Shown here: piece by piece, positions 1-64,000 of the stretch
How the letters are laid out: every line of letters begins with the position of its first letter
Position numbering within the stretch: position 1 is the stretch's first letter
Origin: Centroscyllium fabricii
Taxonomy: Eukaryota
Length of the DNA: 64,000 nt
Assembly: GCA_051313645.2 (NCBI GenBank)
Contig: JBNRSN020000014.1
Location: 8,370,001-8,434,000 of the forward strand
Direction: 5' to 3'
Program-made: the position numbers and the translations under genes
Notes under the pieces: model-generated
Database searches by the model: none
What the model was told of the DNA's origin: nothing
The model's input: the letters and a program-made list of their open reading frames with translations, nothing else

Positions 1-1544
1 AAATAAATTGACATGCTTTACAGCAAGAAACGGTGGCGCCGCTGAGCGGCTGCTCCGCAAACTGAAGACCGCCGGTTTCAATTCGTGCCGGACCACTGAA
101 GGTGCCGGACCATCGGGTGCCGGGTTACTGGTGCTCAAACCTGTACTATCAATGTAATAATAAGATAACTATAGAATAATAATGAATTAACTGTTATTAA
201 ATCTGTTATGATCATTGCTTTCTCTGGGCCTGGGTGGAATGTTTACATAGAGGTGGGCGATTGACACAATGGACAATGTAACCATGGCACTCGCTGTCAA
301 TATATAGACTGATGCAGGAAAAACATCCCTTCAACAGTTCAGACTGCACATAATTTACAGCAATATATCCGTAACTTGCTCCCCAAATGATCTGCCTATT
401 GTAGACTGTGCAGTCCATGAGCTGTAGACTGGTGCACCAACACAAAGAGTGACAGGGCAAAGGGTTCCGATGGACAATGAGTTCCCATGTTGTCAAGGGA
501 AGTTGCCAAACTGCAGGCACATCGCCAGAGAATTGCACGGAGAACCTAACCTGCGGCAACCTCAATCTAAGTGCTAGCTGTAGAGGCCTATGTACTGCCC
601 AAGGGAATGGCTATAAGATGAAAAGGAACATTTCCCCCCTCTAATTAACAGGATTGATTAATTTGCATACACACCATTTATTAGTGTGGTGCCACCACAA
701 TGACTACATCAGTCACTGAGGTGGGTCCCACCAGTGCGGGGGAACCGAAGTCATTCACATTTCAGCAAGAAGCAATCCAGCTGTGCCATCAGGCGCAGGC
801 GGTCTAGTAGAGGGCGAGGTTGGGAAGGTCAGTGAGTGATTCACCAACAGCTGCTCTTGCGCTTTCTAGCAGCCGGTTACAGGGTGGCATGGGGGCAGCT
901 CGCCCGCCACCCCGCCTCTCAGATGTGGTAGAGGGCACGACAGGGGGTGGGAAAACATTTATTTATTTTTGATGTGGCTAACTTAGCCAGCGGTGAGTTA
1001 TCAAGGGCTGCATGTGTGACACCTCATGGGCGCCAGATAATCTGCGCACGCGGACGAGACCTAAAGTCTGCGATAGACACACCAGGTACATGATCCTGTG
1101 TTATTCCTGTAAACTGTCAGAGTCTTACAGCTCTGTTTGTAAACACGTAGCAAGATGATATCGTCTGTGATTTAACCTGTGCCAGGAAAGGGCCATCGAA
1201 TTGCCTGCATGTCATGATGCAACGGGCAGCGATGACGATGATGTTGTGAGCGCTTTAATTTCACTCCCCCAGAAATCCCCTTTCAAATTTGTTAAGGTCT
1301 AAGTTAACGAAAGAAGCTAGAGGGCAGGTGAGGAAAACAAAGCTCTTGTTGGGGAGGGGTGACAATGCGCTGGGCCGTTACTAGGCAATCATCTACCTTT
1401 GCTCCTCTCCTGAAGGAACTGACTCCATTCTCAGTTAAGACTCAGTCGCCCTCAGTTACCTCACCCAAGTGGCCAAAACTCATCTGTGAGCCTAGAACGG
1501 TGTCGGCAGATTTGACTGTGGGAGCCATCACAGCTAAGTTCAAT

Positions 1545-1830
1545 CCTACCACCTAGAAGGACAAGGGCAGCAGGCGCATGAGAACACCACCACCTCCAAG
1601 GTCTCCTCTAAGTCACGCACCATCCTGATTTGCAAATATATCGGCCGATCCTTCATCGTTGCTGGGTCAAAATCCTGGAACTCCCTCCCTAGCAGCGCTG
1701 TGGGAGCACCTTCACCACACGGACTGCAGCGGTTCAAGAAGGCGGCTCATCACCACCTTCTCAAGGGCAATTAGGGATGGGCAATAAATGCCGGCCTTGC
1801 CAGCGATGGCCAATGGATGAATAAAAAAAA
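1545..1830 (+). mobile_element. CR1-type LINE 3' fragment (shark family)
   Basis: ccaccttctcaagggcaattagggatgggcaataaatg...gaataaaaaa 3' end. Related copies at about 6010-6422, 7910-8047, 22290-22595 (+) and 9360-9430 (-). Confidence 0.75.
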
Positions 1831-2459
1831 AATCCTGTTCTCACTTGATATCCAGTTCCAGGAGCCAGTTACTGCCATAGTGAACAGATGTGGAATCTGG
1901 GTAATTACCCCCTTCCCAACCAGGAGCAATATGGCCAATTGTAACATCTCAGCTGCCACCTAGATCAGCATACACCAAGGCATTGAACCTGGCACCATCC
2001 CAATCTGTGTGGCTCCGCTGCTCACTGGATAATCACCCAGTGGCCAGGTGCAGCTTAATGTTGACGGAACCCAGTCATTCAAACTGTGGGAAGAGATAAC
2101 AGTACAGGTGGAAACTTGGCTCAGTGTCATGTTTTGGGGGTTAATGCTTCATATTTCTCAATGTTTTAACCCGGTGGGGTGTCGGACCTGCTTGGGTTTG
2201 TGGTTCCGTGCCATCATGTCAAGATATTAAATATAAAAGAAAATCCCAACAATGGAATATCACACTTGAAATGAAATAATGTTGGAGCACTGATGGGTCG
2301 AGAAGAAATTGGCGCTAATGCAACAGGTGAGACCACAACTTATGTCCACCAGGCAAGTGCTTTCTCATTTAATAGTTTTTTGGTCAGTTTTTTGTTTGTT
2401 TGAGGTGAGAGATATTAGCACTGAGGACAGGAACACTGTTGGACTTTTCAACCAGTGAC

Positions 2460-2858
2460 AGAGTTCAACAATTTCAGATCATAACCTCGGCCCCATCACA
2501 TATTTATATATATATATATATATACACCTGTATATATTTTCTCCTTTTTTTTAATCCACACTTTCGTCTGGGCGTTTTTCTTCTCTGCCAGAGCCGTTCA
2601 CACATCGTGCGTTCCTTCAATTTCTCTCAATGTCTCTTAATCTCCCCGCCTTCTATCCTATTGCTGATCTTTCCTTTGTTCTTTCAGCCCCTCCCCCTTT
2701 CCCCAGCCCCCACTCGCTTTAAAATCTATCCCCCCTCTCCTGTTTTTTTCTCCAGTTCTGACGAAAGGTCTTCGACCTGAAACGTTAACTCTGTTTCTCT
2801 CTCCACCGATGCTGCCTGGCCTGCTGAGTTTTTCCAGCGTTTTCTGTTGTTATTTCAG
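2460..2858 (+). mobile_element. Penelope-like element 3' end / pseudo-LTR fragment
   Basis: Begins with gagttcaacaatttcagatcataa, the end of the GIY-YIG ORF also seen at 11400 and 39460. Followed by a pyrimidine-rich UTR, a hammerhead motif and the tail gatgctgcctggcctgctgagtttttccagc. Confidence 0.8.
2754..2790 (+). ncRNA. Minimal type I hammerhead ribozyme motif (PLE-associated)
   Basis: agtt-CTGACGA-a-AGGTC-ttc-GACCT-GAAAC-GTT-aact: CUGANGA and GAAA cores, stem II AGGTC/GACCT, palindromic ACGT stem III, stem I agtt/aact. Confidence 0.7.
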
Positions 2859-4257
2859 TATCAAGAGACCCCAGGTCATGCACAATAGATGCAGAGTAAC
2901 AACGGGCCGGAACCCTAACCTAAGAACAGCCTTTCTACCACACCACTCTGATTCTTCACAGGGTTGTACACCAGCCACCGTATGATTTCTGAGTGAGATT
3001 GCCAATTACTACATCATTATAGGAAGTTTGGACCTGCACTTGTTAGAAACTGGCCTTCGGACTCGCCACAAACCTCATTTCACAAAGGACCTGTGCAATC
3101 AACAGAAAGAGGAGACTTTCAACCACTTCGTCTGAGCTAGATTTCGATCCTGATCCCAGAGATTAGAGGGCAGCGTCCTGAATGGCTGTGTCACTCAGCC
3201 TACCAACGTGAAAGGACTTTAAGTGATGCATTTTGACCCTTGGGCATCACGGTGCATTTTAGTGTATAAGGCGACCACTCAGCAATGTAACAGTTATTGA
3301 AGCATTATTGGGAGTACATACATAACGGCAGCCTGAGCTTAAACCATCATTCAGTCCTGAACCTTTTTGACATAATGAACCATTTACACAACAATTGTTC
3401 AGATCCTCTGCAACAACAATGTTCTAAGTTGACAAACAATGAGACACTACCTCCATTAACACAAATAATATTTAAAATATGAGATTGTAAAAGGAGTCGG
3501 ACACACAGGAACCCTCAGTACAATCGCACCTCCTTGCAACAGCAGGGACTGTAGTCTTCCTCGATTCCTTATTCCAGTTGAAGTCAGTTCGCTTCCCTCA
3601 AGGATGTTGATGATCCCTCGATGTGTTGGTGGTGCCATCTGTGATGGGGGTCGGGGAAGAGCCTAGAAACAGCTGGTCACCGACTCACAGAAAACATTGG
3701 GGAGCAGAAACAGGAATGAAAAGCCTTTAAAGTTGATGGAGGTGCAGCAGTGGATGCAACGAGCTTGGACAGGTACAACCATGTGTTGGCAAACCAGGTC
3801 ATTCCGGGACTGCCAGATCGGCAATTTCAGCACACGTGCATCCACTGTTGCTCAAAGACAGAATATTCTCGGATTGTATCTCACCGGAATACACACACGA
3901 GGATTTGATCATTCCACACTTGCATTAACATACTAGGCTTGCAACAAACTCTTTCTCGACAATGCAACATAATTTAGCCACTGCATCGTACGTCCCAGCA
4001 ACTCCGAGAGCATTCCTTAGGTATCTCAATACTGACATTGCAACTAGATTTCTTTGACATACATGTATCAGTTTTTTCAATTTGTTTAAAAATGTATCCA
4101 TGTTTTATGCCTCACAAACTATTGCTTATGGTTATATGGTGCCCGAGGTATGATGCATTGGCATACAATAAAATATTTTCTATATATAAATCTAGAAATG
4201 ACTTGTTATTTCAGCAAACACTCAACACATTCAGATGACATTATTTTAAACAAGTTA

Positions 4258-4755
4258 CTAGAGAGGGTACAGAGGAGATTTACAAGGATGTTGCCAGGAC
4301 TGGAGAATTTTAGCTATGAGGAAAGATTGGAGAGGCTGGGGTTGTTTTCTTTGGAACAGAGGAGGCGGAGGGGAGACCTAATTGAGGTGTATAAAATTAT
4401 AAGGGGCCTTGATAGAGTGGATATGAAGGACCTATTTCCGTTAGCAGAGAAGTCAATAACCAGGGGGCAGAGATTTAAAGTAATTGGTAGAAGGATTTGA
4501 GGGAAGTTGAGGAGAACTTTTTCCATCCAGAGGGTGGTGGGGGTCTGGAACTCACTGCCTGAAGGGGTGGGAGAGGCAGAGACCCTCATCACATTTAAAA
4601 AGTACTTGGAGATGCGCTTGAAGTGCCGGAACCTACAGGGCTACGGACCAAGAGCTGGAAAGTGGGATTAGGCTGGAGAGCTCTTTGTCGACCGGCATGG
4701 ACACGATGGGCCGAATGGCCTCCTTCTGTGTCGTAAATTTCTATGGTTCTATGAT
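4258..4755 (+). mobile_element. CR1 LINE 3' fragment
   Basis: ORF2 C-terminus LERVQRRFTRMLPGL...RGDLIEVYKI, 3' UTR and ttctatg tail. Confidence 0.9.
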
Positions 4756-7471
4756 TAACACCTTTACAATAGTTGACGGAGGAATGTCACAGAAATGCAT
4801 CAAGTGTTTGGTCAGTATCAGAAGTCATTTCTAGGCTTGGATATTTAAAAGAACCCCTCAGCACATCAGACATGTTACAAAGAATGCCCTCTTATCCCAC
4901 TGCTACATGTTTCCGCTTCTTTCTTCAATTCAGCATTGGTAGAGCAGAGAGATGACAGACAGGGATCATGGAAAATGTTCCCGAATCCCAAAGGATGCAT
5001 TTCTGGGATTCTCCCTTCCTGCCCCAAACCCGTTATGTGTTCAAAGCCTTTTGACAGCTTTTATTGACAATGTCAGGTGTTAAAAGCCCTTCAGAGAAGC
5101 AGGTGCCTATTAACCTACCAACAGTTACCGTCTCATATTAGTCTTTACAAAATAGTTTTTTTTTCAGTAATCAAGTTTTTGTCAATTGTGAAATCAAACA
5201 GTAATAAAAAAAAGAACCTCCAACATGCTCAAAAGGAAGTGGGAAAGTCAACCTGCCTTCAGTGAACACTGCACCCAGTTTCCTTCATTCCTCTGCTTAG
5301 AAAAGGGAATAATTTGAATTTTGCACTTGTGTCAGTATTGCTACAGGTTAAGTGATGCCGGATTCAGATGATGCCGTTTTGTTGATCGTGGTGAGTGTCT
5401 GCCGATGATGAGGTCTGCAAAGTGATTTAAATTTTTGTAGAATATCAGAAACATTATTTTTGAAGATATCATTGTTTGTGTTGCTGTAAAGCATGGCATT
5501 TACTGTCCCTGTGAATCCTGATCTAGACTGACGTGAAGTTTTAAGAATTAGGAGTAGGAAGAGGCCATTCAGCTCCTGGAGCCTGCTCTGCCATAAGATC
5601 ACAGCTGATCTTCAACCTCAACTCCACTTTCTTGACTGATTTCTATATCCCTTGATTCCCCTAGAGTCCAAAAATCTATCTATCTCAGCCTTGAATATAC
5701 TCAACGACTCAGCCCTTTGGGGTAGAGAATTCCAAAGATTCACAACCCTCTGAGTGAAATGCAGAGGAAAGCTACCTTTGCTCTGCCCCTAGAAGGACAA
5801 GGGCATTCTGATTGTGTTTGTGCTGTAGGCTCCACAAGGAACTCGACTGAGACTGGACAAATTCATTTGACATTGGGGCCCTTGCAGCTTGTGGACAGAG
5901 GAGACTTTCATCACATTGATCTGAGGTGGATGTGAACAAAGGGCTCGGAGGTGAAAAGGCCAGAGATTTTACTAACTGTATCAGCTGGTCTCCATAACAT
6001 GCTTGATTGGCCCCCCATCCACCACCTTAAACATTCACTCCCTCCACCACCGGCGTACTGTGGCTGCAGTGTGTACCATCTACAAGATGCAACTGCAGCA
6101 ACTCGCCAAGGCTTCTTCGACACCTTCCAAACCTGCGACCTATACCACCTAGAATGACAAGGGCAGCAGGCACATGGTAACACCACCACCTGCAAGTTCC
6201 CCTCCAGGTCACACACCATCCTGACTTGGAAACATATCCTTCATCGTCACTGGGTCAAAATCCTGGAACTCCCTCCCTAACAGCACTGTGGGAGCACCTT
6301 CACCACACGGACTGCAGCGGTTCAAGGTGGCTCACCGCCACCTTCTCAAGGGCGATTAGGGATGGGCAATAAATGCCGGCCTTGCCAGCGACGCCCATAC
6401 CCTATGAACGAATAAAAAAAAAATATTTTTGGGCTATTCATTACCAGTAAATGAACAAGAGTGTGCCAGCAACCACACTCACTTGTGCAGTTGTAATGAT
6501 TGATCTTTACTCGGGGTGATCTTCCCATGGTACCCTGGCACACTGAGACATTCATGTCTGTAAGAGAAAATAAATTCTTGAAGCTCTTCTCGACAGCAAG
6601 AGCAGGGAAGGGCCAGAGGAGCTCTGTGGGTCGAAAAACAAATACAGCCCATGGGACTGTTCCAGAAACTCTTCTACAAATGTCTTTTGAACCAGCCCAC
6701 CCACCCCCTCATGCGCCCTAATCCTACCCCTTCCTTTTTACTGGCACAAACTACAAATTGCAATGCTGCGGATTATTTGTGGGTACAGTTCAATAGTCTA
6801 CACATGGCAGAGGTTGAGGGAAAGATTGTTCGCCATTGCGATGAAGAAAGATTGGGAGGATGGTTTAACTAATCTCTCTTGGCCTCTCATTCACCTACCA
6901 TTGATTACTATAGAGCTGCCCTGGCATAGGTCGGCCGGTTGTCAGGGTGGTGGTGGGGACGGGCGGGGGCGGCTGGTGAATGGGGTTTGGTGAATGGCAC
7001 GGAGAGGATAGGAGGAATATTAAAAACTGAAGTTGTGTGAACAGATTTATTGAAGGTAATTTCAAGAAGATTGCAAACAGTCCCTGCATCCTGATGCTTT
7101 TGTGATCTACAAATCTATTCATTGTGTACACTCAGAATACTACTGAGACCCCAGCTTTTAAAAACCTTTGCCCAATCGTCTCAAAACGGTGTGCCTTTGC
7201 AAGTTTATTATTTTCTTTGATCATGCTTATTAAGCTGGAAACCCACTGCACCATCCAGTCCTCAAACCGTGCAAGTTTAACAGGTTTGCAAAGGCCTTTG
7301 TGGCATTGGTACGGTAGCAGAGTGGTTATGTTATAGGCTTAGTAATCCAGAGGCTTGGACTAATTATCCAAGAGGCCTGAGTTCAAATCCCAACACGGCA
7401 GCTGGGGGAATTTATAATTCTGGAATTAAAAAGCTAGCATCAGTGGTTGACTCTTAACCATCGTCAGCAAT

Positions 7472-7860
7472 AGAAACATAGAAGATAGGAGCAGGAGTCG
7501 GCCATTCGGGCCTTCGAGCCATTCAATGAGATCATGGCTGATCATCCAAACCCAGCACCCCGCCCCTGCTCTCTCCCCATATCCCTCGATCCCTATCGAG
7601 CCTGCACCGACACATATCCCACCCTATCCCCGTAACCCCACATATTCAATCCCCCTAACACTGAGGGTCAATTTATCATGGCCAATCAACCTAACCCGCA
7701 CATCTTTGGACTGTGGGAGGAAACCGGAGCACCCGGAGGAAACCCACGCAGACACGGGGAGAATGTGCAAACTCCACACAGATAGTACCCGAGGCTGGAT
7801 TTGAACCTGGGTCTCCAGTGCTGTGAGACAACCGTGCTAACCACTGTGCCACCGTGCCGC
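7472..7860 (-). mobile_element. HE1-like V-SINE (tRNA-derived) with CR1-type tail
   Basis: tRNA head GGCACGGTGGCACAGTGGTTAGCAC...GGTTCAAATCC, V-domain GTGTGGAGTTTGCACATTCTCCCCGTGTCTGCGTGGGTTTCCTCCGGGTGCTCCGGTTTCCTCCCACAGTCCAAAGA, and a CR1 3' tail. Confidence 0.85.
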
Positions 7861-9359
7861 AATGGTCACTAGCAAGCCATTGCATTATAACAAACTGTTA
7901 CAACATGGTCAGCACTGTGGGAAGACCTTCACCACACGGATTGCAGCGGGTCAAGAAGGTGACTCACTGCCACCTTCTCAAAGGCAATTAGGGATGGGCA
8001 ATAACCGCCAGCCTTGCCTACATCCAGTGAACGGATAAATAAAAAAATCACTTCCCCACTATTAATTAATATGCAAATTGTATATTCATAATATCAAGGC
8101 GCCATAAAAGCTTAATTTGGCTCCCTTTCCTTCCCCCCTGAAAACTGTCACTGGGCTATCTGTTCCTTGGTGAATGGGAGCAAGGTTTCAGGTTAGCAGT
8201 TTGCAGCAATGTCTGTTGTGATGGACAACCAGTGAAGTGAGGTTACATTCTGGTTTAAAATGTGGGGAGTTTATTGTATCTTGCTTCTCCTGAATCCCTC
8301 ACATGCCCACAAAAAGAATCCACAAGATCCCTCTGACATTGCTTGATCTCCAATGATCTTCAAATAAAGCTGCAACTAATGTTTATCTGCAACTTGTGTG
8401 TCGGCCTTTTCCAAATCATAATTACGTCAAAATTGAGGCTGAATTTACCTAGTTATAGCTTGTTACCTCCCCGATTGCTATATTTAAAAAACAATCTTTT
8501 TCCATGTTTACAGTGTCCCTCTGGCTGTGAGTCACTGTGTGTGTCTATAATAGTCATCGATGGTGGCTGGGACACTGGGTGGGCAAAACTGGTTAGATTT
8601 TCAACTGTTGGAGGCCAGTAATATGCTACGGATTGATTGACCTCTATGGCAGGGTGGTGATTGCATTCGGCCAGTATGTTTGAATGTCATAACAGGGAGG
8701 CAACGGTAAAGGTGGAGTGTAGCAGTGCTGACGTGGGAATGTGAGGTGCACGGGAGAGGGGGAGGATGTGAAAGAATGTGAGGTGTATGGGAAACTGAGT
8801 GATTGTAAGGAAATGTGAGGTGCATGGGAGATAGGAAGAGGTGGTCAGGGGATATGAAGAGTGTGCGAGAGTGGAAGAGATTGTGAGGGAATATGAAGAG
8901 CGTGGGAAATTGAAGAGGATTATGAGGTCTTCAAAAAGACAATGAGAGGGGCAGTGTTAAAGATAGATTGGGAAGGTTAGCTGTGTAAGATAGAGGTTAC
9001 GAGTCTATCTCAGCAGATAATGTAAATGCTTTAGCAAGCTGATATTTGTGGTTGGATTGGAAATGGTAGATAAAGTAGCTAGATGGAGAAAAACTGATGT
9101 ATGGAGACACACAGTAAGACAGGCACACACAGACAGACAGATCGAAGTCTCAAATATGGTCTGGCATTGGCGGAGCTCACTCTTCTCTTGCAGGCTACTT
9201 GACACAATGCTTGCTCCTCTGCCCAGGAGAGCAGAACAGTCCAGAGTGTGGATTCCACTTAGGCCACTGACAGCAAACAAAAGCCGTCATATTCAAGTAG
9301 GGGGTGAGGCACCGCCAGTCTTCCCCTCCCCCACGGATACAATGATTCTTTTTTCAATT

Positions 9360-9742
9360 ATTCGTTCTTGGGATGTGGGCATCACTGGCATTTACTGCCC
9401 GTCCCTAGTTCTCCTGAGATGCTGATGTTGGGGCTTCTTCTTGAACCGCTCGCAGTTTGATACAACTGAGTGGCTTGCTTGGCCACTTCAGAGGGTAGTT
9501 AAGAGTCAACCACGTTGGTGCGGGACTGGAGTCACATATAGGCCCAAGACTGTAGAAAGATGGCAGGTTTCCTTCCCTATACAACTTTAGTGAACCAGTT
9601 GTCAGTGTCATGGTGATTTTTTTGCTCCAGGTTTTTTAAAACTGAATTCATATTCTCAAACTGCCCTGGTGAGATTTGAACTCAGGTCCTCTGGATTATT
9701 TGTCCAGGCCTCTGGATTAGCAGTTCAGTAACACAACCACTA
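9360..9742 (-). mobile_element. tRNA-derived SINE with CR1-like tail
   Basis: Head gtggttgtgttactgaactgctaatccagaggcctgg...gagttcaaatctcacc. The same family is on the + strand at about 7310-7460, where it is interrupted by the HE1 SINE. Confidence 0.65.
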
Positions 9743-11128
9743 CACTGGTGATGACTGGTGGAGGACCACACCCAACCGAGACAATATTGCCGTCCTTTTC
9801 CTTATAAACAGACGTGTAAAATGGCGGGACCTGCAAGGCCATTTCCTCATTGCCTGATGCACTTCATCTAATGGCTCGATATTTTCAGTGTAACTTGAAA
9901 GCAACATCAAAAACAAGGAAACAATGCCGACTGCGCGCTGCAGAAGATAATACGAGGAATTTCTTCCGCGTTGCGCTGTGCCGTCGTAACCTTGCCTGAG
10001 GTGCAGCGAAAACCCTGCAAATGGGGCAATGGCGGCAAAACATGCATAGCTCGGAGGAAGCTCCGGGCCAATAACTTCCGAAGCCGCATGGAGGTCACAC
10101 GGGAACAAACATGGTGGACTTTGACGGATTCTTTTTGTTTCCCAGCCGGCTATTGTTGCTGGTTCTAGAAATTTAGTTTCCTCAAAAAACAATCCCCTCA
10201 CGGATAATAGCCCCCCCTTCATAAAAACAAAGGTGTCACAGTGTTCAACGAATGCTGTGTCTTCCACATGCTAAATGAGCACAGCAGACAACACAGGTAA
10301 GAAATAAATAGACAACAAGAAACAGCAATGAATGTGGTAAATAGGAGTTCAGGCCACTCTCAGTACCTTTAGGCTCAAAACTTCCGGATCCCATATTTTA
10401 TGAGAGCATAGTTTTAAGGTATCAATAATACTCATTGCATTGGTCTAAAACTGATTTACATACTAGTTGGCTGTTAAAAATCTTTAAATCATATAAGTTG
10501 CACTGTCAGGTTTACAGATGACAAAAGCTCACAGAAACCTTGCAGTGCATGGCTCATTATAGACCTTTTAACAGAAGGATTCATTGACATTTCTTACCCA
10601 CAATGTTTTCCAAAGTGGGATTTAATTTTTCGGAAAGATTATAATCCAGAACTTAAAAAAAAACTAAAGAGAGAGTTGGTTGTAGATGGGTAAGAAATGC
10701 ACAATGGTATAGTTTAGCTGGTTGAATCGTTGGGGAGGGGTATTTTATGAGCAAATACTAACAGTGGGAATCTCCCCCGCTGCTAGCCCAGACTGGAACC
10801 TCCCAGGCGCGCTGACTGTGATTTGCACTCACGTTCAATATTCCTCACTGCCGGCGTGCACTCAGAAAACGCCCCCAGAATTTCAAAACGGCAGCAACTT
10901 TGGTAATCTTATTGCGGGATCACGTGAACAAAACAGATTCCCCGCTCCCATCCCCCCTCCCCCAGTTGTCTCCCCTTCTCCTCTGAAGGTGCTGATTCTG
11001 GGGTATGACTCACTGGGGTATCAAAGTACCTGTACCTTGCTCAAGAGGCCATTTTTACTGTGTGAGCCTAGATAGCACGTGTTGGGAGACTATTCAATCA
11101 TGGAGGAGCGGAGCCTGATTCTGATCCT

Positions 11129-11736
11129 AATACAAAAAGCAAAACACTGCGGATGCTGGAAATCTGAAATAGAAACAGAAAATGTGGGAAATACTCAATG
11201 TCAGGCAGCATCGGTGGAGAGAGAAACAGAGTTAACGTGACCCCGAGCTTCCGGTCGCCCGTCACTTTAATTCTCCGCTCCACTCCCACTCTGATCTCTC
11301 TGACCTCAGCCTCTTACGCTGTTCCAAAGAAGCTCAGCGTAAACTCGAGGAACAGATCTCATCTTTCGATTAGGCACTTTACAGCCTTCCGGACTCAATA
11401 TTGAGCTCAACAATTTCAGACCATAACCTCTGCCCTTTTTTTCAGACGGCAGCTGTTGCTGATTCTGCCGTTCCCATTTACACCTCTTCTAGACCCATCT
11501 CTTGTTTCTGTACTTGTCCCATTACCATCCCTTTTGTCATTTAATCTCTCCTGCCTTCCATCCTATCACACACCTTCCCTTTTGTTCTTTCCTCCCCTCC
11601 CCCCACACTTGCTTAAAATCTGTTACATCTCCAACTTTTTCCAGTTCTGACGAAGGGTCATCGACCAGAAACGTTGACTCTGTTTCTCTCTCCACGGATG
11701 CTGCCTGACCTGCCGAGTATTTTCAGCATTTTCTGT
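11129..11736 (+). mobile_element. Penelope-like element fragment with inverted 5' pLTR piece and 10-bp TSD
   Basis: 11135-11237 is an inverted copy of the element tail; 11238-11736 is the forward GIY-YIG C-terminus (DPELPVARHFNSP), UTR and hammerhead (11643-11679). Flanked by TTCTGATCCT at 11119-11128 and 11737-11746. Confidence 0.8.
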
Positions 11737-13929
11737 TTCTGATCCTGTTCCACACACATATATACTATTCCAGTAGGGATAGCAATCAGGAGCATCCTTC
11801 TTCGCTCCCTATTCCAGGGGCGCTGAGGGTCAACTGTAGCTCCTACTGCTGCCAGACTGAGATTAGATGAGTCTATATTTTGATTTGATTTGGAAGGACA
11901 GGTGCAGCAGCGACAGAATGCTGTGGCACGGGTTTGGTCTTGTGCCGCTTTTTTGCCTTCTCAGACATTCTCGCCAAGCGATGGCACTGAGCAAAATGTG
12001 GGTTTCTTCCTCCTTCAGCGAGGCAGGAAAATAAAATTCAAAGACCTCACTGCATCACCAGAACAGTCACAAAACAGAGGTCCTCAAACAGGCGCCTACT
12101 TCTCCTTTCTTTGCCTGGGAACCAGTACGTGATAGAAAGATACTTAAAGAGACGGGAGGGGAGGCGAAATATAAAATAACTATCCCGGAAGAAAATTTCA
12201 GAACACTCTTAAAGTGGATATCAGTCAGACTCTAATAATGTTGGGCTCCTGAATACAGAATAGGGACTGAATCTTATTGTCAGTGAAAATGATCAGTGTG
12301 ATGCCTTTAATTCACAGAAGGTATAGAATTTGTTTTATATACGTTTCTGAAATATAAGCCCCGAATGGAGAAACTGAGTATCTTGAAGAGTCATCTGTCT
12401 GGCAAGACCTTGCTCAATGAAAGACTTTCCTCTCATTGCCAAAGTTCAGTACAATAAACGGTATTACATATTGCCAAGCAATCCAGGCAGGAATTTGTTG
12501 CAAGCCTATTTATATTCCATACAGTAACATTCAGAAAATATTGGAGCAACAACACAATAAAATGTACTTCAAAATAAGGGCAGAGGACAGGATCCATCGA
12601 TCTCTGACAAAGCGAGCCACTGTCCAAAGATAAATTTAACACTAGGGTCACAAGCATATGTCCAGTGGGCTGACGGCTTTCTTGAAACAATCTTATTCAT
12701 AGTTTCTTGTGCAAAGTTTCTTTTTGTTGTGCTGGTGTTGAGGTACATGGTTCAAATATTTAGTTTGTGATACTGGGGTAAGATTTAAAGTGCCAGTTAC
12801 AATAGCTGTGTGGTCGATATGGGGCTATGCTACAGAACAGGTTTAACTGCGCACTGTTCAAGACCCTTTAAAAAAAAAAAGATGGTAAAATAAATTTATT
12901 TCACCTCATGTTTTGGGAACTGAAAAGAAGCGGATCCAGAGAGATGGTCAGCCGAAGGGGAAAGCCATGAAAGAGTCTCAGTTGGAGACTGGGCTATAAC
13001 TGCATTTTTTGTCAGACAGCTGGCACACTGTAGCAATTACAATTATTTCACAATTGATTTTCCATATTTTTGAAGTCAATATATGAATTGGAAATGTTTT
13101 TGTTCGTTTACTTGCATCCTGATTTCAAAAGTGATTTTGAGGATACTGTAAATCGAGTAGCTTTTTGTACCATTTCATAATGATCTCATGGCTGAGATTT
13201 TCGTGATGGCTCACTTCCTGTAGCAAAGGAATGGAGATTTAAAAAAAAAGATAAAACGAAGATTTCTTGATTTCTAGTTGTATCTGTAGGTTTCAGGACC
13301 TGCCCCTTCCCCATGTATCTGCTGCTAGCCAAAGATGCATTTTCCTGTTGTACTTCCGCATCTTAATCAGCACATTCCTATTAGCTCCTCCAGCGCTGGA
13401 ATATTTTAAGGGCAATTTTCTCTCCCAACTCCTGATGATGGTATTAGATGGTCTCCCCTCGTATTTATCCCTGCTGGGCGCCAGGCCAAGCTGGAGGCTA
13501 GGAGCTGGAAGGTACTGGCATGGCTGGTGCCACCGTTGAGCACACCAACCTTGGAGGAATCACTCCACTGAGGGGTTGGGGGTGAGAGGATATGATCCTT
13601 GCATGAGATTACCCCCCCACCCCGCACCCCCTACCCTTAGCCCCAGAGAACATAAACAGCCAATCGAGTGTGACGGAGTATGTAAAGAACAAAACTTTAC
13701 ACAAGAAAGGAGGTGAGGACAGGAGCCGGCAGCCCAGTGGATCAGAATGACAACGAACGGAAAGCTTTACAACTGAAGCTGGAGTATAGAATGCAGTCAA
13801 AACTTTACGAGATCACCTCCATTAAGATTCGACACTTGTGTATTTTGTAATTCTCTTTTTCCTGCTCTACCATCTTTCACATCTCAGGTAACAGTGACAT
13901 TACTGTTTGTACCTGCAGTGCCTTGTAAG

Positions 13930-16900
13930 GTGTTTTATATTAATAAATATTCTTCATACATAAATATATGTATATATATATTTATATATTTCCCAGAAAT
14001 TTATAATCTCTATTTTTGGAACTGTACTAATTATAAACTTAAATCATTATTGTATTATTCTAAGAGAACCATTGGCATATTTACAATAAGGAGGATGCAT
14101 AGCCTCAGACAAACATTTTCACACAAAATGTCATGTGTTCATTATTAAAGGTCCTGTTGCCGGTTACAGGGTCCTGCATACCCATATTAGAAGTTTTCCC
14201 AGTTTTTTTTCCTGACATGCTGAGAATAGTGCTGATAATTTACAAGATGCTGGGCGGCTCAGGAGGGCTGATACCCCCTCACTGTATGTGGACCCCCCCC
14301 ATGGACAACACACCCGCACACAGAAATCTAAGTAGACTCGAGACCTTTTGTTTTGTCCCCCTTTGACAGACACATTTGGCTGGTGCACAATCCTGCTGTA
14401 CCCACAGGTAGTGCTGTCAGATATTTTAAGGCTTGCACTTTTAGCAAATGCTCATCTGAGGGCAGTATTGCACTGGGGATGGGGGCTGGAGGAGCTATCA
14501 CTGTGGGCTTTGCATCACTGACCACCTTCTGCAAAAAAACACGCACTGCTATATTCTGGAGCCATGTCTTCAATGTGTTATCATCTCCCCAATTTTGGAA
14601 ACATTCACTAGGATGCATGCTATTAAAAATGCATGGAACAGTTCAAATTTATTGACTGATTGACAGGTGACCAGACCAAGAAATATCAACCAGTGCAAGT
14701 TGATAATTGTGCATCTTGAGCCTAGTTCTCTTTCGTTTGCCTCACACCTCCCTCCCCCTCCACATCCTGGAGGCTTGGATGTGACGGCTCAGGATGAGTT
14801 GCAAATTGAAACCGACCCTGATCTCTCGGTCTTAATGGAAACAACTGGGAAGTAAACAGAAGCTAATTGGACTCCAGGCAGGCCAACCTGCACGTGTGAG
14901 GTGATCGATACCACCTCAGTACTACCAGCAACTCAGCACACCTGCAAAACGGCTGCACGCTTACTGATTCAGAAAGGGGAAAGCGAGGCTCTGACTGCGC
15001 TCTTTCTGTTTTGTTGGATGCCCTTTGTCTGCTTGCATCGCATTCCACTTTAGACTATTTGCCAGAGCCAATCACGTCCTGTGTGATTATAAGAGAACAT
15101 CTCTCGCAAAGTTCACTGACAGGTCCACCTGCCGGGGTGGGGTGGGGTGGGGGACCATGTCACTGTTCTTTAGAAGTAGGCCATCTAAAAAAAATTGCTG
15201 TCGATACTAGTTCCTTCTAAGCTTCAAGTATACTGTCCTACACCCTCTTTCTCCTCCCCGTATCCTCACTGTGTTGAAACATCACCATTTGCTACTCTAA
15301 CTCATTTTTCTGAGGATCTTAAAAAGCTGTGGAACTTCTCACCTCCCTCACTCCTCGCTCCTACCAACTTCTTCGTCTTAATTTATCTTGTCTTGTCTCT
15401 TACTCTACCAGTGCATGCAGGATCTGGGAGAGAACACTTTTTGTTTGTGATTTCTAGGGTAACTCCTGTCGATTCAGGTGAGGTTAAACAGTAACTTCAG
15501 AAACAAAGTCAATGTGCCCTGGACTGCTGGACATTGAGGGCAGAGAACGAAGGGAACTCAAAAGGATTGACAGATTTGACTGGTCCTTGGGAGTTGCAAC
15601 TTGTCCAGTCTTGGCCGGTGTTTGAGAGCATTCAGGACTATTGTAAACTGGACCCCAGATTTCTGTTTCTTAAAACAGAAGGTTGTTTCGGCCCCAACTT
15701 CCTTTTGTTTTTTTTAGAGTCATGAGTAATTATTAAGCTTTTAATTAATTTGCAGCAAACTAAAATCAGAACTTGAGTTGCAGTCCCCTCTCAACTTCCT
15801 CCACCTCCCCATCACCCCTCTGTCTGCTGTAGGGCTTGGCAATAGTTGGGGATCGTGGAGGCTGTGCCCAGTAAAGCCTGCAGAATCCATGCAACCCTGA
15901 ATTAAAAAGGAGGGATGCAGGGAAAGAAACTAAGTTTCATAAACTAATGAATAATCCAAATGGATTAAATCACAAAGACACTTGAGATAGGGTTTCACGC
16001 AAAAAGCATGCACTCCGTTTTGCAGTGCGCTGGTATCTTTTGCTGGCGGCTAGCATTCATTGTGAATGTCTTGTGATTTGCCTTCCTCTGCCCCTCTCAT
16101 CAATCCAGAGCCCCTCACCACCAACCCCCCCGGTGAGGACCGATTGTACCCAAATTTACAGGTTTGAAAAAGCAGAATTACAAATGAAATGGAAATGATC
16201 TCACAAGAGTTAAAATAGTTAATTATTGATCTGGCAACTTTCTCCCCCCTAACCACCCCCACCTCATGCCCCCCTCCCCATCCCAGATGAATGCAAAAAT
16301 CAAAGTGCTCTTGAACAGGACATGCTCTTTCCACAGAGAGAGAGAGAGAGAGAGCTTCACGAGGATTCCATGCTGTGATAGGCCATTCTGATGAGGCAAG
16401 AAGGCACACAACACAACTTCCAAACTGGCAGGTGGCAATTCTTTGTTCTTCTTGTCTGTCGGTGCTGAGAGCCCACTCCTCAGAGATGCCAGTCGTAGCC
16501 CAGGCATTCGGATGAACTTATGTGACTGAACATGTTGTGTATTGGATAACCTTCATTCCCCCACACAATATATATTAACAGGTAACAGATGATAAAACTC
16601 ATCAATAAAACCCAGCACTTTCCAAATGTCCTTTTAGGGTTTTTTCCCATTATCTTGCTCTCTCCTTATTTGCCTCAGAGACAGCGAAACCTCTTATGAG
16701 GACCAACGTGAGCCCTATTTTCTTTGCTATGCCCCCATTTTGATTTATTTTTATACATGCTCCAAATCCCCACCCCAATAAAGAATAGTTTAACATTTTT
16801 TTCAGTTTTTTTTTCCTTTCTCCTTTTTTTTTGGTGTTTTTTTAAAATCTTTTTTTTTTAGAAGGCTAGAGCTCCTCAAGTCTTAAGAGGTCCAAAGGCT

Positions 16901-16972
16901 CCCCCCGCCCCCACCCTCCCCCCCCCCCCCCCCGCCCCCGGCTCACTTGGCAATGCACGAAGAATGTTGGGG
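13930..16972 (-). other. CACNA1A: Probable CACNA1A 3' UTR (distal end uncertain)
   Basis: Follows the stop codon; repeat-poor with AU-rich stretches. Minus-strand AATAAA candidates lie at 16744-16749 and 14648-14653. The end cannot be fixed without RNA data. Confidence 0.45.
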
Positions 16973-17605
16973 CTAGCACCAGTCGTCCTCATCAGTTTCA
17001 CTGTAGGGTTCATGCATTCCTTTCCTTGTGCCAGGTCCTCTCGTTTGCGTCAGCCCGAGATTGTGATAGTACCCGTTGGGCACCCGCCGCCCGTGCCGCG
17101 AGGGCGACACGGAGGATGACCCTGCCCGAGAAGTCCTGGGCGATCTTCCAGAGCTGGTCGCCACGGCGGCCTCGAAGGTCAGCGTTGCCTCACTTGGCGC
17201 ATCATAGTCGGGGCTGCGGTCGTAGTCCTCGTCGTGAGACCCCAGGTAAGGCTGGGAAAGGTGGGAGCTGGGAGTGGACCACTGGCTGCTGCCCTGCCGA
17301 TTCAGCTGAGGCGACTCGTTGCGGGGGACGGTGGCACTCCTCTCCGTGGCGGGGGTCCTGCCGCTGCCCGTCCGCTCCCCCCTCTGGTGCTCTGGGGGCG
17401 GCGGAGAGTACCTGCGTGGCACGAGGGTTGGCATCCTGCCCTGCTGCTGCTGCTGCGACGCATTCATGGCCTTGCGGACCACAGGGGAGTAGGTGACATG
17501 CGGCCGAGGTGTGGAGGGAGTCGGGGGGAGCTGCCTGCGTCCGCGCCTCGGTGTACTGGTGCCAGAAGTGGAAGGTACTGGACTCCCACTCACAGAACTA
17601 CTGCC
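16973..17605 (-). CDS. CACNA1A: CACNA1A terminal coding exon (human exon 47 equivalent), long isoform
   Basis: Acceptor cgtgtag|GGCAGTAGT after a long pyrimidine tract. The 633 nt read [45 protein letters not shown]...QQQQQ...NGYY...[13 protein letters not shown], matching the Cav2.1 C-terminus (RQLPxTP RIM-BP motif, DDWC PDZ ligand, QQQQQ at the SCA6 position). Confidence 0.96.
17441..17455 (-). repeat. (CAG)5 polyglutamine codon run in exon 47
   Basis: Plus strand reads ctg x5, in frame as QQQQQ after ...[11 protein letters not shown]. Confidence 0.9.
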
Positions 17606-18589
17606 CTACACGAAAATTGAAACAAAGCAAAATCAAAAAAATAAAAAACCAGGAGGAAAAAAACACAGACAGAAAAAACATCGAAGAAAGCAAAGAGATA
17701 ACGAAAGAAAAAAAGGGGGAAGCGACGTTCACAGAACAAAAAAAGCCAAAAGAAAGTAAAAAGAGAAAGTGACGTCTGTAAGTCAAGGGGTTAAAAAAAG
17801 AGCAGACATTGTCCTTTAGTTAACATGGGTATAAAACCGTATAGTTAGGCCATACACATTAAACAGCTTGGAATCTAAAATTGAGATAAAACGGGAAATA
17901 CTATGAATGTTGGAAATCTGAAACCAAAGCAGGAAAAATGCTGGAACTGCGGATATGTCAGTATCTGAAAGAAAAGATGGGTTAATGTTTCTGTGGCGGG
18001 GGGAGGGGGTGGCAGGCTGGAGAAACCTGACCTTCTCCCCTTCACCCTCTGGGCTTGTGCACATCAGTCCCTTAAAAAGGGGGTTTTCTCTGCCCTAACC
18101 GTGAAGGAGCCCCACTCCCCCCCCTTGAAAAGTTAACATCTCCTCCGCTTTCAGAGGCTGGATGAACCTGTTGTTGGTCATTGTTATCCGATATTGACCG
18201 TGCCCAGGTTATCCAGCGAGTCCGGGTACAGACGCAGCAAAATCTCCCTATTAAATCCAGAAACCTCCTTTCTGAACTGACAGATCTCAAGGGCCTCCTC
18301 TCTCTCTCTCTCTAAGATTGTTTTGTTATAATCCTGAGCCACACAAGGTTCAATCCGATAACAACATAAGAATCTTTAGCCTCAGGAAAGGGCTGTTTGG
18401 CCCAACATTGCTTTTCCAAACATCAACCCCAATCTACCCACTTTCTCATCAAATCCCTTCCTCCCTTTGCAAACATATCTATTTATCGTGAACCCAATTA
18501 CACCGTCCACTTCAACACCTTTTCATGGTAATTAATTCCACCGCTCCATCACGCTTTGCGTGAAACCGTCCTGACTTCTTTTCATCGCC

Positions 18590-18905
18590 CTAACCGCTGA
18601 GGTTTTCCTCCAGCCCCATGGCCCTCCGAGATCTCTGCGCTCCTCCAATTCTGGCCTCTTGCGCATCCATCGCTCCGACATTGGCGGCCGTGCCTTCATC
18701 TGCCTCGGCCCTAAGCTCTGGAATTCCCTCCCTAATCCTCTGTCTCCTCCTTTCTGACGCTCCTTAAATCCGACCTCTTCCCGAGGTTTTTGTCGCCTGT
18801 CCTAATAGCTCCTTATGTGGCTCGGTCTCACATTTTGTCTGATAATCGCTCCTGTGAAACGCCGCGGGGTGTTAAAGGTGCTATATAAATGCAAGTTGTT
18901 CTTGT
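18590..18905 (+). mobile_element. L2-type LINE 3' fragment
   Basis: ggcggccgtgccttc...gctctggaattccctccc...gttaaaggtgctatataaatgcaagttgtt tail. Related tails on the minus strand near 24080-24190 and 40830. Confidence 0.7.
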
Positions 18906-18984
18906 TATGTCCCCTGATATCTGAAACTTATGCCACAGTAAATAAGTCTGGGGATGTGGGCATCGCTGGCAATTAAGAACGCTG

Positions 18985-20829
18985 ATGGTTCAATGTAAAA
19001 GCTTCTATAGATATGTGAAGAGAAAAAGATTGGTGAAGTTGAGTGTAGGTCCCTTGCAGTCAGAATCAGGGGAATTTATAATGGGGAACAAAGAAATGGC
19101 AGACCAATTAAATACATACTTTGGTTCTGTCTCCACAAAGGAGGACACAAATAATCTCCCAGAGATGTCGGGGAACATAGGCTCTAATGAGAGGGAGGAA
19201 CTGAATGAAATCAGTATTTGTAGGGAAATGGTGTTAGGGAAATTGACGGGATTGAAGGCCGATAAATCCCCAAGGCCTGATAATCTACATCCTAGGGTAC
19301 TAAGGAAGTGGCCCTAGAAATAATAGATGCATTGCTGGTCATCTTCCAAAATTCTATAGACTCTGGAACAGTTCCCATGGATTGGAGGGTAGCTAATGTA
19401 ACCTCACTATTTAAAAAAGGTGTTAGAGAGAAAACGGAGAATTATCGGTCGTGGGGAAAATGCTAGAGTCCATTATAAAAGATGTAATAGCAGAGCACTT
19501 GGAAAACAGTGACAGGATCGGACAAAGTCAACATGGATTTACAAAAGGTAAATCGTGCTTGACTAATCTGTTGGAATTTTTTGAGGATGTAACTGGTAAA
19601 ATAGATAAGGGAGAACCAGTGGATGTGGTGTATTTGGACTTTCAGAAGGCTTTCGATAAGGTCCCGCATAAGAGGTTAGCGTGCAAAGTTAAAGCACATG
19701 GGATTCGGGGTAAAGTACTGACTTGGATAGAGAACTGGTTGTCAGACAGGAAGCAAAGAGTTGGAATAAACGGGTCTTTTTCCGAGTGGCAGGCAGTGAC
19801 TAATGGGGTTCCGCATAGATCGGTGCTAGGACCCCAGCTATTCACAATATATATATTAATGATCTAGACAAGGGAACCAGATGTAATATCTCCAAATTTG
19901 CAGATGACGCAAAGCTGGGTGGGCGTGTGTGCTGTGAGGAGGATGCTGAGAAACCCCAGTATGATTTGGACAGGTTGGGTAATTAGCCAGATGCATGGCA
20001 GATGCAGTATAATGTAGATAAATGAGAGGTTATCCATTTTTGTGGCAAAAACAGGAAGGCTGATTATTATCTGAATGGCAATAGATTGGGAGAAGGGGAA
20101 GTGCAACGAGACCTGGGTGTCCTTGTGCACCAGTTGCTGAAGGTAAGCATGCAGGTGCAGCAGGCAGTTAAGAAGGCAAATGGTATGTTGGCCTTCGTAG
20201 CGAGAGGGTTCGAGTACAGGAACAAGGATGTCTTGCTGCAGTTGTACAGGGTCTTGGTGAGACCACACCTTGAGTATTGTGTGCAGCTTTGGTCGCCTTA
20301 TCTGAGGAAGGATGTTCTTGCCATGGAGGGAGTGCAGTGAAGATTCATCAGACTGATACCTGGGATGGCAGGAATGACGTATGAGGAGAGATTGGGTCGA
20401 TTGGGCTTATATTCGCTGGAGTTTAGAAGAATGAGAGGGGATCTCATTGAAACTTATAAAATTTTAACAGGACTGGACAAACTAGATGCTGGAAGGATGT
20501 TCCCGATGGTCGGGGGGTCCAGAACCAGGGGTCACAGTCTAAGGATAAGGGGTAAGCCATTTAGGACAGAGATGAGGTGGAATTTCTTCACCCAGAGAGT
20601 GGTGAACCTGTGGAATTCTCTACCACAAAAGGCAGTTGAGGCCAATTCATTAAATATATTCAAGAAGGAGTTGGATATATTTCTTAAGGCTAAAGGGATC
20701 AAAGGATATGGGGAGAAGGCAGGGACAGGGTACTGAATTTGGATAATCAGCCATGATCTCATTGAATGGTGGAGCAGGCTCGAGGGGCTGAATGGCCTAC
20801 TCCTGCTCCTATCTTCTATGTTTCTATGT
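18985..20829 (+). mobile_element. 5'-truncated CR1 LINE (RT domain, frameshifted)
   Basis: ORF fragments SQHGFTKGKSCLTNLLEFF, YLDFQKAFDKVPH, SKFADD, VRPHLEYCVQ; 3' tail tctatgtttctatg. Confidence 0.95.
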
Positions 20830-20846
20830 AAATGAACAGCCTCGTG

Positions 20847-20890
20847 CCCCGGCCTGCTAGTCTAGAACGCCCGATCCCAAGTCGACCTCG

Positions 20891-20923
<33 letters not shown>

Positions 20924-21067
20924 GGATGGGAGACCATCGGGGAAGACCAGGTGCAATAGCAGGCAGTGACCACGGAGGAGGCGCTAACGCGCGGTCAAAA
21001 AGCAGACCGTTAACCGGTCTGTTAAAAACTCCATCCACCACTTCGAAAGAAGATACGACAAGAAGAA
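20847..21067 (+). mobile_element. 5S rRNA-derived SINE (SINE3-type) with (AAG)n tail and 13-bp TSD
   Basis: cgcccgatc...ctcggaagctaagcagagtcaggcctggtcagtacttggatgggagacc matches 5S rRNA, including box A and box C. About 100 nt of non-5S body and an acaagaagaag tail follow. GAACAGCCTCGTG at 20834-20846 and 21068-21080. Confidence 0.85.
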
Positions 21068-21231
21068 GAACAGCCTCGTGTAGTACTGAGCTGAATCGAC
21101 CAGCTCCCAGCCTAAATTCCCATCTATGCTGAGTCAACTGATCTCAGGGCAGTGGTGGCTTCAGTGTTTGGGTTGAGGAGGGAAGCGAGATCAGCCAGGG
21201 GTCCTGTTGCTGATCATTATCCTGATGAAAT

Positions 21232-22040
21232 GTGCTAACCCTTCCATCGAAGCTCATCCCTCTAAACCCTCATTCTCCCATTGAAGTCCCTCTGTCTAGT
21301 ACCCTAACCCTTCCATCGAAGCTCATCCCTCTAAACCCTCATTCTCCCATTGAAGTCCATCTGTCTAGTAACCTAACTCTCCCATCGAAGCTCATCCCTC
21401 TAAACCCTCATTCTCCCATTGAAGTCCATCTGTCTAGTACCCTAACTCTTCCATCGAAGCTTATCCCTCTAAACCCTCATTCTCCCATTGAAGTCCATCT
21501 GTCTAGTACCCTAACTCTCCCATCGAAGCTTATCCCTCTAGAATTCATTCTCCCATCGAACCTTATCCCTCTAGTACCCTAACTCTCCCATCAAAGCACA
21601 TCCCTCTAGTGCCTTAATCTTCCATTGAAGCTCATCTCTCTGAACCCTAATTCTCCCATTGAAACCCATCCCTGAAGTACCCTAACCCTCCCATCACAGC
21701 TAATCCCTCTAGTTCACTAACACTTCCATCAAAACTCATCCCTCTGGAACTCATGCTCCCATTGTACCTCATCCCTCTCGTGAGCTAACTCTCCCACTGA
21801 AGCTCATTCCTTTAATAGCCTAACTCTCCCATTGAAGCTCATCCCTCTACTTCTCTAACCTTCCCATTGAAGCTCTTCCCTCTAGTATCCCCACCGTCCC
21901 ATTAAAATGTATCCCTCTAGCCCCCTAATTCTCCCATCACAGCTCGTCTCTCTAGTAGTCTGAACTGTAACACTGAAGCCATTCTCTATAGTACCTGAAC
22001 TTTCCCATTGAACCTCATCCCACTCGCATCCTAACTCCAA
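21232..22040. repeat. Minisatellite with a 69-bp unit made of two ~34-35-bp subunits, decaying to the right
   Basis: Repeating ctaactctcccatcgaagctcatccctctaaaccctcattctcccattgaagtccatctgtctagtac; shows as a 23-aa period in ORF 21232-21582. Confidence 0.9.
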
Positions 22041-22980
22041 TTATAACATCGAAATACATTTTGAATGTTCTGAATGTGTTTGCCCCACTATCTTACATGG
22101 TAGATTATTTGAAATATTTAGCACTCTTTCAGTAAAAAATATCTGTTTATAATTTACTTTTCACTAATTGGCCCTCCGGTACTATTCTCCTGACTTACTG
22201 TGAAGTGATATTCTGGGTTTATTTTATCTACACCATTTAACACTTTTTAGACTGTGGAGCTTGTTTATCTGGTCTGTCCTCAGGCAATAACTCGCCAAGG
22301 ATTCTTTGGCAGCACTTCCCAAACCCGCGACCTCTACCACCTAGAAGGACAAGGATAGCAGGCGCATGGGAACACCACCACTATGGAAATATATCGGCTG
22401 ATCATCCAGCATCGCTGGGTCAAAATCTTGGAAATCCCATCCTAACAGCACTGTGGGAGCACCTTCACCACACGGACTGCAGCAGTTCAAGAAGGCGGCT
22501 CACCACCATCTTCTCGAGGACAATTAGGGATGGGCAATAAATGCTGGCTGTGTCAGCGATGTCCACATCCCACGAATGAATACATAAAAAAAAATAATCC
22601 CTTACACTTGAGGTCAGTCTTCCCCATTCTCCTTCAGGATAAGCACCATCTGTCCAGAAGAATTTCTTTGTTTTAAGTCCCTCTAACTTATTAAATACCT
22701 CAGCCACACTGACGTCAAAATCCTGTAGGATATTGGGTGTTTTACAGAAATTGAACGCTGAGTTAGTGTTATCCTCTTTGATGAATACTTATAGAAAATA
22801 TTTAGTTCATACGCAAATAATTTCATCCCCACTTTTATCTCTTACATTTTCAGTGTTATTCCCAGGATCTTTTGCTATCCTTATAGCTTAGGGCCCTATT
22901 TGTAACTCTAAAGATGCTTTTACAGTGTTGTGACAGTGAAACGATACCGGAACTTCTGGTGGCGCACCCATTTTACATTA

Positions 22981-23536
22981 CAGGTACACAATCCTTTATT
23001 CGAAACCCTTGGGACCGGACGGGTCTCGGATTTCGGATATTTTCGGTTTTTGGATGGTCGTGTTGGCGGCCCAGTGCGCAGGCGCGGAATGGCGCTCTGC
23101 GCATGCGCAGGCGCATTGCTGTGTTGGCGGCCCAGTGCACAGGTGCGGAACGGCGCTCTGCGCAGGCGCATTGTCGTGTTGGCGGCCCAGTGCGCAGGTG
23201 CGGAATGGTGCTCTGTGCAGGTGCATTGCTGTGTTGGCGGCCCAGTGCGCAGGTGCGGAATGGCGCTCTGCGCACGCGCAGGTGCATTGCCGTGTTGGCG
23301 GCCCAGTGCACAGGCGCGGAACGGCGCTCTGCGCATGCGCCGTCCTCTGAAATGGAAGAGACGCTCCCGGGAGGCGGTAGGAGATTGTGGGCTCGGGGAG
23401 GAATTGTACCCGCGAGTGGGCTGGAAACCCGTGTAGGTCTCAGGCCCCGATTAAATTTAGGTTTGTGCTCCAAAACGTTTTTCGGTTTTCGGAACTTTTC
23501 GGTTTTCGGATGTGCGGTTAAGGGATTGTGTCCCTT
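22981..23536. mobile_element. Tc1/mariner (Tigger-like) MITE containing an internal GC-rich tandem repeat
   Basis: TA|CAGGTACACAATCCTTTA left end and a degenerate right end TAAGGGATTGTGTCCCT. Five ~52-60-bp repeats (gtgttggcggcccagtgcgcagg...) at 23058-23341. Confidence 0.65.
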
Positions 23537-25617
23537 CCCTATCAGACACTGGTCCGAAGCAGCATGAATCGGGTGGCAATGAGCAAGACTCCCCTCCCGA
23601 ACCCAGGGACAGCCTTACTGCCACCTCGACTGAGATCAGTGGACGCAATGCACAGCAAGGATCGATCCTGAGGACTTCTTTATAGATCGGCACCACAACA
23701 CATCTACCAACTGAGGCAGTGGGAGAGCCTTTGGCTGGCCATTAGTGCAGGAAATAAGTCTACATTGAGAATAACAGGTAGGTGAGAATGATTACAGCGC
23801 GGCAATCTCAGCCAAGAATGTCAGAAACCAAAAAAAAAGCAAAGTTCAGACATTTTATCATCTTAACCCTCAGGTGAGTTTACGGCCTTGTAAGGACCCC
23901 TGTGTATCCATTCTTTTTAAATAATTTACAAGGCGGTGTTTATTTCATGTTCCCCCCCCCCCCCAATTCTGAAGGCAAGCGTCGTGGCTAATACTGGTGC
24001 TCGGAATGCTCCATGTCGTTGCCATGTGGCATTGAAGGATTAACAAATGTGAAGTAATCCCTCAGTTATTGAAAGAAAAGAAAGACTTGCATTTCTATTG
24101 CGCCTTTCACGACCACCGGACGTCTCAAAGCGCTTTACAGCCAATGAAGTACTTTTGGAGTGTAGTCAACTGTTGTAATGTGGGAAACACCATGAGTGGT
24201 AATAGTCGAGGGTGCATCATGTAATATATAGTACACAAGATAATATATAGTACACAAGATAACTATTGCTTTGAATAAAATGGGAAGTTGTAGTGGATTG
24301 GTCTGTTCAGTTAATTGGTTGAATTTTGATCTTACAGGCTAGTAGTCCTTATGTGGCACTCTTGCGATCTTATCAGTTACATTCAATTGTATCCTGCGTG
24401 GACAGGACTGAATAAATGGGAATCTCAGAATAAGGGACAGACAAACAAATATAACACTTTAGGATAAGACAACATTAGACACACGTGTAAAAAGACATGA
24501 GCTGTGGGTCATAGACATAGTCTGAGTGACAGATAGAGGAGTCTTGCTGGATGCGGTTTTAACTGTGTACTGGGCGAAGAATGGGAATTTTCACTTATTC
24601 CTCACATCCTCTCTTAGTACTGTACATGAATATATTGGATAGTACTGGCACCAGTACATACTGGAGATTGAAGTGTATGCTTTAGCCATTAAGTTGCTGT
24701 GTGCTTTTTCAGTCTTTCCTCTCTCCTTTCCTGAAGGTGCTGACTCTTGCGTAGGTACAGCTTACCAGGGGCTCTCGGTCCACCAAGTACTCATTTTTCA
24801 GGTTCGAGACTAGATTGTGAGTCGAGGCAGGCTTTTCAATACCACATGGCATTTCAGCTGAGGCAAATCCTGGCCTTGTGCAATGTCTACACACATGCAA
24901 TTTCCAATAGGAGATTATTGGATAGTGATTACCAATGGGGACCCTGGATAGTCCTTCCTCTCCCTAACCTAGGAGTGCTGAGGTAGACGGTAGCTCCTTG
25001 GCTCAGATCAGCTGATTTTGCACAAATGAGGAATGAAACCTGAATCTGCTGTTTCACCAAGTCTTTCTCTGTACCCTTTGTATGCTCAGATACAGCTTGA
25101 GAAGTAGCACCAAGCTGACGGAGGTGCAGTGGCCAGCAGGTGTTTTGCTGGCCTGCACAGTTTTGAAAGATGTAGATCAACGGCTTCACTTTTCCGCAGA
25201 TTGTGGCTCTCTTACATCGCCTGTGCTATTGGGTGGCAGGAATGTAAAATACAGCCTGCTTTCACAAATGGAAGTGAAGTGTATAAGATAATAAACAATA
25301 CAGAAAAGGTAAACTTCAAATTAAACTGTGAGAACAGGAGACGTGGACACAGGTGCAGAAGGAGAAACGGAACCTGGTCTCTCAAAGTGCTTCACATAAA
25401 GAGTGCAATGGACTTCTGGAAAGAGTCACGGAGGCAGAAATCCTGGCATCGTCTAAGAATACTTAGATGGCTCGATGGGGAACTGTAGGTTTGTTCTGAA
25501 TGGATGTGCTAAGGTGAGGTGACCTTCCTCACCTGTAGCTACGTTGCAACCTCCTACTGGGTAGGCCTGAGAGTATCATCTTCAGAGGAGCCTCAGATTA
25601 CATCCTAGGCAAGGGAC

Positions 25618-26100
25618 TAGGCTGATACCTGGGATGGCAGGAATGACATATGAGGAGAGATTGGGCTGATTGGGCTTATACTCGCTGGAGTTTAGAAGAA
25701 TGAGAGGGGATCTCATTGAAACTTATAAAATTCTGACAGGTCTGGACTGGCTAGATGTAGGAAGGATGTTCCCGATGGTCGGGGAGTCCAGAACCAGGGA
25801 GCACAGGCTAAGGATAAGGGGTAAGCCATTTAGGACAGAGATGAGGAAGAATTTCTTCACCCAGAGGGTGGTGAACCTGTGGAATTCTCTACCACAGAAT
25901 GTAGTTGAGATCAATTCATTAAATATATTCAAGAAGGTGTTTGATATATTTCTTAGAACTAAAGGGATCAAGGGATATGGGGAGAAGGCAGGGACAGGGT
26001 ACTGACTTTGGATGATCAGCCATGATCTCATTGAATGGCAAAGCAGGCTCGAGGGACTGAATGGCCGACTCCTGCTCCTATCTTCTATGTTTCTATGTTT
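25618..26100 (+). mobile_element. CR1 LINE 3' fragment
   Basis: Near-identical to 20350-20829 (GLYSLEFRRMRGDLIETYK...GYGEKAGTGY* and tail). Confidence 0.92.
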
Positions 26101-27489
26101 TGTGGTGCTCCGATCCCCTCTCGGTGCTCCACCGAGTTAGAAACCCACTGCAACCATCACGGCGGCTGACCATATCGGCGACGCAGACCCCTAGGGCAGG
26201 TAATTGAAGACCAATACCTTCCAAGCCACCTCCTCGACAGGTTCAGCACCGTAGCACAGAGGCAGAGTGGGGATTTTCCATTCTCAGGCAGCACACCTGA
26301 ATGGCATCGACCTGATTACCAAACAGCCAGAGGAAGCATGGGGAATGCGAGCACAGGTGGACCACATTCCCTAGTTGACACTAATCACTCTGGCAGCCTT
26401 TATATACAGAGCACAAGGACAAAGAGAGGGAGAGTTTGTTGGACCTCGCTACAGAGAGGGTGCTGAACCTCTCCCCGGACCAGAGCCTCCTTTCCTACTC
26501 CTTGGGCGGTAAGCGGCCATTGTGCCAGAAACCAAGGATTTAAAGGGAATTCTTGAAATGAAGCTTGTGAATATTATAGAAGATTGGAATCTGTGAAATG
26601 CATAAAAGGCTAAAACCTATGAAGTGCATGTAAAGTTGGAGGTTGTTAAAGTCTCCGTCACCCCTCCAACTAGAGGGCGGCAGCTCTCACCTACAGGAAG
26701 AACCTGAGTTGCCTTTTCTCCCCAACCCCTTTCCTGCACCTTCTCAAAAATAAATCTTTTTTTTGTTGAATTTCGGACTCCGGCTGCTTGGTTTTGGGGT
26801 TTGCTTTGGCGACCACACCCTCGCATAGCTGGGGCAGTCTACAGTATGACAATGTGGAGAGGCAGGGAAGTAAAATAAATGAAAAATCACGAGTTGAGGG
26901 GAAGGGAGGGAACTTCCAATAAACAGGAATCCACTCCTGAATGAAGTTATATCGAGCCACAACTCTCCCGGCTTAGCTGTGATGTTGGGATAAGGCACCA
27001 AGTGGACGCCAAGCTCTGACCCAAGAGTGATCTCACAAACCGGGAAACTGCTCTTGTGCACCTCCTGGTGGCCAGTTTCAGGGCAGCATTGGCTCAGGAG
27101 CCCGCGCCCTGGCTGCTTGGCTGTGGAATCGTGTGTCAGCAGGAGATTTAAAGGAAGGGAGAGAAAATAAAACACAGTGAGACTTCTTTAATGGTGAGGG
27201 TGAGTGCTGGGTATCAAAATATATGCAGCTTTTGCATCTTGTGTCACCATCAAGCACTCACCGGCCAGGTAGAGCAGAGAGATGGGGGTGGGGTGGTCAG
27301 AAGCACTGACTGGACTCAGATGTATCTGATTGGTACAAAATACCGTTGACCTCCAACATGAGCTGGGCAGGTGAAGAGGCATTCAGCTCCGGATGTACAC
27401 AAGAGCATAAAACAAACAGCCAATCACGCATCATGTAAAGAGGGTCCAACCCCGGTGATGACAGCATGTAAAGCTTTGCTGTATCCTGC

Positions 27490-28030
27490 AGTGAACCTGA
27501 GTAGCACATGAGTCCCACCCAACCCGGATGAACAACATTGCTGGAAGGACGTCCACTAGATGTCCTAGTTGATACTGGTGCATCAGTAGATGTGATGGCC
27601 AAAAGCACTAGGGAGCGCCTGCCCAGTAAACCACCACTCAAACAGTTTGAACTTTTACATATGTCTATAGATTCAGTTTTTGAAAACTTTCAGTCTTATA
27701 ACATACGTCCTTTATGTAGCGACACAGGACAATGACCGTTTTCTTAGCTGCAGCAATGTAACTGCTCTCAATCTTATCAAGGTAGTCTGCAATGCATTCA
27801 TTCCCGTACAGTTTAACTTTCGAATAAATATCCTTCTGTTTTTCAAAGATTTGGTAAAGTGAAGAACTGGGATGTTAGGCGAAGGCACCGAATGAAGTTG
27901 CAGTTTGATAAAACAGTGCACCCCTCCGTGCAGTTCCACAGACGCATTCTGTACAAGTTGGTTCTAGAAGAACTGGCACTACTGGAAAAAAAACTCAACG
28001 TCGTCGAGAAAGTAGCCGACACTTCTGTGT
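27490..28030 (+). pseudogene. Highly degenerate Gypsy-type pol remnant (aspartic protease region)
   Basis: LDVLVDTGASVDVM protease motif, followed by PSVQFHRRILYKL...EELALLEK...VVEKV resembling the PR-RT junction; many disruptions. Confidence 0.55.
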
Positions 28031-28439
28031 CTCGGCTATTGAGTAGCACCGAAGCCCCAACTGGCGTGTTCTCGACAGATGCTGCCTGACATGCTGAATG
28101 TCTCCAGCATTTCCTGTTTCTCTTTCAGATGTTCAGCATCTGCGCTATTGAAGTTTGTTTGGATCTTACTTAAAGTTGTGATAGAAGTCTTCACGTTAGA
28201 TACCAATTAAGAAGTGATGAATGAGCAGTGTATTGCCATTGTCACTAAGAATATTTAAAACCCCCTCCCCTAGTTCAGTCATGTCTAGGTCCAATGAGAT
28301 AGTAAAGGGTCCAGCCCAAAAAAAGAGCCTCTGTGCAGTTTCTTCATGAATGTTTGACTATAAAATATGCACCATATGAGACATTACCCATGAAGGCATA
28401 AGCCAGCTGTTTGAGACCTGATCCCAACCTGCTTGTTGT

Positions 28440-28765
28440 GATTCAGTGGGCAAATGCCTGTTGTGGTCCTGAACCTGGAAACTCTCAGGTTCGATTTGTG
28501 GTCTGTGCCACAAGCTAGCTAATCGCGGCCAGGGTGCTGGTAAGGGCGTGCTACAATTTACCTCAGTCTCTCCTGGGCTAAGGAAGGAAAGAATTAGTCA
28601 GGCCTCTTGTTGCCGATCACGGTCCAGTGACTTGTGTATATTATGTGTGAGCAGCTGGTGAAGAGAAGGTGAAGCTCATCCTCGAGAGTCACCATAGTTG
28701 AATAGCCTCCACATTTCCTGTCTGTGCTCAAAACCGATAAATGGCTGCCTTGGCGAAGTTCCAGA
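28440..28765 (+). mobile_element. Old tRNA-derived SINE family member
   Basis: B-box-like caggttcgattt. Diverged relatives at about 11040-11870, 23540-23720, 24780-25060, 31910-32120 and 49590-49935 (-), and 21081-21225 and 56570-56720 (+). Confidence 0.55.
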
Positions 28766-28774
28766 GGGGAATCT

Positions 28775-29039
28775 AGGACAGAGATGAGGAGGAATTTCTT
28801 CATCCAGAGAGTGGTGAAACTGTGGAATTCTCTGCCACAGAGGGCGGTGGAGGCCAATTCATTAAATATATTCAAGAAGGAGTTGGATATATTCCTTAAG
28901 GCTAAAGGGATCAAGGGATATGGGGAGAAGGCAGGGACAGGGTACTGAGTTTGGATGATCAGCCATGATCGCATTGAATGGCGGAGCAGGCTCGAGAGGC
29001 CGAATGGCCGACTCCTGCTCCTATCTTCGATGTTTCTAT
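28775..29039 (+). mobile_element. CR1 LINE 3' fragment with possible 6-bp TSD
   Basis: RTEMRRNFF...GTGY* and tail; GAATCT at 28769-28774 and 29040-29045. Confidence 0.88.
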
Positions 29040-31114
29040 GAATCTGGGATCTTAGGAACAAGAGACAGCACCGAAAGGGCAGAGGATGAGGAAGGAAACC
29101 TACTTTTTCCTGGCAAATTAAAATCTAGTTATTAAGCCCCAGTGCCCTGGTCTACATATCGCACGTGGCAACTGCACCCATCGGGTGACTCGCTGTCAGG
29201 CTTCTGTCAATGGCACAGCGAGTCAGCGACTGGGAGCTACATGAGAATGGTGCGGGAATGATGTTCCCAGTAAGCATACTGCAGCCCCCACTTCCCTGTG
29301 CCTCTGTTTGGCGGCTCCCGCAGAAGCACAGATTCACTGGGGTGGAGGGGAGATTGATGTGTCCACCACTCCATGGTGCCATGCATTGGTACCCGTATAC
29401 AACGCACCACCTAGACCTTTATTCATACTTAAATATTGTAACTACTGTAAGATTTTTTTTAAGCACAGATTGTTGATCAGCGTTAAGACAAATGACTAAA
29501 ATCTTTCAAGGGTCCAAATTAGTTGGCTGTGTTATTGTACGCTTATATCCAATTCTTCTCTCCGCTCTTTTAACGGCGGTGTTAGGCTGTTTAACATCTG
29601 GAGAGAATAGTTGGATATGAGCACATTTAGCACTCATCCAATAACATTGCTGCCCTTTGTTGATACTAATTGTGCCATAGACTTCCTTGATGTTCCGGGG
29701 AAAGTCCTATTTCCTGGGCTGACCGGTTTTGTTTGTTTGTAGATCTTGCATTGTGAAATGAGAAGCTTGAATTTATATCGTGCTTTGTCACAACAGAAAC
29801 ATTTCAAAGTGTTGGGCATACAATGATTTACTATGAAGTGCAGTGACTGTTTTGTGAGGCTGAAAGAAACACTAATATTACAGTTATAAAACTACTCAAA
29901 GATCAAAAGTAGCTATCAACTCTCTCATCTGAAGCGAGACTCTTGTTTTAACTTAAAGGTCATTGCGTATTAATTCTAAAGTACCAAATAAAACACAGTT
30001 TTACATGAAAAATATTTCAGCGATTCATATGCGCTCTGTCATCCATTTTCCTCCTAATCTCCTCCTCCCTATTTTCTGTCCTTTTTAAAATAAAAATTAA
30101 TACTCTTTTTTCTGAAATAATTCATGCTCTTTTACCAATTTAACCTTTTCCCCATCTTTCACTATTGTTTCTTTTACCTTGTCTGTTTTGGAGGTGGTAC
30201 AAAGTACAAAAACTGCCCTGATTGGCTAAAAAAACACAATGCTGAAGGCCGAACTATCCATCAATCAATTGGCAAAGGCCTGAAGATTGACAGGGTTGGT
30301 TCACAGATACCCTGTCAAATCCATATTGAAATGAGAGAGAGGGCTGCAGATGTCCATAACTGTTGGGGGCCCCTGCACAACAATAGCCCCCAAATGGGTG
30401 AACTTGTGGAGCTTGTCGGGTTTAAAGTTAAAAAGTTTTGAAATAAAATCCAAATAATCATTACATCATGCTTCGGTGAACTATTTTCTTCTCCTTACGG
30501 GACACTCTTATTGAGTAAGGGGAGGGAGCGAAGTGCAGCTGAAGAGACCACTTGCTGTGAAGTGCAAGGGTTTATATGAAGCATCTGTTTTCCAACGCAT
30601 TTAACCTGTATGGCCTAACAGCTTTTCAGAAAAGCAGAAGGCAGGAGGGAGACAGCATTCACAGTATAACTTATTGGATCTCAGTAAAACAGGTAATGAA
30701 TAACCATATATTGCAGCTATTTAATTGCAATCCTTGGAGCACAATGAACTCAAAAGAGAGCCACCTTCTTAACAAGAGGTCTGCAAAAGAATTGCCTGAA
30801 ACACGCTCCTGAAGTTCTCAGATTCCCATTCAGATTCTCAGTAGACCAACTCCTACTTAAAGTGACTTGCTTCTTCCAATTAGCTCCTAGACAGGATTCT
30901 TCACCACTATACGTAACTCCTCTAGAACAGACCCTGGGATATGTGACCATCCGTACAACCATCTTGCTCCATAATTGGCTAATAGCAGCTATGATTCAAG
31001 TTGGTGGGGAGGGGGAATAGCGGGGGAAAAGTTAGCATGGACATGGTCAATGCTTCTTCCTTCTGGCGATGGAAGACCACTGCTCGAGGGCTACATTCTC
31101 TGAGCACAGATGAT

Positions 31115-31890
31115 GGGGGTGATTTTCATTGACCTGTGGAGGCGTGCGGGAAGTAAAAGTCCCGAATTCAGGGATCCCGACACCATCCCACACCCAACCC
31201 ACCTCCCCGCCCCGCACTGGGACCCGCCTACCCAAGGCAGTAAGAGATTAGTGCCAATTAACTGCCTGTTAACAGGTAGTTTTTAGCCTAATCCCTATTT
31301 TAAACGTTGAAGTGTGAGTTTCCCGACGGCTCCAAACCACGCCAAGTTATAGGAGTCAGGTTGAAGGACTTGGAGGGGTCGAGATGTCGGTGTTCAGGTG
31401 AGTGGTGTGTATGAGTGCTAAATTAAGTGTGTTTGGTGTGTCTAAAGTGATTAAATAAGTTTAACATACCTTTTCTTACCTTTCCAGCCTTCCTTCCTTT
31501 AGGCTTCGGGAATCCCTCATCTCACCGGCACAGAAAGCAGAATGGCTGCGAAAGTGACAACCTGCAGCTTTCTGTGCCGGTGAGATTTCTAACTGAGTCT
31601 GTGGAGAAGGACTCGGGTTAGAAGTAAGACCGTCAGTGCTTGACAGCTTCAAACAGCTGTGAAACACTGATATTTCATCTGTCAAGATGTCTTGACAGAT
31701 GAAATTTCAGTCTGTGACGTCACCTGTTGCTGGGTGGCCCTTAATTGGCCTGCTGTGCCCACTGGGCGGACTCAACAGAGTCAATCAAGTTAAAATCACG
31801 TGGATTGGCCATATCTCGATGGAGGCGGGACTACAAGCCCGAAAGTTGTAGTCCCGCCTCCTTCCTGACTTCTCAATGAAAATCACCCCC
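31115..31890. mobile_element. Harbinger-type non-autonomous DNA transposon (MITE)
   Basis: Perfect 18-bp TIRs GGGGGTGATTTTCATTGA / TCAATGAAAATCACCCCC and a 3-bp TSD GAT on both sides. Confidence 0.85.
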
Positions 31891-32836
31891 GATGTGTCAG
31901 CAGATCATTTGGCCATGAGAACATCAGAACCGCGCCACATCATATCCTCATCTGATGACTACGCATGCAGTGATCAAATTCCAACAGATAATCATCAGGA
32001 GTGGGAACCTGGGCTGATTTTCTCTTTAGGCCAGTTGACTGGGGCCAAATGTAAAGCCCCTACTGCCAACCTGGGTGAGGTCAGCTAACTCATCACAGAC
32101 TGATCAAACATGGGACCAGCCAGAGAAATCTTCAAGTGACGTGCTCTGACACACGATGGATGGACGCTTATCAGAAAAGTCTTACCCTTAATTATTTTCT
32201 GTTTTGGGAGCTTTTTAAAAATCATTTTGCTGTCCCCTGTTCCTTGCCCGACTCCACTAGCTGGTTTAAGGACAATTGCTGCATGGATGCATGTATCTGT
32301 TTATCACGTTACAATGATTACAAGTCAGTCAATTACACTCGTAATCGGTTTAGATAGCAACTACATCCTTTTAAATACCAGCCCCACTAATTGGTAAGTG
32401 AGGTATGGCCCACTTCTCATGTTGAGAATAAATCAGTAATTTGGAATCCCTCGGATTTAATAATCATTTACCATTTCCTTACCTAAAAAAAAGATATTTA
32501 ACATTTAATAGGAATTAAATAGGATGGAAGTGTACTACGAATCTACATAACAATCCCTAGTGTTTCGTTAAATATAGCTGCATGATTTAACAGTACAGGG
32601 CTGCAGTTGTCGGTGATTGAAATGTTTTGAGCTGAGAATTGGGCAGAGGGTCACCTGCTGTCAAACCCACTGGAAGAAAATCCATGAATAAGATAAGTTC
32701 GGTAGGTCAGACTGGGGTTGCAGTAGGTTTGGTTGGCGTTATTTAATTATAGTCGGTACGGCTAATGTTATTAATCAAAGTAGCTGAAGCTGGGTTATTA
32801 ATTACAATGGAAGTAAGGTTATTGGCTACAATAGGT

Positions 32837-35800
32837 TTGGGCGGGGCTGTAATTACGGTAGATTAGGTGGGGCTGTAATTATAGTAGATTGGGTGGGGCT
32901 GTAATTACAGTAGATTGGGTGGAGCTGTAACTCCGGTAGATTGGGCGGAGCTGTAACTCCGGTAGATTGGGCAGGGCTGTAATTACAGTAGATTGGACGG
33001 GGCTGTAATTACAGTAGATTGGGTGGGGCTGTAATTACGGTAGATTGGGTGGGGCTGTAATCATGGTAGATTGGACGGGGCTGTAATTACAGTAGATTGG
33101 GCGGGGCTGTAATTACAGTAGATTGGGCGGAGCTGTAATTACGGTAGATTGGGCGGGGCTGTAATTACAGTAGATTGGACGGGGCTGTAATTACAGTAGA
33201 TTGGACGGGGCTGTAATTACAGTAGATTGGACGGGGCTGTAATTACGGTAGATTGGGCGGAGCTGTAATTACAGTAGATTGGGTGGGGCTGTAATTACGG
33301 TAGATTGGGCGGGGCTGTAATTACAGTAGATTGGGCGGAGCTGTAACTCCAGTAGATTGGGCGGGGCTGTAATTACGGTAGATTGGGCGGAGCTGTAATT
33401 ACAGTAGATGGGGCTGTAATTACGGTAGATTGGACGGGGCTGTAATTACAGTAGATTGGGTGGGGCTGTAATTACAGTAGATTGGACGGGGCTGTAATTA
33501 CAGTAGATTGGACGGGGCTGTAATTACAGTAGATTGGACGGGGCTGTAATTACGGTAGATTGGACGAGGCTGTAATTACGGTAGATTGGGCGGAGCTGTA
33601 ATTACAGTAGATTGGGTGGGGCTGTAATTACAGTAGATTGGGTGGGGCTGTAATTACAGTAGATTGGGTGGGGCTGTAATTACGGTAGATTGGGTGGGGC
33701 TGTAATTATGGTAGATTGGGTGGGGCTGTAATTACAGTAGATTGGACGGGGCTGTAATTACAGTAGATTGGACGGGGCTGTAATTACAGTAGATTGGACG
33801 GGGCTGTAATTACGGTAGATTGGGCGGAGCTGTAATTACAGTAGATTGGACGGGGCTGTAATTACAGTAGATTGGACGGGGCTGTAATTACAGTAGATTG
33901 GACGGGGCTGTAATTACGGTAGATTGGGCAGGGCTGTAATTACAGTAGATTGGGTGGGGCTGTAATTACGGTAGATTGGGCGGGGCTGTAATTACGGTAG
34001 ATTGGGTGGGGCTGTAATTACAGTAGATTGGACGGGGCTGTAATTACAGTAGATTGGACGGGGCTGTAATTACAGTAGATTGGACGGGGCTGTAATTACG
34101 GTAGATTGGGTGGGGCTGTAATTACAGTAGATTGGGTGGAGCTGTAACTCCGGTAGATTGGGTGGGGCTGTAATTACAGTAGATTGGACGGGGCTGTAAT
34201 TACAGTAGATTGGGTGGGGCTGTAATTATAGTAGATTGGGTGGGGCTGTAATTATAGTAGATTGGGCGGGGCTGTAATTACGGTAGATTGGGTGGAGCTG
34301 TAATTACGGTAGATTTGGCGCAATAGTAATTACGGTAGATTGGGCGGGGCTGTAACTCCGGTAGATTGGGCGGGGCTGTAATTACGGTAGATTGGGCGGG
34401 GCTGTAATTACAGTAGATTGGACGGGGCTGTAATTACAGTAGATTGGACAGGGCTGTAATTACAGTAGATTGGATAGGGCTGTAATTACGGTAGATTGGG
34501 TGGAGCTGTAACTCCAGTAGATTGGACGGGGCTGTAATTACGGTAGATTGGGCGGGGCTGTAATTACAGTAGATTGGACGGGGCTGTAATTACGGTAGAT
34601 TGGACGGGGCTGTAATTACAGTAGATTGGGTGGGGCTGTAATTACGGTAGATTGGGCGGAGCTGTAATTACAGTAGATTGGGTGGGGCTGTAATTACAGT
34701 AGATTGGACGGGGCTGTAATTACAGTAGATTGGGTGGGGCTGTAATTACAGTAGATTGGACGGGGCTGTAATTACATTAGATTGGACGGGGCTGTAATTA
34801 CAGTAGATTGGGTGGGGCTGTAATTACAGTAGATTGGACGGGGCTGTAATTACAGTAGATTGGGTGGGGCTGTAATTACAGTAGATTGGACGGGGCTGTA
34901 ATTACGGTAGATTGGGCAGGGCTGTAATTACAGTAGATTGGATGGGGCTGTAACTCCGGTAGATTGGGTGGGGCGGTAATTACAGTAGATTGGGTGGAGC
35001 TGTAACTCCGGTATGTTAGGCGGGGCTGTAATTACAGTAGATTGGGCAGGGCTGTAATTACAGTAGATTGGGCGGGGCTGTAATTACGGTAGATTGGGCA
35101 GGGCTGTAATTACAGTAGATTGGGCGGGGCTGTAATTACGGTAGATTGGGTGGGGCTGTAATTACAGTAGATTGGACGGGGCTGTAATTACGGTAGATTG
35201 GGCAGGGCTGTAATTACAGTAGATTGGATGGGGCTGTAACTCCGGTAGATTGGGTGGGGCGGTAATTACAGTAGATTGGGTGGAGCTGTAACTCCGGTAT
35301 GTTAGGCGGGGCTGTAATTACAGTAGATTGGGCAGGGCTGTAATTACAGTAGATTGGGCGGGGCTGTAATTACGGTAGATTGGGCAGGGCTGTAATTACA
35401 GTAGATTGGGTGGGGCTGTAATTACGGTAGATTGGGCAGGGCTGTAATTACAGTAGATTGGACGGGGCTGTAATTACGGTAGATTGGGCAGGGCTGTAAT
35501 TACAGTAGATTGGGCGGAGCTGTAACTCCGGTAGATTGGGTGGGGCTGTAATTACAGTAGATTGGACGGGGCTGTAATTACAGTAGATTGGGTGGGGCTG
35601 TAATTACGGTAGATTGGGTGGGGCTGTAATTACGGTAGATTGGGTGGGGCTGTAATTACAGTAGATTGGACGGGGCTGTAATTACAGTAGATTGGACGGG
35701 GCTGTAATTACAGTAGATTGGACGGGGCTGTAATTACGGTAGATTGGGCGGAGCTGTAATTACAGTAGATTGGGTGGGGCTGTAATTACAGTAGATTGGG

Positions 35801-38575
35801 TGGGGCTGTAATTACAGTAGATTGGACGGGGCTGTAATTACAGTAGATTGGGTGGGGCTGTAATTACGGTAGATTGGGTGGGGCTGTAATTACGGTAGAT
35901 TGGGTGGGGCTGTAATTACAGTAGATTGGATGGGGCTGTAATTACAGTAGATTGGACGGGGCTGTAATTACAGTAGATTGGACGGGGCTGTAATTACGGT
36001 AGATTGGGTGGGGCTGTAATTACAGTAGATTGGGTGGAGCTGTAACTCCGGTAGATTGGGTGGGGCTGTAATTACAGTAGATTGGACGGGGCTGTAATTA
36101 CAGTAGATTGGGTGGGGCTGTAATTACAGTAGATTGGGTGGGGCTGTAATTACGGTAGATTGGGTGGAGCTGTAATTACGGTAGATTTGGCGCAACAGTA
36201 ATTACGGTAGATTGGGCGGGGCTGTAACTCCGGTAGATTGGGCGGGGCTGTAATTACGGTAGATTGGGCGGGGCTGTAATTACAGTAGATTGGACGGGGC
36301 TGTAATTACAGTAGATTGGACAGGGCTGTAATTACAGTAGATTGGATAGGGCTGTAATTACGGTAGATTGGATAGGGCTGTAATTACGGTAGATTGGGTG
36401 GAGCTGTAACTCCAGTAGATTGGACGGGGCTGTAATTACGGTAGATTGGGCGGGGCTGTAATTACAGTAGATTGGACGGGGCTGTAATTACGGTAGATTG
36501 GACGGGGCTGTAATTACAGTAGTTTGGGTGGGGCTGTAATTACGGTAGATTGGGTGGGGCTGTAATTACAGTAGATTGGGTGGGGCTGTAATTACAGTAG
36601 ATTGGGTGGGGCTGTAATTACAGTAGATTGGACGGGGCTGTAATTACGGTAGATTGGGCAGGGCTGTAATTACAGTAGATTGGATGGGGCTGTAACTCCG
36701 GTAGATTGGGTGGGGCGGTAATTACAGTAGATTGGGTGGAGCTGTAACTCCGGTATGTTAGGCGGGGCTGTAATTACAGTAGATTGGGCAGGGCTGTAAT
36801 TACAGTAGATTGGGCGGGGCTGTAATTACGGTAGATTGGGCAGGGCTGTAATTACAGTAGATTGGATGGGGCTGTAACTCCGGTAGATTGGGTGGGGCGG
36901 TAATTACAGTAGATTGGGTGGAGCTGTAATTACAGTAGATTGGGCGGGGCTGTAATTACAGTAGATTGGGCGGGGCTGTAATTACAGTAGATTGGGCAGG
37001 GCTGTAATTACAGTAGATTGGGCGGGGCTGTAATTACGGTAGATTGGGCAGGGCTGTAATTACAGTAGATTGGACGGGGCTGTAATTACGGTAGATTGGA
37101 CGGGGCTGTAATTACAGTAGATTGGGCAGGGCTGTAATTACAGTAGATTGGGCGGAGCTGTAACTCCGGTAGATTGGGTGGGGCGGTAATTACAGTAGAT
37201 TGGACGGGGCTGTAATTACGGTAGATTGGGTGGGGCTGTAATTACGGTAGATTGGGTGGAGCTGTAATTACAGTAGATTGGACGGGGCTGTAATTACGGT
37301 TGATTGGACGGGGCTGTAATTACGGTAGATTGGGTGGGGCTGTAATTACGGTAGATTGGGTGGGGCTGTAATTACGGTAGATTGGGTGGGGCTGTAATTA
37401 CGGTAGATTGGGTGGGGCTGTAATTACGGTAGATTGGGTGGGGCTGTAATTACGGTAGATTGGGTGGGGCTGTAATTACGGTAGATTGGGCGGGGCTGTA
37501 ATTACGGCAGATTGGACGGGGCTGTAATTACAGTAGATTGGGTGGGGCTGTAATTACGGTAGATTCGGTGGGGCTGTAATTACGGTAGATTGGTCGGGGC
37601 TGTAATTACGGTAGATTGGGTGGGGCTGTAATTACAGTAGATTGGGTGGGGCTGTAATTACAGTAGATTGGGTGGGGCTGTAATTACAGTAGATTGGGTG
37701 GGGCTGTAACTACAGTAGATTGGACGGGGCTGTAATTACAGTAGATTGGACAGGGCTGTAATTACAGTAGATTGGACAGGGTTGTAATTACAGTAGATTG
37801 GGCGGGGCTGTAATTACGGTAGATGGGGCGGGGCTGTAATTACGGTAGATTGCGCGGGGCTGTAATTACAGTAGATTGGGTGGGGCTGTAATTACAGTAG
37901 ATTGGGTGGGGCTGTAATTACAGTAGATTGGGCGGGGCTGTAATTATAGTAGATTGGGTGGGGCTGTAATTATAGTTGATTGGGTGGTGCTGTAATTATA
38001 GTTGATTGGGTGGTGCTGTAATTACGGTAGATTGGACGGGGCTGTAATTACGGTAGATTGGACGGGGCTGTAATTACGGTAGATTGGACGGGGCTGTAAT
38101 TACGGTAGATTGGACGGGGCTGTAATTACGGTAGATTGGGCGGGGCTGTAATTATAGTAGATTGGGTGGGGCTGTAATTACGGTAGATTGGGTGGGGCTG
38201 TAATTATGGTAGATTGGGTGGGGCTGTAATTACGGTAGATTGGGTGGGGCTTTAATTACAGTAGATTGGACAGGGCTGTAATTACGGTAGATTGGGTGGG
38301 GCTGTAATTACAGTAGATTGGACAGGGCTATAAATATGGTAGATTGGGCGGATCTGTAATTACAGTAGATTGGGCGGATCTGTAATTACAGTAGATTGGG
38401 CGGATCTGTAATTACAGTAGATTGGGCGGGGCTGTAATTACAGTAGATTGGATGGGGCTGTAATTACAGTAGATTGGACGGGGCTGTAATTACAGTAGAT
38501 TGGATGGGGCTGTAATTATGGTAGATTGGGCGGGGCTATAAATATGGTAGATTGGGCGGATCTGTAATTACTCTA
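32837..38575. repeat. Tandem array of a 26-bp unit (about 220 copies)
   Basis: Consensus GTAGATTGGRYGGGGCTGTAATTACR; rare variants recur at exact multiples of 26 bp; edges are degenerate. Confidence 0.98.
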
Positions 38576-38828
38576 GACTGTGTGGGGTTTGTTATTTGAG
38601 TGGATATTTAATTAGAATTGTTGGGGCTGGGCTTGTTAACCACAGTAGGTGAGATTTAGATTGTTAGTGGTGATATCATGTTCCAGAAGTGTTGGATTTA
38701 AATTGTCTAGCAGGTTTCTCAAGTTGCCCTCAGAGCACCCAATTCCTTCCTGGCCTAACTTCCCTGTAGGATATATGATTATCTATCATTTGTTCTACAT
38801 CCAAGGTCTGTGAACCTTGCAGACCCAC

Positions 38829-39064
38829 CTGTCTATGGGGGACACACTCGCGGCCTGCACTTGGAGATCGGGACCATCGCCTGTCCCTCGATCGAGGTCT
38901 GCTGTACTCATGCCGTTCCTGGGAGTAGCGCTCCTTGTCGGATGATGTGTGGTGGTGGTGGTGATGGTGATGTTTCCTATCCTTGGGTCTGCCTCGTTCT
39001 CGATCCTTCTCTTTTGGGGGGAGGTCGCCTGACTGTGTTGTGGTACTGAGGTCTGTTCCAAGCC
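38829..39064 (-). CDS. CACNA1A: CACNA1A exon 46 equivalent (poly-His exon)
   Basis: Acceptor gatatag|GG and donor CAG|gtgggt; 236 nt, phase 1 to 0. Reads (G)[46 protein letters not shown]...[17 protein letters not shown], closely resembling human Cav2.1. Confidence 0.96.
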
Positions 39065-39078
39065 CTATATCAATGAAA

Positions 39079-40763
39079 TAACAACAGAAAATGCTGGAAA
39101 AACTCAGCAGGCCAGGCAACATCCGTAAAGAGAGAAATATAGATTTGACGTTTCGGGTTAGGACCCTTTGTCAAAACTGAAGCAAGGAAATGAAACAGGT
39201 GGGAAGGCCGGGGGAGCTGGGAGTGAACAAAACGGAAGAGAAAACAAAAAAGAAAAGACATTAAGAGGTTTTCAAAATGAGACGAGATGGTGATGGGGCT
39301 GGGGACAGGAGACAGCTGTAGATTAGGCATGAAAAGCACTGGCAGAATGGGAGGTGGCTGCCATATGGGAGAGAGAGAGAGAAAATAAAGAGAGAAGGGA
39401 GGCCAAATAAAAGGTGTGGATAAAAATAGGTAACAATATAATGGGGGCCGAAGTAATGATCTGAAATTGTTGAACTCAATATTGAGTCCGGAGGGCTGTA
39501 AAGTGCCTAATCGGAAGATGAGGTGTTGTTCCTCGAGTTTATGCTGAGCTTCGGTGGAACAATGTAATAGGCCGAGGACAGAGAGATCAGAGTGGGAGTG
39601 AAGCGGAGAATTAGTGACAGGCGACCGGGAGCTCCGGGTCACCCTTACGGACTGAACGGAGGTGTTCCGCAAAGCGGTCACCCAATCTGCGTTTGGTCTC
39701 CCCAATGCAGAGGAGACCGCATCGTGAGCAGTGAATACAGTATACCAGATTGCAAGAAGTACAAGTAAATCGCTGTTTCACCTGGAAGGGGTGTTTGGGG
39801 CCCTGGACAGTGGGAAGGGGGGAGGTATAATGGCAGGTGTTACATCTCCTGCGCTTGCACGGGAAGATGCCGAGCGAAGGGGAAGGGGTGCTGGGGGTAC
39901 TGAAGGAGTGGACTAGGGTGGCTCGGAGGGAGCGGTCCCTACGGAATGCTGAAAGGGGAGGGGAGGGGAAGATGCGTTTGGTGGTGGGATCACGTTGGGG
40001 ATGGCGAAAATGGCGGCGGATGATCCGTTGAATGTGGAGGCTGGTGGGATGAAAGGTGAGGACAAGGGGAACCCTATCGTGGTTCCGGAAGGGAGGGGCA
40101 GGGATAAGGGCAGAAGTGTGGGAAATAGAACGGACACGGTCGAGGGCCGTGTCAACCATGGGGAATCCTCAGTTGAGGAAAAAGGAAGACATATTGGAAG
40201 CACTGGTGTGGAAGGTGACATCGTCAGAGCAGATGCGTCAGAGATGGAGAAACTGGGAGAATGGAATAGAGTCCTTACAGGAAGTGGGGTGGGAGGAAGT
40301 GTAGTCCAGGTAGTTGTGGAAGTCAGTGGGCTTGTAGTGAATGTTGGTCAATAACCTATCCCCAGAGATGGAGACGGAGATGTCGAGGAAGGGAAGAGTC
40401 GGAGATGGACTATGTGAAGGTGAGGGAAGGGTGGAAATTGGAGGCAAAGTGAATGAAATTGTCGAGTTCAGCGCGAGAGCAGGAAACGGCGCCGATACAG
40501 TCATCAATGTACCGGAAAAGGGAGGGGACCCGTGTAGGACTGGAACAAAGAGTGTTCCACATATCCCACAAAAAGGCAGGCATAGCTGGGACCCATGAGG
40601 GTATCCATAGCAACACCTTTGATTTGGAGGAAATGAGTGGAGTCAAAGGAGAAGTTGTTCAATGTGAGAACAAGTTCAGCAGGTGGAGGCGGGTGGTGGT
40701 GGACGGGGACTGGTCGGGCCTCTGTTCAAGGAAGACGCGGAGCGCCCTCAGGCTATCCTGGTA
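39079..40763 (-). mobile_element. 5'-truncated Penelope-like retroelement (RT + GIY-YIG), 15-bp TSD
   Basis: Fragments LFRYIDDCIG (RT), LPFLDISV...HYKPTD...SSHP (thumb) and NLVYCIHCSRCGLLCIGETKRRLGDRFAEH (GIY-YIG). CCTATATCAATGAAA at 39064-39078 and 40764-40778. Confidence 0.93.
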
Positions 40764-41049
40764 CCTATATCAATGAAAGCTGATTATTTAGACAAAGAAA
40801 GAGAAATCGGAAAATGTTTAGAAGGAAAGATTTGCATTTATACAGCACCGTATCTTTTCTCTCAGAAACGTCTCAATATATTTTACATAGAATTATTTTG
40901 AAGTAAGGCACATAGGGAAAAATGACAGCTATTTTAGACATTGATTTCCTAAGCCACCGTCCTCCCAGTGTTTCATCTTCAAATAATGTGGGCACCCTGG
41001 CACGTCACATAATGAAAGAATCACAGGTTAATTGATGTCGACATGCATC

Positions 41050-41590
41050 AATTGTTTGTGGTCAGATACCATTCAACCTTGATTGAGTACAAACTTGTTC
41101 TGTTGATATAGGCCATGGAGTTGATAGGACCCTTGATACTCAGATGTGTGGCATCTACAAGACCTGACGCTCAATCGAACCCTGTGAAATTTCTGCATCC
41201 TGACCAGCCGATACCTCTTTTCCAAAGGAAAAGTGATGAAGATGTTGCCCCTTGTAAACATAGATTTTGTCACTTGCTTGGTATGTGCGTACACTGCAGA
41301 CTGCCTGATGTAGCAGCCATCCCTTGGCTGGCTTGGAAAGATGCAGTAGCATGGAAGCTTAACGTTACGACAGCATTCACTTCTAAGGCAAGATGTCCTA
41401 GATGTTGCTGATGGTAGGACTCTGTGACGATGTCTTTTGTGAAGTTGAGGTGGTGAAGACAGTTCTCCTCTGACATGTCCAGGGACGTGTGGAGGGGATC
41501 TCGAAACACAGATCTTGGGGTGTTGACAAAACACCTCGGATGTCGTCCCCTCCCGAACTTGTCTTCCTCATCTGTCTTGCACCATTATGA
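41050..41590 (-). pseudogene. Degenerate Harbinger/HARBI1-like transposase remnant
   Basis: Across frames: MSEENCLHHLNFTKDIVTE, VTLSFHATASFQ, QSAVYAHTKQVT...IFITFP and GLVDATHL (first catalytic Asp motif, compare GxIDCTH). Confidence 0.65.
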
Positions 41591-41891
41591 GAACCCTAAA
41601 AAAGATTCTCACCTTTGCCATGTTGTGAGACACTGTTTAGACGGCAGTACCAACTAAGAATAATGAAGGAAAGCACTGGCAACCCGCCCTGTCTAGAACA
41701 ACTTTATCAGCCTAACTTTGATTTAACTTCCATTAGGTTATTTAAAAATCTCCTTATTTCCAATGGTAAGTTTTTTTATATGAATATATACAAGTACAGA
41801 AAGAGACATTGTTGAAGGTTAGAAGAATAAGCAAAGATGGAGGTTGATGGAACACAATGGTTCCTCATACTGAGACCATAGCTTGTCATAT

Positions 41892-42179
41892 TGTAGCATA
41901 GCCACTAGGGGGAGACACTCTGGTCTCCCCAGGATGTTAGAATCCACATTCCAGAGTTGGTCCCGCCCCTGTCTCCCCATTGGGTAGTTGGATCAACAGT
42001 TCCGGTTCCTGATTGGTCCTGCGGGCTGTCAGTCAAAAGCCCCATGATGCCTTGCGGTTTCGCGCCTTTTGTAAGTTAGTCGTGTTTGGATTGAAATGAA
42101 TAAAGACCTGTTATAGCTTGCTCCGCGATCTTTCGACGTCTTATTGATTTTAAAGAGTGGGGAACTGCCGTTCCCTACA
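41892..42179 (+). repeat. 5' LTR
   Basis: TG...CA ends, AATAAA, and about 16 mismatches to the 3' LTR counted by eye (about 94% identity). Confidence 0.95.
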
Positions 42180-42181
42180 AT

Positions 42182-42193
42182 TGGTGACCCCGA
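42182..42193 (+). promoter_or_regulatory. Primer-binding site complementary to the tRNA-Trp 3' end
   Basis: TGGTGACCCCGA, 2 nt after the 5' LTR. Confidence 0.85.
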
Positions 42194-42850
42194 ATGTCAG
42201 TCACAGAAGGTACTGACCAGAACACGAGCCCCGAGGCCGGGCAATGTGAAAGGCCGTCGATCATCAGCCTCCCCGCCTTTTGGGAGCACCAAGCAGCCGC
42301 TTGGTTTCTGCAAACGGAGGCCCAGTTCCAGCTCAAACGCCTCAACAACGATGCGGACCGCTACCTCCTCGTCGTTTCGGCTCTGCCCAGCCACATTATC
42401 GTGGACCTGCTATGGGACCCGTCACAAGCTAACAGGTACGCTGCCGTTAAGAAGCGACTGCTTCAGGCTCACGACCTACCGGAGGACATACGGGCCCAGC
42501 AACTCTTTGAACTCTCGGACTTAGGCGACTCCACGCCTACGCGCCTGATGAATCGCACGTCGCCCTCCTCGGGGACCACAAAGACTGCCCATTATTTCGG
42601 GCGCTATTCATCAGTCTGCTCCCGCAGCCGGTACAATCGGCTTTAGCAAACGTTAAAGGCGGGACCTACGCCGAGTTGGCCATCGCAGCGGACCGCGTTT
42701 GCCTTTGCTCACCCGCTAACTGCAACCACGAGGCTCTCCGCCCCTACGCAGTGGGCAACGCCTCAACCCCAGCCGGGACTCTGTTATTACCAAACACGCT
42801 TCGGCCCGAAGGCTCATCGCTGCCGACCACCTTGTTCATTCAATGGCAGA
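42194..42850 (+). pseudogene. Gypsy gag (frameshifted)
   Basis: LPAFW...AWFLQTEAQF N-terminal motif, LGDSTPTRLM, and the CsRn1-type knuckle CYYQTRFGPKAHRCRPPC in a downstream frame. Confidence 0.8.
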
Positions 42851-43243
42851 GGTTGTGCCCAAACCCCATGCTCCGAACCTGCACCACCGCCAGGGCCCAG
42901 CCACTGCTAACGCCATTGGCACAGCGGGAGAGCTGCTGTACGTCATGGACTCACTTTCCGGGCGAAGGTTCCTCTGCGACACCGGGGCTCAATGCAGCAT
43001 TCTACCAGCTACGCAGCTCGATCGACAGGCAGGCTGCAGTGGCCCGCCCCTTGTGGCGGTGAATGGCGCAGCCAAAGCCACTTTCGGAAAACGGCGGGCT
43101 GAGATTCGCCTGGGTGGCCAACGGTTTACCTGGGATTTCATTACGGCCAATGTGGAACATCCATTGCTTGGTGCGGATTTCCTATGTGCCCATGGCCTGC
43201 TCATGGACGTCCGGGGCAGACGCCTCATGGATGCGTCTACCTT

Positions 43244-43737
43244 GATATTGGAAACAAGATGGCGGCGCGCATAGACGCAGTGGCTTTGCGTCTCCCGATG
43301 TTTGTGTCCCTGGTTCCCGCACTGTTCCTGGAGAGGATGGCGGGGTCGGTGGAGTAGAGCACCGGTGCTCCTCAATCGGGGCACCGGTGCTGAACAAGCC
43401 GTCGTGGTCGTCTGAGCGCCGGGGCGCTGAGAGCGGGCTCAGAGAGCCGCGGGGCCGTGGGGCTCGGAGGGCCGTGGGGCCGCCGTCGGGCGCCGAGAGC
43501 TGCGAGGCCGTCGGGGGCCGGGAGCTGCGAGGCCGTCGTGGCTGGAGCGCCAGGGCCTGCGTGGCCGGCACCGGGCGCATCGCGGCTGCAGCGCCGGGTG
43601 GTCCTGGTGGGATGGAATGGATCAGACTGGGACTAAAGGACATTTAATAATTTGGGAGATTGCATGTTTGCATTTCGTTGTTTTGTGTATGTTCACTTTA
43701 CAATGACAATAAATTGAATCTTATCTTATCTTATTAT
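43244..43737 (+). mobile_element. Short non-autonomous retroposon (Rex1/Babar-like ends) nested in Gypsy pol
   Basis: TACCTT TSD at 43238-43243 and 43738-43743. 5' CAAGATGGCGGCG, GC/CpG-rich body and 3' gacaataaattgaatcttatcttatcttatt tail. Removing it restores the pol frame (DASTFASLPC...). Confidence 0.75.
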
Positions 43738-45891
43738 TACCTTTGCCTCTCTGCCCTGCCAGCGGAGCGACAGCCAACCCCTCGTGGGCTCCTGCTCTCC
43801 TCCTCTTCGCGACAAATATGTGTGCTTACCGGCCGATTTCCTGGCCATTACACAGCCGACCTTTTCAGATGTGGCGGCCAAACATTGCGTCCAGCATCAC
43901 ATCGCAACTACTGGCCCACCGGTTTTCGCTCGAGCCAGGCGCCTCGACCCCACAAAAATGGCAGTGGCCAAGAAGGAATTCTCTGCCATGGAGAAGTTGG
44001 GGATCATTCGTCCTTCAAATAGCCCGTGGTCGTCCCCGCTCCACATCGTTCCCAAGCCCGGTGGCTGCTGGTGACCGTGCGGCGACTACAGGCGCCTCAA
44101 TGACACTACCATGCCGGACAGATACCTGGTGCCACATATTCAAGACTTTTTGGCACACCTGGCGGGTAAAACAATTTTTTTTAAAGTCGACCTCATCCGA
44201 GGATATCACCAGGTCCCGGTCCATCCGGACAACGTCCAAAAGACGGCGGTTATTACCCCTTTTGGACTCTTTGAATTCCTCCGTGTGCCTTTCGGGTTAA
44301 AGAATGCGGCACAGGTTTTCCAACGGCTGATGGACTCTCTCCTTCGGGACTTGGACTTTTTATTTGTATATCTCGATGACATTTTGGTTGCTAGCGCGGA
44401 TGAATCTCAACATGTTGTGCATTTGCGTTCCCTTTTTCAGAGATTGGCCCACCATGGCCTAATTGTAAACCTGGTTAAATGCCAATTCGGCCTTACTGAA
44501 ATTGATTTTTTAGGTCATCACATCTCCCCGGCGGGAGCCATCCCTTCACCCTCTAAGGTCCAAGCGGTCACAGATTTTCCCCAGTTCAGCTCGGTTAAGT
44601 CACTCCAGGAATTTCTGGGAATGGTAAATTTTTATCACTGGTTCCTCCTCAATGCTGCCTCCATCATGCGCCCCCTGTACGAGGCCACTAGGGGTAGGAC
44701 CGGCAAGGATAGCCTTCAGTGGTCGGCTAATAAGGCTGAGGCTTTTCGCCTCACTAAGTCGGCCCTGGCCGAAGCCACCCTTTTGACCCACCCCATCCCG
44801 GGCACCCTGCTTTCACTCACGACGAACGCCTCGGATCATGCCATTGGCGCCGTTCAGCAACAATGGGTTGATGGTGCCTGGCAGCCCCTTGCATTTTTTA
44901 GCCGCCAACTGTGGAAAAATTAGCTCTCGTATAACACGTTCGACCGGGAACTGCTAGCTCTTTTTCTTGCAGTGCGGCATTTTCGTTTTCTCTTGGAGGG
45001 CCGTCCGTTCACTGCCTACGTGGACCATAAGCCCCTCATTTTTGCTATGTCCAAAGTCATGGAGCCCTGGTCAGGTCGCCAACAGCGGCACCTGAATTTC
45101 ATATCAGAATTTACTACGGATATCCGTCACGTGTCCAGTAAGGATAATGTCGTTGCCGACTGTCTCTCCCGTCCTTCCCTCCATGCGGTCCATGTTGGTG
45201 TCGATTACGCAGAAATGGCGTGCGCCCAGCGGGTGTACGCTGAGCTGCAGGCTCTTCGTTTTGTGTCCACCGGCCTGACCCTAGCGGACATCCATTTTCA
45301 TGCAGCCGGCACGACTCTTTTGTGTGACGTTTCCGTTTCCACCCCCAGGCCCTTAGTGCCCACCTCCTGGCGCAGGCGCATTTTCGGTTTGGTCCATGGG
45401 CTCTCCCACCCAGGCATGCGGGCTTCTCAGAAGCTTCTGTCAGCCAAATTTGTTTGGCCGGGCCTGCACAAGGATGTGCGGGACTGGACTAACACCTGCC
45501 AGGACTGCCAACGCGCTAAAGTCCATCAGCATACTAAGGATCCCCAGCAAACTTTTCCGGTGCCAGAGTGGCGTTTTGATCATGTCCATGTTGATTTGGT
45601 TGGCCCCGTGCCCCATCACAGGGTTTCACCCATCTCCTTACCATCGTAGACCGTACCACTAGGTGGCCGGAGGTCGTACCCCTTTCTTCCACCACTACGG
45701 CCGACGTGGCACGCGCCTTTATTTTTTCATGGGTGGCCCGGTTTGGGGTTCCGTCGGACATGACTTCCGACAGGGGCCCACAGTTTACCTCCCAGCTGTG
45801 GAGCGCAATCGCCACTGGTCTGGGGACGCAGTTGCACCGCACAACTACTTATCATCCACAGGCAAACGGTATTTGCGAACGTTTCCATCGC

Positions 45892-48434
45892 ATCAAAAGG
45901 GAAATTAGAGAAGCGTGCAATAAGAGCCCAGCTGTCATCATAGGTGACTTTAACTTGCATATAGATTGGACTAGCCAAATTAGTAAAAATAATGAGGAGG
46001 AGGAATTCCTTGAGTGTGTAAGGGATGGTTATCTGGATCAATATGTTGAGGAACCAACTCGGGATCAGGCTATCTTGGACTGGGTACTGTGCAATGAGAA
46101 GGGACTAATTAGTAATCTTGTTGTACGGGGACCCTTGGGTCAGAGCGATCATAACATGATCGAATTCTCACTCGAAATGGAGAGCGAAGAAACTGACTCA
46201 GAGACTAAGGTCCTAAATTTAAATAAGGGGAATTATGATGCCATGAGACGGGAATTAAGTAAGACTGATTGGGCAGCGTTTCTGGGGGGACTGGCGGTGG
46301 ATAAACAATGGCAAGCATTTAAAGACAGAATGGCAGAATTGCAGAAATTGTTTATACCAATCTGGCATAAAAAGAAATCTAAAAAGGTGACTCAACCGTG
46401 GATAACAGGGGAAATTAGGGACAGCATAAAATCCAAAGAAAGGGCATATAAAATAGCCAAAAAAAGCACCAGACCTGAAGATTGGGAACAGTTTAGGATA
46501 CAACAAAGGAGGGCAAAGGGATTAATCAGGAGGGGAAAAATAGCGTACGAAAGTAAGCTTGCGGCAAACATAAAATCTAACTCCAAAAGCTTTTACAAGT
46601 ATATTAAGAGGAAAAGACTGGTGAAATCCAAAGTCGGTCCATTACAGTCAGATTCTGGGGAATATATAATGAGAAATAAGGAAATGGCAGACCAATTAAA
46701 TGCATATTTTGGGTCTGTCTTCACAAAGGAAGACACAAAAAACCTCCCTGAGATATCAGGAACCATAGGGACAATTGGAAGGGAGGAACTGACAAAAATC
46801 AATATCTCTAAGGATATGGTGTTGGGGAAGCTAAAGGGACTGAAGGCTGACAAATCCCCAGGGCCTGATAACATGCATCCTAGGGTACTCAAGGAGGTGG
46901 CCCTAGAGATAGCAGATGCTTTAAGGATAATTTTCCAGAATTCGATAGACTCGGGAACAGTGCCCATGGATTGGAGGGTAGCTAACGTTACCCCACTATT
47001 TAAAAAGGGGGGTAGGGAAAAAGCGGGTAATTACAGACCTGTAAGCCTTACATCGGTGGTGGGCAAAATACTAGAGTCCATCATTAAGGATGTAATAGCA
47101 GAGCACTTGGCAAATGGGGACAGGATAGGACAGAGTCAACATGGATTTACAAAAGGTAAATCGTGCTTGACGAATCTATTGGAATTCTTTGAGGAAGTAA
47201 CTGGTAAAATAGATGGGGGAGAGCCAGTAGATGTGGTGTACCTGGACTTCCAAAAAGCCTTCGATAAGGTCCCACATAAAAGATTAGCATGTAAAATCAA
47301 GGCTCATGGGATAAGGGGAAAAGTATTGACGTGGATAGAGAACTGGCTGGCAGATAGAAAACAGAGAGTTGGAATAAACGGCTCATTTTCTGAATGGCAG
47401 GCAGTAACAAGTGGAGTACCTCCGGGATCTGTCCTGGGTCCCCAGCTGTTCACAATTTATATTAATGACCTAGATCAGGGAATCGGATGCAGCATCTCCA
47501 AATTCGCAGACGACACTAAACTAGGAGGGGGGGTAGGCTCAGAAGAAGAGATCAGGAAGCTCCAGAGCGATTTGGACAAATTGGGGGACTGGGCAGATAC
47601 ATGGCAAATGCACTATAATGTGGATAAGTGTGAAGTTATCCACCTTGGGGGCAAAAACGGGAGGGCAAATTATTATTTAAATGGCAATAGATTGGGAGAT
47701 GGGGAAGTACAGAGAGACCTGGGTGTTCTTGTGCACCAGTCATTGAAGGCGAGCATGCAGGTGCAACAGGCGGTCAGGAAGGCAAATGGTATGCTGGCCT
47801 TCATATCAAAAGGGTTAGAATACAGGAACAAGGACACCTTACTACAGCTGTACAGGGCACTGGTGAGACCACACCTCGAGTACTGTGTGCAGTTTTGGTC
47901 GCCTCATCTGAGGAAGGATGTTCTTGCCATGGAAAGAGTGCAGCGGCGATTCACCAGGCTGATACCAGGAATGGCAGGAATGACCTATGAGGAGAGACTA
48001 TGTAGTTTGGGGATGTACACACTGGAGTTTAGAAGATTGAGAGGGGATCTCATAGAAACATATAAAATTCTGACAGGCCTGGACAGACTAGATGCAGAAG
48101 GAATGTTTCCGATGGCAGGAGAGTACAGAACTAGGGGACACAGTTTAAGGATAAGGGCTAAACCATTTAGGACAGAGATGAGGAGGAATTTCTTCACCCA
48201 GAGAGTGGTGAACCTGTGGAACTCACTGCCACAGAGGGCAGTGGACGCCCGCTCATTAAATATATTTAAGAGGGAATTAGATATATTTCTGCAGGCAAAA
48301 GGGGTTAAAGGTTACGGAGAGAAGGCAGGGACGGGATACTGAACTGAAGGATCAGCCATGATCTCAATGAATGGCGGAGCAGGCTCGAAGGGCCGAATGG
48401 CCTACTCCTGCTCCTATCATCTATGTATCTATGT
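45892..48434 (+). mobile_element. Young 5'-truncated CR1 LINE nested in the Gypsy integrase
   Basis: Uninterrupted ORF2 portion (APE C-terminal GDFN and SDH motifs, RT FADD) to the stop at 48342, then a ctatgtatctatgt tail. Integrase resumes exactly (ERFHR|TLKASL). Confidence 0.95.
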
Positions 48435-49179
48435 ACCCTTAAGGCCTCACTCCATGCCAGCCTGGTCGACGTCAATTGGTTGGACAGGCTCCCTTGGGTC
48501 CTGCTGGGGTTGCGCTCCGCGCCCAAGGACGACCTCGCGTGTCTTCTGCCGAACTCATTTTTGGACAACCTTTGCGCATTCCAGGAGAGTTCCTCCCCTC
48601 CATCACCGAGAATTGGTCAGCCGGCGAGCAGCTCACCCGGCACAATGACGCCGCACATCGTTTCCTTCCTGTGCCCACCTCTTGGCACGGTGCCCGGTCG
48701 TCCCACATACCCACCGAGCTCCGCAGGGCACGATTTGTTTTTGTGCATCGCGATGCCCATAGAACTCCTTTACAGGCACTATATACTGGCCCTTTTAGGG
48801 TGCTGGAGGCTGGCGACAAGACTTTCCTCCTCGCGGTTGGGGGCCGACAGGACCGCGTTTCCATCGACCGGCTTAAACCGGCCCATTTGGCCCCTGCCTC
48901 GCCTGAACAGTTTTCCCGGGCCCCGCGCCAGGAGCGTTTCTCTGTCCCGAGCGTGCCCCCAGCGGGTCCCGCGCTGTTTACCCCCCCTGGGTACAGCTCC
49001 AGCTCTTGCTCCACCTCCGGGTTTCTCCCCGGTCTCACCTCCTACTCCTGCGGCACAGCCTCCCTCCAGTCCTGTTCGCGGATCCCCGGTATCGGCCTAC
49101 CGCACTCGTTGCGGCGGCCTCATCATGCTTCCTTGGAGGTTGACGTCTCATGTTCATGAGGATTCTGGGCGGGGGCGTG

Positions 49180-49467
49180 TGTAGCATTGTCACTAGGGGG
49201 AGACACTCTGGTCTCCCCAGGATGGTAGAATCCACATTCCAGAGTTGGTCCCGCCCCTGTTTCCCCATTGGGTAGTTGGAGCAACAGTTCCGGTTCCTGA
49301 TTGGTCCTGCGGGCTGTCCGTTAAAAGCCCCATGATGCTTTGCGGTTTCGCGCCTTTTGTAAGTTAGTCGTGTTTGGATTGAAACGAATAAAACCCTGTT
49401 TAAGCTTGCTCCGCTATCTTTCGACGTTTTATTGATTTTAAAGAATGGGGAACTGCCGTTCCCTACA
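49180..49467 (+). repeat. 3' LTR
   Basis: Matches the 5' LTR and is followed by the ATAT TSD. Confidence 0.95.
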
Positions 49468-50007
49468 ATATGAAGGAAGGTAAGCAGTGAAGGATGTTCC
49501 CTGCAAGGCTAATTTCCAGGATCCTTCTATGTTTGTTCCTCTCCAGTTTTCTTTCCTGTTTTCCCTCCTGTCCCGAGTAATACTAGGGTGAGATTCCATG
49601 GGTGTAAGGTGTCACCTGGCACCTCACCCGAATGGCCATTCTTCGTGTACCAGCCTAGATAATGCTTGCCATTCAATGTCCGAGAGCATCACATCCAAAC
49701 TTGATCTTGTCCCAAACCAAAATCCACACACCTGCACTTTCCAGAAGCAGTCATTATGCAGCGATCAGGAGCTGGATTGCTGGCTGTTTTTTCCCCTCCC
49801 TAGCTCAAGGACGCTGAACTATCGTGCCCGTAATGTCGCCCTGGTTAACCGCAGCTAACAGCACAGACCAAGGACTGGTCCGGAGTCCTGCACGCCTCAG
49901 TATGACACAAGACGGTTCTGTCATCAACTGAGCCAGAGCAGATGCTCCTCCCGTATATTTTAATGTGACTGGAATGTGACAATAATTCCACTCAGAACTG
50001 ATCTATA

Positions 50008-50620
50008 AGAACATAAAAATTAGGAGCAGGAGTCGGCCATACGGCCCCTCGAGCCTGCTCCGTCATTCAATGAGATCACGGCTGATCATCGACCTCAACT
50101 CCACTTTCCTACCCGATATCCATATCCCTCGATTCCCCGAGAGTCCAAAAATCTATCGATCTCAGCCTTGAATATACTCAAAGACTCAGCATCCACAGCC
50201 CTCTGGGGCAGAGAATTCCAAAGATTCACAACCCTCTGAGTGAAGAAATTCCTCCTCATCTCAGTCCTCAATGGCTGATCCCTTATCCTGAGACTGTGAC
50301 CCCTGGTTCCAGACTCTCCAGCCGGGGGAAACAACCTCTCAGCATCGACCCCGTCAATCCCCCTCAGAATCTGATATGTTTCAATGAGATCACCTCTCAT
50401 TCTTCTAAACTCCAGAGAGTATCGGCCCATTCTACTCAATCTCTCCTCATAGGACAACCCTCTCATCCCAGGAATCAATCCAGTGAACCTTTGTTGCACC
50501 GCCTCCAAGGCAAGTATATCCTTCCTCGGATAAGGAGACCAAAACTGTGCCCAGTACTCCAGGTGTGGCCTCACCAAAGCCCTGTACAATTGTAGCAGGA
50601 CTTCCTTACTCTTGTACTCC
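50008..50620 (-). mobile_element. CR1 LINE 3' fragment
   Basis: YRALVRPHLEY...RGDLIETY...GKWS* plus 3' UTR; a related piece lies at 5548-5760 (-). Confidence 0.92.
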
Positions 50621-50696
50621 CCCGGTGTATCGATAAGTCAAAAGTTTGGGCTAGTTCCCTCAAGGGAATGATTTCAGTTGAATGATAAAATCATAC

Positions 50697-50889
50697 CTGT
50701 GTCAGCATCTGTATATCGGCTCAATGACCTTTCGGACGTCCTGTGAACCCTCTCCCTGCGGCGATGGGGCCTTTGTGACTCCTCCGGGATGACCCGTTCT
50801 AGTGAGTAGTCATCCAGCCGCATTCCTTTGGAGCGCTGGTGGCCCAGTGTGGATGCTGACCTCTTAATCGGACTCGTGTCTTCGATAGT
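50697..50889 (-). CDS. CACNA1A: CACNA1A exon 45 equivalent
   Basis: Acceptor catcgcag|ACT and donor ACAG|gtatga; 193 nt, phase 0 to 1. Reads [64 protein letters not shown](G); the phase matches the next exon. Not in the supplied ORF track. Confidence 0.95.
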
Positions 50890-51906
50890 CTGCGATGTAA
50901 AAGAAAATGTATGTGACTTAAAGGAACATGCTGTGGTTGGTAAAAAATAAAATCATGAAACTAGTGTGAAGTGCACAGCGTGTGAAAAGCAACAGGATTG
51001 TGTGGAAACGCACAGCACTTGGAGGGGTGACACATATTGTACAGCCACCTGCGCTAGAAAAATACAGGTTCCTCCATCACTAAAGCTTCCTGTCATGCTC
51101 TCAAATACCAGTCCCTTTTCTGGGGCAAAGCATAAAACTTATAGCATGTCTTATACATACATACACTACCATACACATATATCTATATACATGCCTCCTT
51201 TATATTTATAAAACCATGTATCTTATTAAAAGTTTTACGTCTGTGCACTGTCCTATCCGCAAAACCTTACTTCCTGTCACCAGGTTTTTTTGACCCACTT
51301 GTGTGTCGGATTTTTTTCATTATAAAATGTCCACATTTCCAATGACATCTGCCACACTCGAATTACCCCCTCCTGCCAGTGATGGTGCTGCAGTGCCTCC
51401 ACTGAGGGGGGAGAGCCCCGGTTTTAACCCCAGGTGGATTCCCCACTCAGGCCTGAGTTAAAATTACAGTCGGGTCGCAGTGATGTCATCGGGCCGCGAC
51501 ATGTGTATATGTAAAGAAGGACCCCGTTGGCTCCGGGCGGGTGTCCTTGCTGCCTGCTCAGGAGAGCAGGATAAAATCACAGATGTTGCGATTATGGCGG
51601 CTTTCGGATGGGTAAGAGCCAGGGCAATTTTAACAGCCTGCCCGCCAGGTTTCTGTTGAGTGAGTAGGGTTAAAATCTTTTACAGAGGCAGTTCCGTTAT
51701 AAATATGGACATAGGAATTTATAATGGAAAAATTGACGAAGTGTGGACAAATATATATTGTCAGTAAATATATTGAAGATACGCTAACATACGTGCACTT
51801 ACAGCACTCTAATGCAGTGTACAGATACAAACTATGCAACCCTGAATATACATTATAACTGCACACACACTATCTGTGCATACATTACCTATACATAGTG
51901 TATAAG

Positions 51907-52177
51907 TGTGGTAAACCTGTAATACTGTTTCCCACTGATATACTGTGTTGTATACAGTTACCTCTTGGTTGCCTCTTGTCCCACCTATATCTACCTGGGA
52001 TGTCTCGGTCGGCTCCGCCTCCAGGCTCCACCCACAGGCTGTGGTATAAAGGTGGCAGCCCTGCTGACCTGATGGCATTCCAGGACCAGATTGTGGTAAG
52101 ATCTGTACTCCAGTTCTTTGTTAATAAAAGCCTTAATTACCTAACTCGACCGTTTAGCTGTAATTGATCGTGCATCA
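51907..52177 (+). mobile_element. Solo LTR
   Basis: TG...CA ends, internal TATAAA and AATAAA, and a 5-bp TSD ATAAG at 51902-51906 and 52178-52182. Confidence 0.8.
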
Positions 52178-52844
52178 ATAAGCTTCCTAAACGTGAGACA
52201 AGTTCTAGCTAGAAACAACCTATAAGGTGCAACTACATTCTATACATACTATACCTATACATAGCTTGTAAACTGTGTGTATAGAAAGCATATCTACATG
52301 TATGGTATCTAAACAATCTACACACATAGGCGACAATTTGAACCTAACTCTCCGGGCGGGAATCCCATGAGATTGGGTGGAATGCCGGTTTTACACCCTG
52401 CCCAATTATGACCTCAACGGAGATTGAAATCGGCGGGGTGTAAAACTGGTGTTGCACCCGATATAGTGTCAATTTCCCGACTGGCGAGTTTGGTTAAAAT
52501 AACCCCCATAGTCTATCCATATATTAAAAGTCTTATATATAACACGCATTTTCTGTAAGTGTCACACTTTGTGGCAAACTTAGACATTACATTTCAGTGT
52601 GCCTGTCGTGAGCAGCATCAGAGTTAGTTTTATGTGTTACCTTCTGCACATTCTCTACAGAACTATTTTCTACACATGCAGTATATATACAACCCAAAAT
52701 ATATACCGAACATATACTATTTACAGACATCCTGCCTATATACATGTTGCCAATAAATACCATACAAAAATTATCTAGACATGCTGTCTATACATACATA
52801 TAAGCTATGTATTGATACACAGCCTCTATGTACAGCATATATGT

Positions 52845-53308
52845 TCCCAGTCCCAATACCAGGAGTGTCCGTGCGTTCCCAGTCCTAATACCAGGAGTAT
52901 CCATGCGTTCACAGTCCTAACACCAGGAGTATCTGTGCATTCCCAGTCCGAATACCAGGAGTATCTGTGCATTCACAGTCCCAACACCAGGAGTATCTGT
53001 GTTCTCAGTGCCCAATACCAGGAGTGTCCGTGCAGTCCCAGTGCCAATACATGGGGTGTCCATGCGTTCCCACTGCCCAATACATGGGGTGTCCGTGCAT
53101 TCCCACTGCCCAATACCAGGGGTGTCGTGCGTTCCCACTGCCCAATAAATGGGGTGCCCGTGCGTTCCCACTGCCCAATACTAGGGGTGTCCATGCATTC
53201 CCACTGCCCAATAAATGGGGTGTCCGTGCGTTCCCACTGCCCAATAAATGGGGTGTCCGTGCATTCCCACTGCCCAATACCAGGGGTGTCGTGCGTTCCC
53301 ACTGCCCT
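52845..53308. repeat. 33-bp minisatellite (about 14 copies)
   Basis: Unit ttcccactgcccaataMMWggggtgtccgtgcR; shows as an 11-aa period (AFPLPNKWGVR) in the overlapping ORFs. Confidence 0.92.
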
Positions 53309-56300
53309 TTGCAGGACTGCTTTCCTCTGCTAATTCTTACCTTTTCCTTTAAGGTGCAGTAATAAGACATGAACATTGTATTTGTTCAAAGAATATCAGG
53401 ACACTGTTAGCTGTTTAAAAACCAACATGGTACCAAACCAACAATCCCTTTTGAGCCTAGTGATAGACCGGTATAAAGAGTGCAAGATATTTGCACTGCT
53501 TCCCAAAGGAGTGCGGAAGGAAGCTGTGTGAACCGGTTCCCTTAATGTTCAACATCAAAACATCCAATCCTTTAAGGCTCAACAGTGAGGAAGGAGAAGA
53601 TGCAATTAATACAGGATTTGTATTTGATGTTTTGAACAAGTAGCATGAGAACAGACACTGAGCAATTGAATCCTTTATACATTTGTCACATTCATTAGAT
53701 TATGGGTCAGTGCATTTTGTATTGTATTTACTGAGAGCTGCTGCCTGTGAGTTTTCCTGGTGCAGTCTGGTTCGGAGACTGAACACACAAGGGGGTTGAT
53801 TTTTCACCTGCGCCGTACATCGGCTGGGGGTGGGGGGGGGGGGGGCGGCGGGGGTGAGGAAGAGTGAGTGAAACGCTCACCCAATGATGTCGCCAGCAAG
53901 AGGGTGATCGTCAGGCCTCATTTGCTTTCAACTGGCAAGCTGCCATCACGTTCCGAGCACTGGTAGGCAGCTTGGCACTTTGGTCCGCTGGATTTCTCAC
54001 CCACCCATTCACTGAGCACGGGCCTGCAGCAAGGGATTAAAGGAAGGGCTGGGCCAATCGAGGGGAGGGTTGGCATCAGAGAGGACGAATAATAGTGAGG
54101 GGCAGGGAGGGTAATTATGCTCATATTTGTCTTAAAAAGTGCCAAATAAATTATTTTTGATTGTTCGCGGATCTGTTTCCAATGATGCCTTTAAGGGACA
54201 CCCTTTCTGACCGTTTCTTGCTCTGTGTACTGGGCAGGTTCAGAACTCAGCAGGCACTGCATTTAATGGCACCAAAATGACACTGGGATCCCAACAACAT
54301 CATAAAACCTCGATTTTACATTTAATAGTAAGGCTGTTTCCAGCAAAGCATTCGACGCCTAAATCGAGGTCCTCTTGAAAGGGCAGCGGACAGGCCTTGG
54401 TTGGGAAGTTGGCTGCTAGTTTCACTTTTGTTATTTTGATCTCCCACCTGTGGCCCATTTCCTGTGGAAAAATGGTGCGGTAGCGAGACTGAAATTGGGT
54501 CTAATGAGTGCTTTGGCCATTTTAGCATGCCCTCATGCACTAAAGTGTCTCAGTTATTTCTCCGTATTGGAGCAAGTTGCAATAATGAGAGTTTGCACTG
54601 GAGTGCTTGGGGTACAGTATGCCTGAAGCAATGGGATGGATATAGGTTTGATGTGCCCACTCCACTGTGCTCATGATCGCAGCTGTGTTTCTGTGAGGAT
54701 GCACCATGTGAGGACCAGAGGCCCCATGGATAATACACTCACCTCAGGCACTCGCATGCCTTCTCATGCTCGCTTTAGGGTTGCAGGAACGAGCGCGCTA
54801 GAAGCTCTTGGCTTTGATCAGACAGGAAGCAAGGAATTTGGAACCAAAGAGGGGGATATTCCCAAAGGTGTGGGAACCTGGCGGGGATTGGTCGGGTTGG
54901 GTTTCTGTCCCGCCCGCCCAAGGGCCTGGAAACCCGACGCAATTTTGCCTAAATTGATCGATTAAATCCCCGCGTGCGGGGAGCCCCTTGCAGTTACCTG
55001 ACTCGAGTCGGCAATCAAGGCGCTGCAGCGGGGAGCGAGGACTTCGACTGACAGTTGTATGGACTGTCTGTTGACAGTTGCCATGGAAACACTCCATTGT
55101 GACATCACAATGGAGTACAACCAATCGCAAAGCCCAAGTGGTTTGAGTGACAGGTGGACGGTCCCGCTGGAAATCTTTTAGAGTTAGGGACCTTCTCTCA
55201 ATCCATCTGTCAAGGTAAGTTTTTAAAGTGTTTTCTTCACAGATGGCCCTCAGAAAAGAGAGTCACTTACACCTCCAGGGTGTTGAAGGCCTGGAAAGCA
55301 TTCTGCTCTCGGTCCTTCAATGCCTTGAAGGTGAAAGTGACCAAGGCCACTGTGTTCCCATTGGGTTTCACCAGCGGGGTTTCAAAATGGCGGAGTTTGG
55401 GTGGGAAAGGGTTTAAAATAGGTGAGGGCCCTTAAAATGGCATTATCCAGTCCAATTAAGGGCCCTCAATGACCTCAACGAGCATCCCCGCCGGTGGCGG
55501 GTGGGAAAGATTCAGGACGGCGGGACATGCCGCCCGAAACTTACGATCCAGCGGGGGGTCGGGACCCCCCGGTTCCGTGATTTTAGGCCCCACCCCACCG
55601 GAAAGCCGCCCTCATGGACCCGCAAAAATCCTCCCCATTGTTTTACTTTTACAAATATTTTACTGCATTTAAAGTTTCCTTTTGAGGGGCACGCTTCCCT
55701 CAATTTTTCTACCCGTCGTCTCCAATGGGCTGTGCTCTGGGTCTGGTGGGCAACTTTTACTCAGGCCTCTATTGTTGAGTGAGCTGGCTCTCCGGCGGTA
55801 TGGAAGAGGGTGACGTCCACAGATATCCCCTCCGCTATGCCTCGCATCCTGACCGAGATTGGGCACTTGGTGCAGTGAGGGAGCTCGTGTCATGCTCAAA
55901 CCTATATCCCACCGCTCCAGAGCAATGCTCAGTGGGCCTTCAATGTGCTGGGTCTGCTCCCCACCTACGTCAACAGTTTTACAACAGCTCTCATCCAATC
56001 AGATTCATCATATTTCATATCCATAATCTAATGATGGACATACGCTGTAAAACAGAATTTACAAACATTTCCACTGATTCTTCACAATAATGGAAATGTT
56101 TATAGATTGTGTATAATTGTTGGATGGTGTGGGATTATTTGGACTGCACCGTTAGTGTTCTTTTATTTCAATCAAGCATCAAGATGGCACATTTTGATAT
56201 CGGTCTATCACTATCGTATAAATTGAACTTTGTTTACTCCCTCCCCTTACGACAAAGTTTAAAAAAAATCAAAGCTGTTCGTCAAACAGTTAAAGACCAC

Positions 56301-57429
56301 GTCACATGCTGGTGCTGAGTTTTTTAAGAGGTACATCATGCGGTAACATTCCAGCAAGTTCTCAGGAACATGCACTCCTTCAGCTGGTTTCTCAGCGGCC
56401 CACAATCTCTCCTAAACCAAAATGAAGTCAAGCTTTAAAACACCTGATTGGATACAAGGTCCTTGTCATGCGCACTATCGAAAGGGCACGTTCAGTTGTC
56501 ATCGCATTAGATTTTGCTTTTAAAGAGAAATTTATACAGGGTAATGGAATCCCCAATGGATCAGTGGATATGTACATTGGCTGGTGTGGCACTGAACCAC
56601 GAGACCAGCAAGGGTCCAGGTTCAACACCTGGTCTGCATTGAGTTATCTCGGTCAGTGAGAAAGGGACAATTTGCCTCAGGTACACGGCACTGCCACAGA
56701 GTGGGGGTAGCTTTGAACTGTGTTCCTCTCACCTCCTGACGTAAATGGAGGGGTGCTGATGGAGTCTGTGACTTGCAGCAGGATGAGGCAGCGGCGGGGG
56801 GGTGGGGTGTGCTGGGGAAGCCTGAGGGGAGAGTCACGGCTGGGCAATTCCTGGCACCGCTCAGGTTATAAGGGAAGCGGGCAGCTGCTGTCTTGGCTGC
56901 AGAATATCAGACCGGAGGGACGAAAAAATGAGAGAGAGAAAAGTTAACAAGGGAGGTGAAAAATACAAAAAAGAATTAAAAGAAAACCCACAAGACTCTC
57001 ATGCCTGAATACCTCTGACACCTGCCATTAAAATAATTTAAAACGCGTTGTGTAATAATAGGCAGTGCGCATACATAACAACATATTAATGTAAAAAAGT
57101 ACCCAGGGAGTAATTTCTAGAAACAGAGCTGTTTAAGTACCATGGCATATTAAAGGGCCATTCTCTTCATGAAGAAAACATTTGGCAAACATTTTATTCT
57201 TCGGGGAAGAGTTGCATGATCTGTGTGTCACTTTTTTGTCACAATTATACATTTCAATATGTCTACAAACAATTATTTGGGAGGGGCGCGGGGGGGAGTG
57301 ATCATTTAACAACTGAACAGGCCCTTTATGGGAGACACCAGCAAGTTCCACGCTTGGCAAAATGAAACTTAAGAGACAGACAAGAGTAATCAAAACACAA
57401 GAGAAGAGAGACTAAGACAGGGTACATAC

Positions 57430-57465
57430 ACTGAGGTTATTTCCACGGTTCCGCACTTTTCTCCT
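57430..57465 (-). CDS. CACNA1A: CACNA1A 36-nt cassette exon (exon 44 equivalent)
   Basis: tgttagcag|AGGAGAAAAGTGCGGAACCGTGGAAATAACCTCAGT|gtatgt encodes RRKVRNRGNNLS, compared with human exon 44 RRRGRPRGNNLS. Same 36-nt length, phase 0-0, long upstream pyrimidine tract. Confidence 0.92.
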
Positions 57466-59133
57466 CTGCTAACAGCCACGCAAGAGGGTGCATACCGAGA
57501 AGGGCAGAAAAAAAACACAACAGACAGGGAACAGAGAGGGGAGGAGGCAGAGACAGGACAGGCGTGACAGGAAATGGTAGCAAGAAGACCCCACAACAAA
57601 AAACGAAAAGGGAAACATGAAAAGACAAAACCGAGAAACAAGACAGCAACAAGAATGTCCAGGGTTTTGGAACGACACAGGCAAGGAAAATGAGGGGTTG
57701 TTAAAATAACACAGTTGGGTTTTTAAAAAACAAAACACATAAGAGAAAAAAAGGGAAGAAGGAAACAAAGCACAAAGATATAACAGTTATACAACAAGCA
57801 GGTAGCAAGAGCAGAATAGAAAACACCTGACTGTTTAAAGAGAAGGGGTTAGGCCAGACCAACAGGATTTCTTCAATTTGAAAGACTGATTTTTTTGGGC
57901 GGCGGAGAAGGGCTAACATTATTTGAGAATTTATGTTCCACAGTAAAACAAATCTTGCGTTTTTTTAGGAACAGAGGAGAGGCTGGTCCCCAAGTTCAGA
58001 AGAACCTGTACATCATTTCTCCTGCTCCTTAATCCTTTTCTCGGCCAAATCTCTCTGGTTCTTCCTTGCCACACCACCAGCTTCTCACACCTCCCCAGCT
58101 TGCAGTCTGTTCCACTTGGGCACGATACTGTGGGGCAGTTGGAACTGTACCCTAGCATGAACCAACATGTTCAGGAGAGGATCGAAATATTGGAGGTGGA
58201 ATTAAAAAAAAAAAAAGAAACGTGAGGAATGTGAGGTCCGGGAAATGGAACATGTTTCTATTTGTGACACCTAAGCCTCGATTGATTTTTTTTTTTACCT
58301 AACCCGCCCAGCGGGAACGGGGGTGGGCTAGGATTGGACACCCATTTCACACCTTTTCCGATATCACTCGTCGTTGACATCATTCCGTTCTTGCCGAGAG
58401 GGATAGGTTAAAATCAGGGCTCCGGTGTCACTATCCAGCAGCCCCGCATCGGGTACAGATGGGATTATCTGCGTCAACCTAAAACATATTTCAATTTTTC
58501 ACACCTGCCTTGTGGACTTTGAGTGAGACTGACAATAAAGTATCAATTAGTGCTGAATTCTGGGTACTGGTGAGGAGTTGCACCCACTAAAAAACTAGTT
58601 TGATACTTCCCCCAAACCCCAGCTGATACACAGGAGACTTTTATCCTATTCATTTGGGTTGTACTTGACTCAGGTTCCAGAGGTAATGCAAACTTCCAGC
58701 AGGGAGTACTGAATAATGAGATAACCCTGACTGATGGCTCCCTCCTTAACCCAGGGACAGTGAGGGTAATTGTAGCGTTTCCACTAATTGTAGTGAGCTC
58801 ACTAATGGTGGAGACTCGGCATTGACTCAGGCCTTGCTGGTCTGTGTGCCTCCGTGGCAGATTAGGCAGGATAATTACGACCCAAACCAAAGCTCCAATG
58901 TAATTTATTCAATTCACTCTGTCTATATCTCTGCAGTCCACTCTGTGGCCAAGCATGGGCAGCCAACCGGCTCTCAGGCTCTGCCAACTTTGCTCTTGAA
59001 CAGGTGGATAGGAGATGCAGGTGAGCTGCCCGACAGCGACAAATCCTTTCTTTTCTTCCTTCTATACGGGAAAATGCTTCATCTACCACAGGGGCCACAC
59101 TATCAGCTCCTGCATGTGTACAGGAAATACATT

Positions 59134-62100
59134 GGGCTCGATTTTGCCAGTGTGGGCGGGCTGGGGCGTGTCGGGTGGCATTCGTGTCAGGACCCTGACT
59201 CCGAAGTCAAGTGGGGAAAAAGTTGCGATTTTTCCCCTAATTGGGCAATTGATTTTCAGCGTGTGGGAACCCCTGGCCCAGTGAGTCTTTTCATCCAGAA
59301 AGTCGCCTCCGATGACGTCATCAATGATGCTGGATTTAAGGCCTGCAAGCAGCCTTGCTTTTGGAGACTGCAAACTTTATGGCCATTGTAGTAAGCACTT
59401 CATTGATCGACTATGTCCACCAGTAGGCCAAAGTGTGCTCCACGCTTTGATGAGCCCTCCCTTCAAGCTCTGGTGGAGGGAGCAAGATCCAATAAGGAGG
59501 TGCTTTTCCCTTCCTCAGGGAGAAAAAAGCCACGCCAGCAGATTAAAGCTGTGTGGCTGCAAGTGGCCTAAGGTCAACTCCATATCGATGAGCCGCAGAA
59601 CCTGGCTGCAATGCAGGAAGAGGTTTCATGACCTTCTCCGTACAGGAAAAGTGAGCATGACTTTCCCATCTCCCTCAATCTGATCCCCATTGCCTCTCCT
59701 CTCCAGCGCTCTGCTTTGCCAACCTCTTCCTCCACATCCCACTTGACATTTAGATCCCTGCACCCTTATCCATTGGCTCTCTATGGTCACATTCACTTAA
59801 CTATTCGACCGTGCAGCCACTGCACTCCTTATCACTGTGATGCAATGACAACAACTTACAACACACAGGGAGGGCCCTTTGTCTCCTTCTAAGCATCTAT
59901 GCTATGGATTCTCTACACTCACTCCTTAATTCTCACTCAAACTCCACTTGTGTCCCTCATTGCAGATAAAGAGAGCCCACAATAAGAGGGAAAGAGCCAT
60001 GACCGGTCAGCCTCAGTAGCCCAGCTCACCGTCTGGGAGGAGGCGGTCCTGGAAATCGCCGGGATCGAGGACGATTCCCAAGTGGGGAACGGACAGGAGG
60101 GCGCATCACAGCAAGCCGGTGACACAATAGTTTGGCATCTCTCTCATCGACATTGCATGAGTGACTGATAATGAATCTGATGCTCTAACAGATTGACTTA
60201 TGATCGTCTGCACCATTCAATGTGCATGTAACCTTGACTTCACATCACTAACTCTTTCCTTTACTCCCCCACAGGACCATTGAGAGCCCCCATCCTCACT
60301 ATCCAGGAGGAAGAGCCTGAGCTTCCAGAGTCCTCAGAGGAAGCTGCAACCTCTGAGGGCGTAGCCTCAGCAGAATTCAGTGCACCCAGCATCAGCGCAG
60401 ACACTCACACATCGGTGGGACCTTTGTGAGATAGAGTAATGTTGTCACCTGGTGTATCACATCTTACAAGTGCGCATCAGCAGATGGTGGAGACAGGGAC
60501 AGCAGTGGAGAGTCCTTGGCGGAGGGCGCATATGGACCCTGTGCCTCCGGGTCCATGCAGAAGGACAGCGGTGCTGGAACTCCAGGAACAGGTGCAGGAG
60601 TCTTTGGCAGGTTTTGTCTCCGGGGTCGCTGCGAGTGTGGAGCGAATGGAGGAGTCCATCGCGAACATGAGCAGAGCCTTTGTGGAGGCATTGGCGCATG
60701 AACGCATCGCAGCGGAAAGGATACCATAGAGGAGAGGATGGCTATGGCCATGGAGGAGCTTAGTCGCCAGGGTCTTGACAACATGGTCATTGTTCAGAAT
60801 AGAATGTCATCTCTTGAGGAGCAATGGTCAGCTATTGAGCATACAAACCAGACCTTCATGGAAGTCCTCTGGAGCAAAAACGGGTCCTCATGCCCCCCCT
60901 GCAGTGCAGCAAGCTACTGTCAAGCCACCTGCTAACTCTGAAGTGGGGCTGACCCATGAGAGGGATGTTGGTGGCAGACAACAAGGAAGTGGGGGCTCCT
61001 CTACAAGCGCTCACACGACCATGCCACTGCAAAGCCCTTGGTCAGAGCCCCACCAGAGTCCTCACCCAACTGAGATGGGTGTCTCAGCCCCTGCACAGCT
61101 GCAGGAGCAGCAGACTGATGTCGAGCCCTCACAGGTTCGCAACCCCAGAGGACGCCCGCCAAAAATGTCGAGACAGGACCAGCAAGAAAGTAAGCAAGGG
61201 GCCACCACATCTGCTGAAGCCACAGGGGAAGCACCATGTAGGAGCACGCATAGACGAAGATAAAGCACAAGTAGTCACAAGGGTAGTCACTTGGATGTTG
61301 TGATGTATTGTTTTTTGACCAGCCATCCATGTCATGGTATCATTAACAGATTTGATGTCAAACTGTTGAAGTCGTGGCCTGTGTCATTTCGCAAATGGGA
61401 CTTCCACATTGAGGGCTTAGGACGACTTGCAATTGTCAGTATGGTGGTCAGAGTAATAGGAATCCGCAGGTTCTTGTCCATTGTCAATGGTCTGGTATGA
61501 AGGTGCGAGGCAAAAGTGTCTGATTGTGCAGGCTAAGCAAATCTGGCCAAGATGAGTGCATCCCGGGCAGCAATGTGGTCGCACTCTGGCGCCTTCTGGC
61601 CTGTGCAGCTTCAGGTGGGTGAGCAGCAGCTTGGCGCTCCTGCTGTTGCTGCTGCTGTTGTTCCTGGTTCTGCGGCTGGTCTTCGTCCGAATCTGATGTC
61701 CAGGAGGAAAGGAAATAAATGGTTCCCATGATTCTGGTATATGCCTCAGTTGAGGACGCGCTCAGTCAAGGTGGGGAGTGGGGTTTCCCAGCAGGTCACA
61801 CTGGAGATGGCTGTCAGGCTCCAAACTTCCACAACAATGAGTAGGCCTGTTAAAAGCTCCCCCAGACCTGAGACAACAAAGTTCTGCCACCTGCAAATGA
61901 TGTTTGCTGAAAACTCCTTTTTAATGGTGGAGCTGCAGCTGTTAGTAAGCAATCCACTTGTGAGGCGGCCAGGATTACCTGGCGTGTTCCAGAGGAGGTG
62001 TGTAGAACGGGGGAAATGTCTAAAAATCAGAAAGGCCTCTCAAAATAGGATTATAGAGGCAATTAAATGGTTGTTAAGGGCCTTAAGTGCCTATTCCGCC

Positions 62101-62249
62101 TCTTGGAGGTGGATTGGAAACGGGGTCTGAAAACACAAATGTGGGAAAATTGCTCGGCGGCGGGATTGGGCTCAGCTGCCATTTTGGGCGATTTTTAACA
62201 ACTCACACGCCTGCAAACCCGCCTCTTCAGGCCTGGTAAAATCGAGCCC
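59134..62249. mobile_element. Harbinger DNA transposon, internally deleted, with Myb/SANT-like gene remnant
   Basis: TIRs GGGCTCGATTTTGCCAG / CTGGTAAAATCGAGCCC (16/17 match) and a 3-bp TSD ATT. Plus-strand exon remnant KVNSISMSRRTWLQCRKRFHDLLRTGK|gtgagc, next exon KRAHNKRERAMTG. Confidence 0.85.
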
Positions 62250-62736
62250 ATTGTAAAGGGTAAGCTTTTCATCGTGTCTGGTATTGTGCAGCTCCTGTAT
62301 GTCCGCGCACCTACACACGCATAGTTCACAGTGCATGAAAAGCAATGGTTCACTACCATCTGGTACCATCTATTCAACTCTGAGCTGAGCTTGGGACCTC
62401 ATATCCACTCCATCACAAAGACCACTAAGATTCCCTATTCGTGTGTGTATATATATATATTTATTTATATATATATTAGGTAGGACTAGGATTTGGTTTA
62501 ATCTCATATGATTAAGCTTTTTACTTTCTTTTTAACTTGTGGATGACTTGTGGATTTGGACTGTAGCTAGAAATAAGGAAATGGTTAAACTGTTCATTTC
62601 CAGGATGCTTTAGGGTTTGATGTATTTAGCTGACTGTGCTGTTGAGATGAAGGATGTGTGATTTATGCCTGCTGATTAAAACTTTGTCAATACATTTTGC
62701 AACAATGGGCCCAAGATGGTAACCAAGTTGACATCT

Positions 62737-63609
62737 GGGGCAGGATTTTCCTCGGGCCGTGAGGCGGGTTTCTGGGCGGGACTGCAATGAAAATAGCAGA
62801 AATGGGGGTCCGCAACCCCTCCCGCCGCCTTCCCGCTCGCTTGTCAATTTCACCCGGTGGGTCCGGTCGGCCCGCCTCAGTCCCACCCAGTATCGATGGG
62901 GATGCTCGTTAGGCTCATTAGGGGCCCTTAATTGGCATCAGTATTGCCATTTTAAGGGCCCATTGCTACTTTGACCCTCTTCCCACCCAGAACCCGCCTG
63001 GTGGGAACACTGCCGTTGAAAGCTGGCGAGCACCCAATCGGCTGGGTGACTGCCACCTTCAAGGCATGGGAAGCAGTGGCCACACAGCTGGAGGTGTAAC
63101 TGGCACCCAAGGGTGCCAAACCTCAGTGCTCAAAGACCTTAAAATCACTTACCTACCAGCTGCATCCCACTCACTCACAGACATCGCGCTGCGAGCTGTG
63201 TCTGTGAAGCAAAGCAGCTCCACTGTCAATCACCCAATGGATCAGTTTCTGTTTACATTCCACTGAAACCACAAACCGAGGCAGCCTACATAAAGCTGTC
63301 ACTCTTAGATTTGTGATTTCATCTGTTGACATAGCATTAGGACATCATAATGCCCTGAAACCACAGAAAGAGAAACACCAAGCCTATCACTACAGCTGCC
63401 AATCATTGGCTCTGCTGCTGACACAGGTCAAAGCCCGCCCAGTTTCTGGGCAAAATCCCTCAATTGCTAGGATCTTCCCATACTCGGGGACTTAATTGGC
63501 CAATTAAGCCAACATTGTGTGGGGATTCCACATCCTTCAGAAAGTGGGAAGATAGAGTGATCAGTGGGGATCCCACCCATTTCCCACATCTTCAGGAAAA
63601 TCCAGCCCC
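62737..63609. mobile_element. Harbinger-type MITE
   Basis: Imperfect TIRs GGGGCAGGATTTTCC / GGAAAATCCAGCCCC. Similar GGG...ATTTT-ended fragments near 52330-52508, 53790, 54850-55636 and 58280-58420. Confidence 0.65.
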
Positions 63610-64000
63610 CGGTGTTTTGACAGGAATAACCACATTTCTGGGAGTCTTGTTCACAATAACTGTAACCATGGCATAATAAATCATCAAGGACAGAGTGCAT
63701 GACTAGAGGCCGATAAAGATCCTGAGCTGTCCTTAACAATTTGTAGAGAGAGAGACGAGAACGAAAGGTTCGATGAAGGTTATAGACGCGAAATTCGGTA
63801 GCGCCCCGTTTCGGGACAGTAAGGCTGACGAGGCGAGACATCCTGCGACTGGCGAGAAAATTCCACCCCGGTTGCGAATTCGCCTTACTGCCCTGCCCAG
63901 GAAGTGGGGCACAATGTCGGGCGCGCCACTTCCTGCTGGGGCGGTAACCGAGGCGATGTTGGGGCACGATCAGCAGCACTCCGTGGGGGCTCCACGGAGC

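Follow-up and report, generated by a model that had tools for sequence, protein, structure and literature searches.

What becomes of a gene when a retrotransposon lands on one of its splice acceptors? The closest precedent for the locus described here is NF1 c.1642-1_1642insAluY, for which the accessible part of the report describes a sense-oriented AluY, a duplication of 11 nt whose last bases are the acceptor AG, and skipping of the exon (PMC3219598). Introners and other transposon-derived introns, in the portion of the literature available, also take their 3' AG from a target-site duplication, and derive mostly from DNA transposons with inverted repeats (PMC11282704). For Penelope-like elements, the accessible sections describe a pLTR in partial tandem and an optional tail of 30-40 bp in endonuclease-bearing (EN+) members (PMC8557442, PMC3846280), a CX2-5CxxC linker between RT and EN in Neptune and Nematis that is absent in Penelope and Poseidon (PMC8557442), and 5'-UTR introns tied to the pLTR in Penelope and Chlamys (PMC8557442). 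CaV2.1 is described, in the available part of the source, as choosing between +e47 and -e47 forms at the boundary of exons 46 and 47 (PMC9864995). A literature search without AFIDI as a search term, and with most subscription journals outside its scope, listed neither this locus nor any Penelope element that had duplicated an acceptor.

How does the shark locus compare? The window, a 64,000-nucleotide stretch of the Centroscyllium fabricii genome (positions below are window positions; all features lie on the minus strand), carries a Penelope-like element in gene sense at the 3' splice site of CACNA1A exon 46. As in the NF1 case, going by the accessible part of that report, a sense retrotransposon sits at an acceptor and its target-site duplication copies the AG. 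Unlike the AluY, which has a poly(A) end and whose exon is skipped in the patient, the Penelope-like element has a U-rich end that is predicted to rescue the exon; also unlike the AluY, it appears established and splits a tandem acceptor. With introners, as described in the available text (PMC11282704), the locus shares a working AG from the duplicated target and upstream signals from the element; unlike them, it lengthens an existing intron and creates none, and the element gives no needed donor. The junction of exons 45 and 46 predates the insert, as a contig of relative C and the elasmobranch gene models indicate. Our preferred reading, to which we assign a probability of about 0.68, is a tolerated insertion with a pre-fitted tail, in which exon 45 is likely spliced to the acceptor copy at exon 46 and an isoform with five additional residues, +AFIDI, has likely been lost. 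The splicing in this reading is predicted throughout from genomic DNA.

The duplicated acceptor and its history

Exon 45 of CACNA1A (50697..50889) is followed by the donor CAG|gtatga after 50697, exon 46 (38829..39064) is an intact exon of 236 nt with the donor CAG|gtgggt, and the coding part of exon 47 (16973..17605) has a tandem TAG/GGCAG acceptor (17605, 17600). The exon number used in the preliminary description is borne out by upstream exons mapped in order over 600 kb of neighbouring sequence (37a/37b, 38-43, 45, 46, 47). The 78 codons of exon 46 match shark and ray CACNA1A at 72-78 of 78 positions, with 78/78 in several relatives; exon 47 is open, exons 46 and 47 are both intact, and exons 19, 20 and 47 are 80-91% identical to the tested models of sharks and 73-88% to those of rays, which marks the host as a shark outside the tested set. 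This assembly holds no second copy of exon 46.

Several other features of the gene were recorded. The tandem acceptor of exon 47 is kept in this shark, one AG giving 210 extra residues and the other an immediate stop. Exon 45 encodes RERVHRT (50746-50748), in contrast to RERGHRT in each of the 22 other elasmobranch models; a second sample agrees with the window at this place. Near 8730987 of G000:C446 (minus strand) lies a GT-AG intron with the donor GTATCCTT and the branch-site-like TACCTTCAT, which we take to be of U12 type by consensus. A 26-bp satellite of ~221 copies with a palindromic 12-mer (32837-38571) begins ~260 nt past the donor of exon 46. The intron that holds the element also contains a block of 7.6 kb (~41870-49467) in which a LINE-like piece breaks into gypsy-like RT/integrase frames (labels given by eye); since a contig of relative B joins 41867 to 49468, this block too is a lineage-specific insertion, the second in the intron. 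About 300 nt upstream of exon 47, at ~17900-17965, inspection by eye shows a Penelope-like tail that is older and decayed, lies in gene sense and includes an acceptor-like TTTCAG.

The evidence for duplication is direct. An exact 15-bp direct repeat lies at 39064-39078 and 40764-40778, with a spacing of 1700 bp; the 15-mer occurs only twice in the surrounding 664 kb, against a chance of ~1e-9 per site. Read on the minus strand, the repeat consists of the 14 terminal bases of the intron, ending in AG, followed by base 1 of exon 46. The downstream copy (39064..39078, AG at 39066-39065) holds the sole in-frame acceptor remaining at exon 46. The upstream copy (40764..40778, AG at 40766-40765) leads from exon 45 into the joined reading frame DT-GTRIA*, which closes at the TGA at 40748..40750, whose bases are those of the family majority (14/14). 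Next to it the native intron end is orphaned (40782..40820), with a long native pyrimidine tract and the candidate branch points A40818 and A40788 (TNA motifs only). Homology of the element to other copies starts at 40762 and ends at 39075-39074. The initial four bases of the repeat (TTTC) coincide with the 3' end of the element's own family (...TTATTTC), and the end of the element is therefore ambiguous, between 39079 and 39075. At the 5' junction an extra T (40763..40763) stands where 24/24 longer family copies have C. Flanking duplications of 8-17 bp accompany 6 of the 28 other family copies (one locus dropped for insufficient flank), against 0.7% of 756 mismatched pairs. The preliminary description had claimed a Penelope-like insert, an exact duplication of the acceptor plus first exon base with copies 1700 bp apart, and the GTRIA* reading; all three agree with these comparisons, and the repeat is a true target-site duplication.

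Could the insert be an artefact of assembly, or heterozygous and rare? S1 and S2, the two samples of this species that carry it, come from one study and possibly from one animal, one of them being possibly the source of the assembly, and contig depth is 4-12, which leaves some room for this idea. Against it, contigs of S2 span both junctions and those of S1 the 5' junction, all with 0 differences; S1 depth does not rise at 40764, contrary to what is expected for an empty allele; and, at 4.3% divergence from its family, the copy is no recent arrival. An artefact or heterozygote is thus barely credible. Relatives supply the other half of the history. A contig of relative C runs through 40994-40764 and continues with 39063-38760, an empty site with a single 15-mer and without the element. 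Relatives B, D and H break at the same base: contigs of B and D match up to 40764 and then continue for >500 further letters, and in H depth begins at 40764. Divergence of the nearby intron is 3-5% in B, C and D and 12.5% in H. Among the matches listed, one further sample of relative B has no piece across the insertion site, and a presumed RNA run of relative B has no piece on exon 45 or 46. With S1 and S2 contigs crossing the junctions and an empty site in relative C, the misassembly considered in the preliminary description is dismissed and the empty site it envisaged in relatives is found. The insert appears to be established in this species.

A Neptune-type Penelope-like element

What kind of element is it? 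Judged by its motifs, the insert (39075..40762, 5'-truncated and decayed) is a Neptune-type EN+ Penelope-like element. The copy retains a broken RT, the thumb, a Cys linker between RT and endonuclease (CKRRRCNTC at 39833..39859, a CX4CxxC motif as defined in the accessible part of PMC8557442) and a broken GIY-YIG endonuclease remnant at 39460..39760 (NLVYCIHCSRCGLLCIGET). Compared with the endonuclease-bearing elements of the Neptune clade, as the available portions of PMC8557442, PMC3846280 and PMC4209133 describe them, it is 5'-truncated and broken. Pfam applied to the window copy alone detects neither RVT_1 nor GIY-YIG and returns one weak unrelated match. The sister copy L036, to which the window piece is 85% identical, has an open frame of 579 aa with RVT_1 at E 5e-5 and GIY-YIG at E 0.007 (both under Pfam cut-offs), and its top Atlas clusters are RVT_1/HTH_animal/GIY-YIG at 0.97. 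Two Cys lie between GIY and YIG, at the place of a CCHH finger (NLVYCIRCSRCGLFYIGET in L036); the window copy has the same Cys, and the likeness concerns the Cys pair only. The partial-tandem pLTR, with its 3' end immediately before the ORF start in 18 of the 20 family loci found with an ORF start, and the 30-nt tail, present in 15/29 family copies, are family-level features that the window copy itself does not have. It differs from the per-column family majority by 4.3% (73/1686 columns; 3.8% outside CpG), similar to sister copies. These figures come from copy searches that scored 40/2392 and 40/4848 candidates of a large family, a sample biased to the closest copies.

The 3' repeat contains a minimal hammerhead-like motif, read by eye at 39143..39178, in which the core-like bases are kept in 29-31 of 31 aligned copies and helix II folds. 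Rfam gave no hammerhead match, with four weak chance matches. The core is a U3-A8 variant in 31/31 aligned copies; such a variant is described for Schistosoma Cercyon elements in the accessible part of PMC4209133. Three of the eight private changes in the last 200 nt of the window copy lie in the predicted helix I arms, and these might have silenced self-cleavage adjoining the acceptor. Elsewhere in the family, copy L023 carries an inverted copy of the family tail at its 5' junction. A scan for bacterial promoters and terminators was empty and is irrelevant here.

Which acceptor is likely to work

Which of the two copies would the spliceosome choose? Position matrices were built from 39 acceptors and 37 donors of CACNA1A in this genome, hand-picked from protein alignments, with one U12-type intron dropped and two unclear acceptors left out. 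Over -20..+1 the acceptor at 39064 scores 9.4 bits and that at 40764 scores 5.3 (leave-one-out median of real sites 10.2), with a bootstrap difference of 2.7-5.7. Over -40..+1 the values are 12.7 and 10.5, the bootstrap interval of the difference, -0.9 to 5.2, including zero. For the region -40..-15 alone, the element tail reaches 5.6, a score attained by 1.2% of 20,000 random sequences, the native sequence 3.5, random DNA -2.9 and poly(A) -6.6. By score, then, the matrices rank the element tail above the native sequence as acceptor context. The U-rich tail (39079..39126) offers the candidate branch points A39104 (-40) and A39079 (-15), both marginal; among the 39 real acceptors, a TNA falls within -18 to -45 in 37. 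Exon definition favours an acceptor with a near donor. The donor of exon 46 lies 236 nt from 39064 and 1936-1951 nt from the two stranded AGs, and the median exon length is 112 nt among 34 measured CACNA1A exons (long exons 19 and 20 excluded). We infer that exon definition, with the donor 236 nt away, favours the acceptor at 39064, and that the stranded AGs are probably little used, their early-stop products being degraded by NMD. As the U-rich tail is predicted to supply a branch point and tract, splicing of exon 45 to exon 46 is likely kept.

An NF1-like outcome has to be considered at this point: inclusion of exon 46 may have been weakened, with skipping or use of an out-of-frame CAG at 39095-39094, and the insertion fixed by drift. 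The accessible NF1 report does link an Alu that duplicated an acceptor to skipping (PMC3219598), the branch-point candidates are marginal, and the CAG stands 29 nt upstream of 39064. This CAG, which would give AFSVVISLI*, nevertheless scores 2.6-5.0 bits, above only 1-3 of the 39 real sites, and a weakened exon 46 sits poorly with its 78/78 identity to several relatives and an open exon 47. Skipping would be predicted to give DT-GQ* or DT-VVL*, with the stop in the last exon and a short-tailed channel. We hold this outcome to be very unlikely.

Was the tail adapted to its new role? Over its last 52 nt the element shows no departure from the family majority, and an adapted tail was not kept as a reading. 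Zero changes in this stretch have a probability of ~0.10-0.13 under neutral decay, so neither adaptation nor constraint is demonstrated. The element tail would thus be pre-fitted, and is not visibly adapted. The preliminary description had held that the element's tail supplies the branch point and pyrimidine tract, and that a retroelement sequence was co-opted as splice signal. The first idea stands for everything upstream of -14, which is element-derived, and fails for the tract from -14 to -8, which is native and lies inside the duplication; the second has less behind it than was put there, since the tail is the family's own and shows no sign of adaptation. In family copies with the tail, the U-rich tract leads to a CAG of the element itself, scoring 7.3-10.9 bits (12 occurrences at 11 loci; real median 10.8), and this CAG lies ~58 nt before the ORF ATG. 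As a guess, and by analogy with the 5'-UTR introns of Penelope and Chlamys, the U-rich tract may serve the element itself as an acceptor signal.

Do the stranded acceptors still matter? A candidate cryptic donor, CCG|gtacat after 40513 (40507..40515), is predicted to close a pseudo-exon of 252 nt (from 40764) or 267 nt (from 40779). At 6.5 bits it ranks above 13 of 37 real donors and is the only real-like donor within 400 nt; the stop of the 252-nt pseudo-exon stands 237 nt before this donor, making it a predicted NMD target. A 252-nt poison cassette exon is possible on these grounds. Were the stranded acceptors used to a meaningful extent with this donor, the isoform choice would now lie between protein and NMD, tuning CaV2.1. 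In keeping with such use, the stranded intron end retains its tract and both AGs, and relative H, 12.5% diverged further upstream, has no listed difference within 40764-40800. The retention itself is expected at this age, the probability of no change in two copies being ~0.4-0.5, and the donor occurs family-wide, which speaks against selection at this locus; a privately gained donor was rejected as a candidate on the same ground. Meaningful use of the poison exon is, on balance, rather unlikely. As for the truncating acceptor proposed in the preliminary description, the gene strand of the element has no AATAAA or ATTAAA, only one CATAAA at 39543, and with these signals missing a new terminal exon within the element is unlikely and was set aside. 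Our preferred reading remains splicing of exon 45 to the acceptor at 39064.

A probable tandem acceptor, now split, and the predicted AFIDI isoform

The native intron end holds a second AG, overlooked in the preliminary description: TCAG, at 40780..40781, 15 nt before ATAG. The ancestral exon 46 site appears to have been a tandem acceptor. The upstream AG corresponds to +AFIDI in other elasmobranch models, and here would read AFIDIGTRIA*. Read from TCAG, the duplicated bases double as FIDIG codons of the alternative exon extension. Twenty-three elasmobranch CACNA1A annotation models were retrieved (15/26 main-cluster members covered), of which 22 cover the junction; AFIDI or AFIDV is present in 7 of these 22, from Chiloscyllium (2), Stegostoma (2), Rhinoraja, Hypanus and Pristis. 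Two isoforms of the sawfish Pristis differ solely by AFIDI, and annotated isoform pairs that differ in this way are usually backed by RNA reads. Among 176 non-elasmobranch proteins, one has a 5-residue insert at the junction, of unrelated sequence. None of 36 matches among Logan protein fragments has an AFIDI or GTRIA junction, and the four inspected run from exon 45 into unrelated sequence. The choice resembles the +e47/-e47 choice, as described in the available part of PMC9864995, in being a short-distance selection of acceptors that shapes the same C-terminal tail, and the e47 choice is itself present here at 17605/17600; unlike it, the AFIDI choice lies one exon earlier, keeps the frame and is seen only in elasmobranch models.

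The element entered 1 nt past TCAG. This leaves both old AGs, together with the long native pyrimidine tract, 1.7 kb away from exon 46, and both AGs reach the same TGA. The copy at exon 46 has GTTA in place of TCAG and retains only the ATAG acceptor, which closes this route to +AFIDI. The insertion is predicted to have split the tandem pair, with loss of the +AFIDI isoform. Was there anything to lose? TCAG may have gone unused in this lineage, leaving the insertion neutral at the isoform level. Its matrix score is low (3.5-7.1), AFIDI is absent in 15/22 models, including all five Scyliorhinus canicula isoforms seen, and the single insert among the 176 non-elasmobranch proteins is unrelated. 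Yet the low score goes with a site used in relatives' models; with so small a matrix, real sites can be under-called, and a low score is not proof of disuse. AFIDI/AFIDV, moreover, recurs with near-identical residues in five genera, sharks as well as rays, and the sawfish pair is distinguished by it alone. Disuse of TCAG in this lineage is therefore an unlikely alternative to the predicted loss of +AFIDI.

How might the insertion have come about? It would have proceeded by target-primed reverse transcription, primed through the 4-nt TTTC microhomology between the element's end and the acceptor pyrimidines. The element landed 1 nt after TCAG, splitting the tandem acceptor, and the 15-bp duplication copied ATAG. 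The element's unchanged U-rich end would then provide a branch point and lengthen the pyrimidine tract of the acceptor at 39064, which exon definition, across the 236 nt to the intact donor, would bring into use; the stranded AGs would be little used and their early-stop products removed by NMD. On this account the insertion would have survived because its tail happened to fit, as a poly(A) tail would not. A bolder version, which we consider quite doubtful, makes the Penelope 3' repeat a portable acceptor context, perhaps the end of the element's own 5'-UTR intron, with which these elements could persist at host acceptors as poly(A)-tailed ones could not; here +AFIDI, a form common to sharks and rays, would have been erased and its acceptor turned into a poison exon. 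If true, an isoform switch of CaV2.1 would have become an NMD-based control on the level of a synaptic calcium channel.

What does the locus mean more widely? Should splicing prove simply normal, and the relatives prove to be without AFIDI, it would be a tidy but minor case. The locus offers a natural experiment, with empty-site relatives as controls, on the cost of a tolerated retrotransposon hit on a splice acceptor. It suggests a rule by which the survival of acceptor insertions would be set by the 3' end of the element, U-rich as opposed to poly(A). A further pointer is to a choice, in sharks and rays, between CaV2.1 tails with and without AFIDI, one species being predicted to lack it.

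Follow-up and report, generated by a model that had tools for sequence, protein, structure and literature searches.

How is a retroelement removed from a transcript when it lies directly against the 3' splice site of a coding exon? The question is raised by a window of 64,000 nucleotides from Centroscyllium fabricii (assembly GCA_051313645.2, contig JBNRSN020000014.1, positions 8,370,001 to 8,434,000), in which a Penelope-like insertion separates two identical copies of an exon's acceptor. The sequence-only reading had proposed that the upstream copy, where AG meets GT, could act as a ratchet point for recursive splicing, a process that, together with its RS-exons, was reportedly studied in vertebrates by Sibley et al. 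in 2015. The analysis described here favours another answer, with a probability of about 0.6: a Penelope-like element inserted with a 15-bp target-site duplication (TSD) at the exon 46 acceptor, one ordinary splice removes it, and the AG/GT motif is a likely accidental by-product.

The gene on the minus strand of the window is CACNA1A (Cav2.1), as indicated by the exon at 39064-38829, which matches P/Q-type alpha-1A proteins. The exon numbers used here are those of the sequence-only reading and presumably follow the human convention, with no exon count behind them. The parts of the gene under study are as follows, where a slash marks a splice junction.

50697..50889, minus strand: CACNA1A exon 45, 193 nt, ending in ...GACACAG, with the donor GTATGA at 50696
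39065..50696, minus strand: intron 45, 11,632 nt, or 9,932 nt minus the insertion
38829..39064, minus strand: CACNA1A exon 46 in its short form, 236 nt, GLGTDLS...HRQ, with the donor CAG/GTGGGT

The exon 46 query gave 76 protein matches to P/Q-type alpha-1A at E <= 1e-10. The protein identity to shark and ray CACNA1A was 95-99% for exon 46 (against most of these proteins), 88-97% for exon 45 (tblastn, with matches that include flanking residues), and 80-84% for the last exon, in sharks and rays alike. In a search of the host genome (7.2 Gb), exon 46 had a single match, which rules out a second intact copy of the gene. A Pfam search with exons 45 and 46 and the element fragments returned one sub-threshold C1_4 match and nothing else.

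The insertion lies at the downstream end of intron 45 and is composed of the following features.

40764..40778, minus strand: upstream TSD copy, 15 bp, corresponding to the 14 nt ahead of the short form of exon 46 plus its first G
40759..40764, minus strand: GTACCA, in which G belongs to the TSD, T is atypical of the family, and ACCA belongs to the element; a candidate donor for recursion or for a microexon
39079..40762, minus strand: Penelope-like copy, 1,684 nt, 5'-truncated, frameshifted and gene-sense, whose 3' end gives a pyrimidine tract
39064..39078, minus strand: downstream copy of the TSD, carrying the TAG acceptor whose AG ends at 39065, and adjoining exon 46

On the minus strand, 40779..40765 reads CTTTCATTGATATAG and is followed at once by GTACCA, with GT at 40764-40763, so that TAG/GTACCA stands at the TSD junction as the sequence-only reading had stated. 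The two TSD copies are identical and spaced 1,700 nt apart, and the segment 40764..39065 is exactly 1,700 nt long, comprising 15 nt of TSD, one T, and 1,684 nt of element. In a relative, B, a contig with 245 and 321 letters on its two sides joins 40764 to 39063, with one 15-bp copy and no element, which indicates that the duplication in C. fabricii is a true TSD. A contig of another relative, C, likewise starts at 40764, with 92 further letters outside the alignment. The contigs of both samples of C. fabricii bridge the upstream GT junction with 0 differences and reach 46 and 40 letters into the element, and those at the downstream junction reach only 20 letters into it; both samples belong to a single study, and the assembly may have been made from one of them. 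The bridging of the upstream junction in 2/2 samples rules out an assembly artefact, and the insertion looks tolerated.

The site presents a Penelope-like retroelement with a TSD, an empty counterpart in a relative, and intact reading frames. Its presence in one species and absence in the other, together with a TSD that bears both splice sites, is what is expected of a transposon-made intron, and we regard the feature as an insertion whose TSD rescues a splice site and as a candidate for such an intron. At 39078-39075, the first four TSD bases are the element's own next bases in 18/29 other copies (L032-L060), and with this microhomology at the 3' junction the actual length of the TSD may be 11-15 bp.

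The element belongs to a very abundant family, for which 40/40 scored candidates matched in each of two genome searches. The identity of the present copy to others was 91-96% on 241-nt queries and 83-94% over the longest alignments, the latter suggesting an insertion that is probably long-standing. One sister copy (L004) exhibited matches to RVT_1 at 112-233 (E 1.8e-4) and to GIY-YIG at 478-511 (E 1.6e-3), neither of which reaches the Pfam cut-offs, and two others (L007 and L021) exhibited one of these domains each, whereas neither domain was matched in Pfam by the three protein fragments of the present copy. The order of reverse transcriptase (RT) and then GIY-YIG within a single frame of a sister copy, at these sub-cut-off scores, agrees with the Penelope-like layout of RT plus a C-terminal GIY-YIG given in the available portions of PMC11167929 and PMC8557442. 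The very many 5'-truncated copies in this genome are a further likeness; the present copy differs in being truncated within RT and frameshifted. Repeats of 11-17 nt were observed at both ends of at least 3/29 other copies (L033, L036, and L043), a lower bound because many alignments end short of the true 5' end. At the position of the T in GT, 28/29 other copies carry C, which rules out the GT as a signal built into the element. The T is either an untemplated base or a later change, and its departure from the usual family base makes the GT look accidental. At the other junction, the element's 3' end places TTTTCTGTTGTTA ahead of the downstream TSD copy.

The sequence-only reading had taken the TSD as intronic and had missed a CAG acceptor 15 nt upstream of the TAG that relatives, by their protein models, use; this makes the duplicated site optional exon sequence in those relatives, and possibly so in the ancestor of the present lineage. 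Two further features are therefore needed.

40780..40830, minus strand: ancestral pyrimidine tract, followed by the upstream CAG acceptor, whose AG ends at 40780; use of the CAG by relatives adds AFIDI
40765..40779, minus strand: optional extension of exon 46 and candidate microexon, 15 nt, ending in the ancestral TAG acceptor

The CAG at 40780 is the first AG past the tract and is in frame, and translation of 40765..40779 joined to exon 46 completes the AFIDI codons and starts the next Gly. We examined 22 shark and ray proteins, of which 21 span the exon 45-46 junction; the protein cluster consulted was covered for 15 of its 26 members. DT-AFID(I/V)-GLG was observed in 7/21 (P0194, P0196, P0200, P0201, P0202, P0203, and P0205), from the five genera Chiloscyllium, Stegostoma, Hypanus, Pristis, and Rhinoraja, and DT-GLG in the other 14. 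The AFIDV variant occurs in one skate, and the Pristis isoforms X2 and X3 differ by AFIDI alone. All 21 proteins are gene models, for which RNA support is inferred and inclusion levels are not implied. The insert was absent from all 76 protein matches of exon 46, almost all of which are from bony vertebrates. On these protein models, shark and ray CACNA1A is predicted to have a conserved in-frame alternative acceptor 15 nt ahead of exon 46.

Short-distance tandem 3' splice sites are a known kind of alternative acceptor pair. The CAG and TAG acceptors of shark and ray exon 46, in frame and 15 nt apart, resemble them, with the difference that in C. fabricii the pair now lies 1.7 kb off the exon and only its proximal member was copied. 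In the literature covered, which leaves out most subscription papers, nothing was found on an alternative acceptor of CACNA1A exon 46 in sharks.

For relative B, a contig of run X13 (the kind of run is not on record) covers exon 45 exactly and stops at 50697, where the leftmost cut is predicted for a CAG join, as opposed to 50696 for a TAG join. This end hints, weakly, at use of the CAG in relative B, and it depends on the reading of the cut convention, with 64 further letters outside the alignment. A contig of run X14 that starts at 39063 fits a TAG join or the unspliced empty site alike. Among the matches listed for four probable RNA runs of relatives over 38740-50950, in which repeats were abundant, no exon 45-46 joint was found. 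Of the 21 sequencing runs listed for C. fabricii itself, none is recorded as RNA, which says nothing about expression. Relative B also carries about 14 extra intron bases at 40893-40906, which is roughly 115-125 nt ahead of the CAG.

The strengths of the splice sites were then compared along intron 45. Acceptors were ranked by a crude pyrimidine-tract score over the 324 YAG of the intron, and donors by the energy of their duplex with the U1 end (kcal/mol), also a crude score. Intron 45 holds 24 YAG/GT and 52 AGGT, and the AG/GT at 40765/40764 is, as a motif, no more than chance would give; it is distinguished by its AG being the ancestral acceptor. The upstream TAG (40765) ranked 10th of the 324 YAG and first among those with GT next, and the downstream TAG (39065) ranked 5th. 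The pyrimidine share over -20..-4 was 0.65 for the downstream acceptor versus 0.59 for the upstream one, and over -40..-4 it was 0.68 for both, the upstream site having its tract farther back. The last 14 bases of the downstream acceptor are the same as those of the ancestral acceptor. The element itself contributes pyrimidine-rich AGs at 39094, 39177, 39217, and 39358 (minus strand), three of which outrank 39065 by the crude score, and they would lengthen exon 46 by 29, 112, 152, and 293 nt, respectively, all out of frame. These stronger orphan AGs indicate that acceptor quality alone cannot decide use, and gene-sense copies of this abundant family may commonly supply cryptic acceptors.

For the donors, the rebuilt CAG/GTACCA scored -7.1, against -7.2 for the true donor of exon 45, and the genomic TAG/GTACCA scored -5.5, with 5/9 consensus matches. 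The exon 46 donor scored -10.9. Pairing with U1 as good as that of GTACCA or better is attained by 110/256 CAGGTNNNN, and 7/24 YAG/GT sites of intron 45 score -7.1 or better. Within 450 nt downstream of 40764, the best GT scored -5.2 and none was comparable in strength; the first donor at -7 or better lies 983 nt downstream.

In the favoured explanation, the Penelope-like element inserted at the exon 46 acceptor and duplicated 15 bp of it, and the element is likely removed by one splice that joins the exon 45 donor to the downstream TAG made by the duplication (39065). The downstream TAG probably wins through exon definition, as it adjoins exon 46 with its strong donor, and it may also be helped by the pyrimidine tract that the element brought, whereas the upstream CAG and TAG, now stranded, have no downstream donor to pair with. 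The predicted outcome is the normal short DT/GLG protein, with the AFIDI isoform lost or much reduced. Since the tract of the downstream copy is at least as good and this copy lies next to exon 46 and its strong donor, a recursive route is not needed. The available text of PMC6224609 adds that vertebrate recursive splicing begins with the definition of an RS-exon and that repression by the exon junction complex (EJC) acts on recursive donors and donors near junctions. The available portions of PMC10156609 report that conventional lariats dominate in human introns of <1 kb with recursive lariats, and that the recursive share grows with intron length.

Three observations run against one-step removal: the upstream TAG did once serve as an acceptor, keeps its native tract, and is the best-ranked YAG/GT of the intron; the donor rebuilt there equals the authentic one of exon 45 in U1 pairing; and recursive sites are known in introns of comparable size. 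In addition, clean use of 39065 is our presumption, because three of the element's AGs have better tracts and would put exon 46 out of frame. Should the one-step splice be the only one in use, the locus is an ordinary tolerated insertion in which the TSD chanced to rescue the acceptor, with the probable loss of a minor isoform. It would also be a natural test of exon definition, with the same acceptor sequence at two places, only one of them adjoining the exon.

A doubtful alternative is that the upstream CAG (40780) is still active. After the insertion, the CAG has no downstream counterpart, and the AFIDI form is possible only through a 15-nt microexon (40779-40765) that uses the GT, with TAG/GTACCA as its donor, 39065 as the next acceptor, and a new intron of 1,700 nt. 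The AFIDI isoform would then be preserved exactly and the protein unchanged. With this CAG in use among relatives, on their protein models, the GT is at least as good a candidate for a microexon donor as for a ratchet point of zero length. The join is exact and keeps the frame, the extension recurs in five shark and ray genera, and the Pristis isoforms and, as a weak hint, the X13 contig end point the same way. The arrangement also fits the textbook model of the available portions of PMC3443670, in which a duplicated target gives a donor AG/GT and an acceptor AG/G. The tract set back from the CAG bears a loose resemblance to the shifted tracts that the accessible part of bioRxiv 10.64898/2026.01.16.699960 describes for neural microexons; the nearest TGC, however, lie at -57 and -68 from the CAG, with none nearer, although according to the same part of that preprint some neural microexons lack UGC. 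The microexon donor is weak, cryptic microexon donors close to junctions are subject to EJC repression (PMC6224609, available text), 14/21 of the gene models show the short form, and the AFIDI insert was seen in 0/76 of the matches to exon 46.

It is therefore unlikely, on this balance, that a retroelement made an ancient alternative acceptor into a 15-nt microexon, the TSD and the extra T providing donor and acceptor of a 1,700-nt intron with AFIDI kept. As in the transposon intron gain at a proto-splice site described in the available portions of Yenerall and Zhou 2012 (PMC3443670), AG/GT stands on the left and AG/G on the right, and exact removal leaves the coding sequence intact. The differences from that account are that the target here is AG/GG, with a T that is neither a target base nor the usual element base, and that the site is an optional 15-nt extension, so that the upstream exon would be a microexon. 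Unlike introners, as far as the sources available describe them, this is one Penelope-like insertion in an elasmobranch and not an intron-making family. Were the microexon used, a vertebrate intron gain could be traced, which is uncommon, such gains being termed rare in vertebrates in the available text of PMC12357937; the element, its TSD, and the empty site can all still be seen. It would also reveal a route from alternative acceptor to microexon. The survival of AFIDI as a microexon is, in our view, a more telling question than recursion.

Recursive splicing at 40765/40764 is possible, but it is less likely than plain splicing and, as a route for a substantial share of the transcripts, carries only a slim chance. 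In this two-step route, exon 45 is joined to the upstream TAG (40765), and the rebuilt CAG/GTACCA is then spliced to 39065. Part of what the sequence-only reading claimed for it stands: exon 45 does end in ACAG, and its join to the 40765 acceptor rebuilds CAG/GTACCA; the second splice would remove exactly 1,700 nt; the arithmetic of the restored DT/GLG junction holds; and the rebuilt donor, described as plausible but weak, is not hopeless given its U1 energy. The site is a YAG/GT with a genuine former acceptor and the best tract among such sites in intron 45, and the available portions of PMC10156609 report such sites for introns of 0.2 kb and more, where 100 lariat-defined human recursive sites have a host-intron median of 3.4 kb (Table 1). 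The same portions give medians near 550 kb for saw-tooth sites, far above the 11.6 kb of intron 45, and a motif, Y5+N0-4YAGGT, that 40765/40764 does not match and four other sites of the intron do.

Other features also weigh against the recursive route. No RS-exon donor lies nearby, by the crude score; the U1 pairing of the rebuilt donor is commonplace; the site is lineage-specific, being absent in relative B; the competing CAG 15 nt upstream comes first past the tract; and failure of the second step would lead to a stop after five codons. Positions +4 to +6 are CCA rather than the AGT of the fly consensus in the available part of PMC5126111. The vertebrate RS-exons in the available text of Blazquez et al. 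2018 (PMC6224609) resemble the site in having a YAG/GT within an intron of a neuronal gene, a candidate rebuilt donor, and a premature stop on failure. They differ in that the present site has no downstream donor defining an RS-exon, lies in an intron of 11.6 kb, is lineage-specific and TSD-made, stands 1.7 kb ahead of the true acceptor, and is known from DNA alone. The same text sets a MaxEntScan threshold of 5.52 for rebuilt recursive donors; no published MaxEntScan score was found for the rebuilt 9-mer, which occurs in a primer in the available portion of PMC4371643. In the literature covered, which leaves out supplementary lists and most subscription papers, no paper was found that joins recursive splicing, a retrotransposon, and target site duplication. 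Trace stochastic recursive use of 40765/40764 is possible, and if recursive use were shown, a TSD would have given rise to a recursive site here.

Least probable is appreciable mis-splicing, through the upstream acceptors without re-splicing or through cryptic acceptors in the element's 3' part, leading to premature stops, nonsense-mediated decay, and less CACNA1A or fewer C-terminal isoforms: reading into the element does meet a stop after GTRIA or AFIDIGTRIA, and the four frame-shifting AGs of the element include three that outrank the true acceptor, but in a single-copy neuronal channel gene with intact frames and an apparently old insertion, carried by both samples, such products are argued to be minor.

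Several further observations were made along the gene. In intron 45, at about 41900-43240 (plus strand), a poly(A) signal, a primer-site-like motif, and gag/protease-like frames were noted by eye, a fragment that we take to be a decayed LTR-retroelement-like sequence, as a candidate label; it is covered in run X14 and almost absent from X13, X16, and X17. Intron 46 contains a 5.7-kb tandem array (32837-38571) of 221 copies of a 26-nt unit with 90% match, which begins about 260 nt past the exon 46 donor and drives the strong GC skew of the region. In the last exon, five CAG codons at about 17455-17441 (minus strand) encode QQQQQ, which we take to resemble the human SCA6 polyglutamine as a likeness only, positional homology not being implied. 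The start of that exon, 17606-17598 (minus strand), reads TAG/GGCAG/TAG, the tandem acceptor whose choice in human CACNA1A decides whether a long C-terminus is made or translation ends at once, and it seems to be conserved in the present gene.
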